From contig SIBK01000015.1 in NCBI GenBank assembly GCA_009695205.1, positions 859 to 64,858 of the forward strand: a DNA stretch of 64,000 bases, in the 5' to 3' direction. This document shows, piece by piece, positions 1-64,000 of the stretch (its first letter is position 1; each line of letters starts with the position of its first letter). The stretch is from Pedosphaera sp. (GTDB lineage Bacteria > Verrucomicrobiota > Verrucomicrobiia > Limisphaerales > UBA9464). The translations under genes and the position numbers were made by a program. The notes beneath the pieces are model-generated. The model was not told where the DNA came from, ran no database searches, and was given only the letters and a program-made list of their open reading frames with translations.

Positions 1-319
1 GCGCTCCAAACACGACGCGGGCGCAACGGCAATGGACCAACGCTCCAGCACACATCGGGCAAGGCTCTTTGGTCACATACAGGGTGCAATCCGTCAGCCG
101 CCAGTCACCTACTGCCGACTGCGCCTGAGTCAGAGCGAGCATCTCGGCGTGCGCCGTCGCATCCTTCAGAAGTTCCACTTGATTAAAGGCCCGGCCGATA
201 ATTTTTCCCGCCCGCACGACCACCGCCCCCACAGGGACCTCGCCCACGTCATAGGCACGCCAGGCCTGGCGCAAGGCCTCGTTCATAAAATGGCCATCAA
301 GATTGAGTGGATCGTCCAT
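1..319 (-). CDS. tadA: tRNA-specific adenosine deaminase TadA, N-terminal part (gene runs off the left edge)
   Basis: My own minus-strand translation from the ATG at 319-317 gives MDDPLNLDGHFMNEALRQAWRAYDVGEVPVGAVVVRAGKIIGRAFNQVELLKDATAHAEMLAL...KEPCPMCAGALVHC. It carries the CMP/dCMP-type zinc deaminase motifs HAE and PCxxC. It is absent from the ORF track because there is no stop inside the window. Confidence 0.8.
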   Translation of the reverse strand, partial: MDDPLNLDGHFMNEALRQAWRAYDVGEVPVGAVVVRAGKIIGRAFNQVELLKDATAHAEMLALTQAQSAVGDWRLTDCTLYVTKEPCPMCAGALVHCRCARVVFGA

Positions 320-384
320 GGTGTGCAGATCGGCGGCTCCCATTGCGTCCAAATCTGGCGTCTACCGTGCGTGGGGAGTCGGAA

Positions 385-885
385 TTAGGATTCTTCGAGT
401 GTCCAGATGTCGGGGCCGCCCGAGTGGCAGTGGCAATGGGCGGCGAAATACCCCCCCCGATGCTTCCAAAACAGCGGCCAAATCTGTTCCCGGTCGGTTT
501 TGGGCAACGGCAGTTCATTGAGGGCGAGTTGCGAGAAAAAACCGAAAGACCCCTCCCGATGCGGAGGCGGAAGTTGCGGCAAAGGGGTGCGAACTTCAAA
601 AAGAAATATCAGCCAATGGGTATTTTCTGCATACGCATGCTCGCTGACCATGCCGGTCAAATGCAAATCAGTCGGCGCAAGCGCCATGCCGATCTCCTCG
701 AAAGCTTCACGACAGGCGCACGCGTAGGGCGATTCGCCGTACTCGGTCTTGAGCTTGCCGCCCGGCGGACTCCAAAGGCCGGCGTTGGGCTCCTGACTGC
801 GGTGCAAAAGGAGAACGTCACCGTCCGCATTGAAACAATACAGGAGGGTTGCGATCTGGTGAGGCAGGTTCACGAGCTCACCCAA
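385..885 (-). CDS. NUDIX hydrolase
   Basis: 166-aa ORF with a Nudix box ...GESPYACACREAFEEIGM (Ex7REUxEExGU). Confidence 0.85.
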   Translation of the reverse strand: MGELVNLPHQIATLLYCFNADGDVLLLHRSQEPNAGLWSPPGGKLKTEYGESPYACACREAFEEIGMALAPTDLHLTGMVSEHAYAENTHWLIFLFEVRTPLPQLPPPHREGSFGFFSQLALNELPLPKTDREQIWPLFWKHRGGYFAAHCHCHSGGPDIWTLEES

Positions 886-1039
886 TCAAACTCGTGCTCA
901 ACACGCAAACTTCGAAACCAGGTGCTTTTCGGATGCAGTTCCCACCCGAGCTCCCGACCCGCATTCCGGCGGCCAACACACCTGCCCCAAATGCCGGCAG
1001 TCGGCGGTTTCGAGTTCCAGCAAATTGCCTCTGCCTAGA

Positions 1040-2203
1040 TCACGGGACGGACAAAACGATGGGTGAAAGGGGAAGCCTCCCACAGTCGGTGCATGTGGTC
1101 GCTTCTTGAGTGAATTGACTCAAACAACGGGGACAATAGCACGCATGGGTTGGGTCGGTCGGCACCGGTGACCGCTCCCAAACTGCCGTATCCAAGTTCA
1201 CTTCCCGCAGGAGACTCTCGACCCGGGATTTGATCTCGGACCGAAACCAGACTTCAACTGCGAGACCCTGTGCTGTCCGCGATTCCGGGGTCGCCGACCG
1301 GGGATAGCGAAGTTCCCGCCAGACGCTTTCAGCGAGAGGGGCAAGCTCCGCCGAGGAAAGCAGCCCGGCCGCTACACAGAGCGGATGAAACGAACCGAGC
1401 AACGGGCGAGACAAGGAATCCGGAGCGCGCGATGCGGAAACCGGCGCCAAGGCATAGACCAACGCCAGCTTGAATCGATCGTCATTCGCGGCTGGAAAAA
1501 AGCGTCGATGCAGCCGGACAAATCCGACTGTGATCCACGCCATCTGAAGCAGGAGGGCGGGTGCCAGCCACCACAAAGCCGGAAGCCAGCCAAATCGCCA
1601 AATGATGGCCGGGCAGGCGATCACAAGAAAACCCCACAACCCGGTGCAGGTGGTCACCCAACCCGCCGTTCGTTCGGAGAAATCGGCCAGGACTTCCTGC
1701 AATGCCTCACGGTCAAATGATTGCCGTAAAACGTCGCGCAGATGTTCCACACGAACCGGGGCCGGAAGCCGGGAAAGTTCCTGCAACAGTGCCGCAAAAA
1801 ACAGAGGTTCGTAGGGTGAATCGCTCCGAAACAGTTCCTGGCCATTGACCCGAAGGCGCTTTCCATCAGCGACCACTTCGGAAATGGCATCCCACCCGAA
1901 GAACACCGTCGGTCCGCCTGGCTGACCCGAGGGATGCAGACAATCCACAGGGGCCGCCACAATGCCGTCTGGAGCTGCTGCGAACGGCCAACTGCGGGTG
2001 ATGTAAACCCTTCCGGCAGGGGGAAGCGGCCAGCACCAATGCAAGTCCCCGCGCTCATTGCCGATTGCTTCGCTACGAAGTACGGCCCGCCAACGTCGGG
2101 TCGCCATCTGTCGGAAAACGACACCGCCGCGGCGCACCCAGAACAGGCATTCGGTGAAGGCCAGGAATCCCAGAATCAGCAGCAGATACTGGCGATCAGA
2201 CAT
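1040..2203 (-). CDS. hypothetical multi-pass membrane protein with C-terminal zinc ribbon
   Basis: 387-aa ORF with hydrophobic segments (LLLILGFLAFTECLFWV, GLWGFLVIACPAIIW, LPALWWLAPALLLQMAWITVGFV). The C-terminus is CYCPRC...CTDCG. No family recognised. Confidence 0.5.
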   Translation of the reverse strand: MSDRQYLLLILGFLAFTECLFWVRRGGVVFRQMATRRWRAVLRSEAIGNERGDLHWCWPLPPAGRVYITRSWPFAAAPDGIVAAPVDCLHPSGQPGGPTVFFGWDAISEVVADGKRLRVNGQELFRSDSPYEPLFFAALLQELSRLPAPVRVEHLRDVLRQSFDREALQEVLADFSERTAGWVTTCTGLWGFLVIACPAIIWRFGWLPALWWLAPALLLQMAWITVGFVRLHRRFFPAANDDRFKLALVYALAPVSASRAPDSLSRPLLGSFHPLCVAAGLLSSAELAPLAESVWRELRYPRSATPESRTAQGLAVEVWFRSEIKSRVESLLREVNLDTAVWERSPVPTDPTHACYCPRCLSQFTQEATTCTDCGRLPLSPIVLSVP

Positions 2204-2300
2204 GTTGAAACTTTTGGAAGAAGAGCGCGGACCTCAATCCAAGGTCCGCACGCCTCATGGTCGTGCCGGCGATGGCCTCCGAATTAGCCCCGGGCTCTCT

Positions 2301-3200
2301 CTATAGCTCGCTACGACCTGGCTTTCGGCCAGTTAAGACTTTCTTGATCCAGGCACCGATGGCCACCAAGCCCACGATGACAAATTTGAAGGCCTTCTTG
2401 AGGAAACCAGCCACCAATCCGAAAAACCCAAGCTTATACGCAGCGGCTGCTGTGCCTCCCAAAACGAGCGCCCCCAGGCCGTATTGCGCAATTTTATCAC
2501 CCTGGCGAAACTCTGCATAATTTTCACCCTGGGAATACTGAAACGATTTCAACAGTTCACGGAACCCGGGCATGGCCGCATCGACCTTGTCAAAGTCTTC
2601 GATCAGCGTCACTTCCGTGACCCCTTTTCGCCCCAGGATTCGGACGTTATAGTTCACAAATTTCTCGCCGGCGCTCTGACCGAGCAGCGACCACTCCAGG
2701 TTCTTGGTCTCATCATTGAAGTTCGGCGCCACATGCCATCCGAGAATTTCCAAGGTTGGGATCTCCTGCGATTTTCGGCGCGTGTTATCTTCGGCGACTC
2801 CCTCCTGCATTTGTTTTAGCAGTTTATCTGCATCGAGATCTTTCTTTTCGTCGTCCTTTACATATCCAACTTCATCAAAACTAAAGATCGCCCACCAATG
2901 ATTTGATCTAGACTCCACCAGGCCCAACTCGTTGCCGTGAGTGGAATTACCCATCAGTTTCAAGATTTTCTGCGCGTCCCCGGCCTCGACAAATCGGGAT
3001 CCGGCAGGCAGTCGCAACCGTGCACGGGATCGCAGGTCCGCCGTGGCCGGACCGTTCAGCCACTTGAACCGGTCGAGCGGATCCTTTGCCGGCTTCTCCG
3101 CAGCAGGCTTCTCAGCCCCGAAGACAGCCAGGGATACTGCCCAAAACAGGCAGATTTGAAGCAGGCGGTGTGCCATCAAAAAGTCGAGTCGAGAGCGCAT
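2301..3200 (-). CDS. DUF2167-like membrane-anchored protein
   Basis: 299-aa ORF with a signal peptide, a soluble domain (...WLNGPATADL...HWWAIFSFDEVGYVKDDEK...LEWSLLG...VNYNVRILGRKGV...) and C-terminal TM helices. The pattern as I recall it matches DUF2167. Confidence 0.55.
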   Translation of the reverse strand: MRSRLDFLMAHRLLQICLFWAVSLAVFGAEKPAAEKPAKDPLDRFKWLNGPATADLRSRARLRLPAGSRFVEAGDAQKILKLMGNSTHGNELGLVESRSNHWWAIFSFDEVGYVKDDEKKDLDADKLLKQMQEGVAEDNTRRKSQEIPTLEILGWHVAPNFNDETKNLEWSLLGQSAGEKFVNYNVRILGRKGVTEVTLIEDFDKVDAAMPGFRELLKSFQYSQGENYAEFRQGDKIAQYGLGALVLGGTAAAAYKLGFFGLVAGFLKKAFKFVIVGLVAIGAWIKKVLTGRKPGRSEL

Positions 3201-3275
3201 GACCGGTCAAAGTAAACGCGGCGATCGCGGCGATCGCAAGCCACCATTTGCAGCCACCATTACCTGACGTGTCCC

Positions 3276-3306
3276 CCAAGAAAAGGGCGGCCGCTTCCGG
3301 CCGCCC
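3276..3306 (-). terminator. rho-independent terminator downstream of tig
   Basis: Perfect 9-bp GC stem gggcggccg/cggccgccc (3285-3306) with loop cttc. On the minus strand it is followed by TTTTCTT. Confidence 0.65.
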
Positions 3307-3356
3307 ACATATCACTACGCTCAAGGATCACAACGCTCAAGGCTCGGGAACTGGGA

Positions 3357-4670
3357 TTAAGGGCGCGTGGACGGTACGTCGTCGATTTTTGCGTTCAGTT
3401 CGATAAGATCCATCACCTTGTCGGTCACGATGCCTTGCTCAATTTCGGGGAAGCCTTTGCGTTCCTGGATCTGCTTGACCATTTTCTCCACACTGACTTC
3501 ATTCTGCTGCGCCAGGGCGGAGACACGATTGATAATATCCTTCTGATCCGCCTTGATGCTTTCAGCTCTGGCAATTCCTTTCAAAACGAATGTCGCCTTC
3601 ACGCGCTCACGGGCGTTCTGGCTCGCACCGGCATAGATCTCGTCCTTCTTTTGCTCAATCGCATCCTTTGGCACGCCCCGTTTCTGGTTCTCATTGACAA
3701 TGCTATAGATCAAGTCGCGGGTTTCGCTCGCCACGACGCTTTCCGGAAGTTCCAGATCCACTCTGGATAGAAGCTCCTTCAGCAGTTGGTCACGCACATC
3801 CCGCTTCTGGCGGAAGCTCAGCTCGTTCTGGAGATCTCGACGAATCCCATCCGTCAGCTCCCAAACTGAGGCTGCACCCAGTGAGCGGGCAAATTCCTCA
3901 TTCACCTCGGGCAGGACCTTTTCCTTTAGCCCTACGATCTCGACAGCATAAACGGCCTGCCTCTTCGACAATTCTGCGGAGACAAACTCGGCGGGGAACT
4001 CGACTTTTACCTCGCGTCGGTCACCGATCTTTGCGCCCTGGAGCTGCTCTGTGAATCCGGGAAGGAAGGAACCCTCGGCCACTGCAATCCAAAAATTCTG
4101 TTTCTCCGCCAGACCTCGGGCAGTCGGGTCGATCTCCGTCAGAGGCTTTCCATCGATGGTCGCCACGTAGTTCACAACGACCACGTCGCCTTTCAGCACC
4201 TCGCGAGCGACGTCGTTGTATTTCACTTGCTGTTCTCGGAGAATGTTCATCGCACGATCCACGTCTGCGTCTGAGGGAACGGCAATCTCGCGTCGAGCCG
4301 TCAAGCCCTTGTATTCTGGGACTGTAAAGACGGGCACCACCTCGCAGGTTACGTTGTAGATGTAGGGAATTCCCCGGCCGAACTGCTGTTCCTCAACGTT
4401 GAGGGTTACAAGGACATCCAGTTTTTCCCGCTGAGCGGCCGCACGATAGGAATCCCCGAACAACTTCTTTCGCGTTTCCTCGACAATTCGCGGTTCGTAG
4501 GCTTTGACGACCAAATGTTGCGGTGCCCGGCCGGGCCGGAATCCAGGGAATTGCGCCTCCTTTCGGAACTGATTTGAAATGTCACTGAATGCGGTACTAA
4601 CCGCCTCAAGTGGCACTTCGACGCGGAGCAACTTTTTGCAAGGACCAAGGTGATCGACGGAAACGTTCAT
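3357..4670 (-). CDS. tig: trigger factor
   Basis: The ORF 3357-4721 contains MNVSVDHLGPCKKLLRVEVPLEAV...FPGFRPGRAP..., typical of a trigger factor N-terminus, plus a PPIase-like middle. I place the start at the internal ATG at 4670. Confidence 0.9.
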   Translation of the reverse strand: MNVSVDHLGPCKKLLRVEVPLEAVSTAFSDISNQFRKEAQFPGFRPGRAPQHLVVKAYEPRIVEETRKKLFGDSYRAAAQREKLDVLVTLNVEEQQFGRGIPYIYNVTCEVVPVFTVPEYKGLTARREIAVPSDADVDRAMNILREQQVKYNDVAREVLKGDVVVVNYVATIDGKPLTEIDPTARGLAEKQNFWIAVAEGSFLPGFTEQLQGAKIGDRREVKVEFPAEFVSAELSKRQAVYAVEIVGLKEKVLPEVNEEFARSLGAASVWELTDGIRRDLQNELSFRQKRDVRDQLLKELLSRVDLELPESVVASETRDLIYSIVNENQKRGVPKDAIEQKKDEIYAGASQNARERVKATFVLKGIARAESIKADQKDIINRVSALAQQNEVSVEKMVKQIQERKGFPEIEQGIVTDKVMDLIELNAKIDDVPSTRP

Positions 4671-5065
4671 GTTCTGCCTGTTAAGGAATCGTGAGCCGGC
4701 CGGCGACGGACCGACCGGCAAAGACCTTGAACCTAGGAAGGGGCAGGAAACCCGTCAAGCTTTGCTGGAAGCTTTGCTCCGAGCATCACTCACGGGTTGG
4801 CAAACGTGAAAAATCGGTAAATCGCGAGCAAAGCGAATTCGGGCCGAACCAGGAACAGATCCTCAGGATCGTGTAACGCGCAGAGCGCGTTCCATGCCCA
4901 GTTCCGGGCGGCTGGAAGCCGCCCCTCACTGTCAGGCAAGGGTGCCTGACGCCACGTGGCGCAGCCATCCTGCCCGGCGGAAACTGGGTTTTCCCCTTAC
5001 CTCTCAACGGGCGAAGTGGCACCCCAGACTTGCGCACGCCGCTGCGGTTGCCACCCTAGTGCCTC

Positions 5066-6322
5066 ATGACGACTCCATCTCCACTCGGATTGCACCGCTC
5101 CTTCGGGTTTGGCGACCGCCTGGGGTTGGCGACGCCAGGCCACCTCGCCGCCCTGCGCCACGTTCCAGGCTTCGCACCAATTTTTGCCCAACAGTCGATC
5201 CGTGAAATGGCCCGCACCCAGCGGACTCCCGAAGAGGTGATGCAGGCCGCTCAAAACGCACTGTCCTCAGCGGGGTTCACTGGAACGTGGGGGGCCGATG
5301 GGGATCACTTGAAAACACCCGCCGACGTCCAACGGGTGGCCGCTGCCGGGTTTTGTTTCTTTACCATCGATCCGAGCGCCTTCGTCAACAATGCGGCCGA
5401 TACCATGACGGAGATCGAAGTGCAGGACGAGGTGGAGCGGATCTGCGCGGACAGCACCTTCGCCGGGGTGGAGTTCCGGGACGTGTATTTGGGGCACGAG
5501 TTCCCTGCCACGGAAGGTGCTCCGCTGAAGTTCACTTCGGGGGATCTCGACCGTGCCGTGGTCAAATACGGCCGTGCAGTCGCCCACTGCGAGCACATGG
5601 GCAAGGCCATCGCGAGCGCCTGCGGATCCCGCGCCTTTGAGATTGAAGTATCTGTTGATGAAACGGACTCGCCCACGCGTCTCCTTGAGCATCTCTTCTT
5701 TGGGCTGGAACTACGACGGCGAGGCGTGCCGAACGTTGTGAGTCTGGCTCCCCGATTCATCGGCGATTTTGAAAAAGGGATCGACTACAGGGGCGATCAT
5801 GCCGCGTTCGAATCGCAGCTTCGGCGCCATGTAGCCATCGCCCGGTACTGCGGCCCCTATAAAATCAGCATCCATAGTGGCTCGGACAAGTTTTCCATCT
5901 ATCCCGCGATTGGACGTGTCTGCGGTGACCTGCTCCACGTAAAAACTGCCGGAACCAGTTATCTCGAAGCGTTGCGGGTCGTCGCGCGCTGCGAACCGTC
6001 CTTGTTCCGGGAAATCGCACACTATTGTCGCGGACGCTTCGCCATAGATCGCGCCAGCTATCACATCAGCTCCACCGATGCAGCGGTCGCTGCCCTACCC
6101 CCCTTCACAGGCAGCACGGAGGAGGTCCCTTATTTGGATGAGGTCGTGGGGCGGCAATTGCTCCACGTCACGTTTGGAAGTGTTTTAACCGCCGGTATCG
6201 ATTCCCTGGGTCGACGATTCAAAGAGGGAATCCTCGAGTGCCTTCAACGCAATGATTCCTTGCACCAGCAATTGCTTGAATCCCACTTCACGCACCACCT
6301 ATCTCTACTCAATGCCGGCTGA
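5066..6322 (+). CDS. uxaE: tagaturonate/fructuronate epimerase (UxaE family)
   Basis: Blocks SFGFGDRLGLATPGH, PIFAQQSIRE, GADGDHLK, FFTIDPS, EVSVDETDSPT, LRRRGV, APRFIGDFEKGIDYRGD, ISIHSGSDKFSIYPA, LLHVKTAGTSYLEA, SYHIS and RQLLHVTFGSVL parallel Thermotoga UxaE as I recall it. Confidence 0.8.
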   Translation: MTTPSPLGLHRSFGFGDRLGLATPGHLAALRHVPGFAPIFAQQSIREMARTQRTPEEVMQAAQNALSSAGFTGTWGADGDHLKTPADVQRVAAAGFCFFTIDPSAFVNNAADTMTEIEVQDEVERICADSTFAGVEFRDVYLGHEFPATEGAPLKFTSGDLDRAVVKYGRAVAHCEHMGKAIASACGSRAFEIEVSVDETDSPTRLLEHLFFGLELRRRGVPNVVSLAPRFIGDFEKGIDYRGDHAAFESQLRRHVAIARYCGPYKISIHSGSDKFSIYPAIGRVCGDLLHVKTAGTSYLEALRVVARCEPSLFREIAHYCRGRFAIDRASYHISSTDAAVAALPPFTGSTEEVPYLDEVVGRQLLHVTFGSVLTAGIDSLGRRFKEGILECLQRNDSLHQQLLESHFTHHLSLLNAG

Positions 6323-6469
6323 AGACGGTGATACCCATGAAACGCTTGCGCGATGTTAATTAATTCTTACGGTGGGTGGGGGTATTACGCCTCAACCCCC
6401 GTCTTACGTTTTTGTTCCGAAACTGCCCTCGGTTGTCATTCCTGATCCGAATTATTTTCTAACCTTAGC

Positions 6470-8380
6470 ATGCTGACCCTTTCTGACTGCGAAAAGTCCT
6501 ACGCCGGCCGCACCCTTTTTTCCGAAGTCACTCTCCAGGTAAACCGTGGCGACCGCATTGGGCTGGTTGGACCCAATGGCGCTGGAAAAACCACTCTCTT
6601 CAAACTCATTCTTGGGCAAGAGGAACCCGATTCTGGATCGGTCACTTTCCAGCGGGGCGCAACCGTTGGATTCCTTCCCCAGGAAACCGCACCCGCCGGT
6701 GAAGAAACAGTCATCGAACTTGTCTGTAGCCTTCCGGCCTCCGGCATGGGACACGAGGACGATGCGGAAATGGAGTTCGACGGTTCGGCTGTAGCCAAGG
6801 CAAAACGAATTCTGAAGGGCCTCGCCTTCCGGGAAACCGATTTCGATCGGGCCGTAAAAACATTGAGCGGCGGGTGGGTCATGCGAACGCACCTCGCCCG
6901 GTTGCTTGTGCAGGAGCCGGATCTGCTGATGCTCGATGAGCCCACCAACCACCTCGATCTCGAAACATTGATCTGGTTTCAGCAATACCTGAAATCGTAT
7001 CCCGGCGGCATCCTCCTGATTTCACACGACCGCGAATTCCTGAATCAACTCGTCACTCATATTGTCGAACTTCGACAGGGCCGGCTCTGGCGGTACCGCG
7101 GCAACTACGATGCGTATCTCGAACAACGCGCCGCCGCCGAAGAGCAGCAGCTCGCTGCGTATAAGAATCAGCAGCGGGAAATCGAGCGTCTGATGGATTT
7201 TGTGACGCGATTTCGCGCAAAAAATACCAAAGCCGCCCAGGCTCAGAGCAAACTGAAGCAGATCGATCGCATGGAGAAAATCGCCGCGCCCGATGCGGCG
7301 TTGGCCACTGTCGATTTTAACTTCCCGCAGCCCGAAAAGAGCGGCCAACGCGTCATCACACTCCGTGACGTTCACTTTGCGTATGGAGAGCACTGGGTCT
7401 ATCGGGGGATTGATTTCGAAGCGGAACGCGGAGCGCGCGTCGTCCTCGTCGGCCCAAACGGCTCCGGCAAATCAACGCTTCTCAAATTGCTCGCCGGAGT
7501 TCTCACCCAGACGCACGGGGAACGGGATGAGGGCCTGAAGGTCCGCGTTGGTTACTATTCTCAATACCGCACCGAAATGCTCCAATCGGGACGCACCGTC
7601 CTCGCCGAGGCCCTCGACACCCCGGCTCGCGTCACGGAACTATATGTCCGCTCTCTCCTCGGCTGCTTCCTCTTTCGCGACGACGAAGTATTCAAAAAGG
7701 TCGACGTCCTCAGCGGCGGCGAGAAAAGCCGGCTCGCTCTCGTCAAGATTCTCCTCGATCCCCCCAACTTGCTGCTTATGGACGAACCCACGACGCACTT
7801 GGATATGTCCAGCATCGACGCGATCGTCGCCGCTCTCCGCGAATTCACCGGCACGCTGGTTTTTATCAGTCACGACGTTCATTTCATCCGATCCATTGCC
7901 TCGCGGGTTGTGCACATCGATGCAGGGCGGTTGACAAGTTACGCTGGCGATTATGCCTATTACCTGGAAAAAACGAGGGCGGTTTCTGCCCGAGCAGCCT
8001 TGACCGCCACCGGTGGAGACGTTGGTTCCGCGGGTCGGCCCACCAATTCGCGTCCGACCGAAACCCTTACGCGAACCGCTCCGGGAAACGGCGCCGGGAC
8101 TCAAAAAGATCGGCGTCAGCAAGTGGTGGATGCCCGGAAGTTGGCATCCGCTCAGCGGCGGTTGGTGGCGGATCTTGAGGCACACATTGCCGCACTGGAA
8201 GTCCGTCAGGATGAATTGGCTACCGAACTGGAAAAGCCGGCCACCTACGAAACTCCGGGACGGGCGGTGGAAATCAATCGCGAATTAAAGATTGTCGTTG
8301 ATGAAATGGCGGAAAAAAACCGCGCTTGGGAAGATGCCGCGAAACGCCTGACCGATCTGGAATTGAAGGACGGCGAATAG
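6470..8380 (+). CDS. ABC-F family ATPase (two ABC domains, no TMD)
   Basis: Two Walker A motifs (GPNGAGKTT, GPNGSGKST), two signatures (LSGGW, LSGGEKSR), two Walker B motifs (LLMLDEPTNHLD, LLLMDEPTTHLD), an inter-domain linker and a C-terminal coiled coil. Confidence 0.9.
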   Translation: MLTLSDCEKSYAGRTLFSEVTLQVNRGDRIGLVGPNGAGKTTLFKLILGQEEPDSGSVTFQRGATVGFLPQETAPAGEETVIELVCSLPASGMGHEDDAEMEFDGSAVAKAKRILKGLAFRETDFDRAVKTLSGGWVMRTHLARLLVQEPDLLMLDEPTNHLDLETLIWFQQYLKSYPGGILLISHDREFLNQLVTHIVELRQGRLWRYRGNYDAYLEQRAAAEEQQLAAYKNQQREIERLMDFVTRFRAKNTKAAQAQSKLKQIDRMEKIAAPDAALATVDFNFPQPEKSGQRVITLRDVHFAYGEHWVYRGIDFEAERGARVVLVGPNGSGKSTLLKLLAGVLTQTHGERDEGLKVRVGYYSQYRTEMLQSGRTVLAEALDTPARVTELYVRSLLGCFLFRDDEVFKKVDVLSGGEKSRLALVKILLDPPNLLLMDEPTTHLDMSSIDAIVAALREFTGTLVFISHDVHFIRSIASRVVHIDAGRLTSYAGDYAYYLEKTRAVSARAALTATGGDVGSAGRPTNSRPTETLTRTAPGNGAGTQKDRRQQVVDARKLASAQRRLVADLEAHIAALEVRQDELATELEKPATYETPGRAVEINRELKIVVDEMAEKNRAWEDAAKRLTDLELKDGE

Positions 8381-8390
8381 CGAATCGAGG

Positions 8391-8416
8391 GTGCCGAAAG
8401 TCGGCACGATTTCTTA
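8391..8416 (+). terminator. rho-independent terminator after the ABC-F gene
   Basis: 7-bp stem gtgccga/tcggcac with loop aag, followed by gatttctt. Confidence 0.5.
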
Positions 8417-8444
8417 AGACTTTATTGGAAACTGATTTTCGCGT

Positions 8445-9380
8445 TTGCCATCGGCTTTCGTAAGAGCGCCCCCGTTTGAATTTTCTGGGGAGTCGCTGAA
8501 CCACGTGTCCACTAAGGATTTTCCCTACCCCGAGTCTGGCAGAACTCCAATCGAGTTCACTGCCTTGCCCCCACTTCTCATTTTCACGCTTCCACTCGAA
8601 TCTTGGTCTCGTCGAACACAACGGGATGCCCAGCGGTTTCTTGAATTTAACTGGGTACCGGATCTAGCTTTCCTACGCGACGCTCGGCTTGCCCTTCCCT
8701 TTGAGGAAGCAATCCGACTGAACGATTTCTTGCGGAACAACGGGGCCTTGCGCCTGCAAGTACCCATCAAGGAACGATCTTTGGAAATGTTCGGCGACGA
8801 GAAACGCCACGATATCCTCGCGGCGGGCGCCCTGTTTCACGAGGGACGTCTCACGCTGAATCACTTGCGTTGTTTCCCGGTCATCGAACCGTTGGGCTGG
8901 CATCGCGGACCGAACAAGAAGGTCCCCGTTATCGCCCTTGAAAACGCCGCCACCTGGGAATCCTACCGCCGTTGGAACATGGAAGCCGGCCACTTCAGCG
9001 CGGTGGTTTACGGCCAAGGAAACTGCTTTGCTGAACGCGTTCCGTTTCTCGCGGAGATTTTCCGCGAACTGGGTGGAAGTCGCCCCGTTTTCTATTTTGG
9101 CGATTTGGACGCCGCCGGATTGCGGATTCCGGCCCGGGCCTCACGGAAAGCGCAGCGGGAAGGCCTACCCCGAGTGGAACCCCATGAGCAAAGCTACCGT
9201 TGGCTCCTGGATCAAGCCCAGCGTGCCAAACCAGCCAATGAGAGCGATCCCGCACGCCGCGCGGACTTCGACTGGCTCGGTGGCCTTGCTGAAGAAGCGT
9301 GGACGATTCTCGGCAGCCAACAGCGACTGGCACAGGAATGCGTAGGATTGGAGCGCCTGCTGAACCTCGACCCGCATTGA
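8445..9380 (+). CDS. JetD-like Toprim-fold protein (DUF2220-type C-terminal domain); true start uncertain
   Basis: The C-terminal half has the pattern VIALENAATWESY ... AVVYGQGN ... VFYFGDLDAAGLRI (Toprim Glu plus DxD), as in Wadjet JetD / MksG DUF2220. It is preceded by ...IKERSLEMFGDEKRHDIL.... Recognised by recall only. Confidence 0.5.
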   Translation: MPSAFVRAPPFEFSGESLNHVSTKDFPYPESGRTPIEFTALPPLLIFTLPLESWSRRTQRDAQRFLEFNWVPDLAFLRDARLALPFEEAIRLNDFLRNNGALRLQVPIKERSLEMFGDEKRHDILAAGALFHEGRLTLNHLRCFPVIEPLGWHRGPNKKVPVIALENAATWESYRRWNMEAGHFSAVVYGQGNCFAERVPFLAEIFRELGGSRPVFYFGDLDAAGLRIPARASRKAQREGLPRVEPHEQSYRWLLDQAQRAKPANESDPARRADFDWLGGLAEEAWTILGSQQRLAQECVGLERLLNLDPH

Positions 9381-9393
9381 AAAAAGCAGTGAA

Positions 9394-10674
9394 TCAGGTC
9401 AAGTGAGCCTTGCTCTTTTCAGGCCAGGCCCCGGCGGCAAGGGCGGCGAGCAGAGGCAGCATGGCAGCGACAACGATCATCGGTGCGAATTTTCCAACGG
9501 AAGGTGCGTGAGTGTCGGCAAAATGGCCCACCATCGGATGCAGCCGTGAATTGATGAGCCAGGCTGCGGCTCCAATCATTCCCACACACTTCGACGTGTG
9601 CCCTGGAGCAACGTCCTGGGCAAAAACATAGAACAATATGAACCCGCCCATAATTCCAGCCCCTGCCATGCAATAACAGGGTATCAGCAATGCAGGAAGG
9701 GGAACGAACAGCACCAGAACCGCCGGCAGGCAGAGGCCGGCTGACAGAAACCCAACAATTCGTCGCGACTGCGCCACACTTCGATTGGGAGTCACCAACC
9801 GCCGCGATATAAGCCCAAGCAGAATGCTGCCAACATCGGCCGCCAGATAAAACCCGATGAGCAGATACTGCAGTTGATGGTCGTTGAACTTGAGATCGAC
9901 TACGAGATGCCTCGGCAGCCAGACACGGAAGAAGTGCCAGCTCATGTTGATGGTGATTCCGACCACCACGGTAATCCAGAAGGTCCGAAGGGTAAACAAA
10001 CTGCGAAACGCAACGGGAGGCAGATCCCTTTCCACGTGTTCCGGTTTCCGGGCGATTTCTATCGCCCGCTCTCCCCGTGTTCCAGCGAGCCAAAGCAGAA
10101 TCCAGATCGAGCCCACCGCACCGGCAATCAAAAACAACTTTCGCCATCCTTCGCCCTGGGGACCCACCAGGCCCATGACGAGCATCGGCGTCAGAATGGC
10201 TCCAACTGTCATTCCGCTGTTGAAAACGCCATTGGCAAATCCCTGAGATTCCCTCGGAATGATCCGTCGAATCACTCCGATGGCCACGGGCCAGTTGAAG
10301 GCTTCGCCAGCGCCGAGAACCGCCCGGCAGATCTGGAGTTGCAGGAGCGTTTCTACAAACCCAGTGGCAAAACCGGCGATCGACCAGACCAGCAGCGCCG
10401 CTGGATAGAGCCATCTCAGATTCCAACGGTCCGAGGCAAAACCGGCGAACAATACCGAAATTGCATAGGAATAGCCGAACCAGGCTTCCAACGTTCCATA
10501 TCCCTCCTCGTTTAACTTGAAGTCGGCTTTGATAAAGCTGGCCATCGACCCAAGCGCCTGTCGATCGATATAGTTCACCACTGTCGCCAGTAACATCAGA
10601 AATACCACCCACCATTTCCAGGCAGCCAGCGGAGGGGCTGCCTCCTTGGATTCCCAATTTGCGTTCTTATCCAT
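9394..10674 (-). CDS. MFS transporter (ExuT/ACS-like)
   Basis: 426 aa and about 12 hydrophobic spans. Motifs NYIDRQALG and GAGEAFNWP resemble hexuronate-type MFS transporters. Confidence 0.8.
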   Translation of the reverse strand: MDKNANWESKEAAPPLAAWKWWVVFLMLLATVVNYIDRQALGSMASFIKADFKLNEEGYGTLEAWFGYSYAISVLFAGFASDRWNLRWLYPAALLVWSIAGFATGFVETLLQLQICRAVLGAGEAFNWPVAIGVIRRIIPRESQGFANGVFNSGMTVGAILTPMLVMGLVGPQGEGWRKLFLIAGAVGSIWILLWLAGTRGERAIEIARKPEHVERDLPPVAFRSLFTLRTFWITVVVGITINMSWHFFRVWLPRHLVVDLKFNDHQLQYLLIGFYLAADVGSILLGLISRRLVTPNRSVAQSRRIVGFLSAGLCLPAVLVLFVPLPALLIPCYCMAGAGIMGGFILFYVFAQDVAPGHTSKCVGMIGAAAWLINSRLHPMVGHFADTHAPSVGKFAPMIVVAAMLPLLAALAAGAWPEKSKAHLT

Positions 10675-10711
10675 GGATCTCTTTCGTATTTCGCGAATGG
10701 CTGTCGCGGGA

Positions 10712-12379
10712 CTACTTCGCGATTGGCGCCACGATTCTCGAAGCCGCGTTCCTTTGATGGAATACCGTGTTCACCGCCGTGACAGGATTCGTGGGAAAAT
10801 CCAAAGTCAGGGGCTCACCCGTCTGTGGATTCGGCTCAAAGAATGGGGCTCCCGTGCTCGCAATCGTCACTCGAATTCGGTGGCCTCGATTGAAGATCTG
10901 ACTCAACGATCCCACATCAAATTGCATGCGTGTCGGCTGGCCCGGAATCAATAATTCCTGCCGTTCCCACCCATTTCGGTATCGCGCTCGTCGAACGTAG
11001 TCGATGATCAGGATGCTCCTGCCATCGGGATAAACATCCGTAATGCGCACGATGAAATCTGTGTCCCTGGCGGTCGAAGCCATCCAGAGATCGGCCCGGA
11101 CCTTGCCGGTCCATTCAACCGGATGTTCCAGCAGGGGTGTTGTGAAAGTTCTGACTTCGGATTGCTTTTCAAAAGCGCCCGCATCCCGCGCTCCCGGAAA
11201 ACTGGTGCCCGGAATTTCCATCGGATGAAGCGGGTCGCTGCGGTAGGTGGTGACCGAATCGACCAATGCCGGCCTTTCCGTTCCCAGACCGCCTCCGCCT
11301 TGCAGAAAATAAACGCTCTCCTTTGTCTCGACTGGCCAGTCTTTTGCCGTTCGCCAGACGTTTCCAGGCGCGCCGTCCTCGTTGATCGCCCCCATTGTAT
11401 AATAACGGACGGAAGGCTCGTTTTCGATGCCGTTGTCGATCCCTTTCAGCCAGTGATCGAACCATCGGATCATGTGAGTTTGTGTGTCGAATTTCGCGTT
11501 TTCTGGATAAACCATTTCTCCGATCCGGTTCGATTTCGGCAATCCGCCATGCAGCCACGGTCCAAGAAGGAGTTGTTGTTTTCCTCGGGAACCGGGCCCA
11601 CCTCGGTGCTGCCGACCAACGAAACTGTCGATGCTGCCAACGGACATAAAGTCATACCAACTGCCAACGGTGAAGCAGGGGACATCCATCTTGCCGAAGT
11701 GAAGCGAGCAATCTTCATCCCGCCAGTAAGAATCGTACTCGGGATGCCGGAACCACTCAGCCAACAGTGCCCGGTTATCGACCGGATTGCGCGCGACCTC
11801 GTCCATTTTCTTGAACCGTTCCGGCCGGGTAATGCCACCGATGCGATAGCCTTCCTGAAAGAGGCTGAGCCCCGTGTCGGTCATGTATTGAGCCACGAGA
11901 TGTGGCGGTTGTGTCACGGCCAAAAAATTCTGGGCGAAACCACCCTGCGACCCGCCGAAAGTCCCGACCTTGCCATTGCTCCAGGGCTGAGCACCCAACC
12001 ATTCGCAAAGGTCCCAGCCATCTTTGAGCTTTCCCCAACCCAGCGCCCGGTAGCCCTGCCAAACTCCTTCTGAAAGCTGAGCGCCTCTGAAACTCGCGCG
12101 CGCCGCCACGTAGCCATGGCGGGCAATATCAGCCAGTTCCTTGCGGGATGCGGTGTTGGTGATTACCGCATAACGCTGTTCAAAGAGAACCGGCCAGGAT
12201 CCTGATCCGGGGGGGAAATAGAGATAGGCAGAGAGTCTTGTGCCGTCCCGCATCGGGATCATGACGTGTTCTTCACGAACACCACCCAGGTCGAGCGGGA
12301 CCAACTCTTGGGCTGCGGCAGATAGAATTCCAACGGCAAGTGTCAACAAAGAGATGAACGATTTCATGGACAGGGCCAA
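10712..12379 (-). CDS. CocE/NonD family hydrolase (S15 X-Pro dipeptidyl-peptidase-like)
   Basis: Signal peptide, DGTRLSAYLYFP, nucleophile elbow GTFGGSQGG, and a C-terminal beta-sandwich ending ...HRIRVTIASTGAPFFEPNPQTG. Confidence 0.8.
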   Translation of the reverse strand: MALSMKSFISLLTLAVGILSAAAQELVPLDLGGVREEHVMIPMRDGTRLSAYLYFPPGSGSWPVLFEQRYAVITNTASRKELADIARHGYVAARASFRGAQLSEGVWQGYRALGWGKLKDGWDLCEWLGAQPWSNGKVGTFGGSQGGFAQNFLAVTQPPHLVAQYMTDTGLSLFQEGYRIGGITRPERFKKMDEVARNPVDNRALLAEWFRHPEYDSYWRDEDCSLHFGKMDVPCFTVGSWYDFMSVGSIDSFVGRQHRGGPGSRGKQQLLLGPWLHGGLPKSNRIGEMVYPENAKFDTQTHMIRWFDHWLKGIDNGIENEPSVRYYTMGAINEDGAPGNVWRTAKDWPVETKESVYFLQGGGGLGTERPALVDSVTTYRSDPLHPMEIPGTSFPGARDAGAFEKQSEVRTFTTPLLEHPVEWTGKVRADLWMASTARDTDFIVRITDVYPDGRSILIIDYVRRARYRNGWERQELLIPGQPTRMQFDVGSLSQIFNRGHRIRVTIASTGAPFFEPNPQTGEPLTLDFPTNPVTAVNTVFHQRNAASRIVAPIAK

Positions 12380-12493
12380 TAGGCGCGGGGATCGCGACCG
12401 ATGGTGTGGACCCTGAGCAATCCACGCAACACTTAGTGTCGTGTCTGACCACTGCCGGTGACCCGTGCGCGCTTGGATTGGAGTCGATCCATT

Positions 12494-13762
12494 TCATGGA
12501 GTTTCTTTCAAATTCTGGGATCGAAATTCTGGCAACGGCCGCAGCGGTCCCATGACAAACAAGACGAGGCTCGCCGCGATAAGCGGCATGATGCCGCAGG
12601 CGATAAACACCGGCGTGTAACCGTATTGATCGATCACCCGCCCGCTCAGCCAACTGAACAGCATCCCGCCGAAACCGGAACCCATGCTGGCCAGGCCCCA
12701 GGCGGACGCGACCATGTTCTTCGGAAACACATCCGGTGGAAACGCCAGCGCGTTGCTGTTGTATCCGGTGTAGCCAAACGTCGCGACCGAGATCCACGCC
12801 ACCGACGCCCAGACGTTCGTGACCAGGATGGCCGGGATGGCCGAGGTCATCAGCAAGGCGAAAATGGCCACCACCGTTTTCCGCGCCCGGGAGCTCGGCA
12901 TGCCGTTGCGAATGAGTCGGCCCGTCAGCCAGCCGCCGACGAGATTGCCGAGGTCCGCAGTCACGAATGGAATCCATGCTGTCATGCCGATCTTGGCGAG
13001 ATCGAAGCCGTGAACACTCTTGAGATATTGCGGAAACCAGAAGATGTAAAAATACCAAACGGGATCGAGAAATACTTTTGAGAGCGTGAGCACGCCAAGA
13101 AACCGTGTGCGCAAAAGGCGCCATGGAGTTACCGACCGCGCGGTCACTTCGGCCTGCACAGTTGCCGGCGTGCGATACACCAACCACCACACTGCCAGCC
13201 ACACGTAGCCCGTAAGGCCAACCACGATGAACGCCGTCTGCCAGCTGAATCGCAGCGCCAGCCAGGCGACCAGTGGCGGGGCGATGATCGCCCCAATGGC
13301 GGCGCCGCTGTTGAAGATTCCCGCCGCCAGCGCCCGCTCGCGCGCGGGGAACCATTCGGCCACCACCTTCACGCCCGCCGGCCAGTTGCCGGCCTCGCCC
13401 ATGCCCAGGAGAAAACGAAAACCAGCAAGCGACCAGGGCCCAGTCACAAGCGCGTGCAGAATACCGGCGGTGGACCACCACGCCATGCAGAGCGCGTAAC
13501 CGAGCCGGGTGCCGAGGCGGTCGAGCAGCAGTCCCGACACACCATTCGAAACGGTGTAGGCGAGCATGAACGCGGACAGCACGTAGCCGTAAGCCTCGTT
13601 GCTCATCTTGAACTCTTCGCGCAACGCCGGCGCGACCACCGAGAGCGTCTGGCGATCGAGGTAATTGATGATCGTAGCCACCAAAGCAAAACTGATCATC
13701 ACCCAGCGCAAGCGCGAGGGGCGGGCAGTGTCAGAAGTTGGGTGAGTGGTGGACAACTCCAT
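12494..13762 (-). CDS. MFS transporter (hexuronate transporter ExuT-like)
   Basis: 422 aa with NYLDRQTLSV, GMGEAGNWPAGVKVVAEWFPARERA and 12 TM-like spans. Confidence 0.85.
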   Translation of the reverse strand: MELSTTHPTSDTARPSRLRWVMISFALVATIINYLDRQTLSVVAPALREEFKMSNEAYGYVLSAFMLAYTVSNGVSGLLLDRLGTRLGYALCMAWWSTAGILHALVTGPWSLAGFRFLLGMGEAGNWPAGVKVVAEWFPARERALAAGIFNSGAAIGAIIAPPLVAWLALRFSWQTAFIVVGLTGYVWLAVWWLVYRTPATVQAEVTARSVTPWRLLRTRFLGVLTLSKVFLDPVWYFYIFWFPQYLKSVHGFDLAKIGMTAWIPFVTADLGNLVGGWLTGRLIRNGMPSSRARKTVVAIFALLMTSAIPAILVTNVWASVAWISVATFGYTGYNSNALAFPPDVFPKNMVASAWGLASMGSGFGGMLFSWLSGRVIDQYGYTPVFIACGIMPLIAASLVLFVMGPLRPLPEFRSQNLKETP

Positions 13763-13771
13763 AACCCGTTC

Positions 13772-14131
13772 TCAGTTGCCGATGGTGAGCACCCTAAGTC
13801 TCAGAGCGGCTTCGCCTTTCGGAACCTGCATTCCGATTCTCCCTCTTTTGGAACCCTTCTCTTTTGCATCCACTACTTCAAGTCCGTTCAGATAGACCAC
13901 GATGTGTTCGTCCTCGCAGGTGACGGCCACGCGGTTCCATTCGTTCGCCTTGTGAAGGTTTTTGGTCTTGGATTCGATGGGATGCAACAAACTCCCGGTC
14001 AGCATTCTCGCCGGCAAATCGCTCATTTGAACCTCATAACCGTGCACATCGGGAGAGCCTGTCGCCTCCTTGGGCATGCGAAGGGCGATGTCATCAATGA
14101 AGAAACACTTGGTTTGGATCATGCCAATCAT
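13772..14131 (-). CDS. short DUF1080 (3-keto-disaccharide-hydrolase fold) protein, C-terminal half only; possible gene remnant
   Basis: 119 aa ending ...ANEWNRVAVTCEDEHIVVYLNGLEVVDAKE..GRIGMQVPKGEAALRLRVLTI, which is the typical C-terminal strand pattern of DUF1080. There is no signal peptide or N-terminal half. It starts 3 nt after the AKR stop. Confidence 0.45.
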   Translation of the reverse strand: MIGMIQTKCFFIDDIALRMPKEATGSPDVHGYEVQMSDLPARMLTGSLLHPIESKTKNLHKANEWNRVAVTCEDEHIVVYLNGLEVVDAKEKGSKRGRIGMQVPKGEAALRLRVLTIGN

Positions 14132-14134
14132 GCC

Positions 14135-15043
14135 TCACGGAATCCTGCGACCTTGCGCCGCCTCCCAGAGCGCATACCAGTCCTCGCGTTCCAGCACGAT
14201 GGCATCGGCCTGCGCGGCGGATTGCAGGCGTTCGAGTTTGTTGGTGCCGATGACCGGCAGCGGCTGACTCGGGTGCGCGAGAATCCAGGCGTAGGCCAAC
14301 TGCTCCAGCGTTGCGCCATTGTAGCGGGAAGACATGCTTTTCGCCGCCTCAGCCAAACGCGCTGCGGCGAGATTGCTGGGATCAAAGATTCGCCCACCGG
14401 CGAGCGGACTCCACGCCATCGGCAGCACGCCCAACTTCTCGCACTGATGAAGTGTGCCGTCGTTGATCGGCTCCGTGTGCAGAAGGTGAAACTCAATCTG
14501 GTTCGTCACGAGCGGTTGTTCCATGCGCGCGTTCAGCAGATCGAATTGCGACGCACCGTAGTTGGACACGCCCGCCGCGCGAATTTTGCCGGTGCGCAAC
14601 AATTCGTTCAGACCCGCCGCCGTGTCGTCGGCACGCGTCAACCAGTCGGGGCGATGAACGAGAAACAGTTCGACATGGTCGGTGCCAAGAAAGCGCAGGG
14701 ATTTTTCGACACTCTTGAGGAGGCGCGGGCCGGCGGCGTTGTAATGCGCCGTGCGACGTTTGGGATGGTAGGAACAAGGCACATAAATGCCGGCCTTGGT
14801 TATGATCTCGAATTTATCCCGCAGTCCCGGCGTCAGGGCGAGCGCCGCGCCGAGCACTTGCTCCACTTCGTAGAGGCCGTAAATCTCCGCCGTATCAAGG
14901 GTCGTGATGCCGATTTCGAGGCAGGTGTGAAGGCGGCGGTTGATCTCCTGCGCGGTCGGCTTGGTGTCGAGCATCCGCCAGGTGCCATAGACCATGCGCG
15001 AAAATTCCGGGCCGCGCGGAGCGAGTTTGATTCGTTTCATCAT
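14135..15043 (-). CDS. aldo/keto reductase
   Basis: MMKRIKLAPRGPEFSRMVYGTWRM...LDTAEIYG...VELFLVHRPD... matches the AKR fold. I place the start at the internal ATG-ATG at 15043 rather than the track start at 15112. Confidence 0.85.
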   Translation of the reverse strand: MMKRIKLAPRGPEFSRMVYGTWRMLDTKPTAQEINRRLHTCLEIGITTLDTAEIYGLYEVEQVLGAALALTPGLRDKFEIITKAGIYVPCSYHPKRRTAHYNAAGPRLLKSVEKSLRFLGTDHVELFLVHRPDWLTRADDTAAGLNELLRTGKIRAAGVSNYGASQFDLLNARMEQPLVTNQIEFHLLHTEPINDGTLHQCEKLGVLPMAWSPLAGGRIFDPSNLAAARLAEAAKSMSSRYNGATLEQLAYAWILAHPSQPLPVIGTNKLERLQSAAQADAIVLEREDWYALWEAAQGRRIP

Positions 15044-15054
15044 TTGTGGATGGG

Positions 15055-15375
15055 TTACTGCAAAGGGTCTGTCTTGTTCCAAATATCCGCCCCGCCCGCG
15101 GTGATGTCCCAACCCTTACCGACCGGGCTTGCGGAACCAGCCAACTCAGGCGAACCAACGTCGAGATTGACGAAGGTTGTGGAGATCGGAGGCGGCACGG
15201 ATTCGGGCTTGGCGGATCGCGGAGAGGGCTTCAGTTCCGACTTCTCGCTGACGGGTCCGGCGAGATCGGCACTGAAAAGAGAGGTCGTTACGGTTGCCAA
15301 CGAACAGGCGGCGACCAATCTTGAGGACAGCCAATTCCGCTTTGACACTCTGTGCTTCGGGGGAGATGAGGTCAT
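15055..15375 (-). CDS. small secreted protein: signal peptide plus only the first strands of a ConA-like domain; probable truncated gene
   Basis: MTSSPPKHRVSKRNWLSSRLVAACSLATV... is followed by LDVGSPELAGSASPVGKGWDITAGGADIWNKTD. This parallels SDIGRPSRPGS...[15 protein letters not shown] in the 27713 protein, then hits a stop. Its ATG overlaps the ALDH stop (ATGA). Confidence 0.4.
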   Translation of the reverse strand: MTSSPPKHRVSKRNWLSSRLVAACSLATVTTSLFSADLAGPVSEKSELKPSPRSAKPESVPPPISTTFVNLDVGSPELAGSASPVGKGWDITAGGADIWNKTDPLQ

Positions 15376-16859
15376 GTAAAATTGATGATGACGGATTTGG
15401 TCTGGGTGAAGAGGTCGAGGCCATACGGGCCTTTCTCGCGGCCCCAACCGCTTTGCTTGAAGCCACCCCAGGGCGAGGCGTTGTCGAAGGCGTTGTAGCA
15501 GTTCACCCACACCGTCCCGGCCTCGAGAGCCGCAGCGGCCTGATGGGCTTTGCGGATGTCGCGCGTCCACACGCCGGCAGCCAGGCCGAAGGGTGAGTCG
15601 TTACCCTTCGCAATTGCGTCGGGCAGATCCTCGAAGGGAATCGCGCAGAGGACAGGGCCGAAGATTTCTTCCTGCGCGATCCGCATCCGATTATGCACGC
15701 CGCCAAAGACGGTCGGTTCGACGAAGAACCCATCCGCGAGTGCTCCCGAGCCTGCTTTGCCACCGGCGAGCGTCTGAGCTTTTTCATTCGCACCGATGTC
15801 GATGTAGCTCAGCACGCGTTGCTGCTGTGCCTTGGAAACGAGCGGGCCCATTTTCGTCTCGGCACTCAGGCCGTGACCGAGCTTCACGCTGCGCGCCATG
15901 TCGGCAAGGCGCGCGACGAACTCGTGATAAATGCCGCGCTCGACGAACAGCCGCGAACCAGCGGAGCAGATCTCGCCCTGGCAAAAGAAAATGCCCATGA
16001 ACACGCCTTTGAGCGCGGCTTCGAGATCGGCATCAGCGAAGACGATGTTCGGCGATTTGCCACCGAGTTCCAGCGAAACCTTTTTCAGATTACCCGCGCT
16101 GGCCCGAACGAGCGCACGACCGACTTCGGTGCTGCCGGTAAAGGTGATCTTGTCCACGTCATGGTGATTCGCGAAAGCCGCACCGACCGTTTCGCCGAGG
16201 CCGGTAACGACGTTGAACACGCCATCGGAGACGCCGGCTTCCGTCAAGATCTCACCAAGCCGAAGGGCGACGAGTGAGGTGTCTTCAGATGGCTTGATGA
16301 TGATCGTGTTTCCTGTCGCGAGCGCTGGTGCGGCTTTGTAGAGCGGCATCGTCAGCGGGTAGTTCGGCGGCGTGATGCCGACGACGACGCCCAGCGGCTC
16401 ACGGGTGGTGTAATTCAAGAACTGCCCAGGCAGCGAGAGCGGGATCGTGTCGCCGAGTAGCTTGGTGGTCCAGCCAGCGTAGTATTCGGTCCAACTCACG
16501 GCGGTGCCGACTTCCTTCTTCGCCTCCCACAGTGGCTTGCCGTTCTCGAGCGTGATAAGTTCCGCGAGTTCATCGCCATGTTTTTCGATGAGTGCGGCGG
16601 CCTTTTGCAGCAGGCCTCCACGATCATATGGCGTCATACGTTTCCAACCCGGGAACGCACGGCGCGCCGCCCGCACGGCTTCATCCGCGTCGGCAGCAGT
16701 GCCAGACGGAAAGTGCGCGATAACTTTGCCCGTCGCCGGATCAATCGAAGGCAACATCTCGCCGCCAGAAGCCTCACGCCACTGGCCGCCGATGAGCATC
16801 TTGGCAGGCTTGGCCAGAAAGGCCCGCGTCGCTGGCAAGAGTTCAGGAACGGTCATCAT
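15372..16859 (-). CDS. NAD(P)-dependent aldehyde dehydrogenase
   Basis: LELGGKSPNIVF and FFCQGEICSAGSR catalytic Glu/Cys motifs. I place the start at MMTVPELL (16859), just after the stop of the upstream gene. Confidence 0.9.
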   Translation of the reverse strand: MMTVPELLPATRAFLAKPAKMLIGGQWREASGGEMLPSIDPATGKVIAHFPSGTAADADEAVRAARRAFPGWKRMTPYDRGGLLQKAAALIEKHGDELAELITLENGKPLWEAKKEVGTAVSWTEYYAGWTTKLLGDTIPLSLPGQFLNYTTREPLGVVVGITPPNYPLTMPLYKAAPALATGNTIIIKPSEDTSLVALRLGEILTEAGVSDGVFNVVTGLGETVGAAFANHHDVDKITFTGSTEVGRALVRASAGNLKKVSLELGGKSPNIVFADADLEAALKGVFMGIFFCQGEICSAGSRLFVERGIYHEFVARLADMARSVKLGHGLSAETKMGPLVSKAQQQRVLSYIDIGANEKAQTLAGGKAGSGALADGFFVEPTVFGGVHNRMRIAQEEIFGPVLCAIPFEDLPDAIAKGNDSPFGLAAGVWTRDIRKAHQAAAALEAGTVWVNCYNAFDNASPWGGFKQSGWGREKGPYGLDLFTQTKSVIINFT

Positions 16860-16866
16860 CGTCGCG

Positions 16867-17277
16867 TCAGAGTTGAGGTTGATCGAAGTCAAGATAGCCG
16901 CCCGCGTCCGTGGAAGGTCCTGGAAAACCGATGCGCTGCCACACACCCCCGTCGCTGAGGTAGAGCGCGCACACGTCTGCACGAAGCTGGCGGAAGAATG
17001 CGGGCGACTGTGCAATTAACGCCGTGAGCAGTTCGTGCATCTGCGCGGCATCCAACTCAGGCACCGCTTTGGCGAACATTCCTTTCGCGAGTTCACGGGC
17101 AGCCTTCAGGCCATCGACATACACCGGCGCGTACGGGCTGCGCCTCATGCGCTCGGCGATCCCCGGTCCTGCATGAACCGAGGCGGCTCCCGCGTCACGC
17201 GCATCGGCAGGGATAATGCCATTCGCCAACGCAGCCAAAATAGCGATATCCGTGAGCGTGATCGGGGTCTCGGTCAT
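16867..17277 (-). CDS. gluconate 2-dehydrogenase subunit 3 family protein (small partner of the GMC oxidoreductase)
   Basis: 136 aa. The pattern ...LANGIIPADARDAGA...FFRQLR...YLSD..VWQRIGFPG recalls this family, and it lies immediately downstream of a GMC oxidoreductase. Confidence 0.6.
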   Translation of the reverse strand: MTETPITLTDIAILAALANGIIPADARDAGAASVHAGPGIAERMRRSPYAPVYVDGLKAARELAKGMFAKAVPELDAAQMHELLTALIAQSPAFFRQLRADVCALYLSDGGVWQRIGFPGPSTDAGGYLDFDQPQL

Positions 17278-17315
17278 GGTTCAGGTGTTTGACAAAAGCA
17301 CGACGTGGACGCAGA

Positions 17316-17450
17316 ATGTCCACCCCAAATCGGTTGGCTGGCATTCTGCACGTCGCCACCGCACTGGATTTGGGCGCTTCCGAGTTTCTGACCTTTGACG
17401 CCAATCAAAAGTTGCTCGCTGAGGCAGAGGGATTGGTCGTCTCGATTTGA
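17316..17450 (+). pseudogene. PIN-domain (VapC-like) toxin C-terminal relic
   Basis: My own translation gives MSTPNRLAGILHVATALDLGASEFLTFDANQKLLAEAEGLVVSI*. This matches the C-terminal consensus of VapC (D.LH.A.A...G...F.TFD..Q...A...G). Only 44 codons remain and there is no N-terminal half. Confidence 0.45.
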
Positions 17451-17458
17451 GGCCGCGA

Positions 17459-19048
17459 TCATAGCTCCCCCTTCCTCCCGCATTCGATGAGATGTCCCGC
17501 CGCCCGATCGGCGATGACCATTGCCGTCAGAGTTGGATTCACGCCGCTGCCAGTGACGAAGACGCTGGTGTCGCAGATGAAGAGGTTCTTCACGTCGTGG
17601 GATTGGCAGAACTCGTTCACCACCGAGGTCCGCGGGTCTTTGCCCATTCGGCATGAACCCATCGCGTGGGCGCCGTAGTTCAGGCCGATACGAACTTTCT
17701 TCGCGCCCGATGCCGTCATCATCTCAGAGGCCTTGTCGCGGGCAGCTGCAGCGAGTTTCACATCGTTGTCGCACCAATTGTAGGAGACCTGAGCTACAGG
17801 TAGGCCATGTGCATCACGCAGATCGGGATCGAGCGTGATCGTATTGTGCACGTCGGGCAGTCCCTCCGCGTGCGCCCACCAGGCGGCGGTGTGGGAATAC
17901 TCGTGCAGAAAGTTCTTCAACTCCTGACCGAACATCAGGCCACTAAGATTACCAAAGGTCACCGGCGTCATCATGTAGCTCAGCAGGATGAACCCGCGCG
18001 CGTAGTCGTTGCGGGCATCGGGCTTGTAGTAGTCCTGCACCATCACATGGCCCATCTGCATGCCTTTGAAGGCATTCACCGGTTCATTGAAAGTGCCGAA
18101 GACCTGCCACGTCGGGTGGCTCATGAAGTTTTTGCCCACCCTCCCGCTGGAGTTCGCCAGACCATCGGGAAAGGCGTTGCTCGATGACATCAAAAGCAGC
18201 CGGGGCGTCTCAATCGCGTGCGCGGTCAGCACGACGACCTTCGCATCGACACGATGCTCGCGACGCTGCGAATCCTGATACTCCACGCCCGTTGCGCGAC
18301 TACTCGCCGCGTCGTAGTTCACCCGATGCACGAAAGCATCGCTGATGACTCGCGCGCCGAACCGTTCGGCGCGCGCCAGGTAGGTGTTTACCGAAGTGGC
18401 CTTCGCCTCCGTCGGACAACCTGACGCGCACCATCCGCAATAAATGCACGCGGGTCGGCCATCCCACTCCTGCGAGTTGATCGCGATGGGTGGCGCGAAA
18501 GGATGCGCGCCGAGCTTTCGTGCGCCGCGTGCGAGCACTTGCCCATGCCAGTTCATTCTATGCGGCGGCATGGGCAGCGAATACGGCTCCGGCGCGAACG
18601 GCCCGCACTCGCCCGCCAGGCCGAACTCACGCTCAACCCTTTCATAGTGCGGGCGCAGGTCGTCATAGCCGATGGGCCAGTCCGCGCCGACCCCCTCGGT
18701 CGAGTGCGTGCGGAAATCATCGCGATGAAAACGCGGCATCACTCCAAGCCAGGGCAGGCTGCCGCCCCCCACCCCCATGCCTGCTTTGGGAATGACGAAA
18801 TCTTTACCGACGTGATTGCGGGGCTCCGACCACATGATCTTGCCAGCATTCGCTTCGGAGTTGGTCAGGGCGTTGCTTCTGCCGAACCTTTGCCCCGCCT
18901 CGAGAACCACGACAGACAATCCCTGCGCCGCCATCCGGGCCGCCACCAAAGCGCCCGTCGGTCCCGAGCCGACGACCAGCACGTCGTAGGACTTATGCGG
19001 CGTGAGATCTTCGGGTCTTGAGATGAGCGCCTTCATAAGCTGGTGCAT
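17459..19048 (-). CDS. GMC family FAD-dependent oxidoreductase
   Basis: YDVLVVGSGPTGALVAARMAAQG (GxGxxG) and a C-terminal HAMGSCRMG active-site His region. Confidence 0.85.
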   Translation of the reverse strand: MHQLMKALISRPEDLTPHKSYDVLVVGSGPTGALVAARMAAQGLSVVVLEAGQRFGRSNALTNSEANAGKIMWSEPRNHVGKDFVIPKAGMGVGGGSLPWLGVMPRFHRDDFRTHSTEGVGADWPIGYDDLRPHYERVEREFGLAGECGPFAPEPYSLPMPPHRMNWHGQVLARGARKLGAHPFAPPIAINSQEWDGRPACIYCGWCASGCPTEAKATSVNTYLARAERFGARVISDAFVHRVNYDAASSRATGVEYQDSQRREHRVDAKVVVLTAHAIETPRLLLMSSSNAFPDGLANSSGRVGKNFMSHPTWQVFGTFNEPVNAFKGMQMGHVMVQDYYKPDARNDYARGFILLSYMMTPVTFGNLSGLMFGQELKNFLHEYSHTAAWWAHAEGLPDVHNTITLDPDLRDAHGLPVAQVSYNWCDNDVKLAAAARDKASEMMTASGAKKVRIGLNYGAHAMGSCRMGKDPRTSVVNEFCQSHDVKNLFICDTSVFVTGSGVNPTLTAMVIADRAAGHLIECGRKGEL

Positions 19049-19059
19049 CCTCGTCGGAA

Positions 19060-20544
19060 TCAGGCGCCGAGCTGCTTTTTGATTTCCTTGAGCTGCGCAA
19101 ACTCCGGCCGCTGGGTGTAAAACTTGTCGAGCGGGTAGCAGCCGCTGATGAGGCCGTTGCGCGGTGCCGTGGTGCAGTCGCTAAAAGTCCGGCAGACGAA
19201 CTTCTTTCCCACCGGTTTGCCCGCGATGGCGTCGGTGAGCATGGACGGATACGAGAGCGCCGCGCGCCCGAGACCGATGGCATCCGCCCATCCCTGCCGT
19301 ACCACGGCGGTGGCGACGGGCGCGAGATACTCCTGCAGATACGTGTAGCCGGAGCCGATGACAAAGAGCCCCTGTGCCGCGCGCGCTTTCACCTGGCGCA
19401 CGGCTTGAATCTGCCGCGCCACATCAATGATCGGATCATACGCTGGCTGGTAGCCATCGCTCGGTGGGAATGCCGCCGGCCGTTGCAGATGCGGTGTGTA
19501 GTAGGGCGAACCCGCGGTGGTGTTCAGCACCTTGATGCCCAGCTCGCCGCAGAGCGCCACGAACATATGGGTCTCCGTGAGGTCGATTTCTGTCGGATCC
19601 TCCGGATTCACGCCGAATCCGTAGCGATACGGCAGGCACGCGGAAAAGTCCTCCGGGATGCCAGGGCCGAGCTTACCCGGTTGGGCGCGGGCGGGATCCG
19701 GCCGGTGCGGTACCTTGTCGAAAAGGCTCAACCGCACGCCGAAGTTGATAGGATTCCCGTCGGCGCGAATGCCCACGATGACCTCGCGCAGGATGCGGGT
19801 GCGGTTTTCGAAACTGCCGCCATACCTGCCCGGTCGAGTGTGCGCGCCGAGAAATTCATGCAGCAGATAGCCGTGGCAGTGTTTCAGATCCACGAAGTCC
19901 GCGCCGACTTCCCACGCCACCCGTGCCGCGCGCACGTAGTCCGCGATCAATTCCTCCACCTCGGCATCGGTAAGCACCTGCTCATCGCTGGCGACGTTGA
20001 ACTTCCGGTCAAGAAGCGGATGACGAAAGGCCACCCGCGATTCCCAGCGGGCTCTGTCGTGTGGCCGGCAGAAGCGCCCGGAGTGCGTGAGTTGGAAGCC
20101 GATCACGAGATCGTCCGTCGTGCCGTAGCGCTCCGTGTGGGCGCCTTTCAGGATGCCTACCAATTCCGCGATGCCCGCCTGGTTCTCCTCCGTGATGACG
20201 AGCTGGTTCGGATTTGCACGACCCTCAGGACACACGGCCATGGCCTCGGCACCGCCGATCATTTTGGCCCCGCTCTCGCCAAAGCGCCGCCAGCGCCGCC
20301 GCATCTCGTCGCTCACCCCTCCCGTAGTCGTGCCGTCCCAGCCTTCCATCGGATGAATAACGATGCGGTTGCCGGGACGTTTGCCGTTGATCAGGACCAC
20401 CGCGGGCTCCCCGAGCGGCGAGGGACTCCCCGCAAACGCCTCGACCGGAAGGTCAATGCCGATTGAAGCGCAGGCTTCCTGGAATTCCGCCAGCGACTTC
20501 AGAGCTCCGAGACGGACAAAGGAAGAAGGTGTATGTGTGCTCAT
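19060..20544 (-). CDS. NADH:flavin oxidoreductase (Old Yellow Enzyme-like)
   Basis: Motifs HSGRF, LKHCHGYLLHEFL and GGSFENRTR. Confidence 0.8.
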   Translation of the reverse strand: MSTHTPSSFVRLGALKSLAEFQEACASIGIDLPVEAFAGSPSPLGEPAVVLINGKRPGNRIVIHPMEGWDGTTTGGVSDEMRRRWRRFGESGAKMIGGAEAMAVCPEGRANPNQLVITEENQAGIAELVGILKGAHTERYGTTDDLVIGFQLTHSGRFCRPHDRARWESRVAFRHPLLDRKFNVASDEQVLTDAEVEELIADYVRAARVAWEVGADFVDLKHCHGYLLHEFLGAHTRPGRYGGSFENRTRILREVIVGIRADGNPINFGVRLSLFDKVPHRPDPARAQPGKLGPGIPEDFSACLPYRYGFGVNPEDPTEIDLTETHMFVALCGELGIKVLNTTAGSPYYTPHLQRPAAFPPSDGYQPAYDPIIDVARQIQAVRQVKARAAQGLFVIGSGYTYLQEYLAPVATAVVRQGWADAIGLGRAALSYPSMLTDAIAGKPVGKKFVCRTFSDCTTAPRNGLISGCYPLDKFYTQRPEFAQLKEIKKQLGA

Positions 20545-20933
20545 GGGTGGACTGCCCTCAGGCTACAGAACGTTCCGACGATGGGAAAGAGCAACAGACC
20601 CGGCCATCGTTTTTTTGGGAAGCCGGTGAGGCTAGAACCAGAAAGGTACATCCCGCTCGTTGTGCGGTAGCAGTCACGGATTTCCCGTAGTCCGCGCCAG
20701 GAAACATGCCCGTCCGCGAACAGGATGTTGCCGCCAGCGGGTCCGTTGTTTTGCCAGTGGCCCGCCCGGGAAGGCGTCTTGCCCATTTCCATCGTGTCGT
20801 TGGGCGCACTGAAGTTCATCAGGCCGATCGAGGGAATGGCGTCGACGGCCAACTCGGTATTAGAGGTGGAACATCGAGTCACGGCCGGAAAAATACCCGT
20901 AGGGTCAAAAAACTCAAACCTACCGATATTCAA
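20541..20933 (-). pseudogene. C-terminal fragment of a prepilin-type (DUF1559 / H-X9-DG-like) protein
   Basis: It contains ...GGNILFADGHVSWR, typical of the C-terminal end of this family. The N-terminal methylation/cleavage helix is missing, and it abuts the IS relic. Confidence 0.55.
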
Positions 20934-20939
20934 CGATTT

Positions 20940-21612
20940 ACAGAGCGATCAGGAGATTGCTCCCAGGCCGTTGCCGCGGTTAAGTCTTGTCGATGAATTG
21001 GAAACGAATGCTGGCGACCATCTCCGGTTCGGTTGATCAGGAACTCCTCCTGCGCAACGAGTATCTGGTGACGGAGAACCGGATTCTCAAGAACCAGATC
21101 AAGGGGCGGTTACAGCTCACGGACCCGGAGCGAATCAGCTTGGCCGAGATCGGCCTGCGTCTCGGCAGCAAAGCCCTGGAGGAAGTTGCGCAGAGTGTTC
21201 GACCTGAAACCATCCTCGCCTGGCACCGCAGGCTTGTCGCCAAGAAGTTCGACGGGTCCAAAAACCGCTCACCCGCCGGTCGTCCCAATACGGATAACTC
21301 CATCGAGGAACTGATCCTCAAGATGGCTCGTGAGAGCCGAAGTTGGGGCTATCGCCGGATTCGATCCGTAAAGGACGAGCTCCTGTCGAAAATGATTTTT
21401 TCCGCAGAAAGCTCTCTCCGCCACTGCCTTGAAAACTACGTGAATCATTTCCACGCGGAACGAAATCACCAAGGCAAGGGCAACGTGATCCTGTTTCCAG
21501 CGCCCGAGGATCGGATCAGTGAAATGTCAGGGGATATACAGACTCGAGAGTGCCTCGGCGGTCTCTTGAAATTTTATTACCGAGATGCCGCATAAGTTTT
21601 TTGTCCATAGGA
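20940..21612 (+). mobile_element. IS relic: rve-type transposase gene (20987-21595) with an in-frame deletion of the DDE core
   Basis: 202-aa ORF. The N-terminal part is LRNEYLVTENRILKNQIKGR...ETILAWHRRLVAKKFDGS...MARESRSWGYRRI. It joins directly to the post-catalytic tail RSVKDELLS...ENYVNHFHAERNHQGKGNVILFP...RECLGGLLKFYYRDAA. Element ends are approximate. Confidence 0.6.
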
Positions 21613-21838
21613 GATGCACGCCAGCAAATCCGCCTCGATATTGCGAAGGTCCTCCCGTCTGTCGAATCCAGAATTCTCTGATCTTTTCCAGGTGGGCAGG
21701 CCAGTTCTGAATCCGTGCATTGAAAATGGGGCGGAGGATTTCGTGCTGGCGGACGTCCATATAGAACGGGCGGATCAATCGCTGAATGCCGTCACGCCCT
21801 CCAATTCGCCGGTAGAGAGTTGGAGAAACAACGGTCAT
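21527..21838 (-). pseudogene. truncated (2-on-2) haemoglobin, N-terminal fragment cut by the IS relic
   Basis: MTVVSPTLYRRIGGRDGIQRLIRPFYMDVRQHEILRPIFNA...HLEKIREFWIRQTGGPSQYRGG matches the trHb pattern. The last ~25 codons are antisense to the transposase 3' end. Confidence 0.55.
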
Positions 21839-21863
21839 TTCAGGCAGCCGGGTACGTGAGAGC

Positions 21864-24578
21864 TTATACGAGCAGAGTGCGGGCCCGTTGGAGTGCCTCG
21901 TCAATCTTGCCAACCTCCTTGCCACCGCCGCGGGCAAAGTCGGGTTTCCCACCGCCCTTGCCACCAATAATCGGAGCAATCGCCTGGATGATCTTACCCG
22001 CCTGAACTTTCGCCGTGTAGTCCGGCGAAACCCCTGCCAGCAACGCAACAGATCCATTCGCATGTCCAGCCAGCACGACGACGCCGTTGAATTGCCCGCG
22101 CAGCGTATCGATGAGGGTCTGGAGTGCGTCGCTGTCTGCGGCTCCAAGATTGGCGGTAATCGTTGGAAAACCATTTACTGTGGTGGCACGCGCCATTAGT
22201 TCCTTCGCATGCCCGGCCGCTTCCCGTTGTTGAGCCGCCCTAAGCGCCTTCTCGAGTTCCTTCTGTTGAACGAGCAGTGATTCAACCTTTTTTTCCAACT
22301 CGGCTATCGGAGAATTCACGCGGATCGCCAATGCCTTGATCAGATCCGTATCCCGACGGCCCGCTTCCCAGGCACTAAGTCCCGCAACGGCTTCAATGCG
22401 TCGTATCCCCGCGGCGACGGCTGCTTCACTAATGATGCGGAACACACCGATCTCCCCCGTCGAACGCGTATGCGTGCCGCCACACAACTCCATCGAGTAA
22501 CCGTCGAGTCGGCCCGCTCCGCCATCGATCTGCACGACCCGGACGACGTCCCCATATTTGTCACCGAAAAACTGCATCACATCTTTCCGGCTTCGAATGT
22601 CCGCGTACGGCACCTCGGACCACGAGACCGAGCCATTTTCAATGATGCGTGCATTGACCAACCGTTCCACATCCAGCAACTGCGCCGGCGTGAGAGACGC
22701 ATGGTTGAAATCAAACGTCAGCTTTTCTGGCGAGACGGCGGAACCCTTTTGGGTGGCCTCGGGACTGACAACTTCATGGAGAGCCCAATGAAGCAGGTGG
22801 GTGACGGTGTGGTGACGTTGAATTGCGGCACGGCGCCGGGCATCGACAGCGAGGTGGACGTGTTGGCCGATAATCGGCGCATCTCCCGGCTCGATAAAGT
22901 GCAGCCAGGTGTTGCCGGATTTCCGTGTTTGGAGGACGTGCCAACGCTGGCTGCCCGCAGTCAAATCACCGGTGTCCCCAACCTGCCCGCCCATTTCCGC
23001 GTAACAAACGGAATTATTCAACACGACAGCGGTCTTGTCTTTGATCGACACCACTTCCAGAACAAATGCGCTCGTGTTCTGATGGTCGAACCCGAGAAAG
23101 TGAGTCGGCGTCTTCGTTTCGATTTGGGATAGTTCGATGACCGTCTTCTTCTGAGACGCTCGAGCCCGAGCCCGTTGTTCGTCCATGAGAGTATTGAATC
23201 CAGCGACATCGACCGTTAGGCCGCGTTCGCGAGCCATCAACTCCGTGAGATCCAGGGGGAAGCCCTGTTCATCATACAATCGGAAGGCAACTGCTCCGGA
23301 AATGTTGCCGTGAGTCGCCGTCTCATTGAAGAGCTCAATCCCCCGATCCAGCGTCTTGTTAAAGCCGACCTCTTCGGTCTGCAAAACCTCCTTCACCGTC
23401 GATAGGCGAGCTCGGATCTCCGGGAAAATGTCCCCCATCGTCCGTGCCGGCACCTCCGCGAGTTTGTAAAAAAACGGTTCCCGAAACCCAAGCGTGCGTC
23501 CGTACCGAACCGCCCGGCGAAGAATCCGGCGAAGGACGTAATTGCGGTCGGTGTTGCCCGGCAAAATGCCATCGGCCACTGCGAAACTAAGTGTGCGAAT
23601 GTGGTCGGCAATCACCCGGAATGCGATGTCGATCTTCTCCTGTTCGGTGTGCTCAATGCACCCCGCCTTAGGAAGAGTCGATGCGTACTTCTTGCCACTC
23701 AACAGTTCGATGGCATCGAAGATCGGCCGGAAGATGTCGGTCTCATAATTCGAAATGCGTGCATTCTGAAAGTCGGAAAACCCATTCGTGCCCTGGATAA
23801 TCGAAGCCACGCGCTCAAAGCCCATCCCGGTATCGACGTGCCTGGCAGGCAGTGCCGAGAATGTGCCGTCCGGGTTGGCATTGAACTGGATGAACACCAG
23901 GTTCCAGATTTCGATGCATCGGGCGTCCCCCTTGTTGACCAGTTGCCCCCGGGTATTACCGCCGGGTGTAAGATCCACATGAAGCTCGGAACACGGACCG
24001 CACGGACCCGTTTCACCCATCATCCAAAAATTATCCTTCTTGTTGCCGTTGACGATGTGAACCGTGGGGTCCAATCCGGCGTCGCGGAAATGCCGGGCCC
24101 ACAAGTCCCACGCCTCCTCATCAAATTCGCTAGGATCCCCCGTGGCTTTGTCCGGCTGATACACGGTGGCGTAGAGGCGATTCTTGGGAAACCGCCACAC
24201 CTCGGTTATGAGTTCCCAGGCCCAATCGATCGCTTCCTTCTTGAAATAGTCTCCAAACGACCAGTTCCCCAGCATCTCGAACAGCGTGTGGTGATAGGTG
24301 TCGAGTCCGACATCATCCAGGTCGTTGTGTTTGCCTCCGGCTCGGATACATTTCTGGGTATCCGCAGCCCGGGTATCCAGGCCCGGCACCGCGCCGGCCC
24401 ACTTCGACACGTCCGCCTTCTTTTGGCCCAGAAAAATCGGCACGAACTGGTTCATGCCAGCGTTGGTAAACAGCAGGTTCGGGCTGTCGGGCATGAGGCT
24501 GGACGAGGGCACGAGCGTGTGCTGCTTCGATCGGAAAAAATCGAGAAAACTCTGACGGATCTCTGAACTAGTCATCAT
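21864..24578 (-). CDS. alaS: alanine--tRNA ligase
   Basis: MMTSSEIRQSFLDFF..., HHTLFEMLGNWSFGDYFK, HTVTHLL and a C-terminal GGKGGGKPDFARGGG. The start is at 24578 or 24575 rather than 24605. Confidence 0.95.
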   Translation of the reverse strand: MMTSSEIRQSFLDFFRSKQHTLVPSSSLMPDSPNLLFTNAGMNQFVPIFLGQKKADVSKWAGAVPGLDTRAADTQKCIRAGGKHNDLDDVGLDTYHHTLFEMLGNWSFGDYFKKEAIDWAWELITEVWRFPKNRLYATVYQPDKATGDPSEFDEEAWDLWARHFRDAGLDPTVHIVNGNKKDNFWMMGETGPCGPCSELHVDLTPGGNTRGQLVNKGDARCIEIWNLVFIQFNANPDGTFSALPARHVDTGMGFERVASIIQGTNGFSDFQNARISNYETDIFRPIFDAIELLSGKKYASTLPKAGCIEHTEQEKIDIAFRVIADHIRTLSFAVADGILPGNTDRNYVLRRILRRAVRYGRTLGFREPFFYKLAEVPARTMGDIFPEIRARLSTVKEVLQTEEVGFNKTLDRGIELFNETATHGNISGAVAFRLYDEQGFPLDLTELMARERGLTVDVAGFNTLMDEQRARARASQKKTVIELSQIETKTPTHFLGFDHQNTSAFVLEVVSIKDKTAVVLNNSVCYAEMGGQVGDTGDLTAGSQRWHVLQTRKSGNTWLHFIEPGDAPIIGQHVHLAVDARRRAAIQRHHTVTHLLHWALHEVVSPEATQKGSAVSPEKLTFDFNHASLTPAQLLDVERLVNARIIENGSVSWSEVPYADIRSRKDVMQFFGDKYGDVVRVVQIDGGAGRLDGYSMELCGGTHTRSTGEIGVFRIISEAAVAAGIRRIEAVAGLSAWEAGRRDTDLIKALAIRVNSPIAELEKKVESLLVQQKELEKALRAAQQREAAGHAKELMARATTVNGFPTITANLGAADSDALQTLIDTLRGQFNGVVVLAGHANGSVALLAGVSPDYTAKVQAGKIIQAIAPIIGGKGGGKPDFARGGGKEVGKIDEALQRARTLLV

Positions 24579-24737
24579 GGGTGGCAAGGACGGCATGGAG
24601 TGCATCGACGATGTCTCAGCCCGAAGGCACCAAGGAACGGATTGGCGTCTCCGGCCGAAACAAACAGGGGGAGAGCGTAGGGAAAATGTGCCGGGGAGGC
24701 GAGGCGGAACTTTTAAGATTCACGGAGCTGCCGGCGT

Positions 24738-26582
24738 TCAGGTTTCCGGTTCCGAACGGAGCTGATTCAACCGCACCAGTCGGGCGAAGGATCGGTTCGC
24801 GGCGACCAATTCCTTCCAGGTCCCCTGTTCAATCAGACGGCCCTGGTCGAGAACGACGATCCAATCGACATTCCGGACCGTAGAAAGGCGGTGAGCGATC
24901 ACCACCACAGTTCGGCCGGCGGTGGCATTCTCCAGCGCGCGCTGCACCTCCTGCTCCGAGGCGGAGTCGAGGGCCGAGGTTGCTTCGTCGAGAATCAAAA
25001 GGCGCGGGTTGCGAATCACCGCCCGGGCAATCGCAAGCCGCTGGCGTTGTCCACCCGAAAGCATCGCGCCACGCTCGCCCACGACAGTGTCGACCCCGAG
25101 GGGGAGGCTGGCAATCATCTCGGAAAGATACGCCGTATCGAGCGCCGCGTGAATCTCCGCGAGGGTTGCATTGAGAAGGCCATAGGCAATGTTGTGGGCG
25201 ATTGTATCGTGAAATAAGAAGGGCTCCTGTTCCACCAGGGCCAGGTTGTGATGCCAGGATTCGGGAGAAAATTCCCAGTAGTCTCGCCCATCCACCCGAA
25301 TGCAACCGGAGCTCGGCGCGCGCAATCGGAGCAGCAAACTCGCCAGTGTGGTCTTGCCCGACCCGGAGCTCCCGACTAACGCGACCCTTTTCCCAGCCGG
25401 AATGGAAAACGACACATTGCGGATCGCCTCCCGCCCGTTTGGATACGAATAGCACAGGTTTTCAAAGCGGATCTGCTCGCGCACTCCACCAAAGACCTCC
25501 GTGCCAAATGGCTTCCAGGGAAACCTCGGCTCCAGCAACCACCTCTCCAGCTCGCGCAGCGACCCGAAGGCGAAAGTTGCCATGCTGTAGTGGGTCATCA
25601 ACTGGTTCAACACCGGCAGCGTCCGTATCAGCATCATGCCGATGACCATTAGCGCTGAGGGTTCGATGTATTTCGGGGCAATGAGCCAATGATAGGCCAC
25701 CACCACCACGATCATCGAACCGAACATCCCCATGGACTCAGCCAAGGGCAGGATGCTGGAGTTGGCGGAGCGGCCGGCTTCCTCAGCGGTCGACAGGACA
25801 TCGTTTGCTTTCTCAAATGCAGCCGTCGTATGGGCTTGAGCTCCCGTGGCTCGAATCACTCGGATTCCAGCCGTAGCCTCGGAAATCTGGCCCGCCAGCA
25901 TCCTATAGTTATGTACCACCTCGATCCCGATCCGTTTCAGCCGGCGGTGCAGCAGGGATGCTGAAAATGCGACAACGAAGACCACAAGCGCCAGGCCGGC
26001 AGCCACCTGCCAGGACTGGCTTACTGCCGCGATGAGGTACGCCATTGCCACGGTCAGGCGCAACACCATGAGCACAAGATTTTCAATCGCCATGGAAGAT
26101 TGCTGGATGGTGGAGGTGAACGCCGAGGCGATCTCTCCCGATTTCCGGGCCTCCAACACCCCGAGATCCATCTGCTGCAACTGAACAAAGAGGTCGGTGC
26201 GAAGATTTCGTACAATGCGCATCAACAAACGGGCGATGAGTCTCAGGCTCATCAGCTGGACCTGCGCCTTGACAAGGACCACGAGCGCGATGAACGCGCA
26301 AAATATCCCGATGTAAAATGTGAGGCTGTGTCCGGGGAACATATGCTGGACACGCCCAGCGAAATCGAACAATCCCTTCACGGGTCGCCCACTCTTGGCG
26401 CCCTCCGCGGACAGGAGTAGATCAATCAACGGAACGAGCAGGGCAACACCGAATACCTCCAGGACTGCCGCAAGCTGGGTCGTGAAGAACGCGGCAACCA
26501 CGAGCCCACGCCCCGGGCGCATGTGGCCGCGCAACCGCCGCACCAAGTTTAACAGTTCAAAAAAGTTTCGAAGATGCCCCAT
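24738..26582 (-). CDS. ABC transporter, fused permease/ATP-binding exporter (MsbA-like)
   Basis: Six TM-like spans, then Walker A GSSGSGKTT, signature LSGGQRQR and Walker B LLILDEATSALD. I place the start at MGHLRNFF (26582). Confidence 0.85.
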   Translation of the reverse strand: MGHLRNFFELLNLVRRLRGHMRPGRGLVVAAFFTTQLAAVLEVFGVALLVPLIDLLLSAEGAKSGRPVKGLFDFAGRVQHMFPGHSLTFYIGIFCAFIALVVLVKAQVQLMSLRLIARLLMRIVRNLRTDLFVQLQQMDLGVLEARKSGEIASAFTSTIQQSSMAIENLVLMVLRLTVAMAYLIAAVSQSWQVAAGLALVVFVVAFSASLLHRRLKRIGIEVVHNYRMLAGQISEATAGIRVIRATGAQAHTTAAFEKANDVLSTAEEAGRSANSSILPLAESMGMFGSMIVVVVAYHWLIAPKYIEPSALMVIGMMLIRTLPVLNQLMTHYSMATFAFGSLRELERWLLEPRFPWKPFGTEVFGGVREQIRFENLCYSYPNGREAIRNVSFSIPAGKRVALVGSSGSGKTTLASLLLRLRAPSSGCIRVDGRDYWEFSPESWHHNLALVEQEPFLFHDTIAHNIAYGLLNATLAEIHAALDTAYLSEMIASLPLGVDTVVGERGAMLSGGQRQRLAIARAVIRNPRLLILDEATSALDSASEQEVQRALENATAGRTVVVIAHRLSTVRNVDWIVVLDQGRLIEQGTWKELVAANRSFARLVRLNQLRSEPET

Positions 26583-26937
26583 TTCGTCATTAAGCGTTCG
26601 CCCGCTGCAGACGTGCGACCGGTCTCCAAAGTGTGCGGCATCGCAACTCACCGTGTCGAGCTCCCCTAAGCCTCCCACCAGCAAAAAGCCCCTTCCTCGC
26701 GGTCCATTCCCAGCCTCGCCGTGCCAACGCCTGGGCCACTTCGTCCCTGCACGGTGGCATTCCGTCGCAACCTGACACAGTTCGCCACGAACCCGCAAAG
26801 GGTCATCGCCTGATTTGCAGCGCCTTGCGATGGCACGGGTCGATTCTACGTAGGCGGCACACCTTACGCTCAAGGAAGCGAGCGCGGGATTCCGCGGAAC
26901 GAATAACAAGACAAAACTGCAATAAGAAAGGAACAAA

Positions 26938-27399
26938 ATGAATCTAAATAGCGTCTGCCGCTCCAATGCCACTCCTGGCTTTCAGCCCTTTGACAGCCTT
27001 CACAACCAGCTGGAACGTCTGTTCAATCCTACGTTCGGTTATCGAACGGAATCGGGCCAGCCAGACCGCCCTTATACGCCTTCACTCGATGTGACGGAAA
27101 ACAAGGACAGCATGGTCGTGAGTATCGAACTTCCGGGCGTCGCCAAGGAAAATGTTCAGGTGACCTTCGATGACGGGGTATTGAGCATCTCCGGCGAGCG
27201 CAAACAGAAGACCCACTCCGAAGACGCCACCTGCCACCTTCGGGAACAGGTCCAAGGTCGCTTTGAACGTCATGTACATCTTCCCAAGCCGATCGATGTC
27301 GCCGCTGTTAAGGCCGCCTACAAGGATGGGGTGCTGACGATTACCCTCCCCAAGGCTGCCGAGGCCCGGCCTCGTCAGATTAATGTGGTAGGGAACTAA
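26938..27399 (+). CDS. Hsp20/alpha-crystallin small heat-shock protein
   Basis: PSLDVTENKDSMVVSIELPGVAKENVQV...GVLSISGERK...GRFERHVHLP...YKDGVLTITLPK. Confidence 0.9.
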   Translation: MNLNSVCRSNATPGFQPFDSLHNQLERLFNPTFGYRTESGQPDRPYTPSLDVTENKDSMVVSIELPGVAKENVQVTFDDGVLSISGERKQKTHSEDATCHLREQVQGRFERHVHLPKPIDVAAVKAAYKDGVLTITLPKAAEARPRQINVVGN

Positions 27400-27449
27400 C
27401 AAGTGTTGTCGGCGCGGAATCAATCTGCGTTGGCACCTGCTGGGAACAA

Positions 27450-27480
27450 CCCCGCATCGGGAAACCGGTGCGGGGCATTT
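27450..27480 (+). terminator. stem-loop / probable terminator after hsp20
   Basis: ccccgcatcgg-GAAA-ccggtgcgggg forms an 11-bp stem (one G-U pair) with a GNRA tetraloop, followed by cattt. The U tract is weak. Confidence 0.45.
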
Positions 27481-27712
27481 GCGTTCGAGGTGACGTCGGT
27501 CGGGCCGCAACAGACGTCGACGCCACGAAGCCCTCAGGAGAAGCCCGCGTTTGGCGAACTTTGCCATTTACTCGATTACCGCAGCTTGCGATGAACTCTG
27601 AGACTTGGAAAAACCATAGAGTCTCGTAATGCCCTTGAACATGATGCCCAATGCAGCCCGTCATCCTCTTCCATCGTGTTTCGCACCGACTCATCGCACC
27701 GCTGGCCGTCGG

Positions 27713-29910
27713 ATGCTGTTTCTCTTGCTATCTCTTTCCATTGCCTGCCAAGCCCGGGCCGCGGAAGCTCTCGGCACCTTTGACGGACGGTCCGATATCG
27801 GCAGACCGTCGCGCCCCGGATCGATCGAAATCGACAGCGTCGCCCAAACCTACCGGGTGACCGGTGGCGGTGCCAACATGTGGTTCACGAACGACGCCCT
27901 CCATTTCGTCTGGAAAAAGGTCTCGGGAGATCTGTCGCTCTCCGCAAATCTTGAGTTCCTGGGCAACGGGTTGGATCCCCACCGCAAGGCGTGCCTGCTG
28001 ATCCGCCAAAGCCTGGACAGCAATGCCGCTTACGCGGATGCGGCATTGCATGGAGATGGTCTGACCTCGCTTCAATACCGCGAAACCCAAGGTGGGCCAA
28101 CTCGCGAAATCCAGTCAAACGTCAGGAGCCCGACCCGGCTGCGACTCGAGAAGCGCGGGCATTATATCTCCATGTCGATCGCACGCGCCGGGGATTCTCT
28201 GCAGCCCGCCGGCGGTTCCATTCGCCTGGTCCTAAACGAGCCATTCTATGTTGGCCTGGGAGTTTGCGCCCACAACGACACCACCCTTGAAACCGCCGTC
28301 TTTTCCCAGGTGGAACTTACCGCCAGCCTGGACCAATCGCTGACGACAAACTCGAAACCCCGCGTCATCAGCACGCGCGCTGGGGCTAACCTGTTTCGGC
28401 AGCAGATTCAACCCGTGCTCCGAGAGTTCTGTTTTGACTGCCATGCAGAGGGCGCCCGCAAAGGAGGAGTTGCCTTCGATGAGTTCAATTCCGACCAATC
28501 CATCCTGGAAGATCACAGCCTGTGGTTCAAGGCCTTGAAAAACGTCCGGGCCGACGTGATGCCCCCTGCAAAAAGCCTCAGCCAAACGCAACGAAACGCG
28601 CTCATATTGAAGCATGGATCAAATCTGCTGTCTTCAAGGTCGACCCGGAGAATCCGGATCCCGGACGTGTCACCGTGCGCCGACTGAACCGGGTCGAGTA
28701 CCGGAATTCCATCCGTGATTTAATTGGCGTCGACTTTAATTTAGAGGCCGAATTTCCGGCGGACGACATCGGGCACGGTTTCGATAATATCAGCGATGTT
28801 CTCACGCTCTCGCCGATGCTTTTGGAGAAATATCTCAACGCAGCGAAAGCCGTGGTCACTCGGGGAGTGCCTGCTGTTCCGCGAATTCCGGCGGAGGAAA
28901 TAATCGAAGGCCACCGGTTTCACTCCACCACAAGCCTTTCTCCGGCTGAAGGCATATCCATCGATCAATTCATCGCCCGTCAGGTGGGTCATCTCACCCG
29001 GTTTCCGTCTCTTGAACTTGCGAGCGACGCCACCCGCGGTTCCGGTGCGTGCGACTCCGGCTACGCGTGCGCCTATCAGTACAATATTTCGTGGAGTTCA
29101 CCGACCACTCCCCGGTCTCCGGAAACCAATCTACGCCTGCTCTTCGAACGTCTTTTCGGGGCAGGCGCACCCGGGCAACGACAGGAAAACCTGAAACGAC
29201 GTCAGCAAGAACAACGCTCCGTTCTCGATTTCGTGCTGGAGGACGCCCGCAGAATGCAGCGCCGGCTTGCCCCCCGCGACAACGACAAACTTGCCCAATA
29301 TCTGAACGGAATCCGCGAGGTCGAAACTCGTATCGAACGGGCCGAGCAGTTCGGGGAAATCCGCGATCCCATTATCGATACACCGGCTGGAATCCCGTCA
29401 GACCGTGCGCACTACGTTCAATTGATGTTCGATATGATGGTGCTCGCATTCCAGACCGATTCCACCCGGGTCGCCACCTTGATGCTGGGTCACGATGGCG
29501 ACAACCGGTCTCTCTCGGAAATCGACATCGCCGAGGGCCATCATGACCTTTCCCATCATTTCAACGACGCCGGCAAGATTCAGAAGATTTCTGAGATTGA
29601 TCACTGGTATGTGGAACAATTCTCACAGTTCCTCCAAAAGCTCAGGGACACCCCGGATATTGATGGCCAATCTCTGTTGCACAATTCTGTGGTGCTATAC
29701 GGCAGCGGCAACGCCGATGGAAATAAGCACACGCACTCAAACCTTCCGCTGATCCTGGCGGGCGGAGGAGGAGGAATGATCACCCTCGGTCGCTATCAAC
29801 GCTACGGCTCACAGCCCGCCAGCAACCTTTTCTTGAGTCTGGCCGATCGCATGGGTGTGACCGGATTGGAACGGTTCGGAGATTCCACGGCCCGGCTCGG
29901 CGACATTTGA
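27713..29910 (+). pseudogene. frameshifted chimeric gene: signal peptide, ConA-like domain, PSCyt-like CxxCH, DUF1587, then the C-terminal ~2/3 of DUF1552
   Basis: ORF 27629-28687 carries the signal peptide MLFLLLSLSIACQARA, a TGGGANMW lectin-like domain and CFDCH. It overlaps ORF 28522-29910 in the -1 frame, which carries PGRVTVRRLNRVEYRNSIRDL...GFDNISDVLTLSPMLLEKYL (DUF1587). That ORF continues with GISIDQ...HLTRFPSLEL...CDSGYACAYQYNISW...FERLFG...QTDSTRVATLMLGHDG...GHHDLSHH...NLPLILAGGGGG (DUF1552). The frames join at the A5 run 28570-28574. Confidence 0.7.
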
Positions 29911-29918
29911 CGGCTCAA

Positions 29919-30722
29919 TCAGGAGCTCGCGCTCGTGTATCGGGCGAGGGACCACCGCCACATCACCTCGCTAAAACCAAAGCAGACCACCGCCAACCCC
30001 AATAACATCAGCACCGATTGCACGGACTCCAGCTTAGCCAAAATCAGGCGGGCCGGCACGTTGGACACCAGGAGCACCGGCAGTACCCAAGTGAACATCA
30101 TCCGATAGACCCCCCGGAAGGCGGTATCGGGAAGACGGGCAATGTTGAACAAATTATAGTAGCCCCAGACGATTCCCTGAGCGCGGACGGTCCAGAAACT
30201 AATCGTCGCCAGCAGAAACATTAACGAATAGTGAATCATCACTCCGGCGGCTGACAGGACTCCAAATCCGGCGACCTGCAGCAGTGATGGGTGCAGATGC
30301 ATCTGCCGGCCGGCGTAGGCCATGACAGCCAGCCCCAAGGCCGCATTGAGGTAGTTGCCCCAGTCAACCTTGCGGAGTGAGATGAGGAACCGGGTATTCA
30401 CCGGCAGTAGCAGCATGAAATCAAGGCGGCCGGTCCGGATATGCTCGCTGAGATCGGTGATATTGGTCAGGAAGAGGGCGGTAAACAGTTGTTGAATGAA
30501 CTGATTGCAGCCCACCAATAGCACTACCTCCCACTTCGACCAACCCGCAATGCTATCCGTATGCGTGTACAGCACGGTCATGAAAGACAATTGCAGGGCG
30601 AACCAGAGAGCCTCAACCAGGATCCACAAGAGGAAATTAACCTTGAATTGCATCTCTCGGACCAAGGAATTCCTCCAAAGGGCTCCGTATAAGCCCAAAT
30701 AGCGCTTCAACGTGGCCGTCAT
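29919..30722 (-). CDS. ABC-2 family transporter permease (ABC2_membrane_6/DUF990-like), no partner genes
   Basis: Starting at MTATLKRYLGLYGALWRNSLVREMQFKVNFLLW..., it is 267 aa with about 6 TM spans. No ATPase or second permease is adjacent. Confidence 0.65.
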   Translation of the reverse strand: MTATLKRYLGLYGALWRNSLVREMQFKVNFLLWILVEALWFALQLSFMTVLYTHTDSIAGWSKWEVVLLVGCNQFIQQLFTALFLTNITDLSEHIRTGRLDFMLLLPVNTRFLISLRKVDWGNYLNAALGLAVMAYAGRQMHLHPSLLQVAGFGVLSAAGVMIHYSLMFLLATISFWTVRAQGIVWGYYNLFNIARLPDTAFRGVYRMMFTWVLPVLLVSNVPARLILAKLESVQSVLMLLGLAVVCFGFSEVMWRWSLARYTSASS

Positions 30723-30756
30723 TCCAAAGTTCGGTCGTGGATCCCGCACGTGTTCA

Positions 30757-31059
30757 TCAGCGGGATTCCAGGATCCGAGGCGGACCGGCAAATCGCCGGC
30801 ATTCCCAGCCAAACCAGACGGCCAACATGACTCCTGTTGTCCCGCCCACAACGCCCACCGCGTGCGCCTCGGGAGGGGTGAGGCCAAAGGCTGCCACTGC
30901 AAAATCATAGGCTCCCCCGTTGATCGCGCCGAGAACCGTGACCAGACCCGCCAGGTTTAGCCATGCGGTAACCCAGCCACACGCTCTCCCACCCAAAATG
31001 GAGCTCCAATGATACAGCCCACTCGACGCCAGGACACTCTTTCCGCCACCGCATCTCAC
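30757..31059 (-). pseudogene. fragment of an APC-family amino acid permease
   Basis: ...SGLYHWSSILGGRACGWVTAWLNLAGLVTVLGAINGGAYDF... corresponds to the TM2-TM3 region of APC permeases. About 100 of roughly 500 codons remain. Confidence 0.5.
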
Positions 31060-32210
31060 AAAACCTCCCGATACAACTGACGGAATTCAGCCGCCATAAC
31101 GGGGACCGCATTGGTCTTGTGGCACGGATCTTCCACCGCCTGCGCCACCAATGCCTCCAGTTGTTCCGGTTTCACACCGTGCTCCCGAAGACGCGTATTC
31201 AGGCCAAGGTCGGAAAGGAAGGCTCCAATGAACTCAATGGTGAGGCGGTCCGCTTCCTCCGCCGGACATTTCAGAACCTCGAGTCCGCACGCGGTTCCCA
31301 CCCGTCGGTATAGACCTGGCTTATGCCGGGCACAGAACTTCATGCCGGCCACCAGGCACAGGGCGTTTGCCAACCCGTGGTGCATGCCACACAGGGTGGA
31401 AAGGGGATGAGCCAGCGAGTGCACAACACCCAGATCTTTCTGGAATGCCACCGCCCCCATCGCCGCAGCCGCCAGCATGTGACCCCGCGCCTCGAGATCA
31501 GCCCCGTTCCGATACACCCTTGGCAAGGCTTCGATCACCAGCCGCACACCCTCCAGTGCAATACCATCACACATCGGATGGAAAGCCGGGCAGGTATAGG
31601 ACTCGATGCAATGGGTCAGCGCATCGGCTCCCGTCGCCGCCGTCAGCTTGGGCGGCAGGCCTGCCGTAAACTCCGGATCGAGAAGGACCCAGTTCGCCAG
31701 CAACCCCGGCGTGAAGAGCACCGCCTTGCGTTTCGTGGCCGTAAGCGTAATGACTGAACTTCGCCCCACCTCGCTCCCCGTTCCCGCCGTCGTCGGAATG
31801 CAAACGCAGGGGGCAAGCCCCGACCAGTCGTCATCCCATCGAAACTCCCCGAGCTTCAAATCCAGCCTCTTGAGAAGCAACCGAATAGCCTTCCCAACAT
31901 CCAGTGCGCTGCCACCGCCGAAGGCGATGACACCGTCGCATCCGTGCCGACGATAGGCTTGCGCACCCGCCGTGACATCCGGTTCCAGCGGATTCGGATG
32001 GACCCCGTCGAAGAGAAACCAGCTCCTGCCCTGCCCCTCCCCTCCCAAAGCCTCTACCAGCAGTGCAAACGCGGAGGTCGGAAGCAGCCCCGGATCGGTC
32101 ACAACCAACGGGCGCCGAATACCCAGACTAGGAAGCTGAGTTGCCAGTTCGCGGCGAGCGCCGATTCCATAGAGTGTCCGGGTCGGAAAGGAAAAAGAGG
32201 CAAGACTCAT
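31056..32210 (-). CDS. iron-containing alcohol dehydrogenase
   Basis: MSLASFSFPTRTLYGIGA...VIAFGGGSALDVGKAI... plus His-rich metal-site motifs (HSLAHPLS, CGMHHGLANA). Confidence 0.85.
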   Translation of the reverse strand: MSLASFSFPTRTLYGIGARRELATQLPSLGIRRPLVVTDPGLLPTSAFALLVEALGGEGQGRSWFLFDGVHPNPLEPDVTAGAQAYRRHGCDGVIAFGGGSALDVGKAIRLLLKRLDLKLGEFRWDDDWSGLAPCVCIPTTAGTGSEVGRSSVITLTATKRKAVLFTPGLLANWVLLDPEFTAGLPPKLTAATGADALTHCIESYTCPAFHPMCDGIALEGVRLVIEALPRVYRNGADLEARGHMLAAAAMGAVAFQKDLGVVHSLAHPLSTLCGMHHGLANALCLVAGMKFCARHKPGLYRRVGTACGLEVLKCPAEEADRLTIEFIGAFLSDLGLNTRLREHGVKPEQLEALVAQAVEDPCHKTNAVPVMAAEFRQLYREVL

Positions 32211-32446
32211 TGGGCCACCCTCTCGGAGTGGACCGCCACAGGGCAATTCAAAAACTGAAACATGCCCCGGGTTCTCCGCAAAATGACCGCTGCTTAGCGA
32301 CGGTGGGGGGAAGAATAGTAGCCAGGCGCCGCGGCCGATCGACGATCGAGCTTGCGGGTCGCCTTAAGTCGGACCTGCCGCCGACGGGTGGGGATGATGA
32401 CGACGGAGCCTTCTCCGTAACCAGCCATCATGATCGAGTTCAGCTC

Positions 32447-33798
32447 CTAGTTGTCCACCGCCGCGCCGACGAGCTGCCGAAATTTCCAATCCGTGTCGTC
32501 GTTACCGCCCTGGGTTTGTTTCATCAGGATACCAACGATTTTCTCCTTGGGATCGGCAAAATATTGCGTATTGAAGTAACCGCCCCATTCAAACGTGCCG
32601 GCACTGCCCTGACCGCCTCGCCCCACGCCTTTCTCCGTCACCACACCGAACGCGAGGCCGTAATGCGAGTTGCCGTCTCCGAACAGATCACCGGTTTGAT
32701 TGCGCATCAGTGTGTCAATCGTCGTGCGGCTCAGAATGCGGACGCCGTTCAGCTCGCCGCCGTTGAGATACATCTGGAGAAACGTCGCGTAATCCTTTGC
32801 GGTGCTGCACAAGCCGGCGCCGCCCGAGAAGAAGCGCTTCGCGCCTTTGATCGGGTAGTCCGGGTCGTAAAACGTCACGGGGTAACGCACCCACTTGCCA
32901 CCCTCGGGTTTTTGAACACTGACGAGGCGACCGGCCTTTTCCGCGGGCAGATAAAAGCCCGTGTCATTCATCCCGAGCGGCGTGAAGAGGTGGTCGCGCA
33001 GGAAGACATCGAATGGCTTGCCCGAGACGATCTCGATGAAATAGCCCAGCACGTCGAGCCCTTCGCTATACGTGAACTTCTCGCCGGGCTGATGATGAAG
33101 CGGCAGCTTGGCCAGCTTCTTGACGCTTTCACCAATGGTCACCGACCCGGTCGTGAACAAATCCGTGACGCCAGCCTTGGCATAGATCTTCTTGAAGCGC
33201 TCATCGCCGTCGATCACGCCGTAACCGATGCCGGACGTGTGTGTGATCAGATGCCGGAGGGTGATGGGTTTGCTGGCGGGCTCGGTGGTCCACGTCATGT
33301 CGGCGTCGTTAAACGTCTTCAATACTCCGGCATCCTTGAATTCGGGAATCCACTTCGAGATCGGATCATCGAGCTGAAATCGCCCTTCCTCCCATAAGAT
33401 CATCACCGCCGTGGACGTGATCGCCTTGGACTGCGACGCAATGCGGAAGACGTCGTCCCGCTTGAGCGCACGGCCAGATTCGTTGTCCGCCAAGCCGAAC
33501 GCCCGATGATAAACGATCTTGCCATTGCGCGCCACGAGGGCGACCGCGCCAGGAATGCGATCCTCCTTGATCGCGGTGCCAATCCGCGGTGCCAATCCGC
33601 GGTGCCAATCCGCGCCAACCGCTCGGCGGACATCCCGGCCCGCGATGGCGACGCCTCGGTCAACGGACGCGAGCGTTGGGTGGACTTGGTTTGCGGATAC
33701 CCAGCTACCGGCGCGAAGGACAGTACGGCCGACAATGTTAGAAGGACAGTTCGCGATGACATTGCCGCTACGCTAACAAGTCGCGAGCCGAATGTCAT
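32447..33798 (-). pseudogene. secreted serine hydrolase (beta-lactamase/PBP4-like family), split by a 26-nt repeat expansion
   Basis: The N-terminal ORF (from 33798) has a signal peptide followed by ...GMSAERLARIGTA. The main ORF (33595-32447) reads ..IGTAIKEDRIPGAVALVARNGKIVYHRAFG...SQSKAIT (SxxK). The two frames differ by the 26 nt contributed by two extra 13-nt units. Confidence 0.75.
33572..33610. repeat. perfect 13-nt x 3 tandem repeat (cgcggtgccaatc) inside a CDS
   Basis: Read directly from the sequence: units at 33572-33584, 33585-33597 and 33598-33610, followed by a degenerate partial unit cgcgccaac. Confidence 0.9.
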
Positions 33799-34022
33799 TC
33801 TCAGGAATGGGAGTCACGGCGGACCGCAGTTCTTCGCGAATATCCGCGTAGCCGTCCGCAGAGTCCGCGTCGATCCCAACGACAGCGCCGGTGGATTTCA
33901 CTTCCTCAATTCAAGAGAAAGAAGGCGGATGACGCATCAGGAACGAGGGTGCCCGCCTGAAAAGCAAAAGCCCCTGGAGAAATGCCAGGGGCCGTCCGTT
34001 CTCTTGGAATTGAGTCAACTTA

Positions 34023-34583
34023 TCAGGCCCGTTCCATGTACTTGCCCGAGCGCGTGTCCACTTTAATTCTCTCACCGGTCTTGATAAACAGCGGAGTGGA
34101 AATCTGGATGCCTGTCTCCAGTATGACGAGCTTCTGAACGTTGTTCGACGAATCGCCCTTGATTCCTTCGGGAGCGTCCTTGACCGTCAGAATCACACTC
34201 GCCGGCAACTCCACCGCGACCGCCTTGTCCGCAACGAATGTGATCGTCACGGATCCGTTCTCCACGAGAAAATTCCGGCCGTCGCCCACCAACGCCGCCG
34301 TCACGGTTACTTCTTCAAAGGTCTCCGGGTTGGAGAAGACATAGTCCTCGCCCGATTTGTAGCTGAACTCCATTCGCGTGGACTGCAAAGGAACCGTCTC
34401 GACCTTTTCTGTCGAACTAAACCGGGTGTCCATGCTCTTGCCGGTGCGGATGCTCCGGATGATCGCCTGCACAAAAGCCCGGAGATTACCGGGCGTACGA
34501 TGCTGGACTTCGAGGACAACACACACTTCGGTGTTGTGCACAATTGCCATGCCCTTACGGAGATCGTTAGCGGAAACGGACAT
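34023..34583 (-). CDS. efp: elongation factor P
   Basis: Colinear with E. coli EF-P over the full length (MSVSANDLRKGMAIV...VKDAPEGIKGDSS...TPLFIKTGERIKVDTRSGKYMERA). I place the start at the internal ATG at 34583. Confidence 0.9.
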   Translation of the reverse strand: MSVSANDLRKGMAIVHNTEVCVVLEVQHRTPGNLRAFVQAIIRSIRTGKSMDTRFSSTEKVETVPLQSTRMEFSYKSGEDYVFSNPETFEEVTVTAALVGDGRNFLVENGSVTITFVADKAVAVELPASVILTVKDAPEGIKGDSSNNVQKLVILETGIQISTPLFIKTGERIKVDTRSGKYMERA

Positions 34584-34943
34584 AATTCGGATAAAGTCTG
34601 AACGCCCGGACCACCCGGACGGGTTTGGCAGATTACCGGGGGAGGAGTCCGTTGCAAGCCTGCTTTTTCCGGCAGTTCTCATTTTGCCGTCTATGAGGCA
34701 GGTCTCCAGCCTGCCGTCTCCGGAAGTCTCCGACTCCGCGGGGGGTGAAAAACCCTGTGACCGGCAGACCTGGAGGTCTGCCCCACGAGTTTGAATTCAA
34801 TGAAAACGGCGGTGCTTTTTTGGAGGATTCCTGCGTTCGCTCTCCCGAAGGTCGAATCTTTCTTTTGAAAACCTCGCGCTTCCCGCCACACTCCGCCCTT
34901 CAAATCTCCGGCGGTCGGCGTTTTAGGCCCCGCCTCGACACGC

Positions 34944-36758
34944 ATGAAACGCACGCATCATTGCAACGAACTCCGGCTCAACCACGCTGGGCAGACCGTC
35001 ACACTCGAAGGCTGGGTTCATTCCCGGCGCGACCTCGGCGGCGTCCTCTTCATCGATCTCCGCGATCGAGAAGGCCGCACTCAAACCGTTTTCGATCCGT
35101 CGGATCTCGCTCCCGATGTCTTCGAAACCGCCGCCCGCCTGCATAGCGAATCCGTCATCCGCGTGTCCGGTCATGCCCGCAGCCGGCCGACCGGCACGGA
35201 AAACACCAAGATTGCCACCGGTCAGATCGAATTGCATGTGCGGGAACTGACGGTCCTGAATCACGCCGAGGTGCTACCCTTTTCGATCGACGACCCCGAG
35301 ATCGCCAATAAGGTCAATGAAGAGCTTCGCCTTCAGTACCGGTATCTCGATCTGCGCCGACCGGAAATGCTGCGCAACCTCCGCCTGCGATCCAAGGTCG
35401 CCACCGCCACTCGAGTGTTCATGGAGGAACAAGGTTTCCTCGAGATCGAAACGCCGACTCTCTTCAAATCCACTCCCGAGGGTGCCCGTGAATTCCTGGT
35501 CCCCAACCGCCGCGATCCCGGCACGTTTTACGCCCTTCCGCAGTCGCCCCAGCAGTTCAAACAAATCCTCATGGTTGCCGGAGTGGAACGTTACTTCCAA
35601 CTCGCTCGTTGCTATCGCGACGAAGACCTCCGCGCCGATCGCCAACCCGAGTTCACCCAGATCGACATCGAAATGAGCTTCATCGATCGGGAGGACATCT
35701 ATGCCCTGATCGAAGGCCTCCTCAAGCGCGTTTGGAAAACCGCTCTCGGAATGGACATCCCGACTCCATTCCGCCGGATGCCGTTCGTCGACGCCTTGAA
35801 CCACTATGGCATCGATAAACCCGACACGCGGTTCGGCATGGAGCTCGTGGATTTTACCGAGGAGTTCCGAACGTCCACATTCAAAGTCTTCAGTGGCGCC
35901 ATCGCCGCCGGCGGCGTGGTCAAGGCTCTCAACGCAAAGGGCATGGCGAACGCCACCCAAGGACAACTCGAAACGATGACCGAGTACGCCAAGAGTTTCG
36001 GTGCCAAAGGCCTCGCCTTTATCAAGGTCGAAAACGGTGAATGGAAATCGCCCATCGTCAAGTTCTTCACCGCGGGAGAAAAAAGCGCCCTCAATTCCAA
36101 GCTCACCATTGAGGAAGGCGACCTCATCTTGTTCGCTGCCGACCAGTGGCTCAATGCCTGCGAAATCCTCGGGAAAATTCGCCTCTACTGCGCCGACGTT
36201 CTCAAATCTCAGGGTCGCCTCGTGATTGATCCGCTTCAGTTCAACTTCCTATGGGTCGTCGATTTTCCGCTCCTCAGTTTCGACAAGGAAATGAATCGTT
36301 GGTACTCCAGCCACCACCCGTTTACCGCTCCTGTCGAAGAGGACATCCCGCTGCTCAAACTCGATCCTAAAAAGGTCCGCGGCCAGCACTACGACATCGT
36401 CGTCAATGGGGTCGAACTCGGCGGAGGGTCCATCCGGATACATCAACCCGCCGTGCAAAAAGCCATCTTCGAGGAAATGCTCGCCATCCCGCCCGACGAA
36501 ACAAAACTGCGGTTCGGCTACATGCTTGAAGCCTTCAAATTCGGCGCCCCGCCCCACGGCGGCATCGCCCTCGGATTCGATCGCCTCATCGCCACCCTCT
36601 GCGGCACACCCAGCATCCGCGATGTAATCGCATTCCCAAAAACTGCAAAAGGCACCTGCCTCCTGACGGATTCCCCAAGCACCGTCTCAGCGCGCCAACT
36701 CCGCGACCTGCACCTCGAAGTGAACGCGGCAAAGAAGGAAACCCCGACACCCTCCTGA
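34944..36758 (+). CDS. aspS: aspartate--tRNA ligase
   Basis: Motifs FIDLRDREG, FYALPQSPQQFKQ, GGGSIRIH and PPHGGIALGFDRL. Confidence 0.95.
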   Translation: MKRTHHCNELRLNHAGQTVTLEGWVHSRRDLGGVLFIDLRDREGRTQTVFDPSDLAPDVFETAARLHSESVIRVSGHARSRPTGTENTKIATGQIELHVRELTVLNHAEVLPFSIDDPEIANKVNEELRLQYRYLDLRRPEMLRNLRLRSKVATATRVFMEEQGFLEIETPTLFKSTPEGAREFLVPNRRDPGTFYALPQSPQQFKQILMVAGVERYFQLARCYRDEDLRADRQPEFTQIDIEMSFIDREDIYALIEGLLKRVWKTALGMDIPTPFRRMPFVDALNHYGIDKPDTRFGMELVDFTEEFRTSTFKVFSGAIAAGGVVKALNAKGMANATQGQLETMTEYAKSFGAKGLAFIKVENGEWKSPIVKFFTAGEKSALNSKLTIEEGDLILFAADQWLNACEILGKIRLYCADVLKSQGRLVIDPLQFNFLWVVDFPLLSFDKEMNRWYSSHHPFTAPVEEDIPLLKLDPKKVRGQHYDIVVNGVELGGGSIRIHQPAVQKAIFEEMLAIPPDETKLRFGYMLEAFKFGAPPHGGIALGFDRLIATLCGTPSIRDVIAFPKTAKGTCLLTDSPSTVSARQLRDLHLEVNAAKKETPTPS

Positions 36759-36831
36759 GTTCATTTCAAAGAAACGGATTTCGTGAGGATTGACAGAGCT
36801 GACCGCCAACCGCCAGAAAGAGATCCAGCCA

Positions 36832-37128
36832 TCACTTTCCCCGGGTATTGTGCTCGATCTGGAGCTGGCAAAGGGCTCTTTGCGCCTGGAGCTTCAACTG
36901 GGAGGCGCGCTCCAGTCCCTGGCCCAGACCGATGAGGCCCAGCAACGCGGCGCACATCCAATCCGATCCTTTCAACGCGATCGACGAGGGTAGCGCCTGC
37001 AGGATATAAGGGGCACCCACCAAACCAATCAGGCCGCCCAGGGCCGCAGACGTCACGCCAGACAACGTTGCTCGGAAATAGAGCCGAGTGGCACATTTTT
37101 GAATCACAGCCGGATCGTAAGGTATCAT
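36832..37128 (-). CDS. hypothetical small 2-TM membrane protein
   Basis: 98 aa from the internal ATG, with TM1 LSGVTSAALGGLIGLVGAPYIL, TM2 WMCAALLGLIGLGQGL and an amphipathic tail. It lies downstream of the AAA ATPase on the same strand. Coding status is unproven. Confidence 0.35.
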   Translation of the reverse strand: MIPYDPAVIQKCATRLYFRATLSGVTSAALGGLIGLVGAPYILQALPSSIALKGSDWMCAALLGLIGLGQGLERASQLKLQAQRALCQLQIEHNTRGK

Positions 37129-37263
37129 AACCGATCCGAAGCATGCCGGCGCGGGAAGCGGAATGACAGCACGGTGTGCCCTGGGTGCGTCGTGCGTGAT
37201 CGATGGGGCCAGAGTTCGAGTACAATTCCTGCCGGTCGAGGCGGGCAATTCGACCACAACCCC

Positions 37264-38772
37264 TCACGCTCTCCGAGCCCGAACTGTTGCCCATTCCCGT
37301 AGTCGCGACGTCTGCTCCGCCATCGTGCGCGCCAACGGGATCATCTCCTGACCGGCCCGCAACAAATCGTCCGACGTGAGATTGTGGCCCGCGCCGAAGG
37401 CAGAATACAGGCCTGCCACGACAACCGCTTCGAGCTCCGCGCCGCTGAAATCTGGAGTGGCTGACGCAACCGCCTCGACATCAAATGATTCTGCCGGGCG
37501 GCCGCGCCGGTCAAGATGCACTCGGAGAATTTCGGCACGCCCGACTTCGTCGGGCAGGTCGACGAAAAAAATCTCATCGAATCGACCTCGCCGCAGCAGT
37601 TCGGGAGGCAGATGCGAAATGTCATTTGCCGTGGCGACCACGAACACCGGAGCGGTCTTTTCTGCCAGCCACGTGAGCAACGTGCCGAAAACGCGAGCTC
37701 CGGTGCCCCCATCGCTGGCGCCGCTGCTTGCCGTCCCCGCAAACGCCTTGTCAATTTCATCCACCCACAGCACGGCCGGAGAGACACTCTCTGCGACGGC
37801 GATCGCGCGTCGCACGTTCTCCTCCGAAGATCCGACGTAACTGCCGAACAGCCGACCCAGATCAAATCGCAAGAGAGGCAGCTGCCATTCGCCGGCGACC
37901 GCCTTCGCACACAGGCTCTTTCCGCAGCCCTGCACCCCGAGCAGGAGGACACCTCGTGGCGACGGCAGTCCAAACTCTCGTGCTTCCAACGTATAAGCAG
38001 ACCGGCGTTGCCCCAGCCATCGCTTCAGCCCAGCCAGGCCACCCACATGATCGAATGCCTCCGATGGCACGATGTATTCCAGCAATCCGTTTTTCCTCAC
38101 CAACTGTTGCTTCTCCGCAAACACCTCGCCCACGAGATCGCCTCCGAGCCGTCCATGCTTTACGAGCACTCGCGCAAAAACATTTTCCGTCTCCGCCCGC
38201 GTCAATCCCCGCGCCGCCTCCATCAACCGGTCCCTGCCTTCCGGATCTACCTCGACGCGCACCGAACCCTGATTCGCCATTTCCTCACTGATTTCATCGA
38301 GCAATGCGCCCAACTCCGCTCGATCTGGCAGCGGGAGCGACAACACGGTGATCTCCTTTTCGAGTTCGATCGGAATCATCAGTACCGGCGAGACCAACAG
38401 GATGGTCTTGAGACTGTTCTTCAGATGGAGGGCGATGTCCTTGAGTTTTCGAATGACCGCGGGATGCGCGGGACTCATCCACGCGTGAAGGTCCTTGAAA
38501 ACAAACACCGCGGGCTCGACCTGCTCGAGAATCTGGTCCAGGGCAACGAGTGGATCCCGAGTCGCTGTGTTCCGATGCTTCGATTGAACATTTGTTCCCG
38601 CCGGCACCAGACCGCCCGTGCAGGTCCATTCAAAGACCTTCTTGTTCCGTCGCCCGGCAACTTCCAGGACCGCCTCCTCGGCACGGAGCTCTTCTCCCGT
38701 AAGCACGTACACCAACGGATATCGGGCACGGATCAGCAATTCCAGTTCTGCGGTGAAGGACACAAGACCTAC
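37264..38772 (-). CDS. AAA+ family ATPase (degenerate N-terminal domain plus one classical AAA module)
   Basis: Walker A GVQGCGKS, Walker B VLWVDEIDK, second region of homology ATANDISHLPPELLRRGRFDEIFFV, and N-terminal ELELLIRARYPLVYV. The start is uncertain, since the track ORF extends to 39084 and overlaps purM on the opposite strand. I place it near the GTG at 38772. Confidence 0.75.
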   Translation of the reverse strand, partial: VGLVSFTAELELLIRARYPLVYVLTGEELRAEEAVLEVAGRRNKKVFEWTCTGGLVPAGTNVQSKHRNTATRDPLVALDQILEQVEPAVFVFKDLHAWMSPAHPAVIRKLKDIALHLKNSLKTILLVSPVLMIPIELEKEITVLSLPLPDRAELGALLDEISEEMANQGSVRVEVDPEGRDRLMEAARGLTRAETENVFARVLVKHGRLGGDLVGEVFAEKQQLVRKNGLLEYIVPSEAFDHVGGLAGLKRWLGQRRSAYTLEAREFGLPSPRGVLLLGVQGCGKSLCAKAVAGEWQLPLLRFDLGRLFGSYVGSSEENVRRAIAVAESVSPAVLWVDEIDKAFAGTASSGASDGGTGARVFGTLLTWLAEKTAPVFVVATANDISHLPPELLRRGRFDEIFFVDLPDEVGRAEILRVHLDRRGRPAESFDVEAVASATPDFSGAELEAVVVAGLYSAFGAGHNLTSDDLLRAGQEMIPLARTMAEQTSRLREWATVRARRA

Positions 38773-38857
38773 TCGTAGCGGCAAATCGGGTAAAAAAGAA
38801 GCCTGAACCCGCTTCCCCCTCGACACCGGCCGATCCTCTCCAAATAGTTGTGATCGC

Positions 38858-39913
38858 ATGAAACGTCCGAAAGCATACGCCGCCGCCGGCGTTGACATCG
38901 ACCTCGGGAACCGGGTGAAAGCCACCCTGCCCCAACTGCTCGCCTCAACCCACCGGCCTGAAGTGCTCGGTAAAATCGGCGGATTCGGAGGCCTTTTTGC
39001 CCTTAATACGCGACGGCACCGCCACCCAGTCTTGGTCAGCAGCATCGATGGCGTTGGTACCAAACTCAAGATTGCCTTCGCCATGGGACGTCACGACACC
39101 ATTGGCGAGGATTTGGTCAATCATTGTGTCAACGACATCGCGGTGCTCGGTGCTGAACCCCTCTTTTTTCTCGATTACCTCGGTACCGGAAAACTCGAGC
39201 CCCATGTCTTCACCGAGATTATCCGCGGCTTCGCCCGGGGCTGTGCCGCCAATGGCTGCGCCCTGATCGGTGGAGAAACCGCCCAGATGCCCGGCTTTTA
39301 TCAGGCCGGCGAATACGACCTCAGCGGCACCATCATCGGGATCGTGGACAAGCCGGCGATGTTGACCGGACGCGAAATCCGTCGAGGAGACGTTGTCCTG
39401 GGCATCGGCTCCAGCGGGCTGCACACCAACGGCTATTCGCTCGCCCGAAAGATTTTTCTCGATCAGTGGAAATGGAAACTGAACCGCCGGGTGCCCGAGC
39501 TCGGGACGACTCTCGGAGAGGCATTACTCGCGGTGCATCTCAGCTACGGCCCACTGGTGCAGTCGCTCCTCCGCAAGTTTAATCGTCCCGGAAAACCTCG
39601 TGGCTTGAAGGGTCTCGCCCACATCACCGGCGGTGGATTCATCGACAATCTTCCCCGCGTGCTCCCCCAGAAATGCGACGTTGTCATTCGCAAGGGCTCC
39701 TGGGACATGCTACCGATCTTCCGCCTGATAGAGGCGCACGGTGGGGTTCCCGAAGAGGAACTCTACCAAGTCTTCAACATGGGAATCGGTATGACGGCGG
39801 TCGTGGCGGCCGACCAGGCGAATGCGGTGCTTCATGCGGTCCGCAAAGCCAGGTTTGCAGCATGGCACATCGGTGACGTCACCCAAGGCCGCGGCGTGTG
39901 CCGTGTCGAATGA
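38858..39913 (+). CDS. purM: phosphoribosylformylglycinamidine cyclo-ligase
   Basis: AYAAAGVDID..., GGFGGLFAL and VNDIAVLGAEPLFFLDY. Confidence 0.95.
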   Translation: MKRPKAYAAAGVDIDLGNRVKATLPQLLASTHRPEVLGKIGGFGGLFALNTRRHRHPVLVSSIDGVGTKLKIAFAMGRHDTIGEDLVNHCVNDIAVLGAEPLFFLDYLGTGKLEPHVFTEIIRGFARGCAANGCALIGGETAQMPGFYQAGEYDLSGTIIGIVDKPAMLTGREIRRGDVVLGIGSSGLHTNGYSLARKIFLDQWKWKLNRRVPELGTTLGEALLAVHLSYGPLVQSLLRKFNRPGKPRGLKGLAHITGGGFIDNLPRVLPQKCDVVIRKGSWDMLPIFRLIEAHGGVPEEELYQVFNMGIGMTAVVAADQANAVLHAVRKARFAAWHIGDVTQGRGVCRVE

Positions 39914-39932
39914 ACCGGTCTTTTGGAATAAA

Positions 39933-40379
39933 ATGATCCCTTCTAGCACGAACGATCGGTTTTTTCAGCAGCTCGTGGCCATGGCCACTGGCTTGGCGTT
40001 CGCCGGGATGCTGGCATCGCTGGCGGCCGTTGAGGTTGGGGCCGGCGGGAAACTGGTGCTGCGCTGGCATTGGGCAATCGCGCCGCTGGTGATCCTCGGA
40101 CTGGTCATCGGCGTCGGCTTCTGGCGCCTGGTTTTTCGTTCCGCCGCTCACGAAACCAATCTCAGTCACCGACGCCTCAGGCAAGCTGCCGCTGGACTGG
40201 CCGGCATGGCGATCACTTCGTTCCTTTATCCACTCCGATTCGTTCAGCCAGATCGACGAAACGAGGTCTTGATCGGCCTTGTACTGGCGATCGTCGTGTT
40301 GTCCTTTGTTGGCTGGCTTGTTTGGAAAACAATCAGCTGGGTCACCGAGAATGAACTGAAGGACGGTGAAAGTGAATAA
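39933..40379 (+). CDS. hypothetical membrane protein
   Basis: 148 aa from the ATG at 39933, with 4 hydrophobic spans. No family recognised. Confidence 0.5.
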   Translation: MIPSSTNDRFFQQLVAMATGLAFAGMLASLAAVEVGAGGKLVLRWHWAIAPLVILGLVIGVGFWRLVFRSAAHETNLSHRRLRQAAAGLAGMAITSFLYPLRFVQPDRRNEVLIGLVLAIVVLSFVGWLVWKTISWVTENELKDGESE

Positions 40380-40670
40380 TCCACCGCGCAAAGACAAAGC
40401 CGCGCCCTGCGGCGCTCCGCACCTTAAGAGCGCCGGTTTACCAACAACTTCGGGATGCGCCCGAACTGAACTGCGGATGCGAGCACCACGGACCTTGACA
40501 GCGGGACGCGGTCACGTCTCATTTGAAGCATTCGCCGGAGTTGGATTGAGTTCTGGCAGTGCCTTTTTTAAGATCGGACCACGACGGGGAACTTAAAATA
40601 TCTAGGAACAGTTCTTGACGCTTCCATCCTCCTCGCCTACGAAGGCCGCGAAATAAGAATAGGAAAACCC

Positions 40671-40913
40671 ATGGCTGAAAAAACCATCGAGCAACGAATC
40701 AAAGATATCATCGTCGAGCAGCTCGGCGTGAACGCTGACCAGGTCACGCCCGACGCAAAGTTCATCGAAGACCTCGGTGCCGATTCGCTCGACACAGTGG
40801 AACTTGTGATGGCGCTTGAAGAGGAGTTTGGCTCCGAAATTCCCGACGAGGAGGCTGAAAAACTGGCCACCGTTGGCGACGTCAATAAGTACATCGAGGA
40901 ACAGCAACGATAG
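40671..40913 (+). CDS. acpP: acyl carrier protein
   Basis: 80 aa with [20 protein letters not shown] (phosphopantetheine Ser). Confidence 0.95.
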
Positions 40914-41099
40914 GTTCCTGAAGCGGCCCATGCTGCAATTTTCACCGGGCAGACGGTTTCCCCCGCTGCCCGTTTTTCTTTTCCCACAAAGGCGATATCC
41001 GACACGTGGGTTCGCCCACGGTTGCTATCGCCGTTGCTGCAAAACGTCAATGTTTCGTGTTTCTTTGGATTCAAAGGCACCTAAAAGGTTCCATCGGGT

Positions 41100-42359
41100 A
41101 TGGGAAATAACTGGTCAGATAGGCGGGTGGTGGTCACGGGACTAGGCGTCGCCAGCTCCTTGGGCAACGACGCCGCAACTCTGTGGCAAAATATCGTCGC
41201 TGGAAAATGCGGTATCGACCGCGTTTCCGCCTTTGACATTTCAGCCTACGATTGCCAGATCGCCGCCGAGGTGAAGAACTTCGACCCGACTCCCGCTTTT
41301 CCCTCGAACAAGGAAATCCGCCGAACGGATCGTTTCACACATTTTGGTGTTTATGCCGGGTGGGGCGCCCTCAAAGACTCCGGCCTGGACCTGAACACGG
41401 CAAACCTGGACGAAATCGGAGTCTTCCTCGGGTCCGGGATCGGCGGCCTCCACACGTTGGAGGAGCAACATACGATCCTGACCTCGAAGGGGCCCGGTCG
41501 AGTCTCCCCCTTCATGATCCCGATGCTGATCCTGAATATGGCCTCCGGACTGTTTTCGCTGTATTACCGACTTCGAGGACCCAATTTTGCGACTTGTTCT
41601 GCCTGCGCCACTGCCACCCACGCTATCGGTGAAGCCTGGGCCATCCTCAAGCGCGGTGACGCTCAGGTTATGTTTGCCGGTGGCACCGAAGCGACCGTTG
41701 TGCCCATGGGAATGAGCGGTTTCGCCGCCATGAAGGCGATGAGCACGCGGAATGACGCTCCCCAGAAATCCTCACGCCCATTCGATCGTGACCGTGATGG
41801 CTTTGTCATGGGCGAAGGGGCCGCCGTGGTAGTCCTGGAGGAATTGAACCATGCGCGCAAACGCGGAGCCCGCATCTACTGCGAACTGGTCGGGTACGGC
41901 AACACCGCCGATGCCAACCACATGACCGCTCCACACCCGGAAGGCGAAGGGGCGATTCGTGCGATGAAAATGGCGCTTCGGCATGCGAGCATGGCCACCG
42001 ATCAAATTGACTACGTGAACGCCCACGCCACGAGTACGCCGGTCGGAGATATCTGTGAAACTCGGGCTCTGAAGAACCTCTTTGGATCCCACGCACGGAA
42101 ACTGGCCATCAGCTCAACCAAAGGCGCAACAGGCCACATGCTCGGCGCTGCCGGCGGCATCGAGACCGTCCTCTGCTGCAAGGCGATCGAATCGCAGGTC
42201 CTGCCCCCCACCATCAATCTGGACAATCCAGACCCCGAATGTGACCTGGACTACATTCCGCACACGGCGCGCGAGCAACGATTCAACACGTTTATGAATA
42301 ATTCGTTCGGCTTCGGCGGCCACAATGCCGTGGTCGTCGGACGCCGGTTCACGGGTTGA
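41100..42359 (+). CDS. fabF: beta-ketoacyl-ACP synthase II
   Basis: CSACATATHAIG (active Cys), NAHATSTPVGD, GHMLGAAG and NSFGFGGHN. Confidence 0.95.
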   Translation: MGNNWSDRRVVVTGLGVASSLGNDAATLWQNIVAGKCGIDRVSAFDISAYDCQIAAEVKNFDPTPAFPSNKEIRRTDRFTHFGVYAGWGALKDSGLDLNTANLDEIGVFLGSGIGGLHTLEEQHTILTSKGPGRVSPFMIPMLILNMASGLFSLYYRLRGPNFATCSACATATHAIGEAWAILKRGDAQVMFAGGTEATVVPMGMSGFAAMKAMSTRNDAPQKSSRPFDRDRDGFVMGEGAAVVVLEELNHARKRGARIYCELVGYGNTADANHMTAPHPEGEGAIRAMKMALRHASMATDQIDYVNAHATSTPVGDICETRALKNLFGSHARKLAISSTKGATGHMLGAAGGIETVLCCKAIESQVLPPTINLDNPDPECDLDYIPHTAREQRFNTFMNNSFGFGGHNAVVVGRRFTG

Positions 42360-42382
42360 CGGGGCGGGCGGGCTTCAACGAA

Positions 42383-42892
42383 ATGAAGACTCCGCGCTCC
42401 ATTCTTGCAGCCTTGCTCCGCTTGGTTGTTCTCCTCACCGTGGCCGGTTGCGGCGACGGCAGCCACGGGAAGCAGACTTCTGGAGCATCGGTTCCGATCA
42501 AGCACGAGCACACACCACCCCACAGCGGCACCGCAATCGAATTGGGCAGCGAGTCCTTCCATCTTGAGCTTGTAAGAGATCCAGAAGCCGGAGTGTTGAA
42601 GTGCTATATCCTAGATGGACAATTGGAGAATTTCGTTCGAGTGGCAGATCTCAGCTTTATCGTTAATGTCACCGTGGCTGGAAAAACCGAACGTCTGACT
42701 TTTAGCGCTGTGGCGAATCCAGCCACAGGAGAAACCGCAGGTGACACCTCGTTATTTGAGGTCCACGCGGACTGGCTACGAACCACAAGCCAGTTTGAAG
42801 GGGAACTGGTTTCGTTGACGATTCGCGGCACGCGATTCGGCCCAGTGCCGTTCCAGTATCCCGAGGGCAACGAAGGAAAGCCCCCGAAGTAA
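42383..42892 (+). CDS. hypothetical lipoprotein
   Basis: Lipobox LLTVAGC. The mature part is His-rich (HEHTPPHSG...FHLEL). No family recognised. Confidence 0.5.
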   Translation: MKTPRSILAALLRLVVLLTVAGCGDGSHGKQTSGASVPIKHEHTPPHSGTAIELGSESFHLELVRDPEAGVLKCYILDGQLENFVRVADLSFIVNVTVAGKTERLTFSAVANPATGETAGDTSLFEVHADWLRTTSQFEGELVSLTIRGTRFGPVPFQYPEGNEGKPPK

Positions 42893-42916
42893 TCCTGAAA
42901 ATCCCGGCCAACCGAG

Positions 42917-43762
42917 CTACTTAAGCGGGGCCCACTTTTGGTGTTGGTAACGGTTCCAGACCCAGACGAAGTCGGGATTCTTCTTGTCACCGCCTGCCCA
43001 GAAGAAGCTATCCGTGCCCTTTGAGGAATCGGTGGCGGCTTTGATAGTCCTGGGGTCGATCCACTTGTGCCCTTCTGCGTGGTTGTCAGAGAACGAGAAG
43101 GTGCTCCAGGATCCATGGAAAATGGCGAAGGGATCCACCCATCCCGGGGATCCCACATTGATAACCCAGGTCCCGAGGTTGGAGCTGCGTGAGTCGGATT
43201 CCTCGATGAATACCATCGATTCCGAGGGATTCAAGATTCCGCTGGATTTCACAAAGGGTGGCTGAATGGTTGGCTCCCAGCCGCCGCCGTTCATTCCCTC
43301 TGCTTTGGAATAGCTGTCGTACGCCCAGCCTTTTCCAGGGCTGCGATTCTTTGTTCGGAGATCACCGGGGCAGTGGTAGGCAGCAAAGGCGGTGCAGAAT
43401 TTCCAAATGGGTCCGTTGCTGAGGCCCTTGCGGACGCGGCTTTCCGCCTCGGCCCGCGTAATGTTTGCCGTGATATCCGGGCTTGGCCCGGGCCAGTAAC
43501 CGCCACCGTTCATGTTCCCGCCATTCCACTGACTCGGGGCCAAGACATCGCGGTTATCCTCGGCATACATGTACCAGCCAAGGTTGAGCTGCTTCTGGTT
43601 GTTCAAGCATGCCGCGCCTGTGGCCTTCAGTTTTGCCCGGGTGAGAGCGGGCAGGAGCATACCCGCCAAAATGGCGATGATCGCGATGACGACGAGGAGC
43701 TCGATCAGCGTAAATGCTCTGATGCCCGGTTTACCGAGCGTAGGGAACGAGGCGGCTTTCAT
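42917..43762 (-). CDS. prepilin-type N-terminal cleavage/methylation domain protein (DUF1559-like)
   Basis: [26 protein letters not shown], followed by a soluble domain. Confidence 0.8.
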
Positions 43763-43889
43763 GATTTCAAAACGTGTTCGTGTGGACGGAATATCAAATA
43801 GCAGAGATTCGTGGAATGGAAAGAGGGAAAATGAGAATCGCCCCGGCGAGTAACAAGGGTCCGCAAGGGATGGATCGCGTCGCCCTGAA

Positions 43890-45377
43890 TCATAGGGTAA
43901 TCTGCGCCTGCAGGAAAACCCAGTCGGCGTCGTGTGAGCCCCCGAGTTTCTGGAATGTATGATTGATATATCCGCCTGTCAAAAAGTGACCGTAGCCACC
44001 TTGAATTTGGAGGAACTTCGTGGGCGAATAGGTGGCGATGAGGTCCAGTTCCTGGCCCGCGAAAGATCCTCCTTGTGAACGGATGCCATAGCCGCTGGTC
44101 GTGCGCGGCGCCTGGTTGGCCTGGTACAAGAAATCACCCGTCGTCGTCATCCAGAAGGCGTTGTAAATGGCGGCGATAGTCAAGCCTTTCACCGGCGCGA
44201 CCGTGACCTTAAAGTAGGGATCGAGGGTGTTCTGCCACGATAGAAAATCCATCGAACCGTAGAACTTGTGGTTCGTCGCAAAGAGATTCACAAACGTTGT
44301 GTGTTTGGTATCGCTCGGATTGTCGTCCCCGGAGCCGTAGTCGAAGCCCAGAGCCGCGCGCGGCTTCCAGTCTACCTTGCTGAAGGTGTAGCCTCCCTCG
44401 ATGTGCGTCGCGAACGCAACGTGGTTCAACCGCTGGCCATTCACGGCGCTCGGAGTTTTCGCCGCATACTCAAAATTGCCAAACTGCCCGGCAAACTCCC
44501 CGTTGAAATCCCAGCCGTTCAGCTTCCCAGGCAAGGTCTGGAAACGCATTCCGACCGTATAGATGTCGCGGGGTGTATTGCCCTTGACGCCCGTGCCGAT
44601 GGCCGTCGGCGAATTCACGCTGGCGTTGTCGGCCAGGAAATACAGCTGCAATTCCGTCTTCGGCACCACCGCTCGGCTGGAGCTGTAAACGCCGGAAAAC
44701 CAATCGTTCCAGTTCGGTTGATTGAACTGACCATCCTTGGGGATGACGACCCGGCCACTAAAGGCATCCACCCACAGTTGACCCTGCTCGTAATGGAGCT
44801 TTGCTGATTCAAACGTGCGGCCGATATTGTCCCAGTCAAAGGCCCCGATGAGGCGCTCATCACCGTAGGACAGCTCCTGCCGCCCGACCTTAAGCGATAC
44901 CGGCAGTGCTTCGGTACCGCCAACATTGACATAGCCTTGATGCAAGTCGAAGGGACCGTCGGCCTGTGGTTTGGGCCTGCGGGCATCACCGATGTCCTCG
45001 CTGTTCTGGCCCGCGCCGTAAACGGTGAACCAATCCGCCGGCGACCAACCGAGATGGACGCGGGTGCGCAGGAGCAGGAGGTCGTTTCCACTGACAGGAG
45101 TGTTGGCACGAAAGTCGACCGCCGTCGCTCCGGCGCCAGGTACGGCGAAATAAGTTTGATCCAGATAGCGCATTCGGAACTGCCCGCCGAGTTCGAAGGA
45201 ACTGAAGTTGGTGTCTTGTTCGCGCAGCCAATCATTCACGAGGCCGGCACTGGCGGACGGCGAGGTCGCGACCGGGGCGGAAGCCTGCACGGCAGGCGTT
45301 TGGGAGTACATGGCCCCACGGCTGAGCAGCAGGCTGAAAAACGGATTCGGATTCCTGCGCCGGGAGGAGTTGATCAT
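43890..45377 (-). CDS. alginate-export-family outer-membrane porin
   Basis: Signal peptide, [19 protein letters not shown], and [33 protein letters not shown], which matches the Alginate_exp pattern. Confidence 0.6.
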
Positions 45378-45635
45378 GCGGACAGGCTATCGAAGCAGCC
45401 GCCGAGAACCTTGATCCACGTCAACCCTCGAAGAGAAAAAAGGACAGGTCAGTCGTGAAAAATGCTCAGCGATAGAGCCGCGGCGGCATCCAACTCAATG
45501 CAGAGGAGCCGATCATGCATCCACTCCGAATTTTCAGAGAAAGTTATTTAGCTTGAAACCGTGCCACACGCGATAGCTCAATATGCCTGAAGCTAGACAC
45601 TTGTCCGCAATCCGTACTCTGATAAATATCTTATT

Positions 45636-47069
45636 ATGGTTAAAATTCCTGTCGTCCGCTGGGGCCAGCCGTACGAGAGCCTCGAACTCGACAGCGTCGT
45701 CGACTTTGTCACCGGCGAAACACTCGCCAAGGTGAGTCAGGCCAATCCCGGATTCATGGCCAAAGACATGAAGAAGGCGCCGCGCGCCCGCTCGGTGTTG
45801 CGCGAAATTCCGATTCGCCAGCTTGTCCAGATCATGAAGAAGGCGGCGGACCTCTACCGCGACGCCACGCTGCCGATGGGCGACGGTGTGCAGACGCCGG
45901 ATGATTTCGCGCGGCAGCAATCGGCGTCCACAGGCCTGCCAGAGCACATGTGCAAGTTCAACATGTCGAAGAACCACTTCGTGCTTTCGAACATGGACCG
46001 CATACTCGACTGCCTCACGCGCGGACTGCCGTTGGACATCCTCACACGCGGGTACGGGGTCGAGGGCCGCGACGTGGTCGTGAGCTATCAGGCGCAGTCG
46101 CCCGTGATCGGGTTGGTGCTGCCGTCAAACTCGCCCGGCGTCCACACGCTGTGGTTGCCCGTGATTCCCATGCAGGTCGGGCTGGTCCTCAAGCCCGGCC
46201 CGCAGGAACCGTGGACGCCCTATCGCATGGCCGCGGCGTTCTTCGAGGCCGGCGTGCCGCGCGAGGCCATCAGCATTTATCCCGGCGGCGCGGAGATGGG
46301 CGCCGAGGTCGTGAGCCGTGTGGGACGTGTGAAAATTTTCGGCAGCACGGACACGGTGAAACGCTATCACGGCAATCCCTGCGTGCAGGTTCACGGGCCG
46401 GGCTTCAGCAAGATTCTGCTGGGCGACGACGTGGTGGACGAATGGCCGAAGTACATCGACCTGATGGTTGACAGCGTTTATCTGAATAGCGGGCGCGGCT
46501 GCATCAACTGCTCCGGCGTCTGGGCCTCGCGCCACACAAAGGAAATTGCTCAAGCCCTGGCTGAACGGATGGGACCCATCGACGTGAAGCCGCCGGATGA
46601 CCCGACCGCGGCGCTCGCCGCGTTCACCGTGCCTGGCCAGGCGCAAGGCGTTCATGCGTCCATTCTCGAGAAAATGAAGGAAAGCGGCGTAACCGACATG
46701 ACGGCGAAGTTCGGCCCGCGGTTGGTGGAGAAGGAACGTTGTGCATACTTGCGCCCGTGGGTGATTCACGTCGATTCGCCCGAGCGCAAGATCGCGCAGA
46801 CCGAATACATGTTTCCCTACGTGACCGTCGTGGAATGTCCGCAAAGCGAGATGATCGAGAAGATCAGCCAAACGCTCGTGTGCAGCGCCATCACCCATGA
46901 CCCGGCCTGGAGCCAGCAACTCCTCGAAGCCACTCACATTGACCGCCTGAACATCGGCGCCATTCCAACCATCAAGCTCGACTGGCTTCAACCACACGAA
47001 GGGAACATCGTGGATTTCCTGTTCCGTGCGCGGGCGTTCCAGACGACGGCGGAGAAATCTATGGCGTGA
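45636..47069 (+). CDS. aldehyde dehydrogenase superfamily protein (acyl-CoA-reductase-like, divergent)
   Basis: 477 aa with ...LVLPSNSPGVHTLW...LKPGPQEPWTP...GRGCINCSG (candidate catalytic Cys). It lacks the canonical ELGG. Confidence 0.6.
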   Translation: MVKIPVVRWGQPYESLELDSVVDFVTGETLAKVSQANPGFMAKDMKKAPRARSVLREIPIRQLVQIMKKAADLYRDATLPMGDGVQTPDDFARQQSASTGLPEHMCKFNMSKNHFVLSNMDRILDCLTRGLPLDILTRGYGVEGRDVVVSYQAQSPVIGLVLPSNSPGVHTLWLPVIPMQVGLVLKPGPQEPWTPYRMAAAFFEAGVPREAISIYPGGAEMGAEVVSRVGRVKIFGSTDTVKRYHGNPCVQVHGPGFSKILLGDDVVDEWPKYIDLMVDSVYLNSGRGCINCSGVWASRHTKEIAQALAERMGPIDVKPPDDPTAALAAFTVPGQAQGVHASILEKMKESGVTDMTAKFGPRLVEKERCAYLRPWVIHVDSPERKIAQTEYMFPYVTVVECPQSEMIEKISQTLVCSAITHDPAWSQQLLEATHIDRLNIGAIPTIKLDWLQPHEGNIVDFLFRARAFQTTAEKSMA

Positions 47070-47369
47070 GGATGGCCGTTGATTTTACTCGGATGGAAAG
47101 CCGCCTCCGGATATCGCTGCGAGACGATCGGGTGTGAGATAAAAATCTTCTGGCCACCCGCGATACGGGGGACGTAGTCGCGGACGGCAGTCCACGCAAA
47201 CGATCGTCGCGAACCCAAGGTCCGGATGCTGCCACGAGGACGACCTTTGCCGGAACGGAAGAGCGCGTTCTCCCGAACGCAACTACACGTTTTCCTGTTT
47301 CCATCCCCGATTCGCCAGCTCCACGGGACCCTTTCGAGGTATCCAACGTCTGAGTGCCATTCTCCCACG

Positions 47370-48413
47370 TCATTTTCTAACGTCCACTGCGACTGATCCG
47401 CCGACACCCCCTGGGGGCAGGCGGATCTGCAGTTCGCGAAGGTCGGTCAAAAATTCTTCGGCGGTTTGGTAACGCTCTGACTTTATGGGCTCGCAGGCCC
47501 GCCCGATCAGTTCAAGAAACTTGCCAAATTGTCCCCCCTGCGATGAAATTTTCAGGCCCTCCGGCACTTTGGGGAAGTTCTGCACAGAGAGCGCCGTCAC
47601 CGCCACATAGAGCAGCATCCCGAGGCTGAAGATGTCGCCTGAGGGCTCGCCGGGTCCTTCGGGCGGAATGTAGCCGTGGGTGCCGATGCAGGTGGTCTCC
47701 TTTCCGGGCGAGGCAATGTCGGTCACCAGTCCAATGTCGGCCATCTTGGGCCGGCCGTTCACGAAGATGATGTTCGCCGGCTTGATATCGCGGTGGATGA
47801 GCCGGTGCTGGTGGAGATGAGCGAGCGCCTCGGCAATCTCGATGCCGAACCCCACGACCTGTTGGAGCGGCAGCGCGCCCTGACGCTCAATGTCGGTGCT
47901 TAAATTACGAGGGGAATAGCTCGCCGGATCAATGACCGGGCTGGTCACCGCGTCGTCCCCCGCTTCCATGATATAGTAGATGAACCCGCTCACATCCCTG
48001 CGGCCGACGTGCAGGATGTGGATCAGGCCGGGGTGCGACCGGGAAATCGGAGTGTATTTCTGGAGACCTTTAAACTCGCGATCGAAGGGCGCCTGGTCGG
48101 CAAATGCGGCTCGCCGAATGAGCTTGACCGCCTTAAATTCTCCGATGATGTCCTTGGCGAGCCAAACCTCACCATAAGCGCCCTTGCCGATGCATCGGAT
48201 CATTTCGTGGTCGGGCACCGAAGGAACCGCGGAGATCGTGGTCGGCCCCACGACGGTTTGGATGTTCTCTTCCGAGGCCATTAGGGGGGTCTTTTCATTC
48301 GCTACGGGGTCCGGGGAAGGTTCCGGCAGGGCTGCGAGTGATTGCCGGCGCGTGGTCAAAAACTTGCGCAATTTGCGATCTTCATCCGAGAGCAATCGCG
48401 TGCGGACTACCAC
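47370..48413 (-). CDS. serine/threonine protein kinase (GTG start, or continuation of the CHASE2 ORF)
   Basis: GKGAYGEVW, AVKLI, HRDIKPANI, MADIG (DFG-like) and GTHGYIPPE. Confidence 0.85.
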   Translation of the reverse strand: MVVRTRLLSDEDRKLRKFLTTRRQSLAALPEPSPDPVANEKTPLMASEENIQTVVGPTTISAVPSVPDHEMIRCIGKGAYGEVWLAKDIIGEFKAVKLIRRAAFADQAPFDREFKGLQKYTPISRSHPGLIHILHVGRRDVSGFIYYIMEAGDDAVTSPVIDPASYSPRNLSTDIERQGALPLQQVVGFGIEIAEALAHLHQHRLIHRDIKPANIIFVNGRPKMADIGLVTDIASPGKETTCIGTHGYIPPEGPGEPSGDIFSLGMLLYVAVTALSVQNFPKVPEGLKISSQGGQFGKFLELIGRACEPIKSERYQTAEEFLTDLRELQIRLPPGGVGGSVAVDVRK

Positions 48414-48416
48414 CGC

Positions 48417-49493
48417 CTAGACGAGAGCGGCGGGCACCTGCCCGGCGCTGAGAACGAGCCACGGAAACCAAATCCCGGTGACCCACACTTGGCCCATCAA
48501 CCCAAGGCCAATCGCCAGGGCACCGGCCCCGCCAACTCCGACGGCCCTGGCCGGAACAACGAAAACGAGCGCGTAGCCAAACCCCGCGCCGAACAGCAAA
48601 ATCACCAGGGACTCGACCCACCAAGGAAGCCTCCGCAACCCGTCATTCCGAATCAAGTTCAGATAGCTTGTGACCATGACTTCCACACCATTGATCGGTG
48701 CTTCCCGCCAGCGCGAATAGGGTGAAGTATATTTGTCGCGGGCAGGCGGCAACGTCGCCGCCTCGCCAATGAAAACGGTCTTGTTGGAAAAGATCATGTC
48801 CGGAACTTCACTGGCAGAAAGCACCGACAAATAGCTGTAGGTCCGGATAGTGCCGGGTGGACCATAATAGTTCAGCCACGCATAGGCCGGGCGGGAAAAC
48901 GCTTTCCCATGCGCCGTTCGGGCCAGCACTTCCACAAAAGGAGCAACTCCCTGGAATCCCGGCACCGGCTGGCGAATGGTGCTGGATCCATACGCGATCT
49001 CCGCCACTCCCCAGCGGTCACCGATCCTGAACAATGGACTGGGCGCACTGACCCCATCTGGCTTCAGCTTGGCGCCCACAACCACCCGACTGCTATTCTC
49101 CAGCGCCTGCCTGAAAGCTCGATCCATGGGGCTTTCCACATATCCCGCCTGCTCCATCTCGATCACACTGGGCGAATCAAACAAGACATCGAATCCGACT
49201 GCTTTCGCTCCCGCCTTGGTGAGCCTCTCCACCAGTTGAGCATGGCACCGTCTGCCCCAAAGAATCCTCGGGTCCGGCGAGAGATCACGATGTGAACGGT
49301 CGTCCATGCCGACGATGACCACGTCGTCGGGAACCTGGGTTCGGCGAAATAGAAAACCGAAGTCGTAACTCAAAGCATCCAGCCACCCAAACGCGAGCAT
49401 TAAAACGCCCAGAACCGCCACCAGAACCGCACCCTTCGAACCTGCCTCGCGCTCGTTCTGCCGGGCAAATCGTAGGCGCCGTATAAAAGTCAT
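48417..49493 (-). CDS. CHASE2 domain membrane sensor
   Basis: VVIVGMDDRSHRDL...WGRRCHAQLVERLTKAGAKAVGFDVLFDSPS, plus C-terminal TM helices. I prefer the start at MTFIRRLRF (49493). Confidence 0.75.
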   Translation of the reverse strand: MTFIRRLRFARQNEREAGSKGAVLVAVLGVLMLAFGWLDALSYDFGFLFRRTQVPDDVVIVGMDDRSHRDLSPDPRILWGRRCHAQLVERLTKAGAKAVGFDVLFDSPSVIEMEQAGYVESPMDRAFRQALENSSRVVVGAKLKPDGVSAPSPLFRIGDRWGVAEIAYGSSTIRQPVPGFQGVAPFVEVLARTAHGKAFSRPAYAWLNYYGPPGTIRTYSYLSVLSASEVPDMIFSNKTVFIGEAATLPPARDKYTSPYSRWREAPINGVEVMVTSYLNLIRNDGLRRLPWWVESLVILLFGAGFGYALVFVVPARAVGVGGAGALAIGLGLMGQVWVTGIWFPWLVLSAGQVPAALV

Positions 49494-49519
49494 CTCAGAA
49501 ATGGCGGGCGCCAAGTCTG

Positions 49520-50200
49520 TCAGATCCGGTTTGTTAGCGGAACGTTTGACGCGCTCATTGTCCTTCGGAGGGCCCAGCGGCATTCGGCTGCGGTCGGCCA
49601 TGCTTCGTTCTTGACCGTCGTCAGCGACCCGGCCAATGACTCGGAAATCAGGCTGCGATAGGCATGATTGAAACCGCCGACCTGCGTCGGTTCCAACCGG
49701 ATGCTTTGCTCAAAACTCACACCACCGAGGGATCGTGTATAGGCACCGCGCAGCCACAGATTAGTCAAAGGCGTCCAGACGACGCCTGCCTTGGGCGATG
49801 CTTGCGAGCTCCGGTCGGTGGCGGCGCTCAGGGGGCTCGCGCGGAAGTTGACCGGATACTTCAGCGTGTCGTAACTAAGACCGAGCGTCAGCGTCAGAGT
49901 TTGCCAAGGCCGAACGGTGTCGTAGACGTACCCTTGGATTCGCTCTGCCATGGGCTCCACGTGTGCGTCAAAGGGAGCAATCCTTGCGGGCAACTGGGTG
50001 AATTCGTTCTGCGCTTCGATCTTGCCCTGCTGATACCGCAATCCAGCCACAAAGGAATTAACCTCCGTCTCCCAGAGGTGTTGTGCCTCGGTCGTCAACC
50101 AGTTCTCCTGACTCATGTAATTCTGTTTGAGCGGGTCGAGCGGAAACGCAGCGCCCATAGGAAACACGCCTAGGCCACGTAATTGGAGAAGGCGCGCCAC
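49520..50200 (-). pseudogene. fragment of an outer-membrane beta-barrel protein (TonB-dependent-receptor-like C-terminal strands)
   Basis: ...SPKAGVVWTPLTNLWLRGAYTRSLGGVSFEQSIRLEPTQVGGFNHAYRSLI... It has no signal peptide, plug or terminal strand. Both ends overlap neighbouring ORFs. Confidence 0.4.
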
Positions 50201-50649
50201 GTCGCCGGCCCGTCATAACTGTGAGGCAACCACTCGATGCATTCGCGGTAGTGAAACCTCTCTTTCGTCCCGTCGAATACAACTCGGGCATTCGCCGCCG
50301 AGATCAGTGTATAAAGCAGCAGGAAGACCGTCAGCCACGCGAGTGCCCGCGTCAGCTGTTCTGCGATCCGCATCCGTTCGGGCGTGCGCGCACCAAACGT
50401 TTCCCACTCGGGTGGTCGATAGCCAAGGCGACGTCGGATCAGGAATTTCGAGAGAAGCAAAACGCCAAGGCCGTAGCCTGCGGCATTCATGACGTTCATC
50501 GCCCAATCGTCCGTCGTACCGAATGCCCACGGAGTAAAGACGATCATGAAAAGCAAAAGGATCTCTGTCGCGAGATCGGATCGCGCGTGCGCTGCGGGGG
50601 GGGCATTCCGACGGCGAGCGCACGGGCATGTCTCGGGCCGATTCCGCAT
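50170..50649 (-). pseudogene. N-terminal fragment of an O-antigen-ligase-like (Wzy_C family) membrane protein
   Basis: ...EILLLFMIVFTPWAFGTTDDWAMNVMNAAGYGLGVLLLSKF...GYRPPEW...NARVVFDG...HYRECIEWLPHSYDGPATW resembles the first ~150 residues of the long PVC O-antigen-ligase-like proteins. It is then cut by a stop. Confidence 0.4.
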
Positions 50650-51152
50650 CGAAACCGGTAGCTTCGCTCGGTGCTGACATGTGCTTTAGGGAAGAGCCGT
50701 GTCGGGAACGTCGCAAATCGATGAGGGGTCAGTCAATGGTATTGTACTATTTTCCGCCAACCTTCCACTCCCTCGCGAGTAACGCAGGTGTTCTCCGCGT
50801 ATTGGCAGGATCGGTTGCACTGAGCTCCCACGAAAAGTGCGATCGGATTAATCGGCTCATTTTCTGGAAAACAATCCGTTGAACCCCGCGAGAGTCAGGT
50901 TTTCACGGCCCCGGCCAGGGTGCCGGTGATGGTTCGCGGATACTCGAATCTGGTGGCTAGCGGCATCCGGAGGAGAGCATCCACCGAACTCAAAATGCGC
51001 GCTGTGAAGCCATGAATCGTTGTTGAGATGAGGGTTGCGCGGACTTCCGTCCGCGACTACGACGGTCCGGTTCATCGGTTGGGCTAGCGCGGAGTTGAGG
51101 TTTCGAGGATTCGTTCTTCATACTGAGATCGAATCGCGTCACATTGCTTCCC

Positions 51153-51437
51153 ATGAAGTCTGCTTTTGAGCTTGCGATGGAACGGTTGAGTCAAGGTGCT
51201 CCGACGAAAACGTTGACGGCTGCGCAGAAGAAGAAACTGGCTGAGATTGACTCGATCTGTCGGGCCAAGACTGCGGAGAAGGAACTGGGAATGCAGGATG
51301 AAATGGCTGCGGCACGAGCCGCTGGTGACGGAGAAAAGCTCCAGAAAATTCGCAGCGGGTTTGCTGTGGAAAAGGAGAAATTGGAAGCGGATCGCGATGC
51401 AAAAAAGGCACGCGTGCGGGGCGATAAAGCGAATTAG
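51153..51437 (+). CDS. hypothetical small coiled-coil protein
   Basis: 94 aa, charged and helical (MKSAFELAMERL...KLAEIDS...EKEKLEADRDAKKA). No family recognised. Confidence 0.4.
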   Translation: MKSAFELAMERLSQGAPTKTLTAAQKKKLAEIDSICRAKTAEKELGMQDEMAAARAAGDGEKLQKIRSGFAVEKEKLEADRDAKKARVRGDKAN

Positions 51438-52024
51438 CGCCGAAGTATCGGGCGATACAAGTTTTCGCACTCGATCACTTCTGCGACGACAGCGGGGACG
51501 AGGTGATGAATGGGCAGGCCCGCTTTGACTCGATCCCGAATTTCGGAAGACGACACTTTAAGAGGCCAACCGCGGAGTGGATGGAGGCGGTACGGTGGCG
51601 GCAGCGTGGCTTGGGGTTCGCCAGGGCGCGGGATGATAATGAACTCCACGATCCGCGCCAGTTGTTCCGCATCCCGCCAGAGGGGAAGGGTTGGGACGTG
51701 GTCAGCGCCGATCAGCCAGAGGAGCCGCCAGCCAGGAAGACGGCGAGAGAATTCGCGGCATGTTTCTACGGTAAAGCTGACGCCCCCGCGGCGAATCTCG
51801 AGGTCATCCACGGACATTCGCACCTGGCCAGCGAGCGATTGGCGGAGCATGCGCAGGCGGGCGGCGGCGAGTGCGGGAGTCGTGCCTGGTTTGAAAGGCG
51901 ATTGGGCCGCCGGGAGAAAGACAAGGCGGTCGAGGACTAATTCCTCTAGGGCCGCCTGGGCGACCAGGAGGTGGCCAAGGTGCAAAGGATCAAAGGAGCC
52001 GCCGAATAGGCCGAGAGCAGGCAT
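51434..52024 (-). CDS. nadD: nicotinate-nucleotide adenylyltransferase
   Basis: GLFGGSFDPLHLGHL and ...ISSSEIR. Confidence 0.9.
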   Translation of the reverse strand: MPALGLFGGSFDPLHLGHLLVAQAALEELVLDRLVFLPAAQSPFKPGTTPALAAARLRMLRQSLAGQVRMSVDDLEIRRGGVSFTVETCREFSRRLPGWRLLWLIGADHVPTLPLWRDAEQLARIVEFIIIPRPGEPQATLPPPYRLHPLRGWPLKVSSSEIRDRVKAGLPIHHLVPAVVAEVIECENLYRPILRR

Positions 52025-52029
52025 TGGAG

Positions 52030-54435
52030 TTAGCAGCAGCGGTTGATGCCTTCGAAGCGTTGTTCAGCGGCTGCGATGTAGGCATTTGCCCGCGAGTCCC
52101 GCTCGACGGCTATGCGGACCTCGGGGAGGTCGATCACGACACGCACGGATGTTTTGTCCGTGTTATGATTGCAAGTCTGGGATTGGAGGCGATCGATGGC
52201 GGCTTCTCCAGACCATTCCCGGGCGAGCGACAGCACCAATGCTGCGGTGCCGAGCACAGGAAAGGGGCTTGCGGGCCGGACGACGGAGTCGGGGAGCCAG
52301 ACAGGATCGGTTTCCACGAGATTCGGTGGGCGTTTTCGATTGAGGAGCTTGAGCCATTCGATGACCGAGATCAGGACGATGGCGGCGGCGAGAGCCAGGA
52401 AAATTCCCGTCACGACGAAATCCAAATGGTTATTAAAGCGCAGACGTCTGGCGGTGGTCCATTCGTTGCGTGCCTGGATTGCGAGAGGGGAGTTCGCCGC
52501 GGCGGCGAATTGAATGACCCGGGACTGGGCATTGGCGATGATCGTATTCTGGACATTGGCGGCGGTAAGGAATCCGATGCGAGGAGACGGGTGAAGCATT
52601 TTTTGGATACCGGCCGTGAAGGTTACAGCCAGGAGCCAGCACAACGGTACCAGGGTCACGAAGGCGAGAGCCGGTGAGTGTGTAATGCGAAATCGGTTGG
52701 CGGGTTCGCGGTTGCGTCGGTTGAGGGCTATTTTTAGAAGCACCGTGGTTCCCAGGCAAAGGGCGATGGCGGCGAGCAGTTGGTTGGCGATCCCAAAGAG
52801 CGGCCAAAGCGAATTAATGCCTCCCAGCGGATCGCGGACACCCTGAATCAGGAAGACGCCCCAACCTCCGACCACCAGCGCACTGGCGAGCGCATTGGCG
52901 GGGAGCGACTGAGTGTTGCCGAGAGACGGCCGAAGTTGGCCGAGAAAATCCTGGATCAGATATCGGCCAACACGCGTCCCGGCATCCAGAGTGGTAAGAA
53001 TAAACAACGCCTCAAACATAATGGCGAAGTGATACCACAGATCGATTCCATGCCCGCGGGTGACCTTAGAGAAGATGCCCGCCATCCCGACGGCCAGCGT
53101 GGCAGCGCCACCCGTGCGACCGTAGAGTGACTTCTCACCCATCTGACGAGCGAGTGCGTCCATCGTCGATGTCTCCACGACAAATCCGGTGGCGTTCACC
53201 TTGGCCACGGTGTCAGCGGCAATCGCGGCGGGAGTTGCTCCGGCCCCTTTCACATTCATCGACAGATAAACCCCCGGGTCCAGCGTGCACGCCGCGATCA
53301 TTGCCATGACGGCCACGAGTGATTCCAGGCACATCGCCCCGTAACCCACGGAGCGGGCATGCGCCTCCCGGGTAATGATCTTGGGGGTGATACCGCTCGA
53401 GATTAGCGCGTGAAAGCCACTGATGGCGCCGCAGGCGATGGTGATGAAGCAAAATGGGAACAGTTTGCCAGCGACAACCAATCCTGAGCCATCGACGAAG
53501 CGGGTGATCGGCGGCATCTTCATGAGGGGCAGAACCAGGAGCACTCCCAGCGCCAGGGCGAGAATCGTACCGAGCTTCATAAAGGTGCTCAGGTAATCGC
53601 GTGGGGCGAGGAGCAGCCAGACGGGCAGGATGCTGGCGGCGACGCCATACCCGATAATTATCCACGCAAGCGGTTCCGGGCCCATGGTTAGCAGGCGGGC
53701 GAGACTCTCCTGTGAATGGACGTATTGCCCACCCCAAACCGATGCGATGAGGAGAAGAACACCGATTACCGACGCCTCGAGGGTCCGCCCGGGTCGCCAC
53801 CATCGAAGATAGCATCCGAGGAAGAGGGCAATGGGGATGGTGGCTCCAACGGTGAACACACCCCACGGACTTTCCGCGAGGGTCTTCACCACCACGAGTC
53901 CCAACACCGCCAGGAGAATGATCATGATGGCGAGGATTGCGATGAGCGCCACGGTGCCGGCGAGCGATCCTATCTCGTCACGAACCATCTGGCCGAGCGA
54001 GCGGCCATTTCTTCGGATGGACGCGGCCAGGATGATGAAATCCTGAACAGCGCCCCCCAACACAACACCGATGAGAATCCAGAGCGTCCCCGGTAGATAT
54101 CCAAACTGGGCGGCTAGCACGGGACCGACGAGCGGTCCCGGACCGGAGATCGCGGCGAAGTGATGTCCGAAAACAATCCACGGATGCGTCTTCACAAAAT
54201 CCCGCCCATCCTCGTGAACTTCGCAGGGGGTAGCCCGGCGGTTGTCGAGCGCGAGAGCGGCGACGGCGATCCATTTGGAGTAAAACCGATAGCCAATGGC
54301 ATAAGTGCACAGGGCCGCGAGCACGAGGTAACCGGAATTGAGCGGTTCGCCTCGGGCGAGGGTGATTTTGCCATAGGCGGCTGTTCCAAGTCCGGCGATC
54401 ACCAACCAGAGGCTGGTCTGCAAAAAGAGACGCAT
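52030..54435 (-). CDS. cstA: carbon starvation protein CstA family transporter with a long C-terminal extension
   Basis: YRFYSKWIA..., HPWIVFGHHFAAISGPGPLVGPVLAAQFGYLPG and many TM spans. The start at MRLFLQTSLW (54435) aligns with the E. coli CstA N-terminus. The C-terminus ends ...EQRFEGINRCC. Confidence 0.9.
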   Translation of the reverse strand: MRLFLQTSLWLVIAGLGTAAYGKITLARGEPLNSGYLVLAALCTYAIGYRFYSKWIAVAALALDNRRATPCEVHEDGRDFVKTHPWIVFGHHFAAISGPGPLVGPVLAAQFGYLPGTLWILIGVVLGGAVQDFIILAASIRRNGRSLGQMVRDEIGSLAGTVALIAILAIMIILLAVLGLVVVKTLAESPWGVFTVGATIPIALFLGCYLRWWRPGRTLEASVIGVLLLIASVWGGQYVHSQESLARLLTMGPEPLAWIIIGYGVAASILPVWLLLAPRDYLSTFMKLGTILALALGVLLVLPLMKMPPITRFVDGSGLVVAGKLFPFCFITIACGAISGFHALISSGITPKIITREAHARSVGYGAMCLESLVAVMAMIAACTLDPGVYLSMNVKGAGATPAAIAADTVAKVNATGFVVETSTMDALARQMGEKSLYGRTGGAATLAVGMAGIFSKVTRGHGIDLWYHFAIMFEALFILTTLDAGTRVGRYLIQDFLGQLRPSLGNTQSLPANALASALVVGGWGVFLIQGVRDPLGGINSLWPLFGIANQLLAAIALCLGTTVLLKIALNRRNREPANRFRITHSPALAFVTLVPLCWLLAVTFTAGIQKMLHPSPRIGFLTAANVQNTIIANAQSRVIQFAAAANSPLAIQARNEWTTARRLRFNNHLDFVVTGIFLALAAAIVLISVIEWLKLLNRKRPPNLVETDPVWLPDSVVRPASPFPVLGTAALVLSLAREWSGEAAIDRLQSQTCNHNTDKTSVRVVIDLPEVRIAVERDSRANAYIAAAEQRFEGINRCC

Positions 54436-54538
54436 TCGTACGAGATTCCTGGCCGGGCTCGAAGATTCAAGCATTTCTCGTGACCAAAGATGCGGTGTGG
54501 TATGGATGAGGAGCCCGGTGGAGCCGGGCACACGACAC

Positions 54539-55993
54539 ATGGAAAAACTGCTGCTGATCGATAATGAAGCGGATGTGCAATACTCGTTTCGGAGGTTGTT
54601 TGCCTCCGCAGAATTGGTGATTCACACGGCTTCCAGTGGAGAAGAGGGGCTGAAAGTCTTTGCACAAGTCCGGCCCGATATCGTCGTTTCGGATGTGCGG
54701 ATGGAAGGAATGACCGGCCTTGAGACCTTGCGACATCTGCGACAACTGGATGCCAAGGTGCCCGTCATCCTAATGACCGCGTGGGGAACGACACAGATGG
54801 CGATTGAGGCGATGAAGTTTGGGGCGTTCGATTACATCCTGAAGCCTTTTGATATTCCGAAGCTCAAGGCATTGATCGGCTCCGCGTTGAAGGCAGCGCG
54901 CGACATGCGGGAGGCGGTGACCTTGCAGCCCACGCTGTCGCGGGAGGACTACGAAGTTGGGGTGGTTGGACGCAGCGAGGCGATGCAGAGTGTGTTCAAG
55001 CTGATAGGCCAACTGGCAGGCAGTGATGCGACGGCGCTGATCACGGGAGAAAGCGGAACGGGGAAGGAATTGGTGGCGAAGGCGATATATCACCACAGCT
55101 GTCGCAGCGCGAAGCCGTTTCTCGCGATCAATTGCGCAGCGCTCGCTGAGAATCTCCTCGAGAGCGAACTATTTGGTCATGAGAAAGGTGCCTTCACCGG
55201 AGCCAACACCCAACGGATTGGCAAATTTGAGCAATGCCATCAGGGGACACTTTTCCTGGATGAAATTGGTGACATGTCGGCCGCCACGCAGACCCGGATC
55301 CTGCGAGTGCTACAGAGTGGAACCTTTGAGCGGGTGGGTGGAAATCAGACGGTGACGGTGGATGTACGGGTGATCGCAGCGACCAACAAACTCCTCGAGA
55401 AAGCGGTTGACGACAACCAGTTTCGACAGGACCTGTTCTACCGGTTGAACGTGGTCCGCCTCGAATTGCCACCGTTGCGGGATCGGAAGGAGGACGTTCG
55501 GCTCTTGGTAGACTATTTTCTGCGAAAACTTGTCGTGAGCGGACCTCCGAAAGCCGTGGGCTCCGATACCCTCGCGATACTGGAAGCGTATCAGTGGCCC
55601 GGCAATGTGCGAGAACTGGAAAACGTCATCCGACGGGCACTGGTGGTGTCGAAGGGGCCGGCACTCCTGCCCGCGGATCTCCCCCCTGAAGTCCTTGGGA
55701 AAATCGTCAGATCATCCACCGCAAAAACAGAGCAATGGGTGCCCGTGGCGCCAATTGGGACGGGAGAAGGCGTGGCTCCGTTGGTGACGCTTGCACGTGA
55801 GATGTTTCGACAGGCCCGGGCCGATCCCAAACTGAAGTTGATCCCGGTAGTGGAGCGAGTTTTGGTGATCGAAGCGCTTCGTGAGACGCAGGGAAACCAG
55901 GTGCACGCCGCCAAGCTATTGGGGATTACGCGGGCGACACTTCGGAAGCGGATCGAAAAATTCGAGATTCGGCGAGAGCTCAACATTGAATAG
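54539..55993 (+). CDS. sigma-54-dependent response regulator (NtrC family)
   Basis: Receiver domain (LLIDNE...VVSDVRMEGMTG), AAA+ module (GESGTGKE, GAFTGA, ELENV) and a C-terminal Fis HTH (AAKLLGITRATLRKRI). Confidence 0.9.
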   Translation: MEKLLLIDNEADVQYSFRRLFASAELVIHTASSGEEGLKVFAQVRPDIVVSDVRMEGMTGLETLRHLRQLDAKVPVILMTAWGTTQMAIEAMKFGAFDYILKPFDIPKLKALIGSALKAARDMREAVTLQPTLSREDYEVGVVGRSEAMQSVFKLIGQLAGSDATALITGESGTGKELVAKAIYHHSCRSAKPFLAINCAALAENLLESELFGHEKGAFTGANTQRIGKFEQCHQGTLFLDEIGDMSAATQTRILRVLQSGTFERVGGNQTVTVDVRVIAATNKLLEKAVDDNQFRQDLFYRLNVVRLELPPLRDRKEDVRLLVDYFLRKLVVSGPPKAVGSDTLAILEAYQWPGNVRELENVIRRALVVSKGPALLPADLPPEVLGKIVRSSTAKTEQWVPVAPIGTGEGVAPLVTLAREMFRQARADPKLKLIPVVERVLVIEALRETQGNQVHAAKLLGITRATLRKRIEKFEIRRELNIE

Positions 55994-56669
55994 AGCGGAG
56001 CAGTAGATCGATCAATGGGAGGTCGGCACGGGAAGTCACCTTTGGGTTGGGATCCTGGCACTCAACTAATTCCACCCGTTGACCGATGAGATCACACGCT
56101 GCGGTATCGTCCGTAATCAGAAGGCCTTTTACGCGGACGGCTGCCAAAGCCCGGCGAATAACATCCACGCGGAAGCACTGGGGCGTTTGGACAGTCCAGA
56201 GGCGGCTTCGGTCCAGATGGCGAGTGATGGTTGAAGCATCGTCGGATTCTTTGATGGTGTCCACTGCCCGCTGCGCGGCGACGCTGGCTCCGATTCGGCG
56301 CGCGGCGTCAAGGCAGAGCCGGAGGGTGAGCGGAGATGTGCAGGGGCGGGCTCCGTCTTGGATGGCTACCAGGGTGGTTTCGGTGGGCACGGCGTCGAGT
56401 CCATTGGAAACGGAGTGTTGTCGTTCCGGACCGCCGGCGGTGAGGCTCCAAGGTTTGGACGGATGAACGTGTGCCTCGGCAAGTTTGCGGAAGGAGGATT
56501 CGAGATCAGGCCGGATGACCAGCACCACGTGGTCGATTTCTGGCGACCGATCAAGACAACGCCACGCGTGGGCAACGACGGGCGCACCGGCGACTTCCAG
56601 GAAAAGTTTGTCCACGTCGAGCCCCATGCGGGTGCCACGTCCGGCGGCAACGAGAATCGCGGTCGTCAT
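55980..56669 (-). CDS. ispD: 2-C-methyl-D-erythritol 4-phosphate cytidylyltransferase
   Basis: AILVAAGRGTRMG...KLFLEV... Confidence 0.9.
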   Translation of the reverse strand: MTTAILVAAGRGTRMGLDVDKLFLEVAGAPVVAHAWRCLDRSPEIDHVVLVIRPDLESSFRKLAEAHVHPSKPWSLTAGGPERQHSVSNGLDAVPTETTLVAIQDGARPCTSPLTLRLCLDAARRIGASVAAQRAVDTIKESDDASTITRHLDRSRLWTVQTPQCFRVDVIRRALAAVRVKGLLITDDTAACDLIGQRVELVECQDPNPKVTSRADLPLIDLLLRSIQC

Positions 56670-56738
56670 TTCGGGGTTGAAAAAAACGGCACCGGTAAGC
56701 CGGTGCCGTTGGGAAATTCGTGCGAACCGGCGAGTTCC

Positions 56739-57374
56739 CTATTTCTTATCGTCCTTCTTCGCGTCCTTCTTTTCTTCCTTCGGTTTGAGGGCATCCGCGG
56801 GAGCCGACGCGTTCATTTGAGTGAGGACGGTTTCGGTGAGATCGTTTTCACCGTTGGTGTAGATGAAGACGGGAGCGACGTTGGCCGACATCGCGCCGCT
56901 ATCGAGGACGGCGGTGAAGTTGCCCGCCTTCCCTTTCTCGGTCACGACATCCTGAATTTCGCGGAGGATGGCGTCGCGCATGCGGCGCAGTTGCTCGCCG
57001 AGAGAACGATTGCTGGTTTCATCGAAGTCCCGGATGCTGCGTTGGATCGTCTGCAATTCCGTGAGTTTCCGCTGGGCTTCCTTGGTTCGCTTCTCCTTTT
57101 CCTCGGCGGAAATGGCGGGGTCCGACGTTCCGTCCACCATCTTCCGGTATTCGTCGTTTGACTTGTTAAAGTCATCTTCAAGGGTTCGGCGGGATCTCTC
57201 AAAATTGGCCTTCGACTCCTGCATTCGGTCGTTGGCCTGCCGAGTCTTGTAGTATCCATCGAAAACTTTTTGCAAGTTCACGAGGGCAAACTTTGTCTCC
57301 GCCTGGGCGGCGGTTAGCCAAAGGGCGGTGAGGGCGGTGAGGGCGGATTGGATCCAGTTTCTTGTGATGCTCAT
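56739..57374 (-). CDS. skp: OmpH/Skp family periplasmic chaperone
   Basis: Signal peptide, ...FALVNLQKVF..., coiled-coil, and a position upstream-adjacent to bamA in the usual bamA-skp order. Confidence 0.8.
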   Translation of the reverse strand: MSITRNWIQSALTALTALWLTAAQAETKFALVNLQKVFDGYYKTRQANDRMQESKANFERSRRTLEDDFNKSNDEYRKMVDGTSDPAISAEEKEKRTKEAQRKLTELQTIQRSIRDFDETSNRSLGEQLRRMRDAILREIQDVVTEKGKAGNFTAVLDSGAMSANVAPVFIYTNGENDLTETVLTQMNASAPADALKPKEEKKDAKKDDKK

Positions 57375-57397
57375 GTCAACAAAGGGATGTTAGTCTT

Positions 57398-59962
57398 TCA
57401 GAAATCGCGACTGTAGCCAACGGTGAATTGGAATCGCCCACTGGATGAGGCACCCTGGGCGCGGCTAATCGGGATACCGTAATCGAGGCGAAGCGGGCCG
57501 ATCGGCAGATTGAGTCGGAGACCGATGCCGTAGTTGTCGTTGTACAGGCCTGTGGGGTATTGCTTGGGGTCAAAGCTGTAAGCGTCCGTGTAGACCATGC
57601 CGATGTCGTAGAAGACGGCAAAACGGAGACGTTCGATAATCGGGACGCTGTAGTCGGCAGATCCAAACCAGTAGGTGCCTCCACCCAGAGGTTCTTCGCT
57701 GACCGGATCGCGTGGGCCGACCTCGCGGTATTTGGATCCGCGGAGGGAATAGGCACCGCCGAGAAAATGCCGATCGAATAAGGGCACCCGATCCTTGCGC
57801 CCGCGGTCACCATTGCCGTAGGACTGAACCACGCCGAGGCGGCCGGAAAGTTCCAGAACGTGTCCCTTGAAGAAATCCTCGAGCCCCGATGTGAATTTGA
57901 ATTGTTGATTCGGACTCCAATACTGGCTGCCGCGGAATTCAATCTTGTAGAAGTCGGTCTCACCGCCCAGGGGACCTCCGGCGACTTCTCCTAAAACCTC
58001 GGCGCGATGACCGCGTGAGGGCAGAAGGAAGTTGTTCCGTGTGTCATGGGCAAAGGTCGTGCCGACCTTGGACACCAGGCGTCTGCCTTCCTCCCCTATG
58101 ATTTCGGATCGATTCGGATTCGAAATTACATGTCCCTCGCCGTCCGTCGTAAAGAGGCCGTAGGCTCTCCGGTAGGCGTCGGAGAGTTTGATATCCACCG
58201 ATTCGATGGTATAGGTGGCGCCGACTTCGAAGCGACGCGGCAATGCCTTTCGAAGGCCGATGCGGGCACCGGTCTCCACCTGCTCGTAATTGTCCGAGTA
58301 GTAGTTCAGATCCCGGTGAAACAGTTCGGTGGTGAGTTCGAGCCGTTTGCCCAGAAACCACGGTTCAACAAATGTGGCGATGTAGTCCTGGCGTTTGGTG
58401 CCAAATTGAGCGCGCAGCCTGGCTTTTTGTCCGGCCCCAGTGAAATTGGGCGGATTAAAAAGATCGAAGTTGCCTTGGCTAATCTCGACGAACCCGACGA
58501 CCTCATCGACCGAGCTAAAACCGGCGCCGAGAGCGATATTGCCGGTGTTTTTTTCCTCGACGGCAACAATCAAATTCTTGCGATTTGGGACATCTGTTTC
58601 ATCCGTCGTAGTGTCCACTTTCTCGAAAAACTGCATCTGGTCGAGAATGCTCTTGCTTGCATTGACCTTGAGCATGTCGAAGGTCTCGCCTGGACCGATG
58701 GCGAGTTCTCGACGGATGACGCGATCCTTGGTCTTGGTATTGCCGCGGATTTCGATCTTTTCGACGTAGGATTTTTCGCCTTCGCGAACGTTGTGAACAA
58801 GGTCAATGGTGCCTTTCTCGATATTGGCATTCTTCCTGGAATCGATCCGTGCATCGATGTAACCGCGCGCACCGTAGAAATCGCGGATGGAATCGTCATC
58901 CTTTTCCAGAGCTTTGGCCGAAAACACGACCCCGTCCTTGAGCCGAAGACCCCACTGGATCTTGTCGCCGTCGGGCGACCGAAGATTGCTGAGGATGACA
59001 TTGGCCGGGTAGAGCTCGTTGCCCTTGAATTCGACGCCGCCGACTTTGTACTGGGTGCCTTCTTCGATGTTCAATTCGAGCACGATCCGGTTCGTCTGCG
59101 TCGCATTGACTGGGTTCAGTTTTACACCCTTGAGTTCGTAGTCGACGTACCCGTAATCGCCGTAGAATTCGCGGAGTTTTTCTTTGTCCTCCTCAAACTG
59201 GTCTTCCTTCAATTTGCCACTGCCGGTCAGCCACGAGAACATCCAGTGGCGGCGAGTCTTGATTGTCTTGCGGAGTTTTTTCTGTGGAAAGGCCTTTGCG
59301 TTCTCGAAGACGACGTTGTTGATCCGGGTTTTGGGCGCCTCAACAATTTCGAAGGTCACGGTGCCGCGACCGAGGCTCTCGGTGATAACCGAATTGTTGG
59401 TAACGGTGGTTCGTTGGAGGCCGGCTTTTTGGTAGAGCTTTTGAAGTTCCTGGGCGTCGACAAACAATTTCTGTTCGTCCAGAGGTTCTCCGACCTTGGA
59501 TTTTACCTTCTTGAGCAGCTTGTTGTTGGAGTATTTCCGATTTCCGGTGAACCGGAGTTCAGTGAGCAGCGGTTTGCCCTGAACGACATACGTGAGGGCG
59601 TAGGCCTTGGGGATGGGGCGTCCGAGTACATCCGTCTGCGGGGTGCCCTGTGTATCGGTTACATACCCAATGGGTTCCTCGACGACGCGGATGTTGTAGA
59701 AGTACCCGGTGTTGTACAGGTTCCGGATATCGTCATCCACGCTAACCTTATTGTACGGATCGCCCTGCCGGATCCGTATGTTGCCTCGAATGAGGTCATC
59801 GCTGACAGCAGGGGGGCCGAGATGCTTGATCTCAATGCGGGTGATCTTTGGGCGTTCAAGTTCGCCGGGCAGCACGGGATCCTGCGAGCGCAGGGCGGTG
59901 TACTGCAGGCAGGCGATCAGGACGGCACAAAAGCGTAGCCAGCGGTGCGAGGATTGTTTCAT
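57398..59962 (-). CDS. bamA: outer membrane protein assembly factor BamA
   Basis: 854 aa with POTRA repeats followed by a beta-barrel ending ...RFQFTVGYSRDF. Confidence 0.9.
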   Translation of the reverse strand: MKQSSHRWLRFCAVLIACLQYTALRSQDPVLPGELERPKITRIEIKHLGPPAVSDDLIRGNIRIRQGDPYNKVSVDDDIRNLYNTGYFYNIRVVEEPIGYVTDTQGTPQTDVLGRPIPKAYALTYVVQGKPLLTELRFTGNRKYSNNKLLKKVKSKVGEPLDEQKLFVDAQELQKLYQKAGLQRTTVTNNSVITESLGRGTVTFEIVEAPKTRINNVVFENAKAFPQKKLRKTIKTRRHWMFSWLTGSGKLKEDQFEEDKEKLREFYGDYGYVDYELKGVKLNPVNATQTNRIVLELNIEEGTQYKVGGVEFKGNELYPANVILSNLRSPDGDKIQWGLRLKDGVVFSAKALEKDDDSIRDFYGARGYIDARIDSRKNANIEKGTIDLVHNVREGEKSYVEKIEIRGNTKTKDRVIRRELAIGPGETFDMLKVNASKSILDQMQFFEKVDTTTDETDVPNRKNLIVAVEEKNTGNIALGAGFSSVDEVVGFVEISQGNFDLFNPPNFTGAGQKARLRAQFGTKRQDYIATFVEPWFLGKRLELTTELFHRDLNYYSDNYEQVETGARIGLRKALPRRFEVGATYTIESVDIKLSDAYRRAYGLFTTDGEGHVISNPNRSEIIGEEGRRLVSKVGTTFAHDTRNNFLLPSRGHRAEVLGEVAGGPLGGETDFYKIEFRGSQYWSPNQQFKFTSGLEDFFKGHVLELSGRLGVVQSYGNGDRGRKDRVPLFDRHFLGGAYSLRGSKYREVGPRDPVSEEPLGGGTYWFGSADYSVPIIERLRFAVFYDIGMVYTDAYSFDPKQYPTGLYNDNYGIGLRLNLPIGPLRLDYGIPISRAQGASSSGRFQFTVGYSRDF

Positions 59963-59967
59963 TCAGA

Positions 59968-61428
59968 TCAAGCTTCGGGCTCTATCTTGGCCGCGCTTTC
60001 GAACCGGGTAAAGCTCTTCAAGAAGGTCAATCGTATGTCGCCGGTCGGCCCGTTTCGTTGTTTGGCGACGAGGAGATTCACTGGAATGGCCTCTTGGGGC
60101 TCCAAATTCGCCTCTTCTTCGTCTTCCACAGCGGGCTTGTAAAGCAGCCCGACCAAGTCGGCATCCTGTTCAATAGCGCCGGATTCCCGGAGGTCCGAAA
60201 GACGGGGTTTGCGGCTTTTGTCCTTCTCCAATTCGCGGTTCAGCTGACACAGGACGATCACGGGGACTTTGAGCTCCTTGGCGAGAGCCTTCACGCCTGA
60301 GGAGATTTCGGACACTTCCTGTTGCCGGTTGTCCTGTCCTTTGCGGGATGTGGAATGGAGTAGCTGGAGGTAGTCGATGACGATCAATTTGAGTCCATGC
60401 TGCTGCCACATCCGGCGTGCCCTGGCACGAAGCTGGAGGATGCTCAGCCCGGCGGTATCGTCGATGTAAAGCGGAGCCTTGGCCAATTTGCCGGCGGCGC
60501 CGGTCAATTTGCGGAGATCGCCCTCCGACAGAAAACCGTCCCGAATCGCTTTCATGTTTACCCGGGCGAGGGAACACAGCATACGCATCACGAGCGATTC
60601 GGCGGTCATTTCCAGACTGAAGACAGCCACGGGAAGTCTTTCGTTCACGGAAACGTGCTCAGCAATGTTCATGGCGAGGGAGGTTTTGCCCATCGAAGGC
60701 CGGGCGGCTATGACCACCATTTCGCCGCCGTGCAGCCCATTGGTCATCCGGTCCAGGTCGATGAATCCGCTGGAGATCCCGCTCAGGGCGCCCTGGCGCT
60801 GATGAAAATCCTGGATGAGGTTGATCGCCTGATTAACGAGATCCTTCATGCCCCGTTGGTTGGACTCCTCGCGATCCTCGTTGATCTTGAGAATGTCGCG
60901 CTCCACTTCGTCGAACAATCCGTCCACTTCCCCTTCGTGCTCCTGAACACGGCTGATGACCTGGCTACAGGTGGCAATCATTCGTCGGAGGACGTATTTT
61001 TCCCCAACGATTTCGAGGTAATACGCGAGATTGGCGGCCGACGGTACGGCGTCCTGGAGGCTGGCGAGATAGGAAAGTCCGCCGACGGCTTCGAGCTGGT
61101 TTGAGTCCTTGAGACGCTGTTGAACGGTGATCAGGTCGATGGCCTCCTTCGTGTCGTACATGGTCGCCAACAGGTCGAAAATAGTCTGGTGGCGGAGGTC
61201 GTAGAATGTCAGAGAACCGCTTTTCAGTTTTTCGAGGCAGATGCCCATCGCTTCATTCGGGGCGAGCAGAACGCATCCCAGCACGCCTTGCTCTGCTTCA
61301 ATCGAATGCGGCGGCAAGCGGTCAATCTTTCCGAGATTCACCGATGGAACGCGAGTCCGGCGAGCCTTCTTCAAATCGGGAGCGACAGAAGCTCCATCAG
61401 CAGGTTCTTGCATGGCGGTGGGGATCAA
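59968..61428 (-). CDS. dnaB: replicative DNA helicase
   Basis: PPHSIEAEQGVLG, Walker A ARPSMGKTS and IVIDYLQL. Confidence 0.95.
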   Translation of the reverse strand: MIPTAMQEPADGASVAPDLKKARRTRVPSVNLGKIDRLPPHSIEAEQGVLGCVLLAPNEAMGICLEKLKSGSLTFYDLRHQTIFDLLATMYDTKEAIDLITVQQRLKDSNQLEAVGGLSYLASLQDAVPSAANLAYYLEIVGEKYVLRRMIATCSQVISRVQEHEGEVDGLFDEVERDILKINEDREESNQRGMKDLVNQAINLIQDFHQRQGALSGISSGFIDLDRMTNGLHGGEMVVIAARPSMGKTSLAMNIAEHVSVNERLPVAVFSLEMTAESLVMRMLCSLARVNMKAIRDGFLSEGDLRKLTGAAGKLAKAPLYIDDTAGLSILQLRARARRMWQQHGLKLIVIDYLQLLHSTSRKGQDNRQQEVSEISSGVKALAKELKVPVIVLCQLNRELEKDKSRKPRLSDLRESGAIEQDADLVGLLYKPAVEDEEEANLEPQEAIPVNLLVAKQRNGPTGDIRLTFLKSFTRFESAAKIEPEA

Positions 61429-61548
61429 GACGGGTTTGGGTGCGGGGAGCGAGGGCAGGTTTTAAGAAGATGTTCCCTGCGAACTCACCGGAAACCCCCG
61501 GCTTATTCACTCGTTATTCACCGGGCGGAGATGAACCGTGGCATGCTT

Positions 61549-61579
61549 GAAACGACAAAGGCCCGGCATGAGCCGGGCC
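61549..61579 (-). terminator. rho-independent terminator downstream of rplI
   Basis: Perfect 8-bp stem ggcccggc/gccgggcc (61560-61579) with loop atga. On the minus strand it is followed by TTTGTCGTTT. Confidence 0.6.
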
Positions 61580-61615
61580 TGGTCGTGCCGGAAGTGAGAC
61601 GAATTGGGTCGAAGA

Positions 61616-62209
61616 TTACTTTTTATCCGCCCTGGGAGCCCGGGCTGGTTTCGCGTCCGTTGCTTCGGCTTTCGGAGCCGCGTGGCGGGTGGAACGTTTT
61701 TCTGTGCGCGGCGCCTCTGCCTTGTCGTCGGTCGCCAGCTTTTCGGCAGGGAGATTACTGCTTTTCACGAGCACCTTGACCGAGCTCTTGACGTCCGGAT
61801 GCAGCCGTAGCTCGACGTCATGTTCTCCGATGGTGTGGATCGGCCGTTCCAAGTGGATCTTCTTTTTGTCCAGAGACACTTCGAGCTGGGTTTTCATGGC
61901 ATCCGCGATGGTGCCGCTGGTGACACTGCCAAACATTTTGCCGTCATCACCTGTCTTCACCATTAGCATGAGCACGACCTTGCTGAGGCTCTTGCCGAGC
62001 TCGGTCATGGTGTTGAGTTCATGGGCCTCGCGTTCGCCGCGCCGTTGCCGGAGGGATTCAATCCGGCGCTTGTTGCCGTGCGACAAGGGGATGGCGAGTC
62101 CACCCGGGATCAGGTAATTGCGGGCGTAGCCGGCGGACACCTTGACTTGGTCGGATTCACCACCCAGGCCGACGACATTATGGATTAGGATTATTTCAGT
62201 TTTTGCCAT
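61616..62209 (-). CDS. rplI: 50S ribosomal protein L9 with a Lys/Ala/Pro-rich C-terminal extension
   Basis: MAKTEIILIHNVVGLGGESDQVKVSAGYARNYLIPGGLAIP... Confidence 0.9.
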   Translation of the reverse strand: MAKTEIILIHNVVGLGGESDQVKVSAGYARNYLIPGGLAIPLSHGNKRRIESLRQRRGEREAHELNTMTELGKSLSKVVLMLMVKTGDDGKMFGSVTSGTIADAMKTQLEVSLDKKKIHLERPIHTIGEHDVELRLHPDVKSSVKVLVKSSNLPAEKLATDDKAEAPRTEKRSTRHAAPKAEATDAKPARAPRADKK

Positions 62210-62292
62210 GTTCGAAAAGAGTTGGAGTTAGCAGTTAAACGGGAGGGGATGCATGGAGACGACTTGCGGGGGCTCGAGGAATGGTTGGCAGC

Positions 62293-62766
62293 TCAAAACG
62301 GGACATCGTCCTCCTCGGGTGGAGGACCCTCATTTGAGGGTGATGCAGGGGCTGCCCCAGTTGGAGTTGGCGATGCGGGGCGGGGTGAGCGGGGTGGTGG
62401 AGCCGCCGGAGCTCCCGAGCCATCGGCCTGACGGGGAGCACCCACAAACTGGAATTCTTCCAGTGTGACGCGAATCTTGGACACCTTCTGACCACTGGTC
62501 TTGTCATCCCACTGATGCAGCTTCAGCCTGCCCTCGACTAACAGTGGGCTCCCCTTGCGCACATATTGAGCGATGACTTCCGCCTGTTTACCCCAGGCAT
62601 CAATGTCGACAAAAGTGACCTCTTCCTTCATTTCCCCGGTTTCCGTCTTGTACTGATGGTTGACGGCCAGGCCGAGCCTGGCGGTGGCGGTCCCTTTCGG
62701 GGTATAGCGCAGTTCCGGATCTCGAGTGAGATTTCCTAGAAGGATAACTTTGTTGTAGCTCGCCAT
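62293..62766 (-). CDS. ssb: single-stranded DNA-binding protein
   Basis: MASYNKVILLGNLTRDPELRYTPKG..., a Pro/Gly-rich linker and the acidic tip EEDDVPF. Confidence 0.9.
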   Translation of the reverse strand: MASYNKVILLGNLTRDPELRYTPKGTATARLGLAVNHQYKTETGEMKEEVTFVDIDAWGKQAEVIAQYVRKGSPLLVEGRLKLHQWDDKTSGQKVSKIRVTLEEFQFVGAPRQADGSGAPAAPPPRSPRPASPTPTGAAPASPSNEGPPPEEDDVPF

Positions 62767-62814
62767 AAGAGGGGCCTCCGGAGCGGGATGGTTGGCGTGA
62801 GAGAATGAGCTCTG

Positions 62815-63120
62815 CTATTTTGCCGCGACCGGCTTGGGCGACTCGTGGAACAGCACGCGAAAGACTTCAGCCACGTGCTGGAACTTCGTCTGAAGCACGG
62901 TGAGTACCGCGGGTGGAGCCTCAAAAACTACGTTTACGTAGTGGCCGGCTGTGTTCCGTTTGTTCGCAACGCGGACGAACGACTTTTTGTCCATCTTTTG
63001 GACAGCCTCAATCTTGCCGCCCGCGGCGGTAATCTCAGCGGAGACTTTGTCGACGGCGTCCTTCAATGCTTCTTCCTTGCCGGCCAGGTTCAAAATAAAC
63101 AGACCTTCGTAACGTTTCAC
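62815..63120 (-). CDS. rpsF: 30S ribosomal protein S6
   Basis: MKRYEGLFILN... 101 aa, located upstream of ssb. Confidence 0.9.
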   Translation of the reverse strand: MKRYEGLFILNLAGKEEALKDAVDKVSAEITAAGGKIEAVQKMDKKSFVRVANKRNTAGHYVNVVFEAPPAVLTVLQTKFQHVAEVFRVLFHESPKPVAAK

Positions 63121-63144
63121 AATTATCCTTTCAGTGCGGGCCGG

Positions 63145-63747
63145 TCATTCCACCGGACCATTTAGTAAACTCATTGCCTTGCTGATACCGTCGGTCGCCC
63201 AGGTTTCCACCTGCCGCCGTGCCTTACATAGAACCGATTCCAGTACTGCGATTTCATCCTGATTGAAGCGACCGAGCACATGGCCGGTAATTTCCCGGGC
63301 CTTCGAATCCGGCCGGGCAATCCCCAGTCGCAACCGGGGATACCCTTGGGATCCGAGGTGGCGTTCGATGGATTCGAGGCCGTGATGTCCGCCTGGGCTG
63401 CCTTCCGGCCGAAGCCGGAGGGTTCCGAGAGGGAGATCTGCGTCATCGACCAGCACAAGAACATCTGCTGGAGCAACCTTGTAAAAGGCTGCGACCCGCT
63501 GGACGCACTCGCCGCTGGCGTTCATGAACGTCTGCGGTTTGCACAGCACAAACCGCCGACTCTCAAACGTCGCTTCCGTCAATTCTGCAAAGAACATCTG
63601 CTCTTTTCGCCAACGGCCACCCCAGCTTTCGGCCAAGCGGTCGACCAGCATAAAGCCAGCGTTGTGCCGGGTTTCCCGGTATTCCTTTCCGGGATTCCCC
63701 AGTCCGACGATCAAAGCCAGTTCGCTCACGTCGGACACGAGGACCAA
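63145..63747 (-). CDS. pth: peptidyl-tRNA hydrolase
   Basis: LIVGLGNPGKEYRETRHNAGF. The exact start is uncertain, with a possible GTG near 63732. Confidence 0.9.
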   Translation of the reverse strand: MVLVSDVSELALIVGLGNPGKEYRETRHNAGFMLVDRLAESWGGRWRKEQMFFAELTEATFESRRFVLCKPQTFMNASGECVQRVAAFYKVAPADVLVLVDDADLPLGTLRLRPEGSPGGHHGLESIERHLGSQGYPRLRLGIARPDSKAREITGHVLGRFNQDEIAVLESVLCKARRQVETWATDGISKAMSLLNGPVE

Positions 63748-63779
63748 ACCCGGCCAGAGCCGAATTCAGTCCGCATCGA

Positions 63780-64000
63780 TTACTTCTTTTTGTCGGCCGG
63801 CTTCTTGTCGCCTGCCTTGGCATCCGCCCCCGGAGCGGCGCCATCCTCTTTCTTTTCCTTGAGCATTTCCGGCTGCTTTGCATCCACAGCGGCTCCCTCT
63901 GCAGGGGTCTCCACGACTTCGGCAATCGGGGCGGCCACGGCGAGAACAGTGAGATGCTTATCTCCGAGAATTTCAACTCCGGCGGGAGGCTGAATATCGC
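63780..64000 (-). CDS. rplY: 50S ribosomal protein L25/Ctc, C-terminal part (gene runs off the right edge)
   Basis: My own translation gives ...DIQPPAGVEILGDKHLTVLAVAAPIAEVVE... followed by a Lys/Asp/Ala-rich tail ...GDKKPADKKK*. The position upstream of pth is the usual ctc-pth arrangement. Confidence 0.7.
   Translation of the reverse strand, partial: DIQPPAGVEILGDKHLTVLAVAAPIAEVVETPAEGAAVDAKQPEMLKEKKEDGAAPGADAKAGDKKPADKKK

What the first reader, a model, noticed from the sequence alone, without database searches (positions are those of the whole stretch)
33572..33610. 13-nt x3 perfect tandem repeat splits a secreted beta-lactamase-family hydrolase right after its signal peptide: a candidate slipped-strand ON/OFF switch
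The plus strand reads cgcggtgccaatc three times in perfect tandem, then a degenerate cgcgccaac. On the coding strand the unit is gattggcaccgcg.

The upstream ORF (33798 downwards) encodes a signal peptide and ...GMSAERLARIGTA, then drifts out of frame (DWHRGLAPRSRR...). The main ORF restarts inside the repeat as APRIGTAIKEDRIPGAVALVARNGKIVYHRAFG...SQSK.

Removing two units (26 nt) joins them in frame to ...GMSAERLARIGTAIKEDRIPGAV..., the canonical N-terminus of this family. Because 13 is not divisible by 3, copy numbers 1 or 4 give ON and 2 or 3 give OFF, which is the logic of contingency loci. The units are still identical, so the expansion is recent or actively maintained. Phase variation by a 13-mer in this phylum would, to my knowledge, be unusual.
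Basis: seen in the sequence. Interest (0 to 1): 0.7.

Follow-up and report, generated by a model that had tools for sequence, protein, structure and literature searches.

The report
Young frameshift from slipped 13-nt repeat
A secreted esterase/beta-lactamase-type gene in an uncultured Verrucomicrobiota-like bacterium was recently broken by a replication-slippage accident that triplicated 13 bases and lost 12 others, which looks like an ordinary young pseudogene and not an evolved on/off switch.

Summary
The repeat is real. Window 33572-33614 holds 3.3 perfect copies of a 13-nt unit, the only non-triplet perfect tandem tract in 64 kb. It splits a PF00144 serine hydrolase gene after its signal peptide.

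The key supporting claim is wrong. One unit does not restore the canonical N-terminus. 151 of 152 related loci, and the crystal-structure homologue EstU1, have exactly 12 residues between RLxxI and IPG. The window would have 8 residues with one unit or 21 with four. At DNA level the window is +14 nt against its nearest relatives, having gained two units and lost the 12 nt encoding I-E-T-A.

No relative carries the repeat, and the 13-mer occurs nowhere else in the window. dN/dS is 0.058, like essential neighbours, so the break is recent. A neighbouring gene pair is independently decayed.

Best reading: a young loss-of-function allele made by slippage at clustered CGCG microhomologies. It is mechanically unstable, but nothing shows it is an evolved contingency locus. 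Population heterogeneity could not be tested, because no other assembly of this population is public. Interest is low.

The parts
33572..33610 (-). Three perfect tandem copies of GATTGGCACCGCG (coding strand). Relatives have one copy-equivalent here.
   Evidence: relatives
33611..33614 (-). CGCG microhomology just 5' of the array on the coding strand (the 0.3 extra copy). It is identical to the last 4 nt of each unit and is the likely slippage anchor for the first duplication.
   Evidence: same flank GGTTGGCGCG in L001
33571..33572 (-). Junction between the last unit and ATCAAGGAG. The 12 nt (ATCGAAACCGCs, encoding I-E-T-A) present in the nearest relatives are missing here.
   Evidence: DNA of L001, L004, L005; protein spacing
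33694..33762 (-). Probable true start (ATG, M13 of the listed ORF) and Sec-type signal peptide MSSRTVLLTLSAVLSFAPVAGYP. Orthologues start at the same MSSR.
   Evidence: No signal-peptide predictor was run; this is read from the sequence and the alignment.
33403..33798 (-). Upstream ORF (131 aa). The genuine N-terminal part ends in the first unit; after that it is an out-of-frame tail (DWHRGLAPRSRR...) running to a stop at 33403.
   Evidence: no Pfam hit
32447..33571 (-). Body of the serine hydrolase (PF00144, family VIII carboxylesterase / class C beta-lactamase-like) in the other frame. It is listed as a 382-aa ORF from a TTG at 33595 inside the repeat.
33425..33436 (-). Catalytic S-x-x-K motif (SQSK), intact.
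   Evidence: invariant columns S113 and K116
33969..33993 (-). Terminator-like hairpin (9-pair stem, 7 GC, T tail) after the upstream EF-P gene. It suggests the hydrolase gene is its own transcription unit.
   Evidence: consensus scan only

Best explanation
This is a young loss-of-function allele of a secreted family VIII carboxylesterase / beta-lactamase-fold serine hydrolase, made by replication slippage.

The segment encoding the first helix of the mature protein was already a degenerate 12/13-nt repeat in the ancestor: ...GCGCG GATTGGCACCgCG ATCGAAACCGCs ATCAAG..., i.e. R-IGTA-IETA-IK, with CGCG/ACCGCG microhomologies spaced 13 and 12 nt apart. Misalignment at these microhomologies added two extra 13-nt units (+26 nt) and removed the 12-nt IETA segment. 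The net change is +14 nt.

As a result, translation from the signal peptide runs out of frame after ...ERLARIGTA and stops after 131 codons. The catalytic domain is left in another frame with no signal peptide and no evident ribosome-binding context.

Shown: the sequence change relative to orthologues, the frame consequences, the absence of the repeat in relatives, and the recency of the break. Inferred: slippage as the mechanism, the order and number of events, and loss of function.

Because three identical units are themselves slippage-prone, the array will probably keep gaining and losing units. That is a by-product of the accident, not an evolved switch.
For: Repeat and frames. The nearest relatives (92-93% aa identity, same AspRS/EF-P/hydrolase synteny) have 25 nt where the window has 39. 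The 12-residue spacing RLxxI-(12)-[IVL]PG holds in 151 of 152 loci from several phyla and in PDB 4IVI, so both in-frame copy numbers are non-canonical. There is no 13-nt duplication at this site in any relative, and the apparently short homologues are intact upstream. Recent origin: dN/dS is 0.058 against 0.042-0.074 for AspRS, EF-P and ABC-2 at dS of about 0.48, and there are only 2 conservative private changes at sites conserved in 97% or more of sequences, against a family median of 1 and maximum of 4. The unit is bounded by CGCG microhomology, as in microhomology-mediated tandem duplications, which can fix as 'higher copy repeats' (PMC8639346). Independent gene decay lies next door. It is the only non-triplet perfect tandem tract in 64 kb; the other four have period 9.
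Against: No reads and no second assembly of the same population were available, so fixation versus heterogeneity is unknown. At least two, and probably three, slippage events at one 40-nt site in an otherwise pristine gene point to locally elevated instability, which is also what a dynamic switch would show. Loss of function is inferred and not measured. The 4-aa-shorter one-unit allele might have been functional in this lineage. The tract forms a moderately stable ssDNA hairpin (-20.8 kcal/mol, z=-2.1), consistent with continued slippage.
Confidence: 0.72

Rival explanations
1. Assembly, polishing or consensus artefact, or a minority variant captured by the assembler. The real dominant allele would then be in frame, either canonical or with one unit.
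For: The nearest relatives are all MAGs, so the source may be an uncultured-population assembly. A second frameshift nearby sits next to a short A run (GCAAA-AAGCC), a context where sequencing errors are common. The population could not be cross-checked.
Against: A 39-43 nt tract is shorter than typical reads and assembly k-mers, and a perfect 26-nt gain plus a 12-nt loss is not a usual error mode of any platform (my own knowledge). Most long ORFs checked in the window match Pfam domains end to end, for example AlaRS, BamA, CstA, AspRS and MFS, so the assembly is not generally riddled with indels.
Confidence: 0.12
2. An evolved or selectively maintained slipped-strand phase-variation (contingency) locus. 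Unit number toggles export and production of the hydrolase, with 1 or 4 units ON and 2 or 3 OFF.
For: The frame arithmetic is correct. The units are perfectly identical, the tract is at the 5' end of a gene for a secreted protein, several events have hit the same site, the rest of the gene is intact and was under strong constraint, and the tract can form a hairpin.
Against: The repeat is absent from all 152 related loci. Neither ON state restores the invariant helix length. There are only 3 copies of a 13-nt unit, whereas SSR phase variation is described for short motifs (1-6 bp in PSSRdb) with repeat-number thresholds. No second such tract exists in 64 kb. The review criteria of reversibility and a rate detectable without selection are untested, and the review warns against calling accidental mutation-prone tracts evolved phase-variable loci. 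Ordinary decay lies next door.
Confidence: 0.06
3. The gene is still expressed despite the frameshift, either by programmed -1 ribosomal frameshifting in the overlap or by internal initiation at TTG 33595 giving a leaderless cytoplasmic enzyme.
For: The two frames overlap for about 190 nt (33595-33403), so a -1 shift anywhere there would give a full-length product. A TTG opens the downstream ORF.
Against: There is no X XXY YYZ slippery heptamer in the upstream frame. No Shine-Dalgarno-like sequence precedes the TTG (read). Every homologue checked upstream encodes the signal peptide in frame. A -1 shifted product would carry a scrambled first helix.
Confidence: 0.03

Closest known systems
Microhomology-mediated tandem duplications (MTDs), described genome-wide in S. 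pombe with comparison to E. coli (PMC8639346)
   Same: A short segment bounded by a few bases of GC-rich microhomology (here CGCG, 13 nt apart) is duplicated in tandem. It disrupts a reading frame, is intrinsically revertible by slippage, and can occasionally fix as a 'higher copy repeat'.
   Different: Here there are three copies and not two, combined with loss of an adjacent 12-nt segment, so precise reversion to the ancestral sequence is no longer possible by unit loss alone. Neither reversion nor subclonality was observed here.
Spontaneous tandem duplications inside pneumococcal capsule genes (cap3A, cap8E, tts) causing high-frequency phase variation (Waite et al. 2001 and 2003; seen as references 33 and 28 of PMC4022640; the details are from my own knowledge)
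   Same: Gene inactivation by a de novo tandem duplication inside an ORF, without a pre-existing evolved repeat tract. In principle it reverts by precise loss of the duplicate.
   Different: In pneumococcus, both directions of switching and the phenotypes were demonstrated, and loss of the duplicate restores the wild-type sequence. Here nothing was measured, and the one-unit form lacks four conserved residues.
Classical simple-sequence-repeat contingency loci of Haemophilus, Neisseria, Campylobacter and Helicobacter (PMC11868660; PSSRdb PMC3013739)
   Same: A non-triplet tandem repeat near the 5' end of a gene for a surface or secreted protein, where unit number sets the reading frame.
   Different: Those tracts have short units (1-6 bp in PSSRdb; up to about 9 in my recollection) and many copies, are conserved as tracts among strains with varying length, occur at many loci per genome, and their ON states encode the normal protein. 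None of these holds here.
The lacI CTGG x3 frameshift hotspot of E. coli
   Same: Three tandem copies of a non-triplet unit inside a gene act as an accidental hotspot for gain or loss of one unit without being an adaptive switch.
   Different: A 4-nt unit in a wild-type functional gene. Here it is a 13-nt unit in an already disrupted gene.
Family VIII carboxylesterases / class C beta-lactamase-fold serine hydrolases, such as EstU1 (PDB 4IVI/4IVK) and EstB (1CI8)
   Same: The orthologue P0001 matches 4IVI at E=3e-71 over residues 30-411. The S-x-x-K motif is present and the N-terminal helix spacing is identical.
   Different: The window's copy is frameshifted and its substrate is unknown.

Membership tests
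SSR-mediated phase-variable / contingency locus (criteria of PMC11868660 section 6) | Switching is caused by mutational variation at this single locus, with variants seen in a population | not testable with these tools
   Only one sequence of this population exists in the searchable collections. No reads are available.
SSR-mediated phase-variable / contingency locus | Reversible switching in both directions | not testable with these tools
   This needs cultures or deep sequencing. Unit loss cannot recreate the ancestral sequence, because the 12 nt encoding IETA are gone.
SSR-mediated phase-variable / contingency locus | Switching rate detectable without selection (about 1e-5 or more) | not testable with these tools
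Three copies of a 13-mer would be expected to be at best borderline (inference).
SSR-mediated phase-variable / contingency locus | The repeat tract is conserved among strains and relatives, with varying unit number | tested here: not met
   None of 152 related loci has a tandem duplication of this sequence at the site. The nearest relatives have one unit-equivalent followed by ATCGAAACCGCC.
SSR-mediated phase-variable / contingency locus | The in-frame (ON) state encodes the normal protein | tested here: not met
   One unit gives 8 residues and four give 21 between RLxxI and IPG, against 12 in 151 of 152 loci and in PDB 4IVI. Whether the abnormal forms are active was not tested.
SSR-mediated phase-variable / contingency locus | Short unit with many copies; several such loci per genome | tested here: not met
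   The unit is 13 nt with 3.3 copies, and it is the only non-triplet perfect tandem tract in the 64 kb window. The rest of the genome was not available.
Microhomology-mediated tandem duplication (PMC8639346) | The duplicated segment is bounded by a microhomology pair that is present once on each side in the unduplicated sequence | tested here: met
   CGCG precedes the array and ends each unit. The relatives L001 and L004 carry GCGCG-GATTGGCACC-(A/G)CG.
Microhomology-mediated tandem duplication | The unduplicated state is seen in relatives or ancestors | tested here: met
Microhomology-mediated tandem duplication | High reversion rate, subclonal frequency | not testable with these tools
   No reads or population data.
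Beta-lactamase-fold serine hydrolase (PF00144; family VIII carboxylesterase-like) | Full-length match to the family profile and the S-x-x-K nucleophile motif | tested here: met
   PF00144 E=1.7e-72 over profile positions 9-326 of 329. SQSK lies at 33425-33436. The orthologue matches 4IVI at 3e-71.
Beta-lactamase-fold serine hydrolase | Secreted: an N-terminal Sec signal peptide contiguous with the domain | tested here: not met
   A signal-peptide-like N-terminus exists but is in a different frame from the domain. In orthologues the two are contiguous. No dedicated predictor was run.
Pseudogene | The reading frame is disrupted relative to intact orthologues | tested here: met
   (tblastn splits the gene into frames -1 and -2).
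Pseudogene | Signs of relaxed constraint (raised dN/dS, changes at invariant sites, further lesions) | tested here: not met
   dN/dS is 0.058, like the neighbours. There are 2 conservative private changes and no other stops. So if it is a pseudogene, it is very young.

The most novel reading that the evidence does not exclude
The array is a contingency locus caught at birth. An accidental microhomology-mediated duplication created a perfect 13-nt x3 tract that now expands and contracts fast enough to toggle production of an exported hydrolase. The 1- and 4-unit forms would be tolerated because the N-terminal half of helix alpha-1 is dispensable. This would be a rare view of how a phase-variable gene originates, with an unusually long unit, in an environmental Verrucomicrobiota-like lineage where SSR phase variation has, as far as I know, not been described (I did not search the literature for this).
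Probability: 0.06. Interest if true: 0.5.

Novelty: new member of a known kind. Interest (0 to 1): 0.15.

Why it matters
As it stands, this matters little. It is one more example of a short tandem duplication that frameshifts a non-essential gene, useful mainly as an annotation note: two ORFs make one recently broken hydrolase gene.

It is a clean natural illustration of clustered microhomologies in a coding helix producing a compound slippage allele (+26/-12 nt). It also shows why 'remove the extra units and it is in frame' is not enough to infer a switch; the in-frame product has to be compared with orthologues.

If read or strain data later showed unit-number heterogeneity and active in-frame forms, it would become an interesting case of a nascent phase-variable locus with a 13-nt unit in an environmental bacterium.

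Tried and rejected
(1) Exact-protein look-ups meant to find other assemblies spanning the repeat. AspRS was found only on one 7.7-kb ENA contig that starts at AspRS and has no DNA held. The 382-aa ORF, the 131-aa ORF and EF-P were not on record.

(2) A metagenome DNA pattern with variable gaps, meant to catch 1-5 units or the ancestral form, gave 0 hits. The protein-based metagenome scan reached only 87% identity at best, and the genome scan 92-93%. So copy-number heterogeneity is untestable here.

(3) Recurrent-hotspot idea. Homologues of 379-391 aa starting at MIETAI or MSxERL looked like independent breaks at the same site. Their DNA shows an open, in-frame upstream signal peptide or a contig end, so this was rejected.

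(4) -1 programmed frameshift: no slippery heptamer.

(5) Old pseudogene: rejected by dN/dS and the conserved-site counts. The 'bla_up/bla_down' lines came from an index bug and should be ignored.

(6) Dispersed repeat or mobile element: the 13-mer occurs only in the array.

(7) RNA gene on either strand: no Rfam family and no tRNA in the window.

(8) The structure prediction of the one-unit form was only moderate (mean pLDDT 64). I used it only to place the site in helix H58-69, not to judge function. No fold search was run.

(9) timed out and was rerun.

(10) Overlapping same-strand ORF pairs elsewhere were mostly a real gene plus a spurious ORF.

Full report
OBSERVATION. The minus (coding) strand at 33610..33572 reads GATTGGCACCGCG three times without a mismatch. 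It is preceded by CGCG, so Tandem Repeats Finder reports 3.3 copies at 33572-33614, 100% matches, score 86, the highest in the window. An independent scan found only five perfect tandem tracts of 18 nt or more in the 64 kb. The other four all have period 9, so they are frame-neutral. None of 200 second-order Markov simulations produced a tract with three or more copies at period 7 or more; the longest simulated tract was 29 nt against 43 observed. The 13-mer occurs nowhere else in the window at up to one mismatch. So the repeat is real and non-random, and it is the signature of a duplication event and not of a dispersed element.

THE GENE. The repeat lies in a gene of the beta-lactamase fold (PF00144, E=1.7e-72, profile 9-326 of 329). 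JGI names its homologues 'CubicO group peptidase (beta-lactamase class C family)'. The closest solved structures are family VIII carboxylesterases: EstU1 (4IVI) at E=3e-71, then 7PP3, 7UDA and EstB 1CI8. The catalytic S-x-x-K motif (SQSK, 33425-33436) is intact. The gene is split into two ORFs. The upstream ORF (33798..33403, 131 aa) has its likely true start at ATG 33762, where orthologues begin MSSR. It encodes a signal-peptide-like N-terminus and ...GMSAERLARIGTA, then goes out of frame. The 382-aa ORF (33595..32447) holds the whole domain. The upstream EF-P gene ends in a strong terminator-like hairpin (33993-33969), so the hydrolase gene is probably a separate transcription unit. No Rfam family or tRNA lies in the window.

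FRAME ARITHMETIC. Rebuilding the gene with 0-6 units shows that 1 and 4 units give uninterrupted ORFs of 441 and 454 aa, and all other numbers truncate.

THE ONE-UNIT FORM IS NOT THE ANCESTRAL PROTEIN. A search with the one-unit protein returned thousands of homologues. The top 120 are 72-93% identical and mostly 433-446 aa, and where named they are Verrucomicrobiota, Limisphaerales or similar. In an alignment of 27 of them, every sequence has four residues that the one-unit form lacks: ERLARIG-TTIE-TAIQED (P0001)...ARID-xMIE-TAI.... I then extracted the site from 164 loci fetched from genome and metagenome collections. Of the 152 in which the motif could be recognised, 151 have exactly 12 residues between RLxxI and [IVL]PG, across Verrucomicrobiota, Bacteroidota, Planctomycetota and Acidobacteriota. 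I take the single outlier (42) to be a pattern over-reach, though I did not inspect it. EstU1 has the same spacing. The window would have 8 residues with one unit and 21 with four. A moderate-confidence model (mean pLDDT 64) places the site inside the first helix of the mature domain, H58-69, just before strand beta-1.

DNA-LEVEL HISTORY. The nearest relatives are L001/L002/L007 at 93% amino-acid identity, L005 at 92% and L004/L006 at 88-89% (best-segment tblastn; the BLASTP table gives 89% for P0002). L001 and L002 share the AspRS/EF-P/hydrolase synteny. They read GCGCG GATTGGCACC(A/G)CG ATCGAAACCGCC ATC(C/A)AGGAG, which is 25 nt where the window has 39. So the window allele is +14 nt: two extra 13-nt units gained and the 12 nt for I-E-T-A lost. 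The ancestral stretch was itself a degenerate 12/13-nt repeat (IGTA/IETA) with CGCG or ACCGCG microhomologies 13 and 12 nt apart. Each step is therefore a textbook slippage event: a duplication between CGCG...CGCG, a further unit gain once two identical units exist, and a deletion between ACCGCGATC...ACCGCsATC. The order and number of events are inferred and cannot be resolved. The tract can also form a moderately stable single-strand hairpin through the CCGCGG palindromes created at unit junctions (-20.8 kcal/mol, z=-2.1), which is consistent with continued slippage.

AGE OF THE LESION. Against L001, the gene (with the repeat collapsed for alignment) has dN/dS 0.058 at dS 0.48. That is indistinguishable from AspRS (0.069), EF-P (0.074) and the ABC-2 permease (0.042). 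At positions conserved in 97% or more of 76 homologues, the window has 2 private and conservative changes (I to V, I to L), against a family median of 1 and maximum of 4. There are no further stops or frameshifts. The gene was therefore under normal purifying selection for essentially all of its divergence, and the break is recent.

IS THE SITE A RECURRENT HOTSPOT OR A CONSERVED SWITCH? No relative has a duplication of this sequence. Seven close homologues of 379-391 aa start at MSxERL or at MIETAI, exactly at the site, and looked like independent breaks. For the three I fetched, the upstream DNA is open in the same frame and encodes the signal peptide (L165, L167/L168) or the contig ends (L166). 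They are start-codon calls, not lesions.

CONTEXT. Comparison with L001 shows that 3.5-5 kb from the repeat, a DUF1592-type PSD gene (845 aa in L001) carries a 1-nt deletion near 28573. It is then joined at residue 216 to residue 148 of the following DUF1552 gene, which implies a deletion of about 2.35 kb. This is a plain pseudogene produced by unrelated mechanisms. Other long genes tested in the window are intact, so the assembly is not generally error-ridden.

COULD THE POPULATION BE EXAMINED? No. The window's own genome is not among the GTDB species representatives (best 92-93%) or the JGI metagenome contigs (best 87%). The protein database holds nothing above 93%. Exact look-ups of the flanking and fragment proteins failed, except for one AspRS-bearing ENA contig that stops short of the gene and has no DNA held. 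A variable-gap DNA pattern found nothing.

MECHANISM AND RIVALS. The best explanation (0.72) is a young loss-of-function allele from compound slippage at clustered microhomologies. This matches the general phenomenon of microhomology-mediated tandem duplication, which is frequent, rapidly revertible, mostly subclonal, and sometimes fixed as higher-copy repeats (PMC8639346). It also resembles the spontaneous intragenic duplications that switch pneumococcal capsule genes (Waite et al., cited in PMC4022640). An assembly or consensus artefact (0.12) cannot be excluded without reads, but the change is not a typical error mode. An evolved contingency locus (0.06) fails every testable criterion: conservation of the tract, a normal ON product, unit size and copy number, and multiplicity. 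Its remaining criteria, reversibility and a rate detectable without selection (PMC11868660), are untestable here, and the same review warns against calling accidental mutation-prone tracts evolved phase-variable loci. Recoding or internal initiation (0.03) lacks a slippery site and any visible ribosome-binding context.

VERDICT. This is an ordinary, recent frameshift allele of a known mutational kind, and interest is low. What keeps the novel reading alive at a few per cent is the evidence of repeated slippage at one site in an otherwise pristine gene. Read-level data would settle it.

Noticed in passing
window 28379-29907 (+): Decayed gene pair. The DUF1592/PSD-type gene (845 aa in relative L001) has a 1-nt deletion near 28573 (GCAAA-AAGCC against GCAACCAAGCC). 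It is fused at residue 216 to residue 148 of the downstream DUF1552 (HXXSHH) gene, implying a deletion of about 2.35 kb near 28930-28950.
   Followed up: yes
window 31056-32246 (-): An iron-containing alcohol dehydrogenase gene (PF00465 plus PF25137) sits between the hydrolase and the ABC-2 permease gene. In the syntenic relatives L001 and L002 those two genes are adjacent, so this is an insertion here or a loss there.
   Followed up: partly
window 33694-33696 (-), residue P35 of the listed ORF: The residue just before the conserved Q-T-K-S of the mature N-terminus (the presumed -1 position of the signal-peptidase site) is Pro in the window. It is Ala in 79 of 86 related loci, Ser in 5, Gly in 1 and Pro in 1. 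This might shift or impair signal-peptide cleavage.
   Followed up: partly
window 49520-51430 (-): About 1.9 kb with only short overlapping ORFs. One 226-aa ORF (49520-50200) has a partial TonB-dependent-receptor barrel match (PF00593 positions 103-242 of 436), and the other fragments have no Pfam hit. It may be a degraded receptor gene or a small barrel protein.
   Followed up: partly
window 3217-3237, 12826-12843, 20283-20300, 57322-57346: Every other perfect tandem tract of 18 nt or more in the window has period 9, which is frame-neutral. This is consistent with selection against non-triplet duplications in coding DNA. Their coding status was not checked.
   Followed up: no
L005 (CAMDJH010000053.1) and L002/L007 (CAMAUY010000058.1): The two nearest genomes are lake-style MAG records titled 'Akkermansia muciniphila'. 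Their gene content (PSD/DUF1552 pairs) and their relatives point to a different, environmental Verrucomicrobiota lineage, so the organism name in those records is probably wrong.
   Followed up: no
L165 1501-2640, L167/L168 1501-2673 (proteins P0106, P0112; also P0084 on L166): Database proteins of 379-390 aa for this family are N-terminally truncated gene calls. The signal peptide is encoded in frame upstream, so the start codons were miscalled (or, for L166, the contig ends).
   Followed up: yes
window 12273-13481 (-) against 12494-13762 (-): Two ORFs of more than 400 aa overlap for about 1 kb in different frames on the same strand. Only 12494-13762 has a family match (MFS_1), so the other appears to be a spurious long ORF.
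   Followed up: partly
window 33584-33602 (unit junctions): Each unit junction creates a CCGCGG palindrome, and the tract folds as ssDNA at -20.8 kcal/mol (z=-2.1 against shuffles). This could favour further slippage.
   Followed up: partly
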